Shown: positions 1-50,900 of the stretch, in pieces
How the letters are laid out: each line of letters opens with the position of its first letter
How positions within the stretch are numbered: the stretch's first letter is position 1
Source of the DNA: a virus
Lineage: Duplodnaviria > Caudoviricetes
IMG/VR virus record: IMGVR_UViG_3300010047_000005
Coordinates: 1 to 50,900 of that record
DNA: 50,900 nt
Direction: 5' to 3' (one strand)
The notes under the pieces: model-generated
What the model was told of the DNA's origin: nothing
Databases searched by the model: none
Seen by the model: only the letters and a program-made list of their open reading frames with translations
Program-made: the position numbers and the translations under genes

Positions 1-120
1 CCCTGATGACGGACAGCCCCCGGGTTCCGGTCTTGAGTTGGACATTGAAGATCTTCCCACTCTCGACGGTGACGCGCGGCTCGCCGCCCGGGGCGATCGG
101 GACTCCGAGGAACGACCACG
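1..120. repeat. Terminal direct repeat, copy 1 (identical to 50779-50898); circular assembly overlap
   Basis: ccctgatgacggacag...gaacgaccacg occurs at both ends, and the endolysin frame continues across the junction. Confidence 0.95.
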
Positions 121-817
121 CCCCGTTGCCGTCGGAGACTGCGATCCGGAAGCGGGCCTTCCCTCCGAATAGGTCCGTGAAGATCGAGAGGAACCCGACG
201 CCCCACGGGATGCCCCCGGCGTTCACAGGCGGGATCGAGTAGTTCTTATGCGCGCCGGGACCCGAGGGGAGCTCGGTAGGCGGGACGGCGTACGGCATGT
301 CGGTTCCTCCTCCTGCGCCTGCGGCGCTTCGTACGTACCCGATGAACGTGTCCCACGGGAACGGCTCGGGGTCGGTGTGGTCGCCCTCGTGCCAGGCGTT
401 CGTCACGTCCCGGTGCCCGCAGATTCCCCGGACTCCGGCGCGCATCTGCTCGGGGGTGACCTTCACGAGGGGGACGCCGAACTCCGCGCAGGCGCGGGCG
501 ACCACGGGCGCGGCCTGGCGCATCGTGGCATCCGAGATGGAGCCGGACAGGCCGCACAGCTCGAACTGAACCGAGCGCGAGTTCCCGGTCGGGTAACAGC
601 CGTAGGCAACGAGGGCCGTGTCGACCGACTGGACCGTCGAGTCGCCGTCGGTATCGAAGTGCGACGAGGTTCCGTCGGGTCGGGTGCGCGCGTAGTTCGC
701 CTCAGCCTCGGCGCTGGCCGTGTTCTGCGTGGCGTGGATCACGATGATCTGAGTCTGGGCTCGCGTGCCGCCGTAACTTCCGGCCTGCACAAACGGGATT
801 CCGGAGTATCGGGACAT
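1..817 (-). CDS. Endolysin, N-acetylmuramoyl-L-alanine amidase (5' part; continues at 50778-50711)
   Basis: Manual translation from ATG 817: MSRYSGIPFVQA..IIVIHATQN..SSHF..SVQFELCG..GICGHRDV..DHTDP, a Zn-amidase H/E/H/D pattern. Absent from the ORF track because it crosses the edge. Confidence 0.9.
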   Translation of the reverse strand, partial: MSRYSGIPFVQAGSYGGTRAQTQIIVIHATQNTASAEAEANYARTRPDGTSSHFDTDGDSTVQSVDTALVAYGCYPTGNSRSVQFELCGLSGSISDATMRQAAPVVARACAEFGVPLVKVTPEQMRAGVRGICGHRDVTNAWHEGDHTDPEPFPWDTFIGYVRSAAGAGGGTDMPYAVPPTELPSGPGAHKNYSIPPVNAGGIPWGVGFLSIFTDLFGGKARFRIAVSDGNGAWSFLGVPIAPGGEPRVTVESGKIFNVQLKTGTRGLSVIR

Positions 818-843
818 GGGTCCAGGTTACGACGGTGGATCTA

Positions 844-917
844 CGGTGCGCCGGCCGGGAATCGAACCCGCTACCTCCCGCCGTGAGGCGGACGCTCTAT
901 CCGGTGAGCTTCGACGC
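844..917 (-). tRNA. Degenerate tRNA-like element (Val-CAC-like, probable pseudo-tRNA)
   Basis: Reverse complement shows D-arm GCTC..GAGC, T-loop GGTTCGATTCC and acceptor GCGTCG/CGGCGC. The anticodon loop is only 6 nt (CTCACG), U8 is missing, the T-stem has a G-G mismatch, and the end is CCG. Confidence 0.65.
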
Positions 918-1015
918 TTGACGCTTCCAGGGCCTACCGCACGGCCATGCGACGGTTCCAAGGGGCGCGGCCCTGGCCGGGGCCTAAGGCTGCCTGCGGT
1001 AGCCCTGCGGAGATT

Positions 1016-3574
1016 CTAGGCGAGGGGGGAAAGCCCGGTGCGGGGGATCGTGCCGACGGGTTCGGCGACCCGCATAGGCGCGCGGGTGATCGTGGCCCAC
1101 AGACCCATAACCACGGCGTCGCCCCGGTCGGGGGAGCGGCCGAGGCGCGCGACGACATCCTCCTTCTTCTCGATCTTGTACTTCGCCGGCACGGCGGCCG
1201 TGAGCTCCCACGTCGGCGCCGTGAGGTCGGACAGGAGCAGGTCGTCGGGGGGCAGGCAGAGTGTCGGCTCATACTCGGGGTCCAGGCACTCGCGCAGGAA
1301 CCAGTACGCCGCGCTGCGGACGCCGGCGAACCCGTACTTGCCCGAGCGGTCCTTCCTCGTCGAGGCGCCCGAGCCGACGTACGCGAGGGGCCACTCCTTC
1401 AGGGCGCCCTTCGCCTTCATCTGGCGGAGCCGGTCGAACACCCCGGCGCCGACGCCCACGACGTCGACGATCAGGCGGCCGGGCTCCTGCGCGGCCAGCT
1501 CGGCGAGCGCCATCGTGTCGGGGGTCTTCTTCGCGGTGATCGTGAACGCCTGTCCCGCGAGCCGGGCGAGCACGGAGTCGTCTCCCCCTCGGCCGACATC
1601 GACGCCGGTCCAGGTCGGGCCGTCCAGGGCCGGGCGGCCGGCCCGGTCCCACACGTGCCAGCGCTCGACGGCCGCCTCGACCCACGACAGGGGGATCACG
1701 GCGTTCTCGTCGTCGGCGCAGAACTCGCCGAGCACGCGGCCCTGATAGAGGGCCGAGGTGATGCCCCACTGTTTCGCGCGCTGCTCGGCCCACTGGCGGG
1801 AGACGCGGCCGGCCGTGATCGCCTCGTCAAGGGTGACGTGCCGAGTCCACCAATCTTCGTACCCGGGCTTGCGGGAGTGGATGTCGTAGAAGCGGCCGTT
1901 CGGGGGGCCGGGCGTCGACATGGCGACGACGTACGCCTCGAAGTCCGTGTCGTCTCCGGCGTTGGACAGGGCGCCCTCGATGGCGTCCCACGTCTCGGGG
2001 GGGATGATCTTCGCCTCGTCGAGGATGTACAGGATCTCGTCGGCGTGCGCGCCCTCGACCCGTTCGGCCTGGTTGCTGGCCACGGCCGACGCGGCGCCCC
2101 ACGGGAGTTTCAGTCGGAGGTCGAGGAGTTCCACCCGGTCGAGGAACGGCCCTCGGCCGAGCTGTTCCCAGTCGAGCATCTTCGCCCATTTGTGGATCTC
2201 TGGCCAGAGGTAGACCTCCAGTTGCCTCCAGACGCTCGCGGTCGTGATGACCTTCCAGTCGATCTCGGCGAGCGAGCGCGTGGTCGCGAACCACAGCACG
2301 AGCTGACTCATGGTGGTGCTGTTGTGAGTGGGGACCATACTGTCTCCGGCCAGATACAGCCGGGAGGGCGAGCTAACGGATATGCATTGAGTCGGCTCGT
2401 CATCTACTCTACGGATTGTCGTTATCGTGCGCTGAGTGTGGCGAGAGCCCTGGGATGCACGTTCTGCCCATGGGTAGCGCTCTAGATGGTAGGGCCGGAA
2501 ATCGAATCGGGCCGCGATCCGCCACCGTCGACTGACGATGCGACCATTCAGCTTCGCGTCACTCTCGCTGATGCGCACGACTAGGCCCAAGCTACGGAGA
2601 AGTTCGGCGACGTCGAGGGCGAGCCGTTCACACGTGAGGGCGATTTCATCACACCCGCCACTTTGGGTGTACCCGTCGGTGTCCCATAGGCCCCTGACGA
2701 GCTCGCGACGCTGGGCGATAGAGGCGCGCCGGTAGATCTCGGGAATGTGCTTGTTGCCCAGTACACCCAGGGCGCGGAGTTGCTGACGCAGGCCGGGGAT
2801 GGAATAGGCCCGGCTGTTATCTTTCTCGCCGTAATTAGTGAAATGCCCCCCGGGAATGCGACTGACGATTAGGCCCGAGTCGGCCCGATTGAGCGTGATG
2901 CGGCTGTCGGCTGTCGCGCCATCGCCCAACCAAACTCCGAGCAGGTACGGGTCGATAGGCAGTGGCGCGTTGGGGAGGCTCAGGGGGCGAGTGGTGGGGA
3001 TGCGCCAGCGGAGTTGGCCACTCGGGGACTTTATGTTCCGGCTCATGTGTTCGGTAGTGACTGTGCGCGTCGCGTCCCAGTAATCACGCCAATCCTTCAC
3101 GCCATTCGGGCGACGATAGACGTCGATGGCGTTCCATTCGTGCTGCCCGTGGGATTTCATCACGGTGCCATCGGCGAACGTGATCTCGTAGACGTCGGCG
3201 GTGAAGATCTCAGACTTGCCCGTGACGTGACATATCTGTCCGTTTTCGTCGAATATTTCGTCGCCGACACGGAGATCCCCGATCGTCGACCACCCGCACG
3301 GTGTTGGTATACGCATACCTAAGGGTAGCGCCTTCCCGAGGCCGTGCGGGCCACGTACCGCGATGCGCTTCCGGCGCGGCAGCTCCTCCATCACTTCGAG
3401 CTGATACGGCGCGGCCTGGCGCCCGACCGGCCAGCGGATACAGTCCCGCGCCCACCCCGCAGGATCACGGAGGTACTTCCGGGCCTCGGCCGCCGCGTAC
3501 TCCGCGTCCTGCTCCTTCAGCTCGGCCAAGCGCCGGAGATAGTCCAGGCGGGTCCAGGTCGCAGGGAAGCTCAC
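1016..3574 (-). CDS. terL: Terminase large subunit (intein-containing)
   Basis: Walker A GPHGLGK|ST, Walker B ILYILDEA, nuclease motifs GVDVGRGGDD and SPDRGDA. Confidence 0.95.
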   Translation of the reverse strand: MSFPATWTRLDYLRRLAELKEQDAEYAAAEARKYLRDPAGWARDCIRWPVGRQAAPYQLEVMEELPRRKRIAVRGPHGLGKALPLGMRIPTPCGWSTIGDLRVGDEIFDENGQICHVTGKSEIFTADVYEITFADGTVMKSHGQHEWNAIDVYRRPNGVKDWRDYWDATRTVTTEHMSRNIKSPSGQLRWRIPTTRPLSLPNAPLPIDPYLLGVWLGDGATADSRITLNRADSGLIVSRIPGGHFTNYGEKDNSRAYSIPGLRQQLRALGVLGNKHIPEIYRRASIAQRRELVRGLWDTDGYTQSGGCDEIALTCERLALDVAELLRSLGLVVRISESDAKLNGRIVSRRWRIAARFDFRPYHLERYPWAERASQGSRHTQRTITTIRRVDDEPTQCISVSSPSRLYLAGDSMVPTHNSTTMSQLVLWFATTRSLAEIDWKVITTASVWRQLEVYLWPEIHKWAKMLDWEQLGRGPFLDRVELLDLRLKLPWGAASAVASNQAERVEGAHADEILYILDEAKIIPPETWDAIEGALSNAGDDTDFEAYVVAMSTPGPPNGRFYDIHSRKPGYEDWWTRHVTLDEAITAGRVSRQWAEQRAKQWGITSALYQGRVLGEFCADDENAVIPLSWVEAAVERWHVWDRAGRPALDGPTWTGVDVGRGGDDSVLARLAGQAFTITAKKTPDTMALAELAAQEPGRLIVDVVGVGAGVFDRLRQMKAKGALKEWPLAYVGSGASTRKDRSGKYGFAGVRSAAYWFLRECLDPEYEPTLCLPPDDLLLSDLTAPTWELTAAVPAKYKIEKKEDVVARLGRSPDRGDAVVMGLWATITRAPMRVAEPVGTIPRTGLSPLA
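2321..3331 (-). mobile_element. Class 3 intein with LAGLIDADG homing endonuclease, 337 aa
   Basis: Begins ALPLG after the P-loop Lys and ends VPTHN|S. LAGLIDADG-like motifs LLGVWLGDG and LVRGLWDTDG. Trp (HEW), Cys (TQCISV) and Thr (PTHN) triplet present. Confidence 0.9.
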
Positions 3575-4107
3575 GCGGTCGCCTCCTCCAGGGCTGCACG
3601 TTCCGCCATGCGCGCCTCGATTTCCATGATCTCTTTCTGGATCGCGTCGAGGGTGATGATCTCAACTTGCTTCGCCGCGTCGAGGCCGAGGAGCTTCGCC
3701 TCCCGCTCCAGGACTCGAAGCATGCGGTCGATCGCCGCGAGCTTCGGCATGTCGTCCGTGACGGGCGTCCCGTCGAGGTGAACGACCTTGCCGTTCTGTA
3801 CTGCCCAGTGATTCCGGAGCATGATGTCGCGGGCCGTGCGGTACATCTCCTGAAGGCGTGCAAGGTGAAGCTTCCGCACGTCGTCGGCCGGCGCCTGCCG
3901 AGTGGCGATCAGCGCTCGCTCTACGGCTCGGTGAGCAGCCCCCTTGCCTGCGAACCCGAGGGCCTTCGCGATCTCCTCGTACGTCTGCCCCTGCTCTAGG
4001 AGTCGGCACGCTTTCGCGTCGCGCTCGGCCGTGTCCAGGCTCGACGCGAACTTGCCCTTGCCGTCCCGGGGGCGATCGTTCGAGTTGCTGGCGTCGGTGG
4101 TTCCCAT
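3571..4107 (-). CDS. terS: Terminase small subunit
   Basis: HTH (GQTYEEIAKALG) and AIDRMLRVLEREAKLLGLD motif; overlaps the terL start by 4 nt. Confidence 0.8.
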   Translation of the reverse strand: MGTTDASNSNDRPRDGKGKFASSLDTAERDAKACRLLEQGQTYEEIAKALGFAGKGAAHRAVERALIATRQAPADDVRKLHLARLQEMYRTARDIMLRNHWAVQNGKVVHLDGTPVTDDMPKLAAIDRMLRVLEREAKLLGLDAAKQVEIITLDAIQKEIMEIEARMAERAALEEATA

Positions 4108-4150
4108 GGGTCCAGTGTCCTACAGATCTCCGTTTCACCGGACACGAGTA

Positions 4151-4179
4151 GGCCCCCGAATCCGTGAGGATCGGGGGCC
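4151..4179. terminator. GC-rich hairpin, probable terminator
   Basis: ggcccccga...tcgggggcc between the early genes and terS. Confidence 0.6.
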
Positions 4180-4192
4180 GTTGTGCTCGTAC

Positions 4193-4372
4193 TCAGGCGA
4201 GCGGGACGGAGATGGTCAGGCTGCTCGTGTCTTGCGCCGGGCGTGCCCAGTCGCGGATTGCCTCGACGAGGGTGGAGATCACGTCGTCTGGCATGGCGAC
4301 GGAGCCGTTACGGCGGGCGAAGTCCTCGCACCACGTGCCTTCGTCGAGTTGGATCTCGACCACGATCTTCAC
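4193..4372 (-). CDS. Hypothetical protein, 59 aa
   Basis: Manual translation VKIVVEIQLDEGTWCEDF...; GTGA overlap with the upstream gene. Confidence 0.65.
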   Translation of the reverse strand: MKIVVEIQLDEGTWCEDFARRNGSVAMPDDVISTLVEAIRDWARPAQDTSSLTISVPLA

Positions 4373-4569
4373 TTGTCAGCCTTCCCTGCCAGCACGTGAG
4401 GCGCGGCCGTGTTGAATAGGCCCATGGCGATATCGATCGCCTCGGCCGGCTCGATGATGAACTCCAGGGACTCGGCGCCCGGGTTCCCGCAGTGGTCACA
4501 CTGATCCTGAGAGATGATCAGCTTCGTCTGCCCGTGCTCGCTGCTGGCGATCTCTAGTCCTCGGCACAT
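4369..4569 (-). CDS. Hypothetical protein
   Basis: ORF packed in operon with GGAGG RBS. Confidence 0.65.
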   Translation of the reverse strand: MCRGLEIASSEHGQTKLIISQDQCDHCGNPGAESLEFIIEPAEAIDIAMGLFNTAAPHVLAGKADK

Positions 4570-5045
4570 GCCGGGGCCTCCTCCTGCTCGGTGATGACCG
4601 ACCCGACGACGCCGGGGACGGTCTCTAGGTGGGCTTCTGCCTTGTCGGGCTCCGTGGGCCAGGCGTGACGCACCCGCTTAGCCCGGCCTCGGATGATCGC
4701 GGGGTCGAGATTGGCGCCCGCGTCGATGGTCGCGACGAGCCAGTCGCAGAAGTCGAGCATCGCGCGGTAGCGCATCCCCTGCTTCTCGTAGAACTTGGCC
4801 CGGGTCTCGGCGACCTCGATCGCGGCGGTGAGCTCGGCCTCCGAGTGCACGAGGCGCTTCTCGATCGAGGTGGTCATGTGCCGGATCAGGTCGAAGGCGT
4901 TGCCGGTGTGCACGTGCGGAGTCGCATCCTTGAAGCGCTCGGCGACCTCTTCGAGGACGTCGGAGTGCATCAAGCGTATGTGGTCGAACTCCGTACCCGG
5001 GGGGATCTCGTTGTCCCCCTCGGGGCAGAGCTGGCAGACAAGCAC
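4554..5045 (-). CDS. Hypothetical protein (CxxC N-terminus, coiled coil)
   Basis: 163 aa ORF, G/C-ending codons, operon packing. Confidence 0.7.
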   Translation of the reverse strand: MLVCQLCPEGDNEIPPGTEFDHIRLMHSDVLEEVAERFKDATPHVHTGNAFDLIRHMTTSIEKRLVHSEAELTAAIEVAETRAKFYEKQGMRYRAMLDFCDWLVATIDAGANLDPAIIRGRAKRVRHAWPTEPDKAEAHLETVPGVVGSVITEQEEAPACAED

Positions 5046-5049
5046 GAAC

Positions 5050-5217
5050 CTAGTTCCTCTCTACAGTGATTGCGTCGATCTGGCTCACGTCCAGGTACTC
5101 GAAGCCCGGCGAGTGCTCATTCCAGTTGTTCTTGATCAGCGACCCTCCGGCGCAGCACGCCGCGATCACCACGAGGGCCGCGACACTGGCCCCGAGACTG
5201 GTCTTGCCGCTACCCAT
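5050..5217 (-). CDS. Small membrane or secreted protein
   Basis: ATG 5217 after AAGGGGA; hydrophobic LGASVAALVVIAACC. Confidence 0.6.
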   Translation of the reverse strand: MGSGKTSLGASVAALVVIAACCAGGSLIKNNWNEHSPGFEYLDVSQIDAITVERN

Positions 5218-5255
5218 GTCCCCTTCTTTCTTTGGCGTCCCGTTCGGCTCCACTC

Positions 5256-5284
5256 ACGATACAGACGTACGCCGTATACGTCAA
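5256..5284 (-). promoter_or_regulatory. Sigma70-type promoter with conserved spacer motif
   Basis: TTGACG-TATACGGCGTACGTCTG-TATCGT, 17-nt spacer. Confidence 0.8.
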
Positions 5285-5285
5285 T

Positions 5286-5311
5286 GGGGCGACCCCCGAA
5301 GGGACCGCCCC
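5286..5311 (-). terminator. Hairpin with C(UUCG)G loop directly upstream of the promoter
   Basis: ggggcg..ccgaag..cgcccc. Confidence 0.55.
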
Positions 5312-5315
5312 ACGC

Positions 5316-5549
5316 CTATCTGTTCAGTAGGTCGTCTCGGGAGTACAAGCCTTTCTTGACTCCCGCATGCAGGTGGCCTGTGTGCCACGCCTCGACGTGC
5401 TCACACCAGAAGACTGACATTCGACACGAGTGATCGGTCTCCCGAGCTGCGCGCTTAGCGGCTTTCTTGTGGTGGAACCCCTGCTTGTGGTGCGTCTCGC
5501 ACCACCTGTACGAGGGCTTGTGTCGAGCCTTCGCGCCGACGTGCTTCAC
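5316..5549 (-). CDS. His/Cys-rich hypothetical protein
   Basis: VKHVGAK..WCETHHK..WCEHVEAWHTGH; start inferred at GTG 5549. Confidence 0.65.
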   Translation of the reverse strand: MKHVGAKARHKPSYRWCETHHKQGFHHKKAAKRAARETDHSCRMSVFWCEHVEAWHTGHLHAGVKKGLYSRDDLLNR

Positions 5550-5551
5550 GG

Positions 5552-5758
5552 CTACCCGCGAGGCGTGCAGAGCTGGCGACCGCGCGAGGTCTGCCACCCC
5601 TCGTCGCGGAGGTAGCCCTCGATCTTCTCGACAGTCAGGTACTCCGTAGAGCCGAGCGAGCCCCCGATCGTGATGCAGTCGAGGCATTCGTCGCACTCGA
5701 CGACGCACTCCCAACGGGTGCCGTTGGTGCCGGTTATCGTCTCGCGCTTGATGATCAT
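5552..5758 (-). CDS. Hypothetical protein (CxxC)
   Basis: MIIKRETITG..ECDEC; ATGA overlap with the upstream gene. Confidence 0.65.
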   Translation of the reverse strand: MIIKRETITGTNGTRWECVVECDECLDCITIGGSLGSTEYLTVEKIEGYLRDEGWQTSRGRQLCTPRG

Positions 5759-6204
5759 GTACGTGATCCCTTCTTCTGAATCTCTCGCTGTTCGGCTTTC
5801 CAGATCACGAGCAGGTCTTGACACTCGAAGCACATCGAAGACGCGCCTCGCTCGTCGAAGCCGTTGCCGTACTTCGGGGCGACGCCCCCGCACGCGCGCC
5901 CCTTCAGGGTGGACAGGCACTCACCCTCGTTGGGGTGTGGAGGCGGAGGCGGCGTGAACCACTCCTCGGCCTGCGCGTCCCACTCGCGACCATTGGCGCG
6001 CAGCTCGTGCACGAGGCCGAGCCAGATGTCGCGCCCGCAGTGCGTGGGGTTGTACCGCTTGCAGTCCAGACGCTTCAGGCCGGTCGACATGCACCGCGCC
6101 CCCTCGCACGATCCGGAGTGTTGGACCCCGACGCGCACATTGCAGGAGGGGCACGGCCCCGGGTTGCCGTTGCCGAGTGTGACAACCCGGGCCGTGTCCC
6201 TCAT
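5755..6204 (-). CDS. Cys-rich, probably Zn-binding hypothetical protein
   Basis: MRDTARV..CPSC..H..SC..ARC..CFEC; ATGA overlaps. Confidence 0.65.
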   Translation of the reverse strand: MRDTARVVTLGNGNPGPCPSCNVRVGVQHSGSCEGARCMSTGLKRLDCKRYNPTHCGRDIWLGLVHELRANGREWDAQAEEWFTPPPPPHPNEGECLSTLKGRACGGVAPKYGNGFDERGASSMCFECQDLLVIWKAEQREIQKKGSRT

Positions 6205-6389
6205 CTCAGGTTCTCCCGGGCGAGCCGGGCCAGCTTGGCGCGGTCGTCGTCCGTGAGGATCGTCCGCTCGCCCGTGCAGTCGGCAAGGTGGCCGTTGAGG
6301 ACGGTCACGCCTGCCAGGATTTCGTTCTCGGGAACCATGCCGGCGACGAGGCCGCACAGGTCGCACTCAACTTGGATCATCCCGTTCAT
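6201..6389 (-). CDS. Hypothetical protein (CxxC...HxxxC)
   Basis: MNGMIQVECDLCG..HLADC. Confidence 0.65.
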   Translation of the reverse strand: MNGMIQVECDLCGLVAGMVPENEILAGVTVLNGHLADCTGERTILTDDDRAKLARLARENLR

Positions 6390-6742
6390 GTGTAGTTCTC
6401 CGCTTCTGAGTCCTGCCAGATGTACCCGCCTCCCGAGTGGGTCTCGGCGTCGAGCGGGTGGTGTCCTGAGCACGGCACGACGGTGCCCTCGGGGGCGAAC
6501 TCCGGCTTGTACGCCGAGTTGCATAGGCCGAGCTCGGCCGACAGCGTGGCCTGGCCGACGAGGACCGGCCTCGTGTCGAGGGCCTGGCGCAGCTTGTGGC
6601 ACACGTGGTTCTTCACGACGGCCGCCACCTGCCTCCAGGGGCGCTCGTGGTCGAGGCGCATGATCCGGGACCCGCAAAACGAGCAGCGGACGGAGACCCC
6701 GTACTCGTTGGCATCGATCGCGAAGGCGTCGGCGTGCTTCAT
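6386..6742 (-). CDS. Hypothetical protein (CxxC...HxC)
   Basis: MKHADAFAI..RCSFCG..NHVC. Confidence 0.65.
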   Translation of the reverse strand: MKHADAFAIDANEYGVSVRCSFCGSRIMRLDHERPWRQVAAVVKNHVCHKLRQALDTRPVLVGQATLSAELGLCNSAYKPEFAPEGTVVPCSGHHPLDAETHSGGGYIWQDSEAENYT

Positions 6743-6933
6743 CCCGCCGCGCTCCCGATCGCGAGCAGTATCTCCGTCGAGTCGACGGGGAACCGCCAGT
6801 GTCCGCCCGGGGCCCGGAAGGCGCCGGGGAACTTGCCGGCCTGCGCCCAACGGCTCACGGTCTTCGGATCAACCCTCCACATGGCTGCAACTTCTCCAGC
6901 TGTCAGAAACTTAGGCTGCTGCTTACCATTCAT
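6739..6933 (-). CDS. BldC-like MerR-type winged-helix DNA-binding protein
   Basis: FLTAGEVAAMWRVDPKTVSRWAQAGK..RAPGGHWRF closely follows the BldC consensus LTPAEVA.MFRVDPKTVTRWA.AGK..RTLGGHRRY. Confidence 0.85.
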   Translation of the reverse strand: MNGKQQPKFLTAGEVAAMWRVDPKTVSRWAQAGKFPGAFRAPGGHWRFPVDSTEILLAIGSAAG

Positions 6934-7502
6934 GACGAATAACTCACTTTCGATACGTGGTATGCGCGGGACTTCTGTCGCGCGCAGGTCTTGCAGTAGC
7001 GATGGGCTCTAGATCCCCCGCGAGCTCCGAGCACCCCGTCTAGTGGGTGGCCGTTTGGGCATTCGGTCCTCTTGGCGTAGATGGCAGACGGTCCAATACC
7101 CCGAGAAATGTTGACTTTCTGTGGGACTGGTTCTCCGTGTCCGGGATTTACACACGCGCGAACTCGGCACAGGTGGTCATATTGGAGATCATTAGGAATC
7201 GGGCCAATGAGTAGCTCCCATGACGCCCGGTGGGCTGCGATGTTTCCCGCACTGCGGGCCCCTCGACCCAAGACCCCATACCCGTCCCCGTCGAGAGTCG
7301 AGGTCCATAGCCAGCATCCATTCGCAATGGTCACAGCCCGGAAGACCCTGCCGGCAAAGGTGGAAGAGGTTCGAGGGACCGCGTGAAATTTGTGATTTGG
7401 GAAAAGTTCCGAAGCTTGGCTTCGCGTCATGCTCGGAGAGTGCCCCATCCCCAGCAATATCCTTTCTACATCCTGGGGCACGTATAGCTCTGCCTCAAAC
7501 AC
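6930..7502 (-). CDS. HNH homing endonuclease
   Basis: GCWLWT..GYG..AHRASW..DHLCRVRACVNPGH..N plus CPNGH..CKTC; lower GC. Confidence 0.9.
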   Translation of the reverse strand: MFEAELYVPQDVERILLGMGHSPSMTRSQASELFPNHKFHAVPRTSSTFAGRVFRAVTIANGCWLWTSTLDGDGYGVLGRGARSAGNIAAHRASWELLIGPIPNDLQYDHLCRVRACVNPGHGEPVPQKVNISRGIGPSAIYAKRTECPNGHPLDGVLGARGGSRAHRYCKTCARQKSRAYHVSKVSYSS

Positions 7503-7543
7503 GGATGGCCTTCTCTCGGTGTGTACAGCTTCGGTTGCTCATC

Positions 7544-7732
7544 TCAGGCTCCTTTGCAAGTTGCCGCATGCTGGTCGGCGGCGGCGGACAGGACGGATAG
7601 GTCGCACCGGGTGCGGTCGTAGACCGACCTCCGGGAATCTTTGGACTCGAAGAAGTACTCCTCGCAGTCCTCGCACTTGAGCCAGACGGTTTCGTCATCA
7701 CCGGACACGGTGATTCGGGGCGCGTCCTTCAT
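7544..7732 (-). CDS. Hypothetical protein (CxxC...HxxxC)
   Basis: MKDAPRITV..KCEDC..HAATC. Confidence 0.65.
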   Translation of the reverse strand: MKDAPRITVSGDDETVWLKCEDCEEYFFESKDSRRSVYDRTRCDLSVLSAAADQHAATCKGA

Positions 7733-8283
7733 CGTGTGACCTTTCCAATGTGGGAGGGGGCGGCGTCGAAGTTGACGGCCGCGAGTCCCCTCGTGTGGGT
7801 GGTGGGCAGCTCGACGAGCGGGTGCCCGAACTTGTGGGCCAGCATCACGGCGAGCACGAGGGCGTCGGCCTCGTTGTCGTTGGCCGTGTGGCAGGCGTTG
7901 CCGTAGCGGTCGCGGACGTCGCGGAGCACGAGCTCCTTCTTTGCCAGGCCGTTGCCCGTGGCGTACATCGCGCGATTGCTCGGCGGGATGACGGCGTACT
8001 CGATCTTGTTGACCCACAGCATGTGAGCCGTGATCCACCACAGACCGGCGCGCTCGTGGTGCCCGCGCTGACTCTGCGACTTCGAGCCGTAGGACGGCCC
8101 CTCGATCGAGGCGACGTCGGCGCCGGATACGAGCTGGCGCATGGTCCCGATGATGAAGTTCATGCGGTCGTGGCCCTTGCGCGTGCCCGTGGCGATCGTG
8201 GTCGTCCGCAGGGTGCCCCGCTCGGTGTCGAGCAGGGCTACCCCGGTCGCGGACAGCGAGAGGTCGAGGCCGACGATCCTCAT
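7729..8283 (-). CDS. RuvC-like Holliday junction resolvase
   Basis: MRIVGLDLSLSATG, SIEG, ATGNGLAKKE, NDNEADA acidic catalytic pattern. Confidence 0.85.
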   Translation of the reverse strand: MRIVGLDLSLSATGVALLDTERGTLRTTTIATGTRKGHDRMNFIIGTMRQLVSGADVASIEGPSYGSKSQSQRGHHERAGLWWITAHMLWVNKIEYAVIPPSNRAMYATGNGLAKKELVLRDVRDRYGNACHTANDNEADALVLAVMLAHKFGHPLVELPTTHTRGLAAVNFDAAPSHIGKVTR

Positions 8284-8657
8284 GTCGTGGCCCACGGGTT
8301 CGCCGGAGACGGCAGGATCACGACCCCGTTGAGCTCACCCTTGATCATCACCACGGTCTCGGCCTCGGGGAACTCCTCGAAGTCGGCGAACCCGAAGGAC
8401 GCCGGCAGGAACCGCTCTCCCGAGGTGAGCTCGTGATGAAGGACTTCACGGTCGTCGCTCTTCAGCGTGAAGTCGGCGACGATCCATCCGCCCTCGATCC
8501 GGGCGCGCTCCCCGTACCCGGCGATTCCGTAGCCGTAGCCGTCGACGTCGCCGAGGCGCACGGGGAATACCTCGGGGAACACGGGCTCGGCGTCGAGGGC
8601 GATAAGTCGGCCGTCCTTCGACCGGACTCCCACGGGGGCGATCTTGAAAGTCTTCAC
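8280..8657 (-). CDS. Hypothetical protein
   Basis: VKTFKIAPVGVRSKDGR...; GGAGG RBS, 4-nt overlaps. Confidence 0.65.
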   Translation of the reverse strand: MKTFKIAPVGVRSKDGRLIALDAEPVFPEVFPVRLGDVDGYGYGIAGYGERARIEGGWIVADFTLKSDDREVLHHELTSGERFLPASFGFADFEEFPEAETVVMIKGELNGVVILPSPANPWATT

Positions 8658-8866
8658 TTCATCCCTCCGAATCGGGCCACCTTGCCGGCCCGGCGCTGGT
8701 CTACGTGGGCCACGGGGTCGCCCCCGTCTCCGGACCACACGATCAGGAACTCGCGGTGATTCGCGGTGTGCGAGCCGGTCGGGTGGTCCTTCTGGTTGCA
8801 ATCAAGGATGTGCCCCGAGAACACGGTCGAGGCGTTGCAAGCGCGGTGACTCACCTCGCGTTCCAC
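8654..8866 (-). CDS. Hypothetical protein
   Basis: 70 aa ORF in operon. Confidence 0.6.
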   Translation of the reverse strand: MEREVSHRACNASTVFSGHILDCNQKDHPTGSHTANHREFLIVWSGDGGDPVAHVDQRRAGKVARFGGMK

Positions 8867-9159
8867 CCGAGCCCTTCCTTGACGCTGCGATAGTCGGCGC
8901 AGACGCGCTCGTAGGCGCCCTCGGCCTGGCGGACATCCTCACGCAAGCCCTCGTTCTCGGCCGCGAGCTCTTCGATCCGGGCGTCGCGGATGGCGATCTC
9001 GACGTCGGCTGTCTTCGCGGCGGTCTCGATCATCTCGGCGACGTGCTTCGCGATCGTCTTCGCGGCGGCGGTCGGCTCCTCGGCGGCGAGCGCCATGATC
9101 ACGGCGACCTCGGTGAGCTCCTGGAGCATCTTCAGCTTCTTCTGGCCCTCGTCGGACAT
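8851..9159 (-). CDS. Coiled-coil hypothetical protein
   Basis: First gene after the 9235 promoter; AAGGGAAG RBS. Confidence 0.75.
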   Translation of the reverse strand: MSDEGQKKLKMLQELTEVAVIMALAAEEPTAAAKTIAKHVAEMIETAAKTADVEIAIRDARIEELAAENEGLREDVRQAEGAYERVCADYRSVKEGLGWNAR

Positions 9160-9206
9160 CTGGCTTCCCTTCTTTCGGTTCGGCCGGCTGGCCTCCCGTG
9201 GTGACT

Positions 9207-9235
9207 ACGTTACACACGTACGCCGTATACGTCAA
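9207..9235 (-). promoter_or_regulatory. Sigma70-type promoter with conserved spacer motif
   Basis: TTGACG-TATACGGCGTACGTGTG-TAACGT. Confidence 0.8.
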
Positions 9236-9256
9236 TGGGAATCGGACAGAAAGATA

Positions 9257-9278
9257 GGGACCCCCCGAAGAGGGTCCC
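9257..9278 (-). terminator. Hairpin with UUCG-containing loop upstream of the promoter
   Basis: gggaccc..ccgaag..gggtccc, followed on the minus strand by TATCTTTCT. Confidence 0.6.
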
Positions 9279-9299
9279 CTTCCTGCGGAAACGTAGCGG

Positions 9300-9398
9300 C
9301 TAGAACCTGCGGAACATGTCTCGCGCGTGCCACGCGACCACGGCGATAGTGCCGATCGCGGCGCCAATGAAGCCGAGCGCGAACCCTAGCCAGAACAT
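9300..9398 (-). CDS. 32-aa membrane peptide
   Basis: Manual translation MFWLGFALGFIGAAIGTIAVVAWHARDMFRRF; TGATG coupling and GGGGAGG RBS. Confidence 0.6.
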   Translation of the reverse strand: MFWLGFALGFIGAAIGTIAVVAWHARDMFRRF

Positions 9399-9532
9399 CA
9401 GCCCTCCCCCTCGAAGTCGTCCTCGTCGTCGAGCCATGACGAGAGGTCCGCGCCGCACTCCCGGCACTCGGAGCTACCCGGGCTCGGCTTGTGCTCGTAC
9501 GTGACGCCGCACTCGTCTTCGATGTCGCTCAC
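9398..9532 (-). CDS. Small acidic CxxC protein
   Basis: VSDIEDECG..ECRECG; GTGA overlap. Confidence 0.55.
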   Translation of the reverse strand: MSDIEDECGVTYEHKPSPGSSECRECGADLSSWLDDEDDFEGEG

Positions 9533-9723
9533 GACTCGCCCCAAGGGTCGGGCTGTGCGCGGCGCAAGCGGTGGGAGTTCGCGTCCCGCCACTCCTCGAC
9601 GGCGGCCTCAGCGATGATCGCGCATCGCTCCTTGCCGAGGAGCTTGCCGTTGGCCACGTCCTGCCCTGCGTCCTTCAGGCGGCGCATGACGTGGCGGTGG
9701 ATGCTCTCGAAGTTGCTGCTCAT
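9529..9723 (-). CDS. Hypothetical protein
   Basis: MSSNFESIHRHVMRRL..; GGAGG RBS. Confidence 0.65.
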   Translation of the reverse strand: MSSNFESIHRHVMRRLKDAGQDVANGKLLGKERCAIIAEAAVEEWRDANSHRLRRAQPDPWGES

Positions 9724-10367
9724 CACGCCTCCTGCTTCTTCACGCGGCGACGGTCGACTCCGAGGAGCTGCACCCGGACGCACTGCTCGGCCAGCCGGGA
9801 GACCATGCGCTCGCCGACGATCACGTTCAACTCGGCGGGAGTGAGGTTCGTCGTGTAGATGCTGGGCTTCTCGTCGTCGTAGCGGCCGGAAACGAGGCGG
9901 TGGGTGACCTCCTCGGTCCATTCGGTGGCCTTGCCGACGCCGAGGTCGTCGAGGAGCAGGAGCGGAGTCTCCCGCAGGGTCAGCATGTACTTCTCGGAGG
10001 TCATGTCGTCGCGCTCGCTGTACGCCCGAGGGCGCAGGTGAGCCACGAAGTCAGGGAAGGTCGTCGAGGTCCAGGTGCCGAGGACGTAGCGGCCCGCTCG
10101 GTTCGGCTTCAGGGATCGCACGGCAGCGGCCCTCAGAGCGCCGTAGGCGGCCCATGTCTTGCCGGACCCAACTGGACCCATCACGAGGAGGGATCGGGCC
10201 TCTGAGGGGCACTCGACGTACTCCTCGACCCATTCGGCAATCGCGGGGTGCTCGACCGCAGCGGCCCGGTAGCGCTTTGGGATCACCTCGTCGAGCCGAG
10301 CGTTCATCCGATCCTGAGCGTCCGCGAGATCAGTGATCACGGGGGCGCAGTTCACATCGGCGCTCAC
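9723..10367 (-). CDS. DnaC/IstB-like helicase loader ATPase
   Basis: GPVGSGKT, LLLLDDLG, TTNL, GERMVSRL; follows rep. Confidence 0.9.
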   Translation of the reverse strand: MSADVNCAPVITDLADAQDRMNARLDEVIPKRYRAAAVEHPAIAEWVEEYVECPSEARSLLVMGPVGSGKTWAAYGALRAAAVRSLKPNRAGRYVLGTWTSTTFPDFVAHLRPRAYSERDDMTSEKYMLTLRETPLLLLDDLGVGKATEWTEEVTHRLVSGRYDDEKPSIYTTNLTPAELNVIVGERMVSRLAEQCVRVQLLGVDRRRVKKQEA

Positions 10368-11200
10368 AGGTCCTCCAGGTAGGCGTCAAGGTTGGTCGGG
10401 TTCTGGTAGGCCACGTGCCGGCCCGAGCGGCCAGCGGAGGCCTTCTCGTAGCTGATACGCAGGGTCTCGTACTTCTGGCGGAACTTCGCCAGCGACAGGA
10501 TGTGAGCCGACCAGAAGGAGTCAGCGGCGGCCCAGTCGATGCCGCCCTTGATCTTCGAGACGGTCAGGCCGTCGACGTCGAGCAGCAACCGGGCTGCCTC
10601 CTTGTCGCTCTTGGTGCGCTTTTTGGGTTTGCACCCACGGCGCACGAGCGACTCGTTGAAATGATCGAGGACTTCCCGGATGTCATCACGAGAATCGAGC
10701 TCGTCGCTTGCGACGGGCGCATGTTCTTTGTGTTCAGAACTGGTGTGTTCCCTTGGTGTGTTCTTGGGTCCCTTGGTGGAGTGACCCCCCTCACTTGGAG
10801 GAGTGACTTGATCTGAGCTGGGAAAACTAGGTGTTTCCGCAGGTGGCGACAGGTCACTTCCTGGAGGTACCCCCCCTCCATTTTTCGGCTCGATATCGAT
10901 CAGGAAATAGTGCAATCCGGACAGTGATCCGTCGGAGCGGCGGCGCTCCCGGGTGCTCAGGATTCCAAGATCGCGCATCTTCTGGATCGTGTTACGAGTC
11001 GTGCTGATCGCCACCCCGGCGCGCTCGGCGATCTTCTTCGTCGTCGGAAACCCAGCCCCATTGCGATCGGCAAAGCTCCGCAGCGAGACGTACACGCCGA
11101 TCTCGGCGCCCTTGATGTACCGCAGCACCCACACGGGGACCATTGCCCACGGGCCAGTTTGCGAGTGGACCTCACCTCCGCACTCGTCGTCATCGATCAT
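10364..11200 (-). CDS. Replication initiator protein (N-terminal wHTH)
   Basis: VYVSLRSFAD..FPTTKKIAERAGV..LRDLG; C-terminal DSFWSAHILSLAKFRQKYETL; adjacent to DnaC-like gene. Confidence 0.8.
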   Translation of the reverse strand: MIDDDECGGEVHSQTGPWAMVPVWVLRYIKGAEIGVYVSLRSFADRNGAGFPTTKKIAERAGVAISTTRNTIQKMRDLGILSTRERRRSDGSLSGLHYFLIDIEPKNGGGVPPGSDLSPPAETPSFPSSDQVTPPSEGGHSTKGPKNTPREHTSSEHKEHAPVASDELDSRDDIREVLDHFNESLVRRGCKPKKRTKSDKEAARLLLDVDGLTVSKIKGGIDWAAADSFWSAHILSLAKFRQKYETLRISYEKASAGRSGRHVAYQNPTNLDAYLEDL

Positions 11201-11364
11201 GCGCCGACCTCGGCAGCCTCGAAGCGCGCTTGAATCGCCTCGTCGAGCAGCTCCTCCAGGATCTCGGCAACACTGAGCTCGCGCTCGTCAGCGAGCTTTC
11301 CGAGGTACTCCCGCTGCCGGGGGGGGATGGTCGCGGAGATGCGAACCTTCCGGATCTTGGCCAT
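11197..11364 (-). CDS. Ribbon-helix-helix DNA-binding protein, 55 aa
   Basis: Manual translation MAKIRKVRISATIPPRQREYLGKLADERELSVAEILEELLDEAI (strand-helix-helix); AAGGAG RBS. Confidence 0.75.
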   Translation of the reverse strand: MAKIRKVRISATIPPRQREYLGKLADERELSVAEILEELLDEAIQARFEAAEVGA

Positions 11365-11406
11365 GACCTGCACTCCTTCTAGTTTTGGGACCGGGGATGA
11401 GGGGGC

Positions 11407-11679
11407 TTAGTAGCCCTGCGCGTCCTCGATCTGCTCCGAGGTGTCGAGGTAGGCGAAGGAACCGCCCTGCGTTAGGCCGCCCTTCGGGCCGATCAGGCCG
11501 AGCCGCGCGAGCTCCGAGAGGGCCTCGGCGGTGTGCCGGCCCTGCGGGCAGGTGCCCTGTCGGCTCGTTCCGCAGGACCGAAGGGCGATCAGGACGTCCC
11601 CGGTGATCTCCGTCTTGCCGATCACGCGGCCGGCCTTGCGGATCTTCACCGTGAGCTTCATGTCCTGGATCTTCAGCAT
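11407..11679 (-). CDS. Hypothetical protein
   Basis: MLKIQDMKL..; AGGGAAGGG RBS. Confidence 0.7.
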   Translation of the reverse strand: MLKIQDMKLTVKIRKAGRVIGKTEITGDVLIALRSCGTSRQGTCPQGRHTAEALSELARLGLIGPKGGLTQGGSFAYLDTSEQIEDAQGY

Positions 11680-11715
11680 TTCGGGGTTCCCTTCCCTCGT
11701 TTCCCTTACCTCTTT

Positions 11716-11744
11716 ATTGGACCATAGTTGGTGCAACTTGTCAA
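11716..11744 (-). promoter_or_regulatory. Candidate promoter of the replication operon with inverted repeat
   Basis: TTGACA followed by the AGTTG-cac-CAACT palindrome; -10 element ambiguous. Confidence 0.5.
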
Positions 11745-11778
11745 CACGGGGACACGAAGTGTGGTCTGACCTGCGGTT

Positions 11779-11958
11779 TTAGTCGTCGTCGCGCGAGCCG
11801 GCCGCGCGCTCCTTGACATCCCGGGGGCGAGTACGGAAGACGGGCGCCGGGGAGTGCATGGCCCGGGCGCGGGCGTTGTTCTCCGGTAGACCGCAGACGA
11901 CGCACCAACGGCGACCCTCGCGGTCCCGGTTCTCGGTGCGCATTGCGTGCCTGTTCAT
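11779..11958 (-). CDS. Hypothetical protein, 59 aa
   Basis: Manual translation MNRHAMRTENRDREGRRWCVVCG..; GAGGAGG RBS. Confidence 0.6.
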   Translation of the reverse strand: MNRHAMRTENRDREGRRWCVVCGLPENNARARAMHSPAPVFRTRPRDVKERAAGSRDDD

Positions 11959-12005
11959 GGCGTGCCTCCTCTCTGCGTTCTAGATCAAGTCTAGGTGTCT
12001 GATCG

Positions 12006-12034
12006 TTGACCTATACGGCGTAGGGTGTTACCGT
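12006..12034 (+). promoter_or_regulatory. Promoter with conserved spacer motif; leaderless start at ATG 12041
   Basis: TTGACC-TATACGGCGTAGGGTGT-TACCGT, then 6 nt to ATG. Confidence 0.75.
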
Positions 12035-12040
12035 CCCTAC

Positions 12041-12352
12041 ATGACCGACGAGACACGCCCCAAGTGGGAGGATTCGCGCATTGCCCCCGCGATCCGAAAG
12101 CGCATGGAGAACCGGAACGCCGAGGCAGCGAATCTGCTCGCTTCGCGCGGGTACACGGTCGTTTCTCCTGATCAGCGTGACGAGGCATTGAGAAATGTCG
12201 CTAACGCTGTCAAGAAGATCAGGAAAATCCAGCACGCACAAGCGGATTGGATCGATCTTCTACCCGAGATCGAAGTCGCCGTGACGGATGCGTTCGGCGT
12301 TCAACGTGGGACGCTACGTGATTACGCAGACCTCGACCACGACGACTACTAG
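12041..12352 (+). CDS. Hypothetical protein (lower GC)
   Basis: 103 aa ORF directly behind the promoter. Confidence 0.75.
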   Translation: MTDETRPKWEDSRIAPAIRKRMENRNAEAANLLASRGYTVVSPDQRDEALRNVANAVKKIRKIQHAQADWIDLLPEIEVAVTDAFGVQRGTLRDYADLDHDDY

Positions 12353-12365
12353 CCAGAAAGGGTGA

Positions 12366-12388
12366 CGCCCCCGTCGTGAGCGGGGGCG
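12366..12388 (+). terminator. Hairpin
   Basis: cgcccccg..cgggggcg. Confidence 0.5.
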
Positions 12389-12422
12389 CCGGAAGCCAGC
12401 GAGCGAAAGAAGGGAAACTCTC

Positions 12423-12827
12423 GTGACCGCGAAGAACGTATCAGACACCGCCGTAACGATCATCCGCAGGGAAGCGAAGTTGATCGAAGAGTATGGATGG
12501 CGTCACAAGATCGAAGATAATCTCGCCGCCCGCAAGGGTGCGTTCGGCCTGAACCTCTCCCTAGCTGCGTGTTGGGCCGTGTATGGCGAGCCCTGCCAGC
12601 CCCGGGACCTCGACTCCCGACAGTCGGAAATCGTCGCCGAGATCCTGGAGATCATCGAGGTCGGGCTCCGCATGACCGCGATCGAGTACGAGGCCCGGTT
12701 CGCCGACGCCTACGCCGGGCACGTAGCCCACGACCTGCGGCTCGTCGCCGAGAACCTGGAGAAAGAGATCCTGTCCGGAGGGACGAAGCTCAAGCGTGCA
12801 CTGTCCCCGTATGGTTACGGAACGTGA
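12423..12827 (+). CDS. Hypothetical protein
   Basis: 134 aa ORF, AAGGGA RBS. Confidence 0.75.
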   Translation: MTAKNVSDTAVTIIRREAKLIEEYGWRHKIEDNLAARKGAFGLNLSLAACWAVYGEPCQPRDLDSRQSEIVAEILEIIEVGLRMTAIEYEARFADAYAGHVAHDLRLVAENLEKEILSGGTKLKRALSPYGYGT

Positions 12828-12842
12828 GAGGGGGGCGCTGAC

Positions 12843-13061
12843 ATGTGGCTTGTCATTCTTAGCGCCCCCCTAGCGCTCGCGGCCCTCGCCTTCATGGTGG
12901 GGGCCGCGCTGCGTTGCCGGGCCGAATTTGAGGCCGAGCTCGTGTCGCCAGCCACTCTGGCCGAGCTCTGCCAGCGGTCGAGGATGCGCGACGAGGCCGA
13001 CATGATCACTTCCATGAGATCGGCCGACATCCTCCGTGAGCTGCTGAAACCTAACTTGTAA
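12843..13061 (+). CDS. Membrane protein
   Basis: N-terminal hydrophobic helix, GAGGGGG RBS. Confidence 0.65.
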   Translation: MWLVILSAPLALAALAFMVGAALRCRAEFEAELVSPATLAELCQRSRMRDEADMITSMRSADILRELLKPNL

Positions 13062-13068
13062 CTCACCA

Positions 13069-13097
13069 TTGACGTATACGGCGTAGGTGTGTATCGT
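13069..13097 (+). promoter_or_regulatory. Promoter with conserved spacer motif, recombination operon
   Basis: TTGACG-TATACGGCGTAGGTGTG-TATCGT. Confidence 0.8.
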
Positions 13098-13180
13098 AGG
13101 GATCAGCACCGGTGAGGCGTTGGGGGTCACGACAAGACTCTGGCCCCCTTCGCCCCCGGCCAAACTTAGGAGGTGGACCC

Positions 13181-13441
13181 ATGAATCGACGTGCGACCGT
13201 CGCGGCTGAACTCGCCGCCTACGCGATCCGTATCGCCCTCGGGCAGGTCGACGTTCCCGCCGAGCAGAAGTACAGCTACGAGCTCGGCCAGGGCCACGAC
13301 TACGAAGCGCCCATCGTCCCCGAAGCGATCCACGCGGCCCTGTGCCACGCCGGCCCCGGGGCGATCCTGCTCTGCGACGAGGCGGCACGGATCAACGTCT
13401 GCGACGCCTGCGGGCTCGCGATCAAGCTGGAGGACCAGTGA
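13181..13441 (+). CDS. Hypothetical protein
   Basis: AGGAGG RBS before ATG 13181. Confidence 0.7.
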   Translation: MNRRATVAAELAAYAIRIALGQVDVPAEQKYSYELGQGHDYEAPIVPEAIHAALCHAGPGAILLCDEAARINVCDACGLAIKLEDQ

Positions 13442-13980
13442 TCATCAATCAGCCCGGGGTGTACGACATCACGCCCGCGCATCGACTTGAGGTTCCCCTT
13501 AGCCGGGGTGATGTTGCGCTGATCAATTCATCCGATTGGGCGGCTATCGAGGGTTACGCATGGAAATCCAAGCTCGGCAATAACGGCAAAAGGTATGCCT
13601 GCGTCACGGTCGGCAGAATCACTATCTATATGCATCGGGTGATTCTGGGGGCGCCTAAAGGTTTCGAGGTTGATCACATCAATGGCGACGGCCTCGACAA
13701 TCGCAGAGAGAATTTACGCCTAGCAAGCCAGTCGCAGAACAGCGCGAACACAGGTAAGCCCAAGAGGCCGGACGGATCGGCTCACACCTCCCAGTTCAAG
13801 GGCGTCACATGGGACCCGATGCGCCGGAAGTGGCAATCGAAGATAACCGTCCTGGGTAAGTGTCGAAGCTTGGGCCGCTTCCTCTGCGAGGAGGAGGCTG
13901 CCAGGGCTTACGACCTGGCCGCACTGTCGACGTGGGGCGAATTTGCTCAGCTTAATTTTCCGATCGGAGTCGAGAAGTGA
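13438..13980 (+). CDS. HNH-AP2 homing endonuclease
   Basis: YMHRVI..VDHINGDGLDNRRENLR..SQN; AP2 motif SQFKGV.W..W..LGRF..EEEAARAYD. Confidence 0.92.
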   Translation: MIINQPGVYDITPAHRLEVPLSRGDVALINSSDWAAIEGYAWKSKLGNNGKRYACVTVGRITIYMHRVILGAPKGFEVDHINGDGLDNRRENLRLASQSQNSANTGKPKRPDGSAHTSQFKGVTWDPMRRKWQSKITVLGKCRSLGRFLCEEEAARAYDLAALSTWGEFAQLNFPIGVEK

Positions 13981-14801
13981 GTAATGATCTAGTAATTAAT
14001 ACCCCGGGCGTTTATGACATTTCTCCTGCCGCCTACCACCGGGACCCGGTGCCCGGGGGCTCGCTCTCGTCGAGCGGCGCCCGGCTCCTGCTCTCGGCCA
14101 CGCCCGCCGAGTTCCGGTACCGCCAGTTCAACCCCAAGACCACGGACGCTATGGACTTCGGGTCCGTCGCTCATCGGGTCGTCCTCGGCAAGGGCGACGA
14201 TTACGAGGTCCTCGACTTCCCCAACCGCACCACCAACGCCTACAAGGCGGCCGACAAGGCGGCCCGCGAGGCCGGGCGTATCCCGATCCTGAAGAAGGAC
14301 TTCGAGACCGTGCTCGCCATGGCGAAGGTCATGCGCGAGAACCGCGACGTCGCCCGGCTCATGGCCACCGGGAAGGCCGAGCAGGTCATCATCTGGAAGG
14401 CCGGCGCAATCTGGCGCCGGGCCATGCTCGACTGGATCAACGACGAGGGGCCGGTCGACTACAAGACGACGACGGACCTCTCCGACCGGGCGCTCGCTAA
14501 GGCCGTGTGGAACTACCGGTACGACCTTCAGCTCGCCTGGTACCGCGACGCCTGCGCGGCCGTGGGCCTGCCGGCCGAGAAGTGCCGGCTCGTCTTCCAG
14601 TCCAAGACCGCGCCCTACCTCGTGCGCGTGATCACCATCGACCCGTACGATCTCGCCGCCGCGCAGGACACGAACGAGGGCCTCGCGAAGGTCTACCGCG
14701 ATTGTGTCGCCCTGGACGAATGGCCCGGCTACGCCGAGGGCGAGACCACCATCTCTCTCCCCACCTGGACCCGCAGCACCGACAACGAGGAGACCGTCTG
14801 A
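13977..14801 (+). CDS. RecE/Exonuclease VIII-like PD-(D/E)XK exonuclease
   Basis: LSSSGAR, FGSVAH, RAMLDW..VDYKTT, YDLQLAWY. Confidence 0.85.
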   Translation: MSNDLVINTPGVYDISPAAYHRDPVPGGSLSSSGARLLLSATPAEFRYRQFNPKTTDAMDFGSVAHRVVLGKGDDYEVLDFPNRTTNAYKAADKAAREAGRIPILKKDFETVLAMAKVMRENRDVARLMATGKAEQVIIWKAGAIWRRAMLDWINDEGPVDYKTTTDLSDRALAKAVWNYRYDLQLAWYRDACAAVGLPAEKCRLVFQSKTAPYLVRVITIDPYDLAAAQDTNEGLAKVYRDCVALDEWPGYAEGETTISLPTWTRSTDNEETV

Positions 14802-15553
14802 TGTTGGACCGCGCGCAGCACGCCTACTTGCTCGGGGAGCTCCACCCCTCCCGGGTCCAGAAGGACGGGAAGGGCAAGTCCCACGTGCAGGCGTGGGACG
14901 TCCGTCGGCACCTGATCCGGGCCTTCGGGTTCGGCGGGTTCGACGTCGAGACGGTCGCGATTCACCTCGTGAGCGAGAGGGAGAACGGCAACCGCTTCAC
15001 GGTGATCTACCGGGCCGACGTCCGGCTTACCGTGAAGAACCCCGACGGGTCCGTGCTGGCGCGCTACGAGGACTCGGCGACCGGGGATGCGATCAATCAG
15101 CCCTCGCTCGCCGACGCCCACGATCTCGCGCTGAAGACGGCGCTCTCGCAGGGCCTGAAGCGGTGCGCGGTCAACCTCGGCGATCAGTTCGGGCTCTCCC
15201 TGTACAACAAGGGGCAGGCCGGAGAGGCGGTCGTGCGCAGCGCGTACCACCCCGAGATCGTCGCGGAAAAGGCAGCGATCAAGCCGGCGACCGAGGATGC
15301 TCCCGTGGAGGGCGACGAGAACGACGCGCCCCCCGCCGAGCCGGCCCTCGACCGTGAGGAAGTCGTCCTCGCGTCCAACGCGGTCCTGGAGATGATCCAG
15401 AAGGCCGAGAGCAAGTCGGACCTCGCGGTTGCCTGGAAAGAGATGAAGGGCGCCGAGAGCAACGGCCAGCTCACGAAGCACGCGGTCGAGCTGCTGTCCG
15501 AGCAGTGGCAGGCCCGGAAGGAGTACCTACTCAACGAAGGGAAGATGACGTGA
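14801..15553 (+). CDS. Rad52/Rad22-family (Sak-like) ssDNA annealing protein
   Basis: SHVQAWDV..FGFGGFD, ALKTALSQGLKRCAVNLGDQFGLSLY; follows the exonuclease. Confidence 0.85.
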   Translation: MLDRAQHAYLLGELHPSRVQKDGKGKSHVQAWDVRRHLIRAFGFGGFDVETVAIHLVSERENGNRFTVIYRADVRLTVKNPDGSVLARYEDSATGDAINQPSLADAHDLALKTALSQGLKRCAVNLGDQFGLSLYNKGQAGEAVVRSAYHPEIVAEKAAIKPATEDAPVEGDENDAPPAEPALDREEVVLASNAVLEMIQKAESKSDLAVAWKEMKGAESNGQLTKHAVELLSEQWQARKEYLLNEGKMT

Positions 15554-15852
15554 TCCGAGTACGTGGGGGGGCCGCCATCATCGGGGCGGCCCGCCGCGCC
15601 TGCGAGGCCGAGAGGGCTTACGACTGGCTCGAGGAGGCGAAGTGCGGGAAGTCCGACCCCGAGCTGTTCTTCCCGATCGACTACAAGTCGGGGCCGGATC
15701 TACTCCAGGTCGAGCAGGCTAAGCGAGTGTGCAAGGGGTGCCCGGTCAAGTCGGACTGCCTGCGTTGGGCGGTCGAGAGCGGCCAGGCCGACGGGGTGTG
15801 GGGTGGCCTCACCCCCGAGGAGCGATCGATTTTCAAGAAGAAGGGGAACTAA
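15550..15852 (+). CDS. whiB: WhiB-family transcription factor (WhiB1/WblE-like)
   Basis: C..DPELFFP..CxxCPV..C and GVWGG. Confidence 0.92.
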   Translation: MIRVRGGAAIIGAARRACEAERAYDWLEEAKCGKSDPELFFPIDYKSGPDLLQVEQAKRVCKGCPVKSDCLRWAVESGQADGVWGGLTPEERSIFKKKGN

Positions 15853-15853
15853 G

Positions 15854-16558
15854 TTGATCACCACGAGCGCCCGCGAGATGGTCGCGGCACTGAAGAACGT
15901 TGTCGACTTCGCGTCGGCCGACGTCGACGACCCGGCGTACAACGTGACCCGCCTGGACTTCGACGGCGACAGCCTGTACGCCTCGGCCAGCAACCGCAGT
16001 CAGCACGTCCGCTACGAGCTGGACATCGAGGAGAACGGCGGCAACGAGGACAGCGCCGCATCCTGGCAGTACGGAATCTCGGCGGAGGCGCGTCCGTTCT
16101 CCGTCCGGATCGATGTCCTTACCACCAAGTCGATCATTACGGCGCTGACCATGAAGCCCTCCAAGCTCATGTTCGCCCCGGTCACGATCAAGGTGATCCC
16201 GGACCTCGAAGAGCGGAACCTGTTCAAGGTCAAGTTCATCCGGGACGGCAACGACCCGCTCTGGACTCCGACGGCTTACCACGTCACCGGACGCGGGCGC
16301 CCCGAGGCCGACGAGGGCGACGCCCCCGAGGTCGACATCTTCGAGCTGATCGAGCGCACGCGCGAGCTGGCCGGCCGCAACTTCGGATTTGCGTTCAACG
16401 CAAAGCATCTTGCGAACTTCGCAAAGGTGGTTGCCTACGGGCCTACCGAGTTCGACTTCACCGGGGACGCCGAGCAGGCGCTCCGCGTGAGGATCGGTAA
16501 GCGCTTCGAGGGGGTCGTCTATCCGGCCCGCATGGAGCGCCCCGCACCGATGGAGTAA
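15854..16558 (+). CDS. DNA polymerase III beta-clamp-like protein
   Basis: ALKNVVDFAS.D..P..LYASASNR, FAFNAKHL, GVVYPARM resemble clamp domain motifs. Confidence 0.6.
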   Translation: MITTSAREMVAALKNVVDFASADVDDPAYNVTRLDFDGDSLYASASNRSQHVRYELDIEENGGNEDSAASWQYGISAEARPFSVRIDVLTTKSIITALTMKPSKLMFAPVTIKVIPDLEERNLFKVKFIRDGNDPLWTPTAYHVTGRGRPEADEGDAPEVDIFELIERTRELAGRNFGFAFNAKHLANFAKVVAYGPTEFDFTGDAEQALRVRIGKRFEGVVYPARMERPAPME

Positions 16559-16569
16559 CCTGCACAGCA

Positions 16570-16616
16570 ACGCCCCCGGGCCGCGATCCGCTTAGGCGGT
16601 GCAGGCCCGGGGGCGT
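16570..16616. terminator. Hairpin between convergent early and late arms
   Basis: acgcccccgggcc...ggcccgggggcgt. Confidence 0.65.
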
Positions 16617-16665
16617 CACTCTGTCTGGGGCGCCCCCTACTTGCAACGCAGCCGGGGGACGCGCG

Positions 16666-17316
16666 TCAACGGTACCGGACGACCGGCCCTCCCCAGTCGA
16701 AGACCGTCCCGCGCTCGGCGAAGCGCCGGGCGACGCGCCCCTCCCCGTGCCCCGAGAGCGAGCCGTCCGGGGGGTGGTCGACGAGGGAGGGCCACGAGTA
16801 CCACGGCTCTAGGCCGGCCGAGCGCGCCCAACGCCCGACGCGCTGGTCGTCGGCGAGCTGGTATTGCCGGTCGGCGTGCTCGATCATCGCGGGAATCCGG
16901 GCCGTCGGCACAGCCAGCGCCACGCCCCACATGAGCATGGGGCCGACGATCCACGCCGCCCCCTGCTCGTCAGCCTTCTTTGCGAGCGCGTGCCAGACCC
17001 CCGGGACCGGGCGCCGGGTGCCCATGTAGAACGAGACGACCGCGTTCTCGGGGACGTACCGCAGCGCCGAGGGGGCCACGCGCAGGAGGTCGGGATTCGC
17101 GATCGCGTCGTCCTGAAGGAGGAGGTGCCAATCGGCCCCCTCGTCTCGAAGCTCCCAGCCTTTTCGGGCCGTGCGCCACGTCCGGTTAGGGTCTCGGCTC
17201 GGTGGCCCCTCGTCGTCCCAACCGACCGGGATTCCCGGGTTCCCGAGATGGCGGTCGAGGTGCGCGACCTGCTCGACCCGGTTTGGATGGGCCATGATGC
17301 TTACCGAGAGCCTCAC
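16666..17316 (-). CDS. Glycosyltransferase-like protein (GT-A)
   Basis: SIMAHPNR, WHLLLQDDA, PSLVDH. Confidence 0.7.
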   Translation of the reverse strand: MRLSVSIMAHPNRVEQVAHLDRHLGNPGIPVGWDDEGPPSRDPNRTWRTARKGWELRDEGADWHLLLQDDAIANPDLLRVAPSALRYVPENAVVSFYMGTRRPVPGVWHALAKKADEQGAAWIVGPMLMWGVALAVPTARIPAMIEHADRQYQLADDQRVGRWARSAGLEPWYSWPSLVDHPPDGSLSGHGEGRVARRFAERGTVFDWGGPVVRYR

Positions 17317-17783
17317 GCGGCCCCCTCCCTCTTCAGTCGAGCTTTCCGTCGCTGGTTTTCCCTATGTGCAGTCCGGCGGCACTCTCGGCAAAATCGAGTA
17401 CCGGAACTTGGGTGAGTTCCGAGATTCCCCCCCGACATCTCATGGCCGCGCTGACAGTGGGACGACGCGCTTCTTCGCTTCGCGTTCTCCTTCGATGTGA
17501 CCGCTTCCAGATGTTCTGGATTCGCGCAGTGCCGGACTGCGCACAGGTGGTCAATATCCAGTCCATCCGGGATTTCGCCTACGAGCTCCGCGTAAGCGAA
17601 CCTATGCACGTAGACCGAAGGGCTGCCGGCGCCCCCGCTTCTCATTTTGGCGTATCCGGTCGACTGGACGAACCCACGCCAGACCCAGCAGGGACCCAAG
17701 TCGGGCCGACGTTCAGGGATGGGGCCATTCTTCTCTAGGTGCCGAAGGAATCTCTCCATCGGTGTCCCGTGAGTACGCTTCAT
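17313..17783 (-). CDS. HNH homing endonuclease
   Basis: PCWVW..GY..VHRFAY..DHLCAVRHCANPEHLEAVT..EN; CQRGH..CREC. Confidence 0.92.
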   Translation of the reverse strand: MKRTHGTPMERFLRHLEKNGPIPERRPDLGPCWVWRGFVQSTGYAKMRSGGAGSPSVYVHRFAYAELVGEIPDGLDIDHLCAVRHCANPEHLEAVTSKENAKRRSASSHCQRGHEMSGGNLGTHPSSGTRFCRECRRTAHRENQRRKARLKREGAA

Positions 17784-17879
17784 GCGTTACCTCTGCATTA
17801 GGTGACCGCGCCCCGGGCTGTTGACGCAGCGCCGGGGCCTTCGGTTTACACGTTAGCAGATGTGCCCTTACGAAAAGCG

Positions 17880-18068
17880 CTAAGCCGCACGGAGCAGCTC
17901 GATAACAGCAGCTCGGCTCCGCGCGGACCCGGGAAGCGTGATCCCTCTCTCCTCGGCCACACGGCGCAACTCCTTGTAAGTCATCTCCTCGTACGGCGGG
18001 TCGATCTGGACCGGGTTCTCCCGGGGCCACGCCCGGCCGGCGGACCTCCTGCCACGGTGACGCCTCAC
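17880..18068 (-). CDS. Small basic protein with Rho-N/HeH-like motif
   Basis: YEEMTYKELRRVAEERGI..RAAVIELL; GGGAGG RBS. Confidence 0.6.
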   Translation of the reverse strand: MRRHRGRRSAGRAWPRENPVQIDPPYEEMTYKELRRVAEERGITLPGSARSRAAVIELLRAA

Positions 18069-18082
18069 GATGTGCCCTCCCG

Positions 18083-18595
18083 TCACACTACTCGGAATTC
18101 TGATGAGTATCCGATTCGAGTAATTTTCATAGATGTACGAGATAGCGTATTGAATTGTCCATGTATGGTGCACGTTCCGGTGCCAGTTGCGCGCACCAGG
18201 CTGCAATAGAACTGCACTGCGGGGTCATCTATGGACGAGGTGAAATCATCATAAGTTACGAATGAGTAGCCAAGCGTAGTGTTTGGCCTCCAGATCGACA
18301 TCTCGCCGACCAGGGTCCCCGTCACGGGCGTATCGCGTCGCACTCTAAAGAGGAACTCGTCAGTTGCGACCGAGTTGTTCAGGATGAGCTGCGGCTCGAA
18401 GGAGTACAGCCCCCCCGCGACCAGATCAATCGGGTTCATCTGAAGTGAAGTGATGTTCAGTTCAGTTGTACCGGAGGTTGTCTGAAGAGCGCCCGGCGTA
18501 CTTACCTGGACCTCGTCGAGAGTCTTCTGTGTCGCGTCGTTGAGCTGTCCCGCCGTGAGCCGTTGCCCGGCGAGAAAGGGGCCAGGAAGTGCCAT
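18083..18595 (-). CDS. Minor tail/virion protein
   Basis: FLAGQRLTAGQLN N-terminal motif typical of actinophage tail proteins. Confidence 0.7.
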   Translation of the reverse strand: MALPGPFLAGQRLTAGQLNDATQKTLDEVQVSTPGALQTTSGTTELNITSLQMNPIDLVAGGLYSFEPQLILNNSVATDEFLFRVRRDTPVTGTLVGEMSIWRPNTTLGYSFVTYDDFTSSIDDPAVQFYCSLVRATGTGTCTIHGQFNTLSRTSMKITRIGYSSEFRVV

Positions 18596-18607
18596 GATCT
18601 CTACTCC

Positions 18608-21600
18608 TTATCTCGCCAGAACCGGCGTGAACCACAGTCGCACGTCGGTGCCCAGTGGCCACGACCGGACGACCCCGTTAACGCTGCGGGTGACCGTGAA
18701 TTGCTGCGTGATCCCCGTGACGCCCGTTAGGACGTACAGCCTCGCGTGGTTGTCGTCGATGCCCGCGACGACCGGGTACGTCACGGCCTGGATACCGGCC
18801 GAGGCGACCGGCTTCGCCCACGCCTGCACGCGGGACGTGTTGGCATTGGCGATAACCGAATCGGCTACCAGGGTCCAACCCCCGCCGCTCGGCGGGTTCG
18901 CCGCCATGTTGTTGCCCGGGTCCCAATCCCAGGCGTGCAGAGCGAGGAGCCAGTCGCCGACGGCGGCCGGCAGGATGGTCGTCAAGGTGATCGCGGTCGC
19001 CGCGCCCCCGGGGTCGGTGGTCACGCCGTTTAGGAACTCCTGCACGCCCGGCGTCCCGGACGCGGCGTGCGCGACCACGGAGATAGCCGACCACGTGTCC
19101 GACGTCCCGAACGTCGCCGTCCGCGTGCCCGTGGCGCCGGACGCCCCGAGGACCTGTGTCGCATCCTCGAAGCTCGTATACGTGCCGTCGGTGAGTGCCG
19201 CGATGAACATGCCGCCCGGCAGGGTGTACGTGTCGACCGCATTGAAGTTGATCCACCCACAGATCAGAAGATCCCCGGACGCCGCCGCGACCACGCTCGG
19301 CGCCACGAACGAAGTCGTCGGCGTGACATCCTCGGCGTCCCCGGCACCCACGAACTCGGATGCCCCGGCGATCGCGGCAATGTCCGTGACCGTCATCCGC
19401 TCGCCGCCGACCTGGATATCGAACGGCGTCTCGGCGTTGTCGGCAGTCCAGTACGGGCCGTCGGTCACCGCGACGAACATCGTTGTGTCGTTGTCGTCGA
19501 TCGCGACCGCCACGACCGACCCGTCGGTATCCAGTCGGAGAAGGTACTCGGGGGGCACCCAATCCCCGGACAGCTCGGCAACGTCCCACACCCCGGCCGG
19601 CGAGCAGTTCATTCGAGGGAACCAGTTCTCGGGGTCGATCGGCTCTTGCCAGCCCTCGACCATGAGCTCGACGCCCTCGGTGGGGTGCTGCGGGGGAAGG
19701 TTCGTGAGCTCGACGCGCGCGCCCGGGTCGACCGTGAGCCACGAGTCGATGACCTCGGGGGCGACGCCGAGGTTCGTCGCCGCCTCGGGGAAGCGCATCC
19801 CGGGCCACGTGCCCACGTGCAGGCGCCACCCGGCCGCGTCGGCGACCTGTGTATCCAGGTACAGATTCAGCGTGACTGCCTCGTCGTACCGGCCCGACTT
19901 GTCGATCGACGCCTGATCGATAACCTGTGCCGACGAGCCGCCCTCGCGCGTGACCGTGATGTCGTTGCGAATCCGGGCGTCGTCCTTCACCGGGGCGAGC
20001 GGGTTCGCGAACTGTGATTGCAGGCCGTCGAGGACCACATTCGGGGGCTGGTTGTACAGGCTCTCCCGCGTCCGGTAGATCAGGCCGAGGTTGTCGGGCA
20101 TGTCGTACAAGATCCCGCCGTCGACGTCCTCGGCCTCGTACAACAGCTCGGGGAGAGTCGCGGCCTTCTGCACGCCCATCTTCGCCGAGGTCGCCGCCGC
20201 TCCGATCACCCGGAAGGTGATGTCCTGCTCGCTGCACAGGCGGTTCATACGCTGTACGGCCGTGTCGCCAGCCCACCCGATCGCGGCATTGTCTGCCGAG
20301 TTCAGGTCGAAGGCGTTGAACGAGGAGACCTGCCCGAAGCCGAAGCCGTTCGCATTCGCATCCGGTGGCACCGACCAGCCGATGATCCCGCCGATCGAGC
20401 CGGCAATCGAGGCGCCGAAGAAGAAGCCCCCGGTCGGCGGGATGCGCACCGGGAACCACACGATTTGCCAATCGATATTGGCCGCGTTCTGCTTCGCCAT
20501 GAGCCGCACGTGCTGCGGGCCAGTGAAGAACCCGGTCGGCGTCGCGGTGTTCGTTGTGATGACCGTACCGAGGGCATTGCGGCCTTGGACTGTGAGTGCA
20601 CCAGAGGAGATATTCACAACCCATAGGGCGATCGTTGCCCCCGGGGCGCCCGTCACGTTGAGGATCGACGTTGGTGACGCAGGCCCGGGGCTCGGCACGT
20701 TCACATAGAAGTCGACTTGCCATTGCCCCGTGAAGGTCCCCACGATCGGGCCATTCAGGCGCGTATTGGACTGGAGTGCGGCGATCGGCTTCGACCCGGG
20801 GATTCCTTCATACGAGGACAGATCGAGTGATCCGGTCCAGCTCCCGGCCGGCTTCCCTGGAATCCCGGACGCGAGCTGAGTCGCGCCGTCGAGATCGTCC
20901 ATCGGGTGATACGACTGGATCGTCGACTGTGCCGCGATCGCCCGGTTAATCGGCGCCGAGAGCGGGCTCGCCCCCTGCGTGATCCGACGGATGATCCCCG
21001 ACAGCGTGACGTCGACCCGGGCCTGTCCCTCGTCGAGACCGCCCGGCTGTTGGTCGGAGAGGTCGCCCCACGGCCAGTTAGGCAACCACTCGTCATTCGT
21101 GCCCGTGATCCGGTACCACTTGTTTGACAGCTCGGCCGCCCCGTTGACGGTCCACAGGAGCCCGGTCGAGTCGACGAACGACGTCACGCCCGACGTCTGT
21201 GCCGTGAAGTCCGCGTCAACGATCGCGGTCCCGCCGATACCATTGCGCACTTGTACGCGATAGATGTCCGCGTCGAGGGCGAAGACCCCCGAGATCTCAG
21301 GCGGGGAGCCCACGATCAGCGGAGCCGCCGCGTTGTTGATCGACGTCGTGCCCGTCTGCGTGACCGTCGGCCCGATCTGAGTGAAGGACCCGTTTACCCC
21401 GCCGTCCCCGAGGTAGAACTTGATGTCTCGGCCGCCTGCCCCGTTGTTCACGTCGAGCGTTACTCGCAGCGTGGCGCGCGCCGACATGGGGAGCACGGGG
21501 ATCGTCGCCGTCGCCTCCAGGGCCGGCGCGGTGCCGGTCGTCGACCAGAACAGCGTCACCGTGTGATCGGGCCGGACCTCCAGGCGCCACGAGTACGGGC

Positions 21601-22648
21601 CGGAGTTGTTCGCCCGGCCGACGATGACCGCGTTCCATCCGTCCGGGTGAAGGGTCTTCAGGTGCATGTCGACCCGGACGTCGAGGTCGTTCGTCAGATT
21701 CAGGGAGGAGATCGAGGCGACCTGCGCGTTCGACCCGTACGTCGGATGGAGGAGGAGGCGCGGCGTCGACACGTTGAGCCAGAGCCGGCCCGGCGTCCCG
21801 AGGTCGATATTCGGCCAGTACTGCGAGCGCGCGTCGTCGGGCGTGTAGTCGCCGACCGGGTTGTCGAGCGTGTATTGAGTCTCCGTCGCCGAGGCCCGGG
21901 ACTGCTCGTCGGAGCGCCCGCGCCGGATCGAGAACTCCTGCGCGAGGAAATCGGGCGTGACGCTAGTCCAGTCGAAGGAGTAACCGTCCTGCGTGAGGTC
22001 GGCGCCAAAGGCCATCTCCAGGCCGACGGGGAAGGTGCCGTCCGGGAACTCCAGGTCTGCCGGCTGTAGATAGTTGACGTCCGTCACGGCGGTTTGCTTG
22101 GCCGTGGCCAGTGAGAGGAAATCGAAGGTGCGGACCTTCGCGTACAGGGCCGTGATCGCGATCGTCGGCACGACCGACGCTTGAACTGTCCAGGGTCCCT
22201 GGACCTGCGCGGCCGACTCGTAATAGACCGTCCCGGCCGCCTCGCGGATGCGCCACCAGGCCATAGTCACCGGGTTGTACGCGGGGAAGGCCAGGCCGGA
22301 CGGGACGCCGCCGACGACCTGATAGATCCCGACGAGGTTGTTCGTCACCACGATCAACAGTGAGTTGTCTTGGTTCGCCGGGTTCTGCGTGAGGATCAGC
22401 GGGTACATCTCTAGGCCGGCCTCTTGCACGCCAGCGCTGATCAAGTTGATGTGGATGTGCGAGCCCGTGAGGTCGTACGCCGCATCCGAGACGAGCGTCG
22501 CGTCGCCCGTCGAGGCCGCCTTCACGATGAAGGTGTACCGGCCGCCCTCCTGTTGCCCCGAGTTGCCCGGCGAGTTAACCGCGTCCCACAGGGCCGTGTT
22601 CAGGCTGTCGCTGCGGAAGTTGTCGACGAGCGCGCCCATCAATGCCAC
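18608..22648 (-). CDS. Large minor tail protein with lectin/LamG-like domains
   Basis: 1346 aa, beta-rich; IRRGRSDE, LDNPVGDYTP, VTRSVNGVVRSW; position after tape measure. Confidence 0.85.
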   Translation of the reverse strand: MALMGALVDNFRSDSLNTALWDAVNSPGNSGQQEGGRYTFIVKAASTGDATLVSDAAYDLTGSHIHINLISAGVQEAGLEMYPLILTQNPANQDNSLLIVVTNNLVGIYQVVGGVPSGLAFPAYNPVTMAWWRIREAAGTVYYESAAQVQGPWTVQASVVPTIAITALYAKVRTFDFLSLATAKQTAVTDVNYLQPADLEFPDGTFPVGLEMAFGADLTQDGYSFDWTSVTPDFLAQEFSIRRGRSDEQSRASATETQYTLDNPVGDYTPDDARSQYWPNIDLGTPGRLWLNVSTPRLLLHPTYGSNAQVASISSLNLTNDLDVRVDMHLKTLHPDGWNAVIVGRANNSGPYSWRLEVRPDHTVTLFWSTTGTAPALEATATIPVLPMSARATLRVTLDVNNGAGGRDIKFYLGDGGVNGSFTQIGPTVTQTGTTSINNAAAPLIVGSPPEISGVFALDADIYRVQVRNGIGGTAIVDADFTAQTSGVTSFVDSTGLLWTVNGAAELSNKWYRITGTNDEWLPNWPWGDLSDQQPGGLDEGQARVDVTLSGIIRRITQGASPLSAPINRAIAAQSTIQSYHPMDDLDGATQLASGIPGKPAGSWTGSLDLSSYEGIPGSKPIAALQSNTRLNGPIVGTFTGQWQVDFYVNVPSPGPASPTSILNVTGAPGATIALWVVNISSGALTVQGRNALGTVITTNTATPTGFFTGPQHVRLMAKQNAANIDWQIVWFPVRIPPTGGFFFGASIAGSIGGIIGWSVPPDANANGFGFGQVSSFNAFDLNSADNAAIGWAGDTAVQRMNRLCSEQDITFRVIGAAATSAKMGVQKAATLPELLYEAEDVDGGILYDMPDNLGLIYRTRESLYNQPPNVVLDGLQSQFANPLAPVKDDARIRNDITVTREGGSSAQVIDQASIDKSGRYDEAVTLNLYLDTQVADAAGWRLHVGTWPGMRFPEAATNLGVAPEVIDSWLTVDPGARVELTNLPPQHPTEGVELMVEGWQEPIDPENWFPRMNCSPAGVWDVAELSGDWVPPEYLLRLDTDGSVVAVAIDDNDTTMFVAVTDGPYWTADNAETPFDIQVGGERMTVTDIAAIAGASEFVGAGDAEDVTPTTSFVAPSVVAAASGDLLICGWINFNAVDTYTLPGGMFIAALTDGTYTSFEDATQVLGASGATGTRTATFGTSDTWSAISVVAHAASGTPGVQEFLNGVTTDPGGAATAITLTTILPAAVGDWLLALHAWDWDPGNNMAANPPSGGGWTLVADSVIANANTSRVQAWAKPVASAGIQAVTYPVVAGIDDNHARLYVLTGVTGITQQFTVTRSVNGVVRSWPLGTDVRLWFTPVLAR

Positions 22649-22657
22649 AGCTACCCC

Positions 22658-23164
22658 CTACGGTCCAACGACGAGGACGTTCTCGCCTACCCGGCCCCGG
22701 GCCGCGAAGTTCACCAGGATCAGCGACCCCCCGCCGTCGCGGAGGCGCTGCCTTTGGGTGAGCTGCGCGACACGTACAGGGAATACGTTAAGGGGCGCTG
22801 TCGGGTGCTGAAGGTAGGGGCCGGACGGCAGGATCAGAATCCATCCGAGGTCACCCCGGGCGAGCAGCGTCCGAATGTCGTTGCCGTCCCGGTGCGCCGC
22901 GAACATCAGCGCCTCGGTAGGGACGCGCTGTCGGCCGAGGCGCTGCTCCTCCCACGGACCCCAGATACCGTCGGCAATGATGTTCGTCTCGGCTTCCCAC
23001 CCGATGATGTCGGTGAGGTCGTATGTGTCGTTGAGCAGCGTCGCCGCCGCGACCTCGACGTCGGTCGGGGCCTGCACGTCCATGATCGATGTGGACCAGA
23101 GGACCTGGACATTCAGGTCGTATACGTACGGGCCGACGAGATCGAAGGAACAGGGAAGCGTCAC
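22658..23164 (-). CDS. Tail protein (tube-like or distal tail)
   Basis: Position after tape measure; APTDVEV..DLTDIIGW resembles tail-tube proteins. Confidence 0.6.
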   Translation of the reverse strand: MTLPCSFDLVGPYVYDLNVQVLWSTSIMDVQAPTDVEVAAATLLNDTYDLTDIIGWEAETNIIADGIWGPWEEQRLGRQRVPTEALMFAAHRDGNDIRTLLARGDLGWILILPSGPYLQHPTAPLNVFPVRVAQLTQRQRLRDGGGSLILVNFAARGRVGENVLVVGP

Positions 23165-25725
23165 GTCGACACACCCCCTCTCCCGGATAGCACGACGTCA
23201 GGCTTACCGCCCCGGACACGGACGGCCTTCGCGATCGAGCGGACCATGAGCTCGGATTGCGCGGTCCCGTCCGTCTTGATGATGAGCTCGGGGACCGTCG
23301 GCGCCGGCTGGTTGCCCCACACGCGGACGCCGTTCGCCGTCCCGGTCCCGGGGCCAGTGACGCCCCCGGTCGGCGTGGTCCCCTGGAGGTTCGCCGATCC
23401 GACGTCGCGCGTAACCCCGGTGAGCTGATCGCGGAGGGCGTCGCGCTGCGAGTCGATCCCCGCGCCGAGACCCTGCATGATCGCCTCACCGGCCGGCATA
23501 AGCAGCTTGCGGTCTTTGTCCTCGGGGCCTTTCCAGTCCGGGATCAAGTTCGTGATGAAGGACAGCTTCGAGGTCAGGGTCGAGATCATCGAGGTAACAC
23601 CGTTGATCAGGCCCTGAATCAGGTTCCGCCCGGCGTTGTACAGGGTCGAACCGATGTTCGAGAAGACCGAAATCACCTTCCCGGGGATCTCGGTGATCTT
23701 CCCGAGGAACGTCGCGACGAAGCTCACCACGGCCCCGATGATCTTTCCGAGCCACCCGATCAGGGTCGAGAGCGCGCCGATCACCGGGCCGAGGATCGTC
23801 CCGACCAGGAAATTCAGGACCGGCACGAGGATGGAGATCAACAGGGTCGCGAGCTTCACGATCAGTTCGATGATCGGCAGGATCGCGGGCAGGAGCGCCG
23901 TGATCAAGGTCGCCGCGAGATTCGCGATCATGGGAATGATCGGGATGATCGCCCCGAGGAGCTGGACCAGCGGCGGGAGGAGCGGGAGGAGCGCCATCAA
24001 GATCTGAACCAGCGCGTCGCCGAGGACCTGAAGCACGGGCATAAGCGCCCCCGCCAGCGTCCCGACGAGCTGGATTATCGGCGGGAGGAGAATCCCGAGG
24101 GCCTGCACGAGCACCCCGCCGATCGAGCCGGCGATCTGGCCGAGGAGCGTAATGATCGGCGTGAGCACCGGGACTAGCCCGGTCACGAGCTGCGCGATCA
24201 ACTGAGCGAGCGGCACGAGCAGGGGCGCCAGCGCCGAGACCACCGACAGGAGGGCGCTCGCGATCTGCGGGAGAACCTGCGCCAGCGCGCCCCCGAGCAC
24301 GTTCGCAACCGCCCCGATCACGGGAGCGATCGCCGTAAGGGCCGCCCCGAGCTGGCCAGCGATGGTCGCCGCGAGCGACCCCACGATCGGCAGGAGCGGG
24401 GCGATCGCCGCGATCACGGCCCCGAGACCCTGGACTAGCGGGCCGATCGCCGGGGCAAGGTTGACGAGCGCCTGGCCGAGCAGAGGGAGCACGAGGCCGA
24501 GGGTCTGGCCGAGAGTCTGGCCAACCGTGGCCAGCGCGCCGAAGATCGCTTGTAGCGCCTGCGCGCCCTCGGCGGTCTTGAGGAACGTCGCGAGCTGGTT
24601 CGTGATGATGAACAGGGTTCCGAGGAGGTCGCCCCCGGACGCCGAGGCCGCCGAGAATACGGACCCGATGATCGAACCGATGTTCGACAGGATCGAACCG
24701 AGGTTCGACAGGACGCCGATCGCGCCCTCGATCCACCCCTGAAGTCGGCCGTCGCCGGCCGCCGCGTTGAGGAAATCCCCGAACTGCTTCGTAAGGCCGC
24801 CGATCAGGCCCCCGAGGTCTTCGAGGAACGGGGCCGCTACGGCGCCCGCCTGAATGAAGCCCGTCGTCAGGGAGCCGACGCCATCGTTGGCCCGCGCGAG
24901 GGCCTTCGCGGTCGACTCAAGGATCGTGCTTACGCCGCTCACGTTCTGCGCCTGAGAGGCCGCGTCGGCGAAGTTGGTCCCGAAGGTACCCAGCGAGGAG
25001 GCGATCGCGGGGAGCTGCTTCTGAAGGACCGGGAGATACTGGGTCGCAAGATCCTTAATCGCCGTGTCGAAGCCAGCGAAGAAGTTCTCCTGAACCGACT
25101 TCTTCAGGGTGTCGAGGCCCGGCTTGAGGGCGACGATCGCCTTCACTGCCTTCTGAGCGCTCGGCGCCAGCTTGTCTAGGGCCTCCTGGAATTTCTCCAT
25201 GTCGCCGGAGAAGCCCGCCGAGATCGCATCCGAGACGCCAGAGATCGCGAGCTTGAACGTGCCGAGGGCCGCCGCCCCGCCGAGGATGACGCCCGGGAGC
25301 GCGGCGACGAGGCCGGCCGCTGGGGCGATCGCCGCGACGAACTGCCCGGCACTCACGGCCGCCGCGCCGAGAGCGGCCGGCAAGACGAGAAGCTTCGTGA
25401 ATCCAGCCGACGCCTTCGCGATCCCCCCGAGCGCGCCAGCTAGGCCCTTCAGGGAGCCCCCGAACCCACCCCCGAAGGACTTCCCGAACAGGCCCCCCGC
25501 CTTGCGCCCCTCGGCCACGAACCGGCCTTCGAGGTCATGAAGTCGGCCGTTCACGTCCCGAGTGAAGGCGTCAGTGTCCGCTCGCAGGCGAACGTTCGCC
25601 GTCATCCCCCGGGCCGCCGCCGTGATCTCGCGCTGTGTGCGCGCAGCCCATGCCGCTACGTCGGAGATGAGTCCGACATCGATATCCCCGCGCCCGGCCA
25701 TGGAACAAGTCTCGCCCCTTGACAT
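23161..25725 (-). CDS. Tape measure protein
   Basis: Long Ala/Leu/Gly amphipathic repeats; AGRNLIQGLING, PDWKGP (start 25725 or 25701). Confidence 0.92.
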   Translation of the reverse strand: MSRGETCSMAGRGDIDVGLISDVAAWAARTQREITAAARGMTANVRLRADTDAFTRDVNGRLHDLEGRFVAEGRKAGGLFGKSFGGGFGGSLKGLAGALGGIAKASAGFTKLLVLPAALGAAAVSAGQFVAAIAPAAGLVAALPGVILGGAAALGTFKLAISGVSDAISAGFSGDMEKFQEALDKLAPSAQKAVKAIVALKPGLDTLKKSVQENFFAGFDTAIKDLATQYLPVLQKQLPAIASSLGTFGTNFADAASQAQNVSGVSTILESTAKALARANDGVGSLTTGFIQAGAVAAPFLEDLGGLIGGLTKQFGDFLNAAAGDGRLQGWIEGAIGVLSNLGSILSNIGSIIGSVFSAASASGGDLLGTLFIITNQLATFLKTAEGAQALQAIFGALATVGQTLGQTLGLVLPLLGQALVNLAPAIGPLVQGLGAVIAAIAPLLPIVGSLAATIAGQLGAALTAIAPVIGAVANVLGGALAQVLPQIASALLSVVSALAPLLVPLAQLIAQLVTGLVPVLTPIITLLGQIAGSIGGVLVQALGILLPPIIQLVGTLAGALMPVLQVLGDALVQILMALLPLLPPLVQLLGAIIPIIPMIANLAATLITALLPAILPIIELIVKLATLLISILVPVLNFLVGTILGPVIGALSTLIGWLGKIIGAVVSFVATFLGKITEIPGKVISVFSNIGSTLYNAGRNLIQGLINGVTSMISTLTSKLSFITNLIPDWKGPEDKDRKLLMPAGEAIMQGLGAGIDSQRDALRDQLTGVTRDVGSANLQGTTPTGGVTGPGTGTANGVRVWGNQPAPTVPELIIKTDGTAQSELMVRSIAKAVRVRGGKPDVVLSGRGGVST

Positions 25726-25772
25726 GGCCGGTACGCTGCCGGATCACCGGACATCTCAGCTAGCGTGACCAT

Positions 25773-26288
25773 GTGGACCTCTCGACAGCGCGCGTGACCG
25801 CCCTCGGGGCGAACAGGGTGAGGATCTACGCGGCCCCGTGGGAGATCGAGGCGACCGTCGACAACTTCGGAGGGCGCCCGGTACTCGTCGAGCTGTCCGT
25901 CCGCAACCGCTCGGGGGGAGTCTCCTCGGCCGGCCTCGGCTCGCTCCCCCTCCGGCAGATCACCTCAATCGCGGCCTCTGAGTTGTGGGGCGGGGGCGAG
26001 AGGCTTTTTCGTATGCTGGCCAGCCCGTTACCGCGCGGCGCTCGCTCGTGGGGTCCGGACCACTACTCGCGGGTTCTGCGGGTGGCGTCGTGGGCTTCGC
26101 AGACGGGGCGTCGGGGCGGGGCTGAATCGGCCGTGTCCGAGTTCTGGTCCGTGTCATTACGAACGGCGCGGCGGTGGTTGGCACAGGCGAAGGAGCCGGG
26201 CGCCCTCGACCCGACGAGCTCGGCGCCTGCGGGCCGAGGAGTTGAGCATCGAAGCGGGCCAGCTCTTCGGCGTCGAGATTCCGAGTGA
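25773..26288 (+). CDS. Putative HTH DNA-binding protein (DUF6214-like), antisense to the tail operon
   Basis: RVLRVA..GRRG..AVSEFWSVSLRTARRWLAQAKEPG C-terminal HTH; TAGCGT 6 nt upstream of GTG. Confidence 0.7.
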   Translation: MDLSTARVTALGANRVRIYAAPWEIEATVDNFGGRPVLVELSVRNRSGGVSSAGLGSLPLRQITSIAASELWGGGERLFRMLASPLPRGARSWGPDHYSRVLRVASWASQTGRRGGAESAVSEFWSVSLRTARRWLAQAKEPGALDPTSSAPAGRGVEHRSGPALRRRDSE

Positions 26289-26676
26289 ACGTCGTGTACG
26301 CCGCGTCGAGGAACGCCCCTAGCGGAAGCTGATCCAGGCGCGCGCCCCCGCGCACGAGGTCCCCATGCACCCGCGCCCACGAGCCCCGGGCCGCCGCGAT
26401 CAGGCGCAGGGCCGCCCCGGATTCGCGCCCGGCCGCCGCGCCGAGCATGTCGAGGAGCGTCTTATCCAGGCCGCCCCCATCGAGTAGCCCGTCGGCGATC
26501 GCATCCTCCAGGGCCTCGGAGTCCTCGCACAGGGTCAGGAGCTCGCCGACGCCGCCTGAGTACAGGGCCTCTAGCCACTCCGACGCTGGGCGCGGGGGGA
26601 TGCGGAGGGGCGTCTCGCCGAGATGCGCCCGGACGCCGACGAGACGCATCGAAGGGATGGGGTTGACCGGGATCAC
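25960..26676 (-). CDS. Pre-tape-measure protein (tail assembly chaperone 2)
   Basis: Position; globular first ~147 aa then Pro/Arg/Thr tail. Confidence 0.7.
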   Translation of the reverse strand: MIPVNPIPSMRLVGVRAHLGETPLRIPPRPASEWLEALYSGGVGELLTLCEDSEALEDAIADGLLDGGGLDKTLLDMLGAAAGRESGAALRLIAAARGSWARVHGDLVRGGARLDQLPLGAFLDAAYTTFTRNLDAEELARFDAQLLGPQAPSSSGRGRPAPSPVPTTAAPFVMTRTRTRTRPIQPRPDAPSAKPTTPPAEPASSGPDPTSERRAVTGWPAYEKASRPRPTTQRPRLR

Positions 26677-26679
26677 GGC

Positions 26680-27141
26680 TTACTCGATCTCGGCCGCGCC
26701 GAACGCGGGGATCGGGGCGTCCGGGTGGTACGCCTTGATCGCGAGCACGATGATTTCCACCGTGTCCCGCAAGGTCGTCTGCCGGTCAAGGATCATGTCG
26801 TCGAGCCAGTCCCGATCCTCTTCGAGTTCGATCACGGAGTCGACGATCCGGCGCCCGCGATCCATGAGCGTGAAGACCCGCTCGGCGTCCGGGTTCGGGC
26901 CGGAGTTCTGGAGTTGCCGGACGATCTTCCGCCAGATCGTGATCTGGTTCTCGTCAGGCAGGCGGACCAGGATGTCGCGGCCGAGGAACGAGACCGTCTT
27001 GCCCGTCGTCGCATCGCTGGCCGGAGGGGCGCCAGCGCCGGCCGGGACCGGCGTCGGCTTCGGGATCGGGGGCTTCGCGGCCCGGGGGTTCGCCTTCTTT
27101 GCGGTCGCCTTCGCGGCCGTCGCCTTCTTTGCTGTCGCCAT
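26680..27141 (-). CDS. Tail assembly chaperone (AK-rich N-terminus)
   Basis: MATAKKATAAK..VSFLGRDILVRLP; position. Confidence 0.65.
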   Translation of the reverse strand: MATAKKATAAKATAKKANPRAAKPPIPKPTPVPAGAGAPPASDATTGKTVSFLGRDILVRLPDENQITIWRKIVRQLQNSGPNPDAERVFTLMDRGRRIVDSVIELEEDRDWLDDMILDRQTTLRDTVEIIVLAIKAYHPDAPIPAFGAAEIE

Positions 27142-27173
27142 GGATGTCATGCTAACTGCCCGTTGACCGGACA

Positions 27174-27587
27174 TCAGAGGCGCCGGAACGTCCACCCATT
27201 CGCCGCCGCGACCTCCTGCGCCGCGTACGTCAGGAAGAAGCGGCCCCGGAATCCGGGCCACCGAACTTGCTTCGCGTAGACCGTCCGGCCGCCGACCTCG
27301 AACTTCAGGACCGACTTCGAGCGGGGTCGGATGATTCGGGGGCGCGCGCCATCGTTGACGGCCGCCGCGTACCGGGCTGTGTATTGGACCTTCCCGACCG
27401 GGCCGCGCGGCGTGCTCCGGAACTGCATAGAGCCCGTCGACCGGAGGTACCCGAGATCGACGGGGCACCGGATCTGAGACCGCGTGAAGACCTGCCGAGT
27501 CCCGCGCATGACCTCCTGAGTTGCGACCCGGTTCCCCTCGGCGAAGAGCTTCGCGTACAGCGACGAGCCGTTGATGACCCCGGACAT
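27174..27587 (-). CDS. HK97 gp10-like neck/tail completion protein
   Basis: CPVDLGYLRS, YAAAVNDG, RFFL. Confidence 0.8.
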   Translation of the reverse strand: MSGVINGSSLYAKLFAEGNRVATQEVMRGTRQVFTRSQIRCPVDLGYLRSTGSMQFRSTPRGPVGKVQYTARYAAAVNDGARPRIIRPRSKSVLKFEVGGRTVYAKQVRWPGFRGRFFLTYAAQEVAAANGWTFRRL

Positions 27588-28138
27588 CACGACACCCCCG
27601 TCTCTGAGCAGTCGCACGCTGGCCCCTGGATCGTGACCGTGAGCGCGCCTCCGACGCAACCCCCTTGCACGTCGAGGGGTTGCCAGATGCCCGGGAGAAC
27701 TCTCCGGTGCCGGAGCCCGGTCGGGTCGGCCTGGATGTAGCAACAGATCGCCCGGCGCATCGCGGCGCCGTCATCCATCATCCGTTGAACTACGGCGTCC
27801 CACTCGGCAGGCTGCGGGAGGTAGTTCTCAGGGCCGGTCGGCGCGCACCGGACGGCCCCCATCTCTAGAACCACAGCCCACGCGCTCGTACCTTTCGGCA
27901 CGGGGGCCGCGTCCTGTTGAGGGAAGTTCGCCGACGACGGGAAGAACGACACGGGCCTGATCCATGCCAGGCCGTCGCAACACTCGTTTTCCAGGGTCGA
28001 CAGGAGCCAGTCGACCACGGTCCCGGGCCGGAATCCGAGGTAGCGGGGGACGGGAGCGCAGTCTTCGAGGGCCGCCGTGTAGCACGCGAGCAGTTCCTCG
28101 GCGATCGGCATGACCAGCGGGTCGGAGATGTACACCAT
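27587..28138 (-). CDS. Tail terminator-like virion protein
   Basis: Position; CCDGLAW, MGAVRC, QGGCVGG. Confidence 0.6.
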   Translation of the reverse strand: MVYISDPLVMPIAEELLACYTAALEDCAPVPRYLGFRPGTVVDWLLSTLENECCDGLAWIRPVSFFPSSANFPQQDAAPVPKGTSAWAVVLEMGAVRCAPTGPENYLPQPAEWDAVVQRMMDDGAAMRRAICCYIQADPTGLRHRRVLPGIWQPLDVQGGCVGGALTVTIQGPACDCSETGVS

Positions 28139-28140
28139 GA

Positions 28141-29004
28141 TCAGGACCCCAAGATTGTCATGCGGTCGCCGTACTCCGGCAGGTCGGGGGACAGCACGAG
28201 CGGAGGTCGCACCCGGCGCCCGGGGTTCACGGCCCGGATCACCATGTCGACCTCGTTGATCCCGGTCGTGAACTGATCAATGTCGGTGACCTGTTGAATG
28301 AACTCGGCCGTCACCCCCTGCCGAGTCAGGCTCGTGAGGCGCTGCGGGAGCGCGCACGCCGCACCCTTGACCGCCGACCCGAAGTTGCACGCGAGGATTT
28401 CCGTCGCGCTGATCACGGAGAGCGGGATCGCCGTCCCCCGGGAGTAGGTCACCGCGAAGGCTTCCGGGCCGTCGGCCGGCTGGTTGAGATCCTGACACGT
28501 GGGCCAGCACCCGGGGGACGTCTTGACGAGCCGAGTCGCCCCCTGCGCGACGTCGACGCGGTACTCCGTTGACGAGACGACCTCGCCGTGTACGACGACC
28601 TCGACGATTTGGGCGACCGGCCCATGCATGACGATCTCGCAGTGAGGCCGGCAACAGCACCGGGTGCCACACCCACACGAGTTGAACCACTGTCCGCCGT
28701 ACAGGTAGGGGAAGAACATCCCCGAGTTATCGCCCCACCCCCCGGAAGCCCAGACGGGGTACACCCGGTATTGCTGGTTGTACCACTCGGATTGACACGG
28801 CCGGATCGTGATCTCGCACGGGCCGAACTGGCGCCCGGTCGCGGCCCACATGATCATGACGGCGAGGTTCAGGGCCGTGTTCTGCTCGGCCGGCGTGAGG
28901 TCAACCCAGATGGGGCAGATGTCAGACGGGTCGATGTCCCACCCGCACATGCCGCCCGACCCCGGAGGGAAGGGCTGCGGGCTCGGTACCGGGATGACTG
29001 GCAC
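28141..29004 (-). CDS. Head-to-tail adaptor
   Basis: MWAATGRQFGPC, LTRQGVT, TGINEVD; start GTG 29004 after GGGAGG. Confidence 0.7.
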   Translation of the reverse strand: MPVIPVPSPQPFPPGSGGMCGWDIDPSDICPIWVDLTPAEQNTALNLAVMIMWAATGRQFGPCEITIRPCQSEWYNQQYRVYPVWASGGWGDNSGMFFPYLYGGQWFNSCGCGTRCCCRPHCEIVMHGPVAQIVEVVVHGEVVSSTEYRVDVAQGATRLVKTSPGCWPTCQDLNQPADGPEAFAVTYSRGTAIPLSVISATEILACNFGSAVKGAACALPQRLTSLTRQGVTAEFIQQVTDIDQFTTGINEVDMVIRAVNPGRRVRPPLVLSPDLPEYGDRMTILGS

Positions 29005-29020
29005 GGGTGGGACCTCCCGA

Positions 29021-29320
29021 TCAGACGAAGGTGTAATCCAGGGGCCATGCGCCCTGGGGCACATTGTTCAGGATCCCCGTGAAGCCTTCAGCTTCCGCCT
29101 CTTCTTTATAGAGGCAGAACAGCACGGGGATCACCCCCAGGTTGAGATCGATGTTATTGGGGAACGGACGCACGTTCACGCTCGCGCCTCCGTCCTCAAC
29201 TTCCGGGTCGTTGATCTCCGTGATGATGGCAGGACAGCGATCCACGCCGCCATTCCCGCCAGAGACCATCGGGATCTGGACAAGCTGGCCGATGAATACC
29301 GGATCCGGGGTGGTGGGCAT
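29021..29320 (-). CDS. Hypothetical protein
   Basis: MPTTPDPVFIGQLV..PAIITEI; GAGGAGG RBS. Confidence 0.7.
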   Translation of the reverse strand: MPTTPDPVFIGQLVQIPMVSGGNGGVDRCPAIITEINDPEVEDGGASVNVRPFPNNIDLNLGVIPVLFCLYKEEAEAEGFTGILNNVPQGAWPLDYTFV

Positions 29321-29334
29321 ATACCCCTCCTCTT

Positions 29335-31545
29335 CTAGAACTTCACGCCTGCCATGGGGCAGTCCGTGTCTGTGATGGACCCGACCGTGGGGAGCGACCC
29401 ACTTACCCCGGTCTGAACCCACGCGTTATTCCAGCCCACGCCGGTGCCCGTGGGGAAAGTCGCGCTGGCCACGAATGGGCTCCAGCCAGCACAGTGTCGC
29501 AACGTCGGCGCCGCAGTCTGACCGACCAGCGCAAGGAACCACAGGCCAGCCGTGAGCGCGGTGGATACCGAAAAGGTCTTCGTGCCCGTCGTGCTTGCGT
29601 CCGTCGTTCCGTAGTCGGCCACCGCTGCCCCGCTGGGCAGGAAGGAGGAGTCTGGCGCGTAGATCCCCGCACGCACGACGGCCAGCGCGGAGATCCCGCT
29701 CACCTCGAAGGCGATCCCGGACAGCGTGGCATCGCGGAGCAACAGGAAGGGGATGTAGAACAGGGCATTGAGTGTGGCGGCCTTCGAGCTTCGCGTGGTG
29801 ACCACACCACCCACGGGGACGTAGTTGGCTCTCGGGTACATGCCCGCGCTCTTTTCGATCGCCCACTTCAGGCCATTCGTGAGCGCGGAGTCCGCCGTCA
29901 GGATGTCGCCGTTGGTGCCGATCGCCTGGCGCGCAGGAGTGTCGTTGGCCGTGGCGACGATGATGTCGCCCTTCGCGTCGAGCAACGTCTGCTGAATCGC
30001 ATTGACGATCCGGGAGTCGTTGCCCTGCGCAACGGTGTTCACGGCCGTTCCGTACACGGGTTCGAGGGTCCGGTCCGCCGAGAGATCACCACCCCCGGTG
30101 AGGCCGTTCTGTGTCGTGATGGTCCGCGTGGTCGGAACCGCGCCAACGTCCGACGCGACGATCGTGTGGTACTCCAGACCCGTGCTTTGGCCCGACGCCG
30201 CCCGCAGGTACTGCCCATCGGTCCCGACAGCGAGCCGAGCCGGGGTGTCGGCCGCCGACGCCGCGATCAGGTCGCCCTTCGCGTCGAACAGCGTGCCCTG
30301 AATCGCGTTCACGATGCGTGTGTCATTGCCCTGTGCGACCGTATTCGCCCCGGTCCCATATGTGGGCTGAAGGGTCCGGTCCGCCGAGAGGTCCCCACCG
30401 CCCTGGAGGCCATTGGTCGTGCTGATGAGCCGGCTCGACGGGACGCCGCCGACATCCGATGCTGTCAGGGTGTGGTACTCCAGGCCCGATGCCTGGGCGG
30501 AGTTGGCCCGCAACACCTGCCCGTCCGTGCCGACGCCCTGCCGGACGGTCGTCGCGGCCCCGGTGCCCGCGTACAGGTCGCCCTTCGTGGTGATCGTAGA
30601 GCGCTGCTGTGCCCCGGTGATCCGGGCGTCGTCCCCAGCCGCCGCCGTCCCGGCCGTCGTGCCGAGGTCGACATCGAAGGTCCGGTCTGTCGACAGGTCC
30701 CCGCCGCCCGAGAGCGCGATCCCGGCCGTGAGGGTCCGGGTGTTCGGCACCGCATTCACGATCCGAGGGTCGTTGCCCTCGGCGACCGTGTTAGCCGCCG
30801 TACCGTAGTCCGGTTCGAGGGTGAGGTCCACCGAGAGCGCGCCGCCCCCCGTGATGCCGTTCTGTGTGTTCACGTTCCGGGTGGTCGGCACGGAGCCGAC
30901 GTCTGCGGCCGTAAGCGTGTCCCACGCGACGCCGGGAGTCGCCCCCGAGTCTGCACGCAGAACCTGCCCGTCTGTTCCCACTCCGACGCGCACGGGGGTG
31001 TCAGGGGCTGAGCCTGCGATCAGGTCGCCCTTCGCGTCGATGATGGTCGTCGGGATGCCCCCGCCTCCGCCGCCTCCGGCCTGCCAGCTCACGCCGGCCG
31101 CCGCGCCCGAGTCGGCCGTTAGGACGAAGGTGTCGGCGCCGACCGGGACGCGGACGATCGTGTCCGGGCCGGTCGCTGCCAGGATGTCGCCCTTCGCGTC
31201 CGCCATGGACTGCGTGAGCGCGCCGAGCGGGACGTTCCCGTCGCCATCCGGGCCGACGTCATCGACCGTGAAGACGGGACCTGCTGGGGCTCCGAGGTTG
31301 ACGAGCACGCTGTCGCCGGTCCCGACCGGGCCGACGAACACCCAATACTCGCCGTCGGCCGCGTAGAACTCCAGGTTCCCCGAGCCGTCCGTCGTCGTCG
31401 GGTTGTCGAGGGGGGTCGTAAGGCCCGGGTCCGAGAAGATCGGGGCGAACGTGTTTTGGTCACCGGGGCCGAAGACGGCCGCGCGCTGATTCGCGGCCAG
31501 CTCCCCGGTTGCGTAGAACCACTCTTGTGGACCGTAGTGGGCCAT
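29335..31545 (-). CDS. Fiber-like virion protein with internal repeats
   Basis: Start MAHYGPQ; repeated DAKGDL..VGTDGQ..GGGDLSADRTL..NTVAQGND units. Confidence 0.8.
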   Translation of the reverse strand: MAHYGPQEWFYATGELAANQRAAVFGPGDQNTFAPIFSDPGLTTPLDNPTTTDGSGNLEFYAADGEYWVFVGPVGTGDSVLVNLGAPAGPVFTVDDVGPDGDGNVPLGALTQSMADAKGDILAATGPDTIVRVPVGADTFVLTADSGAAAGVSWQAGGGGGGGIPTTIIDAKGDLIAGSAPDTPVRVGVGTDGQVLRADSGATPGVAWDTLTAADVGSVPTTRNVNTQNGITGGGALSVDLTLEPDYGTAANTVAEGNDPRIVNAVPNTRTLTAGIALSGGGDLSTDRTFDVDLGTTAGTAAAGDDARITGAQQRSTITTKGDLYAGTGAATTVRQGVGTDGQVLRANSAQASGLEYHTLTASDVGGVPSSRLISTTNGLQGGGDLSADRTLQPTYGTGANTVAQGNDTRIVNAIQGTLFDAKGDLIAASAADTPARLAVGTDGQYLRAASGQSTGLEYHTIVASDVGAVPTTRTITTQNGLTGGGDLSADRTLEPVYGTAVNTVAQGNDSRIVNAIQQTLLDAKGDIIVATANDTPARQAIGTNGDILTADSALTNGLKWAIEKSAGMYPRANYVPVGGVVTTRSSKAATLNALFYIPFLLLRDATLSGIAFEVSGISALAVVRAGIYAPDSSFLPSGAAVADYGTTDASTTGTKTFSVSTALTAGLWFLALVGQTAAPTLRHCAGWSPFVASATFPTGTGVGWNNAWVQTGVSGSLPTVGSITDTDCPMAGVKF

Positions 31546-31607
31546 CTCTCCCCCTTCGAGACGAAGGGGCCGCACCATGTGATCGATGCGGCCCCCGGGA
31601 AGTGCGC

Positions 31608-32312
31608 TTAGCTGGATAGCGTCTGGCACCCACACTCGGGGAGCGGGGGTGGGAGCTGAGTCCAGATGTCGAGGAAGTGCTCGTCGTCCTCGACCGGATC
31701 GACGAGGGGAGCCGGCAGGCCCGCCGCGTCGAGCATGACGTCGAACGGCCCGGTACCCCACGGGGTGCCCGAGCGCGTCCGGCCCGTGATCGTGAACGTG
31801 ATCAGGTCGTTTCCAACGGTGATCGCGTCCGTGATCCGGCCGTTGATTGCCCACGGGAGGAGCAGGTACCCGTACCACGGCGCGACGATCGCGGGCGGCG
31901 TCGGGCACGCCTCCTCCGACGTTCCGGTCCAGACCTCCAGGCCGAAGTTTCCAGCGGCCCAGTTGTTCGTCCCGTAGGCGTTACCGATGTGGAACGGCGT
32001 CGGCGTCGTGTAGTCGTCGATCAGCCGCGAGCCCGTCATCAGGTAGAACAGCTCGGGGTCGACCTCCGCCATCGTGATGGTGAAATCGAACCAGTTCAAT
32101 AGAGGGATCGATTCCTGGTTCACCAGGGCGCGGCCGGCCGCGTTCTTCTGGAGGAAGCGGTCGCCGTCCTCCTCGTTCGGCGTGATCTCGATCTGTGTCT
32201 GTCCGTCGGAGACCGCGAAGGCGCACTCCTCGTACATCGGGAATCCACAGTCGTCGACCCGGGTAACCCGGAAAGTCGCGCCCTGTAGGGGCTTGTAACA
32301 CCTTGAAGCCAT
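31608..32312 (-). CDS. Major tail protein
   Basis: MASRC..RVTRVDDCG, FGLEVWT, YGYLLLPW, WGTGPFDV. Confidence 0.85.
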   Translation of the reverse strand: MASRCYKPLQGATFRVTRVDDCGFPMYEECAFAVSDGQTQIEITPNEEDGDRFLQKNAAGRALVNQESIPLLNWFDFTITMAEVDPELFYLMTGSRLIDDYTTPTPFHIGNAYGTNNWAAGNFGLEVWTGTSEEACPTPPAIVAPWYGYLLLPWAINGRITDAITVGNDLITFTITGRTRSGTPWGTGPFDVMLDAAGLPAPLVDPVEDDEHFLDIWTQLPPPLPECGCQTLSS

Positions 32313-32317
32313 TGTGA

Positions 32318-33175
32318 TCAACTCCCCAGCGGGTCGAAGAGGATGCGACCTGCGCCGCAATCGAAACCGATCGCGTACTCCCGTTCCGCGAGGAGGAAGT
32401 ACTGATTGTTCGTCCGGTCCAGCGTCTGCGGGATCGGGTACGTGAACACGTCGGCCGAGCGCCAGACGGCGACCTGCCCCGTCACGTACATGTAGAAGCC
32501 ACCGGTCGGAGGCTCCGCGCCGTCGGCGCCGGTACCGGGGTACCCACCGCCGAAGACCCAGATGGACCCGAACGGCGTGTACTTGATCCCGTTCTTCTCG
32601 ACGACCAGGTACGCCGACCCGAACCACGACGCGGCCTCGACCGGGGCGTGAATGTAGGCCGTGCCGCCGTAGCCCTCCGTGCGGTACGCGTGCGCCTCCA
32701 GGGCCGCGAGCACCGCCTCGGGGCTACCGCTGTCGCCGACCGCGATGTCGGTCGTGGTGTCGGCGAGCGCGTTGATCCCGAGGGACGTCCCGCCGACGGC
32801 CGCCGTCATGCCGGTCCACAGGGCCAGCTCGGCCGCTCCCTGCTCGCCGAGCTGAAGGCGCGCCTTCACCTTGTCGATGAACTCCTGCGACGTGTAGCCG
32901 ATCGAGCCGCACTCGATGGAGGCGGTCACGATGAACGGGAACGCGTCGAAGGTGGCGTTGTCCGGGTCGCCCTGCTTCTCGAAGGGGTAGACCACTCCAG
33001 CGGAGCAGTCGATCGGGTACGGGTGCGCCTCTCCGCACGTCCGCTCGACGTAGCGGACGCCCCCGCCTCTGCCGTGCTCCGGCAGGTCGATAGGCCCGCT
33101 CGCGACGGTCAGCAACCCGTAGTGGTTGCCGACCGCCTGCGGCCCTTCGACCAATGGCCCGGGGATGATCCCCAT
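32318..33175 (-). CDS. Second capsid protein (pentamer-like)
   Basis: Follows the major capsid gene; EQGAAELALW, YIHAP, GGGY, LAEREY. Confidence 0.7.
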   Translation of the reverse strand: MGIIPGPLVEGPQAVGNHYGLLTVASGPIDLPEHGRGGGVRYVERTCGEAHPYPIDCSAGVVYPFEKQGDPDNATFDAFPFIVTASIECGSIGYTSQEFIDKVKARLQLGEQGAAELALWTGMTAAVGGTSLGINALADTTTDIAVGDSGSPEAVLAALEAHAYRTEGYGGTAYIHAPVEAASWFGSAYLVVEKNGIKYTPFGSIWVFGGGYPGTGADGAEPPTGGFYMYVTGQVAVWRSADVFTYPIPQTLDRTNNQYFLLAEREYAIGFDCGAGRILFDPLGS

Positions 33176-33204
33176 GCGGGCCTCCTTTCAGGTCGAAGGG
33201 GATG

Positions 33205-34932
33205 TTAGGAGCAGCAACCCACGACGCCGGACGGGTCGAGAGTGACCGTGTAGAGCCGGGAGACGGGGCACGTCTGAATGACGTTGAACCCGTCCTCGAC
33301 GAAGAGCGCGGTGTACTGGTTCGTGGTCAGCATGGCGTTGTCGTAGATCGTGTCGAGGTTCACGACGTCGCGCACGATCTTCGTCCAGGTGCCGGCCGGG
33401 TAGACCAGGAACTGTCCGGTCGCCGGAAGCGCGGTGAGCGGGGAAGCTCCACCGGGGCCGCCCATGAGACCCGAGTACGCGTCCTGCCAGTCGTACACGA
33501 AGCGCGGCATTGCGTGACGGATCGCAAACCAGTCCATGATCATCTGGTCCGTGACGTCGAGCATGCCGAGCCCGTAGCGGCGGGACAGCGCGGCCCGGAT
33601 CGGGACCAGGAACCAGTACGGCATGACCACTTCGAGCGAGGTGGTCGCGCTCATGCGCTGCGAATACTTGATGTCCCAGATCGCGAGGTCGACGGCCGCG
33701 AGGGTCGCCGAAGCCGCGTCGTCGCCGGACGCGTCGGCCGGGATGACGACCGCAGCACCCGAGGCCGTGACGATGCGCGAGATCACGCTCTCGTTGACCT
33801 TGTGCGCGAGCGCCTTAACGGCCTGCTGGCTGAAGAACTCGACGACCTCGGGGTAACCGCGCCGCTGAAGCAGGGAGCCCGTGAGGCACAGGTACGAGGC
33901 GTCGAGCCGCACGTCCTCGAAATCCGGACAAGGGATCTCAAAGCACTCTTTGATCGCGTCGTTCTCGATCTGGTACTCGGTGAGGATGACGTCGCCGTCG
34001 TCACCGATGCCGTTCCACACGACCGAGAAGTTCGGGCCACCGTCGGCCGGGAGCTGGAAACCACCCCGGGTTGCCTGGATCTCCGGCAGGTCGAGCATGC
34101 CGTCGAGGCTGGAGAGGTCGCACAGGTCGTAGATCACCTCGGACGGAGCACACCAACCCACGGCGGCCGTGAGGGCCTTACCGGCCTTGATCTGTGCCTT
34201 CGCGGACTCGATCAGCGAGCCGCCCGGGAGACGGGACTCCTTCGCGGCGTACTTCAGGACGCGCTCGGGGTCCGAGCCTTCCTTGATCCGGAGGTCGTCC
34301 GGGTACTGGCGCTTGAACATCACGCCGCCGTGACGGATCGAGGAACGACCCGGCTCGATGGCGAAGGAGTGCGGGCCGACGCGCGGCGCGGAGTGCACGG
34401 CACCCTTGCGCGGCATGGCACCGGAGGGCGAGTACGCGGCGAGCCGGTTGTCGAGGGCGAGCGCGGCCTGAGAGAAGCTCTCCAGGGGCACGCCGGAGCC
34501 GAAGCCCGGGACGTCCGACGCCGTGGTCATCACGACGAACTTGTCGGCCTCTTCGGCGGGAACCGCGTCGAGGGTGGACCGGCGAAGGTTGCGGGTCTTG
34601 ATCTTGCTCTTGGACTGCGAAGCGACGACAGCCGGCGCCTGCGTAGCGGCCTCGACTTCCTCGTCGTCCTCGGTCTCGTCTTCGTCCTCGTCGTCCTCGT
34701 CTTCGGCTTCGACGTCGGCCGCGAGGGACTGGCGAAGGGCCTCGGCCTCTTCGCGCTCCTTCTGCTCGGCGAGCACGGTGTTGTACGCGTCGCGAGCTTC
34801 GGTGAGATCGGTGATCGAGGAACCGGCTTCGGCGCTCGTCACGGTGCGAACGTAGGTACGGACATCCCCCGCGAGCTTCGCCAGCTCGTCGGCGGAAAGG
34901 GACTTAATGTCCTCGGGAAGCTTGAATCCCAT
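33205..34932 (-). CDS. Major capsid protein (hexamer) with N-terminal scaffold-like region
   Basis: GWCAPSEVIYDLC, LDLPEI.ATRGG, YTALFVED; acidic helical N-terminus. Confidence 0.88.
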   Translation of the reverse strand: MGFKLPEDIKSLSADELAKLAGDVRTYVRTVTSAEAGSSITDLTEARDAYNTVLAEQKEREEAEALRQSLAADVEAEDEDDEDEDETEDDEEVEAATQAPAVVASQSKSKIKTRNLRRSTLDAVPAEEADKFVVMTTASDVPGFGSGVPLESFSQAALALDNRLAAYSPSGAMPRKGAVHSAPRVGPHSFAIEPGRSSIRHGGVMFKRQYPDDLRIKEGSDPERVLKYAAKESRLPGGSLIESAKAQIKAGKALTAAVGWCAPSEVIYDLCDLSSLDGMLDLPEIQATRGGFQLPADGGPNFSVVWNGIGDDGDVILTEYQIENDAIKECFEIPCPDFEDVRLDASYLCLTGSLLQRRGYPEVVEFFSQQAVKALAHKVNESVISRIVTASGAAVVIPADASGDDAASATLAAVDLAIWDIKYSQRMSATTSLEVVMPYWFLVPIRAALSRRYGLGMLDVTDQMIMDWFAIRHAMPRFVYDWQDAYSGLMGGPGGASPLTALPATGQFLVYPAGTWTKIVRDVVNLDTIYDNAMLTTNQYTALFVEDGFNVIQTCPVSRLYTVTLDPSGVVGCCS

Positions 34933-35019
34933 GGCTGGTCTCCTGGGGGCCACGCCGTCCGGGCGGGCCAAGACCAGACCCCGGTACACGAAGAACGGTA
35001 CACGGGGTCTGGAGGCACA

Positions 35020-35862
35020 TCACGACCAGTGGATCAGTTCCTTGACCTGCGGACGCTCCGCGTCTAGGTCGAAGGCCGCGTGATCCGGGAACGACGCCGC
35101 GCGCCGATTCAGCTCGTCGGTCCCCATGGCGAGCAGCGCCCGGCCACGGACGAAGAAGTCCGTCCCGGACAGCGGCTCCCCGTCACGGTGGTACCCGATG
35201 AACCCGGCGTGATAGGCCCGAGGCACGCACGGGTAGACCGTCGAGAGCTCCCGGTCCTCGGCCACCCGGTGGAGTAGGCCGTCCTGCTCGGCGTTGGCCT
35301 GCGGGATCTTCGACTTCGGAAACCGGCGCCGGCAGTACCCGACCGGATCGCGGTAGTACGCCTCTCGGGCCTCGCGCAGCACGAGCCGGAGAGTCTCGCG
35401 CCGGAAGCTCACCCCGAGGGACTGGTAATCCCGGTGCGCCCACACCATGGCCGGCTCGTCGGGCGGCGTGGCCAGCACGTTCTGATTGCGGCACGCGGAG
35501 ACGGCGAAGGCGGCCGGGGCGATCTCGTGCGCAGCCCGGTGGAACCCGAAGTAGTCCGAGCCGACGAAGACGTCCTCCTCGACGAGGTGCACGAGCTCGG
35601 CGTTCGTATTGACGGCCAGCGCGTAGGACGTGAGCACGTTGTACGAGTTGCCTCGGTAGTGGTGCCTCGGGAGGTGGGTCCGGACCCGGCGCTCGCCGAC
35701 CTGCTTCGCGAACGCCTTCACGACGAGGGCGTTCCGCTGATCGTGGCCCCGGTCCAGGGCGATCAGGTACTCCTGTCGGCCCTCGTCGGCGATCGCGAGG
35801 CGGGACAGGCACGCGTGCAGGAAGTCGGCCCGGCGCCACGCCGGCACGATCACGAGCTCCAT
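35020..35862 (-). CDS. Glycosyltransferase (GT-A)
   Basis: VIVPAWRR, LVEEDVFV, EQDGL, HAGF. Confidence 0.8.
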   Translation of the reverse strand: MELVIVPAWRRADFLHACLSRLAIADEGRQEYLIALDRGHDQRNALVVKAFAKQVGERRVRTHLPRHHYRGNSYNVLTSYALAVNTNAELVHLVEEDVFVGSDYFGFHRAAHEIAPAAFAVSACRNQNVLATPPDEPAMVWAHRDYQSLGVSFRRETLRLVLREAREAYYRDPVGYCRRRFPKSKIPQANAEQDGLLHRVAEDRELSTVYPCVPRAYHAGFIGYHRDGEPLSGTDFFVRGRALLAMGTDELNRRAASFPDHAAFDLDAERPQVKELIHWS

Positions 35863-35863
35863 C

Positions 35864-36430
35864 TCAGGCCCCGAACGGGATGATCAGGATGCCGGTCGCG
35901 TAGTCCTCGCTCCGGCGCTCCTCGATGCGGTACTCGATGCCGGCCCGGTCCAGGAACGGCACGATCGCGTGACCCTTGACGACGCCTTCGGACTCCATGT
36001 CGACGTCATCGACCAGGATGTACCCGGGCGCCCGGACCATGCGCCGAGCGAGGTAGAACTCGTGCAGGATCAGCTCCGCGTCGTTGTCGGAGTCCAGGTA
36101 GATCAGGTGGTACGGCTCCAGCTCGAACGGCTCTTGATCGAGGAGCAGCTCGCCCATGGCGTCGATCGAGTGCGCCTCGATCAGCTTCACGACGCCGAGG
36201 AGCCCCCGGTCGGCGAGGACCCGCGTCGCGACCTTCGTGTCGAGGTCGATCGAGGTCACGTTCCCGCCCGTGGCGACCGCAGCCTCGGCGAACACGACCG
36301 TCGACCACCCGTCGTTGTCGCGGTAGCTGTCGCCCTCCCCTCGGATCGTGCCGGTCTCCAGGATGCGCAGCGCGCCGTACCGCGCGGCGAGCTCGTCGAG
36401 CAGGGGGGTGAGTACTTGTCGGGCCGTCAT
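35864..36430 (-). CDS. Class I SAM-dependent methyltransferase
   Basis: ILETGT, VTSID, LIYLDS, GYILVDD. Confidence 0.85.
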   Translation of the reverse strand: MTARQVLTPLLDELAARYGALRILETGTIRGEGDSYRDNDGWSTVVFAEAAVATGGNVTSIDLDTKVATRVLADRGLLGVVKLIEAHSIDAMGELLLDQEPFELEPYHLIYLDSDNDAELILHEFYLARRMVRAPGYILVDDVDMESEGVVKGHAIVPFLDRAGIEYRIEERRSEDYATGILIIPFGA

Positions 36431-37329
36431 CGAAGCTGCTCCAGTCGGTCGAGGGCGATCTCGGCGAACGCCCGGTTCCTGTTCTCGAAGTGTGCACGCG
36501 CCATCTCCCGCGCCTTCGCCCGGTCCTCGTCGGACCAGTGCGCCACGGCCCGGACGGCCTTCGCGAGGGTGCGGGCGTCGACGTGGGACTCGCGCACCAT
36601 GCCCCGCCCGGTCGTGCGTACCGGCTCGACGAGGGCGCCCCACTCGGGGGCGACGTGCTCGTTCATCGGGGACGCGTTGGTCGTGACGACCGCAGCGCCG
36701 ACCGACAGGCCCTCGGTGATGTAGTGCCCCCACCCCTCCGACGTCGAGGGGCACACGTGGATCGAGTGCCGATTCAGCTCACGGCGTAACTGCTCGGGCG
36801 TGAGCCGGCCGACGAGGCGCACGTTCCGGGGCACCGGGAACTGTGTCGCCGACACGATCGTGAGCGGCGGGAGGTCGGGGTACTTCCGCCATGCGTCCAG
36901 GACGTGCCTGGTCCCCTTGAAATCGGACTTGCCCCGCAGGTGCAGGACCCGGGGCTCGCGCTCGACGGCCGCGTCCAGGTAGTCCCTGGAGGCGAACCCG
37001 GTGTACGTCGAGTTCTTCAGGCCGAGGCCCTGATAGATCGTGTGCGCCTCGCGGGACTTCGCCCATAGCTGGCTGATCGTCCACAGGTGGCGCTTCCAAG
37101 AATCTTGGAACCATTCCAGATTGAAGATGCCAACCGTCCGGCGCGCGTACCGGGCAAGCGTCGGGTTCCACAGTTCGAGGAAGATCGCGACGTCGCACCG
37201 GGGCATCACTCGCTTGGACCACTCGACCCGGGTCACGGAGTGCCCGCGCTCGGCGAGCACTCCTTCGAGAAGGTCCATGTCCGCGCTGAGACCCACCCCG
37301 TTGTCGCGGCTCACGAGGTGGACCTTCAT
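36427..37329 (-). CDS. Glycosyltransferase (GT-B, GT4-like)
   Basis: CPSTSEGWGHYITEG EX7E motif; start MKVHLVSRDNG. Confidence 0.88.
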   Translation of the reverse strand: MKVHLVSRDNGVGLSADMDLLEGVLAERGHSVTRVEWSKRVMPRCDVAIFLELWNPTLARYARRTVGIFNLEWFQDSWKRHLWTISQLWAKSREAHTIYQGLGLKNSTYTGFASRDYLDAAVEREPRVLHLRGKSDFKGTRHVLDAWRKYPDLPPLTIVSATQFPVPRNVRLVGRLTPEQLRRELNRHSIHVCPSTSEGWGHYITEGLSVGAAVVTTNASPMNEHVAPEWGALVEPVRTTGRGMVRESHVDARTLAKAVRAVAHWSDEDRAKAREMARAHFENRNRAFAEIALDRLEQLR

Positions 37330-37340
37330 CTGACCTTCCC

Positions 37341-37478
37341 TCACTTCTTCTTCGGAGGTTGGATCTTTGCTCCCGGGTACTTCGCCGCGTACGTGTTTGC
37401 CTGCGCCTCGCTCGTGAAGTACCTGCGCGGCCCTTTGCCGGCGGGCGGAATCACGAGCCACTTCGTGCACATGCACAT
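37341..37478 (-). CDS. Small basic protein, 45 aa
   Basis: Manual translation MCMCTKWLVIPPAGKGPRRYFTSEAQA..; TGATG coupling to the protease. Confidence 0.65.
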   Translation of the reverse strand: MCMCTKWLVIPPAGKGPRRYFTSEAQANTYAAKYPGAKIQPPKKK

Positions 37479-39211
37479 CAGGCGTCACCAACCGCTAGCG
37501 CCAGCTCGGCGCGCATCTTCTCCGCGTCCATGCCCATGAGAGACGCCAGCTCCTCGCGGAGCTTGCTCTTCTCGCCCTCCTCGGCCTGGATTTCCAGGAA
37601 TGCCGCGAAGGCTTCCCGGGCGATCTCGCCGACGTCGACGCGCTGCGGGGCGCCCTCCGGCTCGGGGCCGAAGCTGGCGACCAGCGCAGTCTGTCGCCCC
37701 CGGTACGAGTGCGTCGCGACCGGGAACCCGGGCTCGGAGTACAGGCGCGGGCCGGGCGAGAGCGCCAGGACCTCGACGAGCGCCAGGCCCTCGGCGACCT
37801 CGCGCCAGTCCCCGGACACCTTGCGCCGGGTGAGCACGCGCATAGTCCGATCGTCGATGTCGGCCGCGATCGGGCCGCACACGAAGATCCCCCACTTGTC
37901 AGTGGTGGCCTGCACGTAGGCCGCCTCCGTCTTGTCGTCGTACGCGCGCCGGGTGGCGTCGGCCGACAGCTCCAGTCCCGCGTGCCTTCCCCCGACCGTG
38001 ATCCGCCCGGCGAACACGGGGCCGTCTTCGGTCTCGATCGGGATGCGGTTGAACTCGGGGTAATCCCCGGACTCGTCGATCGGGGGCAGCACGCACGTGT
38101 CTTTGAATCCGACGTGGCAGGTGTGCCGGAGCGCGATGTGACCGTACGCCCGGGGCGGGTCGGCCTCGAAGTCGTACGTGATCGGCGTCGGACCCTTGAT
38201 CTCGACGGGGGAGACGAACGCGCGCGCCGGGTAGTCGATATCGGCGGTCGCCATAGTGGCCACGAGCGCGGCGTGAGCGGCCTCGTCGGAGTCGAAGGGG
38301 CACTCCGGCCAGTCCTCGTACTGCTCGCGCACGCGTGCGTACAGGGTGCACGTGCGGCCCTCTAGGGCCTTCTGATCCGAGGAGCTGATCCCCTTCGTCG
38401 CGCCGATCCCCCGGCCGCCCGCGAGTGCGGCGACGCCGCGCGGCACGATCCGGAGCTCGCCGTCGACGATGTCCGCGAACCCGAGCCGGTAATCACCGCG
38501 CTTGGTGCCGTCGCCGTCGACCCACAGGAACGCCTTCCCAGCGCGCTGCTTGTCGACGTTGCCGTCCTCGTCGGAGTAAGCGTCGAACACGCGGCCGGCC
38601 GCAGCGCCCCCGTCCCACTCGTGCTCACGGTCGTCGACGACGGGGAGCTTCGAGTCGCCGGAGACGGAGGCGACGATCGAGATCTCATCCTCGTCTTCGC
38701 TGGTGACGTCGCACTCGTCGTCCTCGTACAGCTCGAACGTGTGGTTCGTCTCGACGTACGCCGGGATGTCGACCAGGGTCGCCGCCCGAATCCGGCCCTT
38801 CGTCACGAGGAGTTCGAGCTCGACCTCCGGGTCCTCCAGGGCGTCTATGTCGACGGGCTCGTTCGAGCCGACCCGAACCGGCACGGCATCGAAATCGTCA
38901 AGGTCGACGGACAGGCCGAGGACGCCTTCCCTGATTAGCGTCATTGCCGTGGCCACGTCCTCAGCGAGTCGAGGCATTCTCTCGCGGTCGATGTCGTCGA
39001 AGATCACACCCTCGACCCAGACTTCGTTGTCCCCCATTTCTACCTTGTCGATCTTCCCGATCGTCACGGCGCCATCGTGGCCACCAATGTCTTCTCGGGG
39101 CCACCGCAGCGGGAGTGGGGTATCCGCAACGGTCAGGGCATCCCCGAGGCGCCTGCGGTCCCCGGTCGACACATCGATCGGAGCGGCCAGCGCGCGGAAG
39201 CGTGTCGCCAT
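37478..39211 (-). CDS. Capsid maturation protease
   Basis: GHDGAVTIG, GLSVDLDD, AATLVDIPAY; between MuF and capsid genes. Confidence 0.8.
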   Translation of the reverse strand: MATRFRALAAPIDVSTGDRRRLGDALTVADTPLPLRWPREDIGGHDGAVTIGKIDKVEMGDNEVWVEGVIFDDIDRERMPRLAEDVATAMTLIREGVLGLSVDLDDFDAVPVRVGSNEPVDIDALEDPEVELELLVTKGRIRAATLVDIPAYVETNHTFELYEDDECDVTSEDEDEISIVASVSGDSKLPVVDDREHEWDGGAAAGRVFDAYSDEDGNVDKQRAGKAFLWVDGDGTKRGDYRLGFADIVDGELRIVPRGVAALAGGRGIGATKGISSSDQKALEGRTCTLYARVREQYEDWPECPFDSDEAAHAALVATMATADIDYPARAFVSPVEIKGPTPITYDFEADPPRAYGHIALRHTCHVGFKDTCVLPPIDESGDYPEFNRIPIETEDGPVFAGRITVGGRHAGLELSADATRRAYDDKTEAAYVQATTDKWGIFVCGPIAADIDDRTMRVLTRRKVSGDWREVAEGLALVEVLALSPGPRLYSEPGFPVATHSYRGRQTALVASFGPEPEGAPQRVDVGEIAREAFAAFLEIQAEEGEKSKLREELASLMGMDAEKMRAELALAVGDA

Positions 39212-39215
39212 GGTC

Positions 39216-40934
39216 TTACCTCCCTTTTGACTGTCGGTTCGACAGATCGAGCGCCTCGCCCACGGGGACGAGAAGCGTGGTGCACCGGCACGAAATTACG
39301 TTTCCTGCCGACCCGGACGGATCGCCGGGGAACATGAGAGCTTCTCCGCCCACGTCGAAGGGCATGTTCGGCGCGCGACGCTGCCCGTCCGCGAGGCGAT
39401 GGGCTTCACGTGTACGTAGGTCCGCAGTCGCTAACCAAATTTTGACGAGCTCCTCGTTAGACCGGGCCGCGAAGGCCATGTTCGCGTCGTTGCGGGACGC
39501 GTTTAGCGCTCCGAGCGTATTCCCGCTATAATGGGAGCCGACACCAAACCACCCCCTACGAGTAGTGAGGTTGTAAACGTGACCAGAGAATCGAATTCTC
39601 TCAACGCGCAAGATCTTATCGACGCCTACCGGTCGGGCTATGGGATCCAGGCTGTTGCTCAGCAGTTCGGCGTCAGTTACAAGAGGGTCCGATCCGTACT
39701 CTCCGACGGCGGGGAGCCGATTCGCAGCCTGAGCGCCGCAAAGAGAGCTCAGTTTGACCTTCTCGGAAAGAAGGGGGCGCGGTGGCTTGACCTGGACGTG
39801 GAGGCCCTCGCTACTGAGTACTCCGAAGGAGCGAGCGCTTCCGACCTTGCGGAAAAATTCGGAATCAGCATCGACACCGTAGAGCGAAGGCTGCGCCCAC
39901 TGGGAATCATGCGCCCAGCCGGGATGGCCACCAATCGTGAGAAGTTGGCTCGCTCCATGCAGGGATGCGAGACTCGGGTTGGCGAATTCGAGGCCGAGGT
40001 CACAGCGATGCTGAGCACCTTGCAGCCCGTCAAGCAGCTCCCAGTCGGTAGTCGCAACATCGACATAGCCGTTCATCCCATCGCCGTGGAAGTCTGGCTT
40101 TCCAGTCTGCGACCGGATAACGACGCCTACTGTCGAGAGCGCATCGTAGAGTTCGGCAATGCTGGCTGGCATACGGCCTATATCCACATTTCCCGACGCA
40201 CGAAGACCTTGTCCACCCGGGTGGCAGAGCAGATCATCGCCTGGCATGAGGCCGCCAGCGCCAACCCAGCCGCACGCCGTGAGTATCGGGTGATTCGCGG
40301 TAGCGGTGAACTGCTCTCCCGAGGACATGTATATCCGGAACGCGTCCCCCTCGTACCGGCGTCGGTAGACGGCCTTGATCCCGTCTGACTGAACCAGGGC
40401 ATCCCCAGTCAGGCATTCGGTCCTGGCGATCACCACGGCTCGATTCTCCCAGCGTGGCGTACGGGTCGCCGAGAGCACCTTGTCGACCCGGGCTGAGATC
40501 TCGGGGATCGCTTCGCCGAGGCCGACGGCCGCCGCGATCTGTCCCGTGATCAGGTTGAACACTTCGTTCGGGGTGTTGGACATGCGGTTGCGGACGCCAG
40601 CGAGGTACGTCTCGACGGCCGGGCGGCCCTCCCAGGCGTAGCCGTCGCCGAGGAGTTTCGCGTACGCCCACCCCATCACGGGCTTGATGCCTTCCTGGAT
40701 GATCGCCGTGATGTTGCGTTGCCAGGCCGGGACCTCCGACCAGACCTCGACGGGATCGGGCATCCCCGCGCCCCGGGTCACGCGGCCGGCCGTCGAGGTG
40801 ACCCACGAGGCGAGCCGATCCCACACGACCCGGAAGATCTTCCGCTCGGCCGTGGCGGCGTCGAGCGCTGCGGCGAGCCGGGCCGGCAACCACGGGTCTT
40901 CGCCGTGCCCATCCCACACGGGCGGGGGCTTCAC
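39216..40934 (-). CDS. MuF-like head morphogenesis protein with intein
   Basis: RAVVIARTE|T, KIWLATADLRTREAH, FPGDP, NVISCRC; follows portal. Confidence 0.9.
   Translation of the reverse strand: MKPPPVWDGHGEDPWLPARLAAALDAATAERKIFRVVWDRLASWVTSTAGRVTRGAGMPDPVEVWSEVPAWQRNITAIIQEGIKPVMGWAYAKLLGDGYAWEGRPAVETYLAGVRNRMSNTPNEVFNLITGQIAAAVGLGEAIPEISARVDKVLSATRTPRWENRAVVIARTECLTGDALVQSDGIKAVYRRRYEGDAFRIYMSSGEQFTATANHPILTACGWVGAGGLMPGDDLLCHPGGQGLRASGNVDIGRMPASIAELYDALSTVGVVIRSQTGKPDFHGDGMNGYVDVATTDWELLDGLQGAQHRCDLGLEFANPSLASLHGASQLLTIGGHPGWAHDSQWAQPSLYGVDADSEFFRKVGSARSFGVLSSEGLHVQVKPPRPLLSEKVKLSSLCGAQAANRLPAVGEYGSDPLVTDAELLSNSLDPIARPVGVDKILRVERIRFSGHVYNLTTRRGWFGVGSHYSGNTLGALNASRNDANMAFAARSNEELVKIWLATADLRTREAHRLADGQRRAPNMPFDVGGEALMFPGDPSGSAGNVISCRCTTLLVPVGEALDLSNRQSKGR
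39527..39571 (+). promoter_or_regulatory. Candidate -10 box and RBS for the antisense nuclease gene
   Basis: TATAAT at 39527-39532, GAGGT at 39567-39571, in-frame GTG at 39579. Confidence 0.55.
39579..40388 (+). CDS. Tandem HTH plus Vsr/DUF559-like PD-(D/E)XK endonuclease, antisense inside the intein
   Basis: Two HTH repeats (YRSGYGIQAVAQQFGVS; YSEGASASDLAEKFGIS), then EFEAEV, KQLPVGSRNIDIAVHPIAVEV, D..R..GW. ORF is open from ATG 39531. Confidence 0.8.
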   Translation: MTRESNSLNAQDLIDAYRSGYGIQAVAQQFGVSYKRVRSVLSDGGEPIRSLSAAKRAQFDLLGKKGARWLDLDVEALATEYSEGASASDLAEKFGISIDTVERRLRPLGIMRPAGMATNREKLARSMQGCETRVGEFEAEVTAMLSTLQPVKQLPVGSRNIDIAVHPIAVEVWLSSLRPDNDAYCRERIVEFGNAGWHTAYIHISRRTKTLSTRVAEQIIAWHEAASANPAARREYRVIRGSGELLSRGHVYPERVPLVPASVDGLDPV

Positions 40935-42748
40935 TGGATCGCCACTTTCAGCGCCGAGGCGAGCAGGTCGTCATGGTGCGCCATGCCCCGACAGAGCAGC
41001 TCCCGGCAATAGCCGTGCAGCAACCTCTCTAGGTCTACGGGCGACACGCCCATGTCTTCCGCTGCCGCTTGCAGATGAATCCATGCCCCATCGAGCACTT
41101 TGTCGGCCTTATCTGGCGTGATAGGACCAATCCTGGTGTGCAGTTCGTGGCGAGCGTAGGCGCTCCACCTGTTGCGACGCTCAGAGGACGTGGTTAGCCG
41201 TAGGTTGGCTGTCTCTAGGGCACGCATGACCAGTAGGCGCGTTGCCCCCAGGCGTAGGCGCTCCATCGCCGCCGACTGCTCCGGGGCGCTTCCGCCGGTC
41301 GGTCCCTCGTCGAGGTTGTCGGGCGGACCCTGCGGGGCGGACTCGATCTCCCGGGGCGCGGGAACCGGGGCCGGGGCGATCGCTTCGAGGCCGGTCGGCC
41401 GGAATCCGAGCATGGCTTGCACCCCAGGATCGAGGATCGCCGTCGGTTGCGCCTTGATCGCCGCATAGATGACCATGCGAAGCTTCTCGTCTTCGGTGGG
41501 CATCTGTTCCTTGGTGAACGCGCCGGCCTTGACGGTCTCCTCGTCGGACAGAAGGCCCCGGTCGTTGAGCTGTAGCGCCTCGTCGAGCCGGTTCGGCCGG
41601 ACGGCTAGGGGTGCCGTGTCGAAGGCGTAGGCGTAGCGCTCGGGGTCGGTGACGCCGAGGCGTTCTAGGGCGTCGTGCAGGAATCCCCGGGTGAGGGCGT
41701 CGGCGATGTACGCGAGGTACGGCTTGATCCGCTTGATGCCCTCTTCGCTGATTGCCCACGCGGTCCAGTGGTTCGAGTTGCCGAGGCCGGACAGGAGCTC
41801 GCTCGGGATCTCGAAGGCCGCCGCGACGCGCTCGATCGCCGCCGCTTTCATGGGTGCCAGTTCGGCGGACAGCTCACTCCAGAACGTGAGGACCTTGATC
41901 TTGTCGAGGTGTTCGACGTACTTCTCGGGCAGCGTGGCAATGATCGGAACCATTGCCGAGGCCGTTTCCTGATTCTGGATTGGCGCCATCATCGCGCGCT
42001 GAAGGTAGGCCATGAAGCCGGCCAGCCCCTCGACGTCACCCTCACCGCGCGGGAAATCGATGTCCTCGGGGAGCAGGAGCAGGCCCGCGCCCGTGAGGCG
42101 GGACTCTAGCTCGGCGAACTGTCGCTTCGTCGTGAGCTCGATCTCGCGGAGCGGAGGGATCGCCGAGCGGGTGGGGGAGTCAGGTTGCGCGAGGGCGTTC
42201 GGATGGGGTCTCCAGGATCGGATCAGGATGTCCTGCCCGTCGCGCAGGGACAGCGTCCCGCCTCCTCGGGTGAGCGGGCGCTCGACCTCGATCAGCTCAC
42301 CTTGCCGCGCGAGCTGGCCCGAGGTGAGCACCCACCAACCGCCCGGGTCCTCGCTCGCCGCGTCCTCACCCACGACCCACGCCTCACCCGCGACCGCGAG
42401 GTCGATCCCCCACAGTCGAAGGTTGTCGTCGCGCTGGCTCCCGGTCCCGAGCGGCACAGCGGCGAGCCGTGCGATCGCCTCGTCGTCGACTTCCCCGGTC
42501 TCTTCGCCGGTCTGGCTGATCTCGGTTACGTACAGGCGAGCCTGAGAAACGCTGTCACCAATCCAGGCAGCGAGGAAGCGGAGCTCCCCCACAATGTCGT
42601 ACAACCGCCACGCTTCGCGCTGGAAGTCCCGGTTTCCGTATCGCCAGTTCGACCACGGCGAGCCGGGGCCGAATACGACCGGGGCGATAGCGGACGTGAG
42701 GGCCGGGGGCCGCTTGCGCGTCGTCGCCCGGGGCTTGAACAAGGCCAT
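40931..42748 (-). CDS. Portal protein
   Basis: EAWRLYDIVGELRF, WRPHP, SRLTGAG, NHWTAW; size and position. Confidence 0.88.
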   Translation of the reverse strand: MALFKPRATTRKRPPALTSAIAPVVFGPGSPWSNWRYGNRDFQREAWRLYDIVGELRFLAAWIGDSVSQARLYVTEISQTGEETGEVDDEAIARLAAVPLGTGSQRDDNLRLWGIDLAVAGEAWVVGEDAASEDPGGWWVLTSGQLARQGELIEVERPLTRGGGTLSLRDGQDILIRSWRPHPNALAQPDSPTRSAIPPLREIELTTKRQFAELESRLTGAGLLLLPEDIDFPRGEGDVEGLAGFMAYLQRAMMAPIQNQETASAMVPIIATLPEKYVEHLDKIKVLTFWSELSAELAPMKAAAIERVAAAFEIPSELLSGLGNSNHWTAWAISEEGIKRIKPYLAYIADALTRGFLHDALERLGVTDPERYAYAFDTAPLAVRPNRLDEALQLNDRGLLSDEETVKAGAFTKEQMPTEDEKLRMVIYAAIKAQPTAILDPGVQAMLGFRPTGLEAIAPAPVPAPREIESAPQGPPDNLDEGPTGGSAPEQSAAMERLRLGATRLLVMRALETANLRLTTSSERRNRWSAYARHELHTRIGPITPDKADKVLDGAWIHLQAAAEDMGVSPVDLERLLHGYCRELLCRGMAHHDDLLASALKVAIQ

Positions 42749-42752
42749 GTGA

Positions 42753-43061
42753 TCACCTGCCACTCGTCGAGGTCATGCCGATGACCTGCGCGAGCGCGAG
42801 GCCGAGGGCGGGAATCAGAAGGATCGGGTTCTGTGAGTGAAACCAGATCACGGGGGCCGCCACGGCCGCCAGAGGTACACCAACACACCACGGGCACGTG
42901 AGCCACCCGTTCAGGAACCAACCGGCCGACCACTGCCGATCGTCGAGCCGAGCCTTCAGGGCGTCGCGCTGCTTCTCCCAGAGTTCGTCGAGCACGATCA
43001 GTCCCGCGATGCGGGAGAGGGCGAGCGCGTATACCACGAGGAGGACGGGCTCGATCGGCAT
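42753..43061 (-). CDS. DUF1360-like membrane protein
   Basis: RIAGLIVLDEL, LTCPWC; precedes portal. Confidence 0.75.
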   Translation of the reverse strand: MPIEPVLLVVYALALSRIAGLIVLDELWEKQRDALKARLDDRQWSAGWFLNGWLTCPWCVGVPLAAVAAPVIWFHSQNPILLIPALGLALAQVIGMTSTSGR

Positions 43062-43064
43062 GAT

Positions 43065-43574
43065 TCACATGGTAGGTGACCCGGATACAAGTCGACCCCG
43101 CACGGCTAGCTCGTGACTGGCGAGATAGGCGGCTGCCCGCGCAAGAAGGTCTTGGCTATCCCGGAAATAGCCAAGGGCCAAGTTGCATGGGCGACACAGG
43201 ACACCTCTCGTGCACTTCTGGCACGGGCGTCGCCCCGCAGGGTGGCAAGAGTGGTCATGGTCTACCGCGAAGCGAGGGGCGCCCTCCTGCGGGATCGCTC
43301 CGCAAATTGCGCACATACCACCTTGGCTGGCCAGGATTCTGTCGTATTTCGCGTGATACCTGGCTTCCTTAAGCCGCCACTTGCCACGATGGTCGCGAGG
43401 GACGCGAGATCGGTGCTCCTCCTCGGCCGTAGGGCACGACCATCGATACGCGCCTCCAGGCTTCCGGGGATTCCTCCCTCTTAGCCGCGTTGGGCCGCAC
43501 TTCGCGCACACCCCAGTGCGAGCCTCGGGGTCAACTCCCGTGATGACGTGTATCGACTTTCTCCCGGCTTCCAT
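43065..43574 (-). CDS. Endonuclease VII-family nuclease
   Basis: QGGMCAIC..AVDHDH..RGVLCRPCNLALG..D..AAAYL. Confidence 0.9.
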   Translation of the reverse strand: MEAGRKSIHVITGVDPEARTGVCAKCGPTRLRGRNPRKPGGAYRWSCPTAEEEHRSRVPRDHRGKWRLKEARYHAKYDRILASQGGMCAICGAIPQEGAPRFAVDHDHSCHPAGRRPCQKCTRGVLCRPCNLALGYFRDSQDLLARAAAYLASHELAVRGRLVSGSPTM

Positions 43575-43591
43575 GTGGTCAACATACAAGA

Positions 43592-43628
43592 GACCCCGCA
43601 CGGGTTCAATTTCACCTCGTGCGGGGTC
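43592..43628 (-). terminator. Terminator after the FtsK-like gene
   Basis: gaccccgcacg...cgtgcggggtc. Confidence 0.7.
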
Positions 43629-43643
43629 GATCTGTCGGGGACT

Positions 43644-45080
43644 CTACTCGGAAGGTGCGACGAGGATCTCCCGAGCCTTGTTGCCGTCCTGCGGCCCGAT
43701 GATGCCGCGCTGCTCCAGGATCACCATGAGCGCCTTCGCCTTCGGGTGGCCGAGCCGTAGCTCGGTCTGGAGGAACGACGTCGAGGCCCGGCGCTCCCGC
43801 AGGACGGCCGCGATCGCGCGCCGCGTGTCCTCGTCGTCGCCGATCTCGACGCCCGGCTCGACGGGCTCCCGGTGCTCGACGATCCCGGCTCCGGCCACGG
43901 CGGCCGAGATCTCCTCGTCGGTGACCCACGCGCCTTGAACCCGGTCGGGGGTACTGCCCGAGGCGGAGAACAGCGCGTCGCCCTTGCCGAGCAGGCACTC
44001 GGCGCCGTTCGCGTCGAGGATGACCCGGGAGTCCGTCCCGGTCGCCACGGAGAACGCGAGCCGGCTCGGGAGGTTCGCCTTGATCACGCCCGTGATGACG
44101 TCGACGCTCGGGCGCTGCGTGGCCAGCACGAGATGAATCCCGGCCGCGCGCGCGAGTTGGGTGATCCGTTGAATCGACTCCTCGACCGCCTCCTTCGCGA
44201 TCACCATGAGGTCCCCGAACTCGTCGACGATCACGACCCGGTACTTCATCGGGGTGCCGGGGTTCTTCCCGTTGTACTCGTCGATGTTGCGGCACCCGGC
44301 CGCCGCGAGGCGGTCGTAACGCCGGTCCATGTCGGCGCACACGTCCTCCAGGGCCGAGGAGGCGCGCCGGGCGTCCGTGATGATCGAGCAAATCAGGTGA
44401 GGCACGGTCGCGTACGCCGTGAACTCGACCTTCTTCGGGTCGATCAGGAGGAGCTCCACCTGCTCGGGCGTGGCCCGGGTGATCAGCGAGACGAGGAAGG
44501 TGTGCAGGCACGCCGACTTGCCCCCGCCCGTCTGGCCCGCGACGAGGATGTGAGGCATCTCCGCGAGGTTGGGCGTGACGGGCGTGCCGTCCATGGCCCG
44601 GCCGAGGGCGACGATCAGCGGGTGAGGGTCGGCGACCGAGGCGAGCAGGGGCGCGAACGGCACGAGCTCGGGGTCGGCACGCGGGATCTCGATCCCCACG
44701 ACGCCCTTCTCGCCCGGGATCGGAACCAGGATCGAGATCTTGTCGGTCCCCATGGCGAGCCGGATCTCGGTCGCGCACTTCTCGACCTTCTCGGCCTTCG
44801 TGGCCGCGCCGAGCTTCACCCGGTACCGCGTGATCTTCGGGCCGACGACCGCGCCGATCAGGGTCGCGTCGACGTCGCACTTCGCGAAGACCGCGCGGAG
44901 GTCCCGGGCCTGCTCGCTGGCCAACGGGTCAACCACGACCACGGGGGCGACGGTCGGCCGGGCCGTTCCTGCGGGCGCGATCCCGGTCGCGTACCAGACC
45001 CCGCGCGCGAGCCAGCGGGGTACAGAAAGGGCGACGCCCCCGATCTTGTAGACCGAGGGCGCCTTCTTCTGCCTGCTCAC
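43644..45080 (-). CDS. FtsK/SpoIIIE DNA translocase (alpha, ATPase and gamma domains)
   Basis: MPHILVAGQTGGGKS, IDPK, IVDEFGDLM, LATQRPSVDVITG, AECLLGKGD; gamma ASTSFLQ..LRLG..A..LEQRGIIGP. Start GTG 45080. Confidence 0.93.
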   Translation of the reverse strand: MSRQKKAPSVYKIGGVALSVPRWLARGVWYATGIAPAGTARPTVAPVVVVDPLASEQARDLRAVFAKCDVDATLIGAVVGPKITRYRVKLGAATKAEKVEKCATEIRLAMGTDKISILVPIPGEKGVVGIEIPRADPELVPFAPLLASVADPHPLIVALGRAMDGTPVTPNLAEMPHILVAGQTGGGKSACLHTFLVSLITRATPEQVELLLIDPKKVEFTAYATVPHLICSIITDARRASSALEDVCADMDRRYDRLAAAGCRNIDEYNGKNPGTPMKYRVVIVDEFGDLMVIAKEAVEESIQRITQLARAAGIHLVLATQRPSVDVITGVIKANLPSRLAFSVATGTDSRVILDANGAECLLGKGDALFSASGSTPDRVQGAWVTDEEISAAVAGAGIVEHREPVEPGVEIGDDEDTRRAIAAVLRERRASTSFLQTELRLGHPKAKALMVILEQRGIIGPQDGNKAREILVAPSE

Positions 45081-45364
45081 TTGCCCCCCTTCCAAGGAAG
45101 CCGGAAACCTCTTTTCGGACCCCTCTCGGGGGCCTCTTTCAGGGCCTCGGTAGGGGGTGTGACCTGCGAATTCTCGGGTTGGGTACCGAATTCGGCCTCC
45201 CGAGAGAAGGGGTCCACGATCTTCCCCTCCTTCTTCGCCTTGATGCGTTCGAGGATCTTCATCACGAGCAGGAACCCACCCCCGGTGAGCACGAGCGCCC
45301 CGAGCTTCCCCCACCCGGGGGCGTGGGCCGAGGCGTCGGCCGCGAGAAGCGTGATCGAGTTCAT
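45077..45364 (-). CDS. Membrane protein
   Basis: MNSITLLAAD..GALVLTGGGFLLV; translationally coupled. Confidence 0.7.
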   Translation of the reverse strand: MNSITLLAADASAHAPGWGKLGALVLTGGGFLLVMKILERIKAKKEGKIVDPFSREAEFGTQPENSQVTPPTEALKEAPERGPKRGFRLPWKGGK

Positions 45365-45882
45365 CAGTTGACCCCCATGAGTCCGGGCACGAAGGCCGCG
45401 ATCGCGGCACAGGTGGTTACGAAGGTGTGCAGGATGTCGCCGATCCACCCGCCCACGAGGTCCGAGAACAACGCGAGGATGATCGCGGAACCCCACAGCT
45501 TGTGATTCAGGCGCGCGCTGGCCTGCGTGTCGAACGTGAGCTCGGCGAACTTGCCGAACTTCGCGGTCGCCTTCTTCGGGAGCAGCACACCAACCGTGAG
45601 GATGGCGACGGCCACGACGCCCATCGACAGGATCGCCTCGGTCGCGGCCCCTGCGATGTACGCGCCCCCGGTCATGGCCTTGAGGCTGTCGACAAGCTTG
45701 CTGACCTGCGCGACCGTGGCGTTATCGAGCGGGCTTCCATTGAAGCCCTCGTATATCGCCCCGGTCGCAATGGCCCATGCCACGCGGTCGGTGAACGCGT
45801 TCGGGCCGACCCGTAGAGCGTCGAGGATCAGCGCCGAAAGCAGCGCGACCGCGACGCCGGTAGGGGTCATAAGGTGTTCCAT
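45364..45882 (-). CDS. Multi-pass membrane protein
   Basis: Several hydrophobic helices. Confidence 0.78.
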   Translation of the reverse strand: MEHLMTPTGVAVALLSALILDALRVGPNAFTDRVAWAIATGAIYEGFNGSPLDNATVAQVSKLVDSLKAMTGGAYIAGAATEAILSMGVVAVAILTVGVLLPKKATAKFGKFAELTFDTQASARLNHKLWGSAIILALFSDLVGGWIGDILHTFVTTCAAIAAFVPGLMGVN

Positions 45883-45895
45883 TTCGCTCCTTTCG

Positions 45896-46150
45896 TCACT
45901 CTGAGACGGGCGGATAGAAGCTGAGGGTCTGTCCTGTTTCCTCGTCGATCGCTTCTATCCGGCAGTGCTTCACGTCGCGAGGGTGAACCCCCGCCGCTTG
46001 ACACATCCGCGCGAGCATCTGGTCCATGTAGAAATGGGCGTGCTGTAGCCCGGGACCCGTCACGAGGTCCAGAGAGACGATGGTCTTCTGGTCCTTCAGG
46101 AGACGCTGATATGAGCGGAAGAGCCGGAGTTCGTAGCGGCGGAGATTCAT
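45896..46150 (-). CDS. Hypothetical protein
   Basis: 84 aa ORF, AAGGA RBS. Confidence 0.7.
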   Translation of the reverse strand: MNLRRYELRLFRSYQRLLKDQKTIVSLDLVTGPGLQHAHFYMDQMLARMCQAAGVHPRDVKHCRIEAIDEETGQTLSFYPPVSE

Positions 46151-46165
46151 CTCGAATCCTTCTGG

Positions 46166-46369
46166 TTAGGCGTCGCCCCGAGTGGGGGCGGTGCGGGCGA
46201 AGTGCCACTCGGCGACACGAATGAACCCGATGGTTCCGGCGACGACGAGGGCGATAGTGGAGATCATGAAAGCGGTTCCGAACGTGCCGTGCTCGAAGCT
46301 GCGGGCGACGGTTCCGGCGCCGGCCGCTCCACTGATGACGGCGACGGCGTTGATGATCGTGCGGCTCAT
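46166..46369 (-). CDS. Small two-helix membrane protein
   Basis: Two hydrophobic segments, AAGGAG RBS. Confidence 0.7.
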   Translation of the reverse strand: MSRTIINAVAVISGAAGAGTVARSFEHGTFGTAFMISTIALVVAGTIGFIRVAEWHFARTAPTRGDA

Positions 46370-46417
46370 GACGTGCTCCTTCTGGTCTGGTCTTCTGGAT
46401 TCTGGCGGGACTTCTGG

Positions 46418-46540
46418 CTAGTTCCGACGCCCGAACTTCTGCTCGGCGTTGGGGGTCTGTTGGGCCGGCTGTTGAACCGGCTTCCCGTTGACCTTCCCGC
46501 CTACCGCCTTGACCTCAACCTGACGCTCTGCACGTGCCAT
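46418..46540 (-). CDS. Small protein, 40 aa
   Basis: Manual translation MARAERQVEVKAVGGKVNGKPVQQPAQ..; GGAGG RBS. Confidence 0.55.
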   Translation of the reverse strand: MARAERQVEVKAVGGKVNGKPVQQPAQQTPNAEQKFGRRN

Positions 46541-46618
46541 GATGGGTACCTCCGGTCTGTCGGGCCGGTCGGGGAGCGGAGTCTGTGAGGGTCTTCCGCT
46601 CCCCTTCTTCGTGCCTTC

Positions 46619-46649
46619 ACCATAGCAGTACGTACGCCCTATACGTCAA
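46619..46649 (-). promoter_or_regulatory. Promoter with variant conserved motif, FtsK operon
   Basis: TTGACG-TATAGGGCGTACGTAC-TGC-TATGGT. Confidence 0.65.
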
Positions 46650-47604
46650 GCGTTCCCGGAAGAATCCTTCTGGTGTGCCCTTCTGGCCCTTCTGGCGCGC
46701 CTTCTGTCCATGCTCAGGAGGTAGTGCAGGACGCTCACGGCGCCTATGCAGAACACGGGCAGGCACGACACGAAGATCGTTACCTCGTTCGGGGCCTTCG
46801 TCTGGCCAGAAGTCGCCAGGAGGTGATAGGCCACCTGCCCGAACGCGCCGAGGATCAGGGCCACGAACCCCGAGATCGCCGCGAAGACCCGCGTGCGCTT
46901 CGAGCCCCGGCCGTTGAGGAACGACCGCAGCGCGTAGCCCGCGTACGCCTCGATCCCGAGAGGGAGGGCGATCGCGGTATTCAGGGACAGGAGCGCCGTC
47001 CCGTCATCCCGAGTGAAGCCCGGCAGAAGGTCCATGGTTCCGAACCCGGTCATCTTGCCGAGGCCCACCCACCCGGACCAGACGGCGACGAAGGCCGAGG
47101 CGGCGACGATCAGAATGGGCCAGCCCCGTTCCGGAAGGTCCTCCTCGTCGGCTTCCGGCAGGTCCTCTGTCCGCTTCTGGCGCCAGTTCTGGAAGCGCTG
47201 CCAGGCGGAAGGCTTCTTCTGCTCGTCTTCCGTTGCGGGTTCCGGGGCTTCTGCCAACGGTTCCGGGGTTTCTGTTGGGGCGCTCTGCTCCGGAGGGGTC
47301 GGAAGGGTCTCGGCTTCCGGGGCTTCCGACTCGTCTTCTGTCTCTTCTGGCGCGGCGCACGGGAGGTAGGGGATGAGCTTCTGGATTCTGTATTGCTTCT
47401 GGGGGCCGCACTTCGCGCCAGAAGGTGACGGGTACAGCTCATCCACGACGGCGCCGATCGCGGCGGGACCGATCGCCTTCGGGACGGTCCAGTCAACGCC
47501 GGCCTTCTGGGCATCCTGCCGGAGCCGAGCGACGACAGCCTCGTCTTCTGTATCCCAGAAGAGGGGACGCTCCTCGCCTGGAATCTCGATCTTCTGCTTA
47601 GCAT
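46646..47604 (-). CDS. Spd/DUF2637-like membrane protein (plasmid/AICE spread-type)
   Basis: Acidic PE-rich linker, then four TM segments: AFVAVWSGWVGLG, NTAIALPLGIEAY, LGAFGQVAYHLL, VSCLPV. Confidence 0.65.
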
Positions 47605-47732
47605 TGGTCACGGCCGGGCCTCCTGTCCGAGGTTCTGGCTCGGTTCCGGGGGGCGCGTTGCGGGCGTTCCCTCGGAGCCTTTAACTTATAGGGTGTAAGT
47701 ACCCTAGCAGAAGGTGCCAGAAGGGAACCGGA

Positions 47733-47984
47733 ATGGCTCAGAAGGTGAAGGTTCAGCTCGCGGCGTACGGCGAGACGAACCAGAAGATCGAGGGCACGGA
47801 CTACGAGTACGAGGTCGAGCAGGAGGAGTTGCGTCTTCTGGCTATTCCGGAGGGCTACACGTGGCCAGAAGGGACCCGGTACCTCGGGTTCTGGCTGCCG
47901 GACTTCTCGCAGATGTTTATCAAGATCGTGCCGGTCGACCCGGCCGAGGAGCTCAACGACAACCCGATGGGCGTCGCCCAGTAG
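47733..47984 (+). CDS. Hypothetical acidic protein
   Basis: 83 aa, AAGGGA RBS, divergent from the Spd-like gene. Confidence 0.75.
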   Translation: MAQKVKVQLAAYGETNQKIEGTDYEYEVEQEELRLLAIPEGYTWPEGTRYLGFWLPDFSQMFIKIVPVDPAEELNDNPMGVAQ

Positions 47985-47996
47985 CTACCGGACAGC

Positions 47997-48034
47997 AGAG
48001 AGCCCCCGACCGGAACCGGAATCGGGGGCTCTCT
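47997..48034. terminator. Bidirectional terminator hairpin
   Basis: agagagcccccga...tcgggggctctct between convergent genes. Confidence 0.7.
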
Positions 48035-48063
48035 TCGTGGGGGTCGTGCGCCGTAGGGGGAGC

Positions 48064-48318
48064 CTACTCGCTCTCGACCCGGATCGGGGGGAGGTTGCTC
48101 GGCGGGAGCACCTGCCGAGCGATGTACGACAGGCCGGCCGTGAGCGCCGACTTGCCGGCCAACGCCAGAAGCGTGAGCCAGAAGCCGCCCGACCAAGCGA
48201 AGTCGGAGCCGTTGACGGCCGGGACGACGACGAGCAGGACGGCCGCGATCACGTCCGCGAGCAGCCCTTGCACGAGGGTGCGGAACGCCCGGGTTCGGGC
48301 GTCTAGCTTCGGGTCCAT
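48064..48318 (-). CDS. Holin
   Basis: DARTRAFRTLVQGL..; two TM segments; KSALTAGLSYIAR. Confidence 0.75.
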   Translation of the reverse strand: MDPKLDARTRAFRTLVQGLLADVIAAVLLVVVPAVNGSDFAWSGGFWLTLLALAGKSALTAGLSYIARQVLPPSNLPPIRVESE

Positions 48319-48352
48319 CGGTCCCCCTCGGTAGATCCCTGAGCGTGAGTGC

Positions 48353-48787
48353 TCACCCACCATTATTCCTCCTGGCTCGTCGGGCGCGTGCGCCATCGTT
48401 CGTGCATATCTTGCACCTCCGACGCCCGTCTTTCCGGGCGCTCAGATTGTCGCCTTCGAGCGGGTGGCCACGAAGGCAGATGTTCTCTCGGTGGGCGACC
48501 ATGTAGATCCCATCACCTCGAATCAAGTTGGTGCCCCAAGTCACGGGCTCTAGGTGATCGGGGTTAACGCACGACCGCACCCGGCATAGGTGGTCGAGGG
48601 CTAGGCCGTCCGGAATCGGCCCTCGGTAAGTCATATAGGAAAATCGGTGAGCGAGGTACCGAACCTTCTCGTATCGAAGAGTTCCGTATCCGTCCGGATT
48701 CTTGTACTTAAGCCAAAGCCAGCATCCGTTGTCGTCGACAGTGCTGGCTTTGGCTATGCGTTCCTCGGCGGTCAAGTTAAGCGGCAT
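48353..48787 (-). CDS. HNH homing endonuclease
   Basis: GCWLW..GYG..AHRFSY..DHLCRVRSCVNPDHLEPVT..N; CLRGH..CKIC. Confidence 0.92.
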   Translation of the reverse strand: MPLNLTAEERIAKASTVDDNGCWLWLKYKNPDGYGTLRYEKVRYLAHRFSYMTYRGPIPDGLALDHLCRVRSCVNPDHLEPVTWGTNLIRGDGIYMVAHRENICLRGHPLEGDNLSARKDGRRRCKICTNDGARARRARRNNGG

Positions 48788-48807
48788 TCGCCCACGGTAT
48801 CACACTC

Positions 48808-49329
48808 CTATACCGCTTCGCCTATGAGCCATTGCTCAACGGTGGTCCCGAGCTTCTCGGCCGCATCTTGGGGAGTTGCCGCGCCCGGCACTGCGTCGAG
48901 CAATGCGAGGCACCCGTCGAGCTGGGAAAGGATCACGTCGTATGCGCGCTTTCCCGTGAGCGCCACATTCCTTTTAGCGAGCAGCTCATCACGGCTCATC
49001 ATCTGGAATAGGGCCTGAGTGTGGTACGCCTTTCCCTCCCCGTCGTATCGCTTCACGCCGAGGTATGCCGTCTTCGTTATCAGGCGCCCGTCGTGGGATA
49101 CCGCGACCGTGCGACCCTCCTTCATGACGGCCTTCAGGATGTACGCGGCGCCGCGCTGCTCGCAGTCGAGGAGCACGCGGCGAGCCCAGTCGGTACCGCT
49201 ATCGCGCTCCATGCGTAATAGGCGAAGGAATTCCTCTGAGCGGTCGCCGCTCTTTTCCTTCGTGTTGTACACGTGTTGCGCAAGCTCGTCGAGTTCCCGC
49301 TTCTCTTGCGCGGTCAGAAAGTATTTCAA
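48808..49329 (-). CDS. Hypothetical protein
   Basis: 173 aa ORF coupled to the upstream gene. Confidence 0.75.
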   Translation of the reverse strand: MKYFLTAQEKRELDELAQHVYNTKEKSGDRSEEFLRLLRMERDSGTDWARRVLLDCEQRGAAYILKAVMKEGRTVAVSHDGRLITKTAYLGVKRYDGEGKAYHTQALFQMMSRDELLAKRNVALTGKRAYDVILSQLDGCLALLDAVPGAATPQDAAEKLGTTVEQWLIGEAV

Positions 49330-50195
49330 GCCTTCCCTCCTTTAACCATCCGCAAGCCGGACTTGCGGAAGCCGATCACCCTTTCCATGAATTCGCTCAT
49401 GGATTTAATGGTGTGCTCCAGCGTGGCTATTTCCTCATTCGAGGCGAGCTCGGCGACTTGACCCGGGCTGAATTTCAGGAACTCCGTCGAGCGCGTTAGC
49501 TGCTTCAGGAATTCGTGCATGTATTGGTTGACCTCGACCCGGGCCACGGCTTCCGAGTAGCGCTCGTCGTTGACGACCTCGGGCGCTGGTAGCGGCGTGA
49601 AGGGGTCGAGGCGTGATGCCTCCGTGCGCTGAGCGGCGCGTTCCTCCTGTAGGGTATGCATCCTCTGCTCAGGGGTGCGCAGGCAGTAGGGGCACCCCCC
49701 CACCTTGTCGACCGTGGCGACCAGGGAGACATGGGAGGGGTCGGCGGGGCAGCGCCACGAGAACGGGTCGAGCTCTACGACGTTCATCTTCTCGGGCTGC
49801 ACGGCCTCGCGGATCGCTGCTGCGGTCGGCTTCCCGTCCGTGATCTCGACGACCTTCTGCCACACCTCGGCGCGCTGCCCCTCGGGGACCTTCCCAAGTT
49901 CGCGGGTCTGGCGCTCGTTGGGTAGTTGATCTCTGTCTACCATGGTAGACGAAGATCCAATTACTTCACGAACGATCTCGGCGTGATTCAGCATCTGGTA
50001 CGCCCGGGGTCTGGACACTTGGAACTCTTCAATCGCGTACTCGAGCCACGACGAGTAACCCAGCGCGTCCCACGCCCCACTTTCATAGGTGGCAAGGAAT
50101 AGCACGGCGGTCTGCTTATAGGAGTCCCGGGCTCGATTGGTCAACCCCCGAGCTTCCTCCGGAGAGATGCTCGCCCTCGGCTCGATCTCGCTCAT
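49326..50195 (-). CDS. Hypothetical protein, possibly DNA-binding
   Basis: AWDALGYSSWLEY..FQVSRPRAYQM (HTH-like), PNERQTREL, KPTAAAIREAV. Confidence 0.75.
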   Translation of the reverse strand: MSEIEPRASISPEEARGLTNRARDSYKQTAVLFLATYESGAWDALGYSSWLEYAIEEFQVSRPRAYQMLNHAEIVREVIGSSSTMVDRDQLPNERQTRELGKVPEGQRAEVWQKVVEITDGKPTAAAIREAVQPEKMNVVELDPFSWRCPADPSHVSLVATVDKVGGCPYCLRTPEQRMHTLQEERAAQRTEASRLDPFTPLPAPEVVNDERYSEAVARVEVNQYMHEFLKQLTRSTEFLKFSPGQVAELASNEEIATLEHTIKSMSEFMERVIGFRKSGLRMVKGGKA

Positions 50196-50395
50196 GCCTT
50201 CCCACCAATCTGGCCCACGTAGAAGGCCCTCATCTGTCGTTCGTAGTGTCGGCGCGCGGCCGAGTTCGCTATGCCGTTAGCGGCCCACACGCAGGGCCAG
50301 ACGACGAGCCACGCACCGCAGGTGAAGAGCGAGGCGAGCAGGTGGAATGTGTGCGACGTGTGCCGGTAGATCGGCGGCGTCGGCGATGGGGGCAT
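50192..50395 (-). CDS. Small membrane protein
   Basis: HTFHLLASLFTCGAWLVVW; GGAGGG RBS. Confidence 0.65.
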   Translation of the reverse strand: MPPSPTPPIYRHTSHTFHLLASLFTCGAWLVVWPCVWAANGIANSAARRHYERQMRAFYVGQIGGKA

Positions 50396-50483
50396 GCTGC
50401 CCTCCGAGCGGACGGGACTTAGGACGGGACGGCCCGGCACCCCCCGTCCTTCCGGGCGCCGGGCCGCGCGTACAGCGTATACG

Positions 50484-50714
50484 TTACTTGCCGAAGATGC
50501 CCCATAGGCCGCCCACGATGGAGACCGCGAGTAGGACCGCGCCTCCCGCTTTCGCTAGCCAGCGCCACGGGATCGCGTTCGCCTCGACGAGCTCGAACCG
50601 CTCGCGAAGATCGGCGAGGTCGCAGGCCATAGGGCGCACGATGTCGCGGAGCTCCTGCACCTCGCGGTAGATCTCGTGCAGGGTGATCCGGACAGCAGGC
50701 TCCGGCGCGGTCAC
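50484..50714 (-). CDS. Lysis-cassette membrane protein (coiled coil plus C-terminal TM)
   Basis: GTG overlaps the endolysin TGA; ITLHEIYREVQ..GAVLLAVSIVGGLWGIF. Confidence 0.75.
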   Translation of the reverse strand: MTAPEPAVRITLHEIYREVQELRDIVRPMACDLADLRERFELVEANAIPWRWLAKAGGAVLLAVSIVGGLWGIFGK

Positions 50715-50778
50715 CGGACGCCGTATTCGATCGACATGCTCACCGACCCGAGGCACGTATCGGCCGCGTCGACGGGTT
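50711..50778 (-). CDS. Endolysin 3' end (continuation of 817..1)
   Basis: Frame continues EPVDAADTCLGSVSMSIEYGVR* to TGA at 50711. Confidence 0.8.
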
Positions 50779-50898
50779 CCCTGATGACGGACAGCCCCCG
50801 GGTTCCGGTCTTGAGTTGGACATTGAAGATCTTCCCACTCTCGACGGTGACGCGCGGCTCGCCGCCCGGGGCGATCGGGACTCCGAGGAACGACCACG
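50779..50898. repeat. Terminal direct repeat, copy 2
   Basis: Identical to 1-120. Confidence 0.95.
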
Positions 50899-50900
50899 AG

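Follow-up and report, generated by a model that had tools for sequence, protein, structure and literature searches.

Inteins whose endonuclease gene lies on the opposite strand have been described before. According to the main text of a preprint by Gosselin, Arsenault and Gogarten (bioRxiv 10.1101/2025.01.02.630785), full, non-canonical actinobacteriophage inteins carry anti-sense VSR-like endonucleases that match 1CW0, all minor capsid inteins come with non-canonical endonucleases, the secondary ORFs are placed typically outside the splicing domain, and credit for anti-sense LAGLIDADG inteins goes to Gorbalenya 1998; that main text makes no mention of promoters, ribosome sites or start codons. 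The combination of an intein with an antisense endonuclease is thus already known and not a discovery of the present work, and a first-pass annotation of the locus studied here, which knew of no description of such a layout, has to be corrected on this point.

The element analysed here (hereafter the focal element) occupies positions 39519..40415 of a 50,900-nt stretch of DNA, the window, which is IMG/VR record IMGVR_UViG_3300010047_000005. As far as the preprint's main text characterizes its anti-sense VSR-like inteins, the focal element resembles them in layout, in its 1CW0-matching domain and in the absence of an in-frame endonuclease, but in contrast to that actinophage set its family extends well beyond actinophages. 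With the anti-sense LAGLIDADG inteins as described for Synechocystis DnaX and a Chloroflexus SpoVR-like protein it shares a separate opposite-strand endonuclease gene within a contiguous intein, whereas the nuclease family differs. The EDxHD or Vsr-like homing endonucleases, as represented by the account of I-Bth0305I in PMC3239194, have NUMOD repeats where the focal nuclease has helix-turn-helix (HTH) units, and the focal clade is without their catalytic His. Finally, the genes described in Dassa 2009 (PMC2677866) are free-standing, on the same strand and situated between split-intein halves, while the focal gene is antisense. We consider it likely that the focal MuF intein is accompanied by a separate opposite-strand gene for a predicted Vsr-type homing endonuclease, that this gene is expressed from a promoter and ribosome site of its own within the last 21 intein codons, and that the two genes are interlocked.

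The MuF gene contains a class 1-type intein

The contig reads as that of a tailed phage from soil, with genes for terminase, portal, MuF, major head, tape measure and FtsK-like proteins on its minus strand. The MuF gene comes after the portal gene and encodes a precursor of 572 aa, 273 aa of which would be left after the predicted splicing (Table 1). The 299-aa intein with blocks A, B, F and G that the first-pass annotation had placed at IARTE|T (the bar marks the insertion point) was confirmed: the defining residues of class 1 inteins are present (C1, T39-A-N-H42, N299 and +1 Thr), the structural model has their Hint fold, and the empty homologue P0254, which is 273 aa long, runs continuously across RTE|TLGA, indicating a precise in-frame insertion (contig end at 40416). 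Protein splicing by the focal intein is predicted on these features. Intein_splicing was the sole Pfam match in the intein frame, and no in-frame endonuclease was recognisable by Pfam or in the AlphaFold model, in which the linker is unstructured.

Table 1. Features of the focal element and its host gene; coordinates refer to the window.
Feature	Position	Strand	Remarks
MuF / SPP1 gp7-like minor head protein gene	39216..40934	-	Phage_Mu_F E 3e-6 (just below Pfam cut-off); phrog_2468 E 2e-36
Class 1-type intein	39519..40415	-	299 aa (897 bp), C1...N299, +1 Thr, site IARTE|TLGA
Intein block A	40377..40415	-	CLTGDALVQSDGI
Intein block B	40278..40310	-	FTATANHPILT, residues 36-46; antisense to nuclease EYRVIRG
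Intein residues 83-124	40044..40169	-	P-x-x-I-E-E-V-F helix, DFHGD, V-D-V-V strand; antisense to nuclease catalytic strands
DFHGD motif	40080..40094	-	Intein 108-112; reverse complement of nuclease IAVEV
Predicted disordered sense linker	39642..40028	-	Intein 130-258 (approximate); overlies HTH repeats and connecting helix on the other strand
Intein blocks F and G	39519..39581	-	HVYNLTTRRGWFGVGSHYSGN; F4 is Asn, penultimate His absent
TATAAT, predicted -10 box	39527..39532	+	Built from block G His-Tyr-Ser codons
GAGG, predicted Shine-Dalgarno	39567..39570	+	From block F Asn-Leu codons (AAC CTC), 8 nt before start
GTG start	39579..39581	+	Reverse complement of His codon preceding VYNL
Antisense gene, predicted homing endonuclease	39579..40388	+	269 aa; two HTH units and Vsr/DUF559/MTES_1575-type nuclease domain
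Two HTH units, predicted DNA recognition	39606..39902	+	About aa 10-43 and 74-108
Vsr-fold nuclease domain	39972..40328	+	aa 132-250; conserved E138, Q153, N160, D162, E171

Compared with canonical class 1 inteins (Mtu RecA, Npu DnaB, NrdJ-1), in which block B lies at about residues 60-70, block B of the focal intein is found at about residue 39. It thus stands about 25-30 residues earlier (residues 1-99 of 4lx3_A align to model positions 4-72), and as modelled the inteins of this family are without some 30 residues after block A. The family further differs from the canonical inteins in its missing in-frame endonuclease, in an Asn at F4 (54/61 members) and in an additional conserved stretch that follows the N-terminal blocks. 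Inteins of this type are easily annotated as decayed.

A Vsr-type nuclease gene lies antisense to the intein in a large family

The plus-strand ORF is intact and in codon register with the intein frame. That it comprises two HTH units and a Vsr/DUF559-like nuclease, as had been proposed from the letters alone, was borne out by domain matches and by the Vsr fold of its model, which retains conserved acidic residues; the VSR-like catalytic domain matches 1CW0, and the Vsr-homologous C-terminal domain contains the conserved Glu and Asp. Among the families listed for the N-terminal part there were HTH families only and no NUMOD-type repeats.

A profile search returned 765 clusters at 50% identity (E up to 1e-30), some of which may be HTH-only matches, and the element had 214 relatives in IMG/VR as well as matches in 37 phage records and at 5 loci in prokaryote genomes. 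Gordonia phages are the closest named relatives, and antisense frames in their MuF genes were matched by the focal nuclease. The presence of the family in cultured E. coli and Gordonia phages, fEg-Eco06 and Angelicage being carriers, makes homing, timing and splicing testable now. Separately, the intein's N-terminal part matched 63 Salmonella phage records and phage Snoke (L211); the Salmonella records contain MuF inteins, and these phages were absent from the matches of the antisense protein.

We assembled a set of 84 loci from 80 of the 214 IMG/VR relatives, three annotated phages and the focal locus. The in-register opposite frame was open in 84/84, a count biased toward open frames by one search pattern that overlay block B. 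Boundaries could be parsed for 76 of these loci, 64 of which were unique, and 61 were left after dropping those at least 60% identical. For a sample free of this bias, inteins were picked by the block B DNA pattern alone and 80 of 120 matches were fetched. The nuclease profile matched 79/80 in the same antisense register, where block B overlap alone can yield a match in cut contigs, and the sole non-matching intein has canonical length. Sixty-one of the inteins were complete and 57 unique and new, and in 55/57 of the latter the antisense frame was open.

Synonymous codons of blocks F and G carry predicted antisense expression signals

Throughout the family the last 21 intein codons read, on the plus strand, TATAAT-like ... 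GGAGGTTRTANAC ATG. The nuclease start is the reverse complement of the pre-VYNL His codon in 46/61 inteins, none of which has the alternative start as well; among the other 15, an ATG two codons on (FHG) is found in 12 and neither start in 3, amounting to an antisense start codon in 58 of the 61 divergent inteins. Resampling of synonymous codons by host or intein codon use gave an expectation of 17.4 or 18.2 Shine-Dalgarno matches and of 3.2 or 9.8 matches to the -10 box, compared with 51/61 and 35/61 seen, respectively, and none of the other windows on either strand rose above z +2.9. At block G position -4 the rare ATA codon was seen 21 times (3.5 expected), and the block F Leu codon was CTC 53 times and CTG once. 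In the 57 inteins picked by block B alone, the start codon at the His position was present in 53, the -10 box in 33 and a strict Shine-Dalgarno in 32. We conclude that synonymous codons of blocks F and G are selected for antisense expression signals. A TG extension is present in 18/61 family members; near the focal TATAAT neither a TG extension nor a good -35 was found, and a consensus scan gave no full promoter. The 3' end of the gene also falls into intein codons, the nuclease stop being the reverse complement of intein codon 2 in 21/61.

On this sequence evidence, which addresses a point that the main text of the preprint leaves open, the antisense gene is probably expressed, using a promoter and a ribosome site of its own that fall within the final 21 codons of the intein. 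The earlier idea that the splicing domain and the nuclease are separate proteins made from opposite strands is thereby supported, a separate promoter, ribosome site and start being predicted for the nuclease.

Selection acts on the two frames at different places

Codon-position conservation was computed on 60 sequences, one with an N having been dropped. Over HTH2 and the connecting helix, nuclease codon position 1 was more conserved than position 3 (p 6e-5 and 2e-3), over blocks A and F/G position 3 was more conserved than position 1 (p 8e-6 and 2e-6), and over HTH1 and the nuclease core neither was clearly more conserved (p 0.4 and 0.08). The first-pass annotation had expected an antisense frame that is conserved over a sense linker that is not. 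This holds for HTH2 and the connecting helix, where the nuclease frame is favoured, but is unclear for the nuclease core, and sense residues 83-124 are themselves conserved. The sense linker is therefore not free of constraint, and each frame has stretches of its own on which selection acts.

AlphaFold gave a helix and strands with good confidence at intein residues 84-103 and 117-122, about 60 for the DFHGD loop, and disorder over about 130-258 (pLDDT <50 for most of model positions 135-263). Covariation in 220 sequences ties residues 83-124 to the Hint core (7-84, z 6.2; 109-282, z 5.2; 86-283, 5-87, 1-110 and 121-289). The pairs above z 3.5 numbered 11, whereas linker segments yielded 3, 1 and 0 and the 8 shuffles yielded 0-2; of these controls, the linker segments are gappier and the shuffles ignore relatedness. 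The contacts of residues 83-124 appear similar to the ones made in canonical inteins by the stretch that follows block A. Residues 83-124 are thus predicted by modelling and covariation to fold onto the Hint core as part of the splicing fold, and they likely compensate for the stretch that is lacking behind block A. A folded domain in the sense linker had been named in advance as evidence against the nuclease; a folded part is predicted for 83-124, and disorder for about 130-258. This points to dual selection and leaves the nuclease reading standing.

Within the segment, the sense DFHGD motif has D112 and G111 in 61/61 and H110 in 60/61 inteins. Its variants in the second sample are mostly conservative (H to N or Y, F to L, G to A or S, D to E or N), and members at the third insertion site, WL|S-T, read NLDSD or DFDSE at this position. 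In one member, L142, the antisense frame has 11 stops while the intein frame is open and FHGD is kept; by its sequence, this single example combines a broken nuclease and a retained sense motif.

It is possible, albeit less likely, that the invariant [GA]TC GCC GTG GAA stretch and the conserved residues 83-124 have no role in splicing and reflect a shadow of the nuclease or a DNA or RNA signal, such as an autoregulatory site. Genes that overlap in register have the second codon position in common, and nuclease conservation spills into the sense frame as a result; moreover, 83-124 shows neither sequence homology to canonical inteins nor a PDB sequence match, no Pfam family in more than 1/60 members, and a negative de-permutation test. 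Against a shadow, the I/V-A-V-E codons of the nuclease have synonymous-position identities of 1.00, 1.00 (A169), 0.97 (V170) and 0.87, unlike the third positions at the other conserved residues E138 (0.43), L145 (0.32), G157 (0.32) and G196 (0.27); the substitutions within DFHGD are conservative in the sense frame; and the coupling partners 5, 7, 281-283 and 289 fall outside the focal nuclease ORF.

Returning to a splicing role for 83-124, we give an even chance to the full proposal that the splicing domain is rearranged, its Hint fold being completed by 83-124 with DFHGD near Cys1 and the F4 Asn, that this segment is encoded codon for codon opposite the nuclease active site, that blocks F/G double as promoter, ribosome site and start, and that splicing and homing are locked together by overprinting. 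FHGD may represent a catalytic motif not yet described for inteins; literature searches for the DFHGD motif or a rearranged Hint domain found none. Nuclease aa 156-269 lie antisense to intein residues 11-124, and the interlock would confine changes in length to the HTH region, which sits over the disordered linker; this fits the observed length range of 218-342 aa. Residues 83-124 are codon for codon antisense to the catalytic strands and predicted to pack against the Hint core, and deletion of the nuclease core would therefore likely harm splicing; if the interlock is true, the usual decay to a mini-intein would be blocked. A natural overlap of this kind, in which two folded domains, the nuclease core and part of the Hint domain, are predicted to share about 115 codons, bears on the origin of overlapping genes and on why the nuclease is rarely lost (55/57 open).

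Predicted homing cycle, insertion sites and allele distribution

In the proposed cycle, plus-strand transcription by host RNA polymerase would set out from the -10 box at 39527 and translation of the 269-aa protein from GTG 39579; this expression would not depend on the late head operon and would probably precede it. In a co-infecting phage whose RTE|T junction is uninterrupted, that junction would be bound by the HTH units and cut by the Vsr domain, and repair would copy the 897 bp in; late in infection, the MuF precursor would splice the intein out.

The EDxHD catalytic His is absent from the focal nuclease and from 9/9 RTE|-site members, and present in 80/150 of the wider family; as judged by its sequence, the focal nuclease is for this reason not a strict EDxHD member. 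We therefore weighed the possibility that the family homes but that the focal copy and the RTE|-site clade bind DNA without cutting, or only nick, their ORF being kept open by intein overlap and GC-rich codon use. The missing His would be the general base, as predicted for H213 in the description of I-Bth0305I (PMC3239194), and antisense frames here are often open by chance. We regard this as improbable, since all 9 members keep N-x-D and AVE and 8/9 have W-x-[SG]...P-x-x-D-x-Y-C in common where the His would be, a pattern suggestive of replacement across the clade; moreover, the focal copy keeps a perfect TATAAT, GAGG and start, and the nearest extein relatives of the focal MuF are empty. A chance antisense shadow of a GC-rich gene over a decayed in-frame endonuclease, for which one could cite the 43/141 host-gene windows open in the same register, is ruled out by the HTH and Vsr folds, the invariant residues, the linker-specific selection on the plus frame and the strand-specific expression signals.

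The distribution of alleles was followed on an N-extein tree. It comprised 62 rows, 19 filled and 43 empty at the RTE|T site, with P0025, P0026, P0031 and P0033 onward left out and 39 short homologues empty by virtue of the search's length limit. The filled/empty label changes 9 times, at least 7 of them forced by starred branches, and the focal allele sits inside a 100/100 clade of three empty alleles. The interleaving of filled and empty alleles agrees with homing and with the earlier call of a mobile element, gain and loss being alike compatible with it.

Insertion sites of the family include MuF RTE|T, MuF |CRC and the third MuF site. The antisense-nuclease intein also occurs in non-MuF hosts (L029, L044, L069, L012, L019); judged by motif, these presumably comprise one terminase and two uracil-DNA-glycosylase-like domains, alongside two further genes. 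Use of the three MuF sites is seen in rows P0014, P0033 and P0038 and in P0013, P0024, P0028 and P0032, and some of the proteins carry two such inteins. P0013, the N-extein of which is 90% identical to that of the focal protein, has its RTE|T site empty and its CRC site filled. The focal C-extein (39270-39330, minus strand) reads SAGNVISCRC, against IQC at the CRC site in the three relatives nearest to it, and C-extein identity, 77-80%, is below the N-extein identity of 86-90%; these differences could be due to co-conversion or to escape from the CRC-site nuclease.

Elsewhere in the window, the terminase large subunit gene (1016-3574, minus strand) contains a second, conventional intein whose LAGLIDADG domain is in frame (Pfam E 3e-7); it is placed after GPHGLGK, with Ala as first residue and HN|S at its end. 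Free-standing endonuclease VII-like and HNH genes are found at 43065-43601 (minus strand) and 13342-13980 (plus strand). Glycosyltransferase-like genes are located at 35020-37491 (minus strand), between the protease-like and major head genes, and at 16666-17316 (minus strand), near the tail genes.
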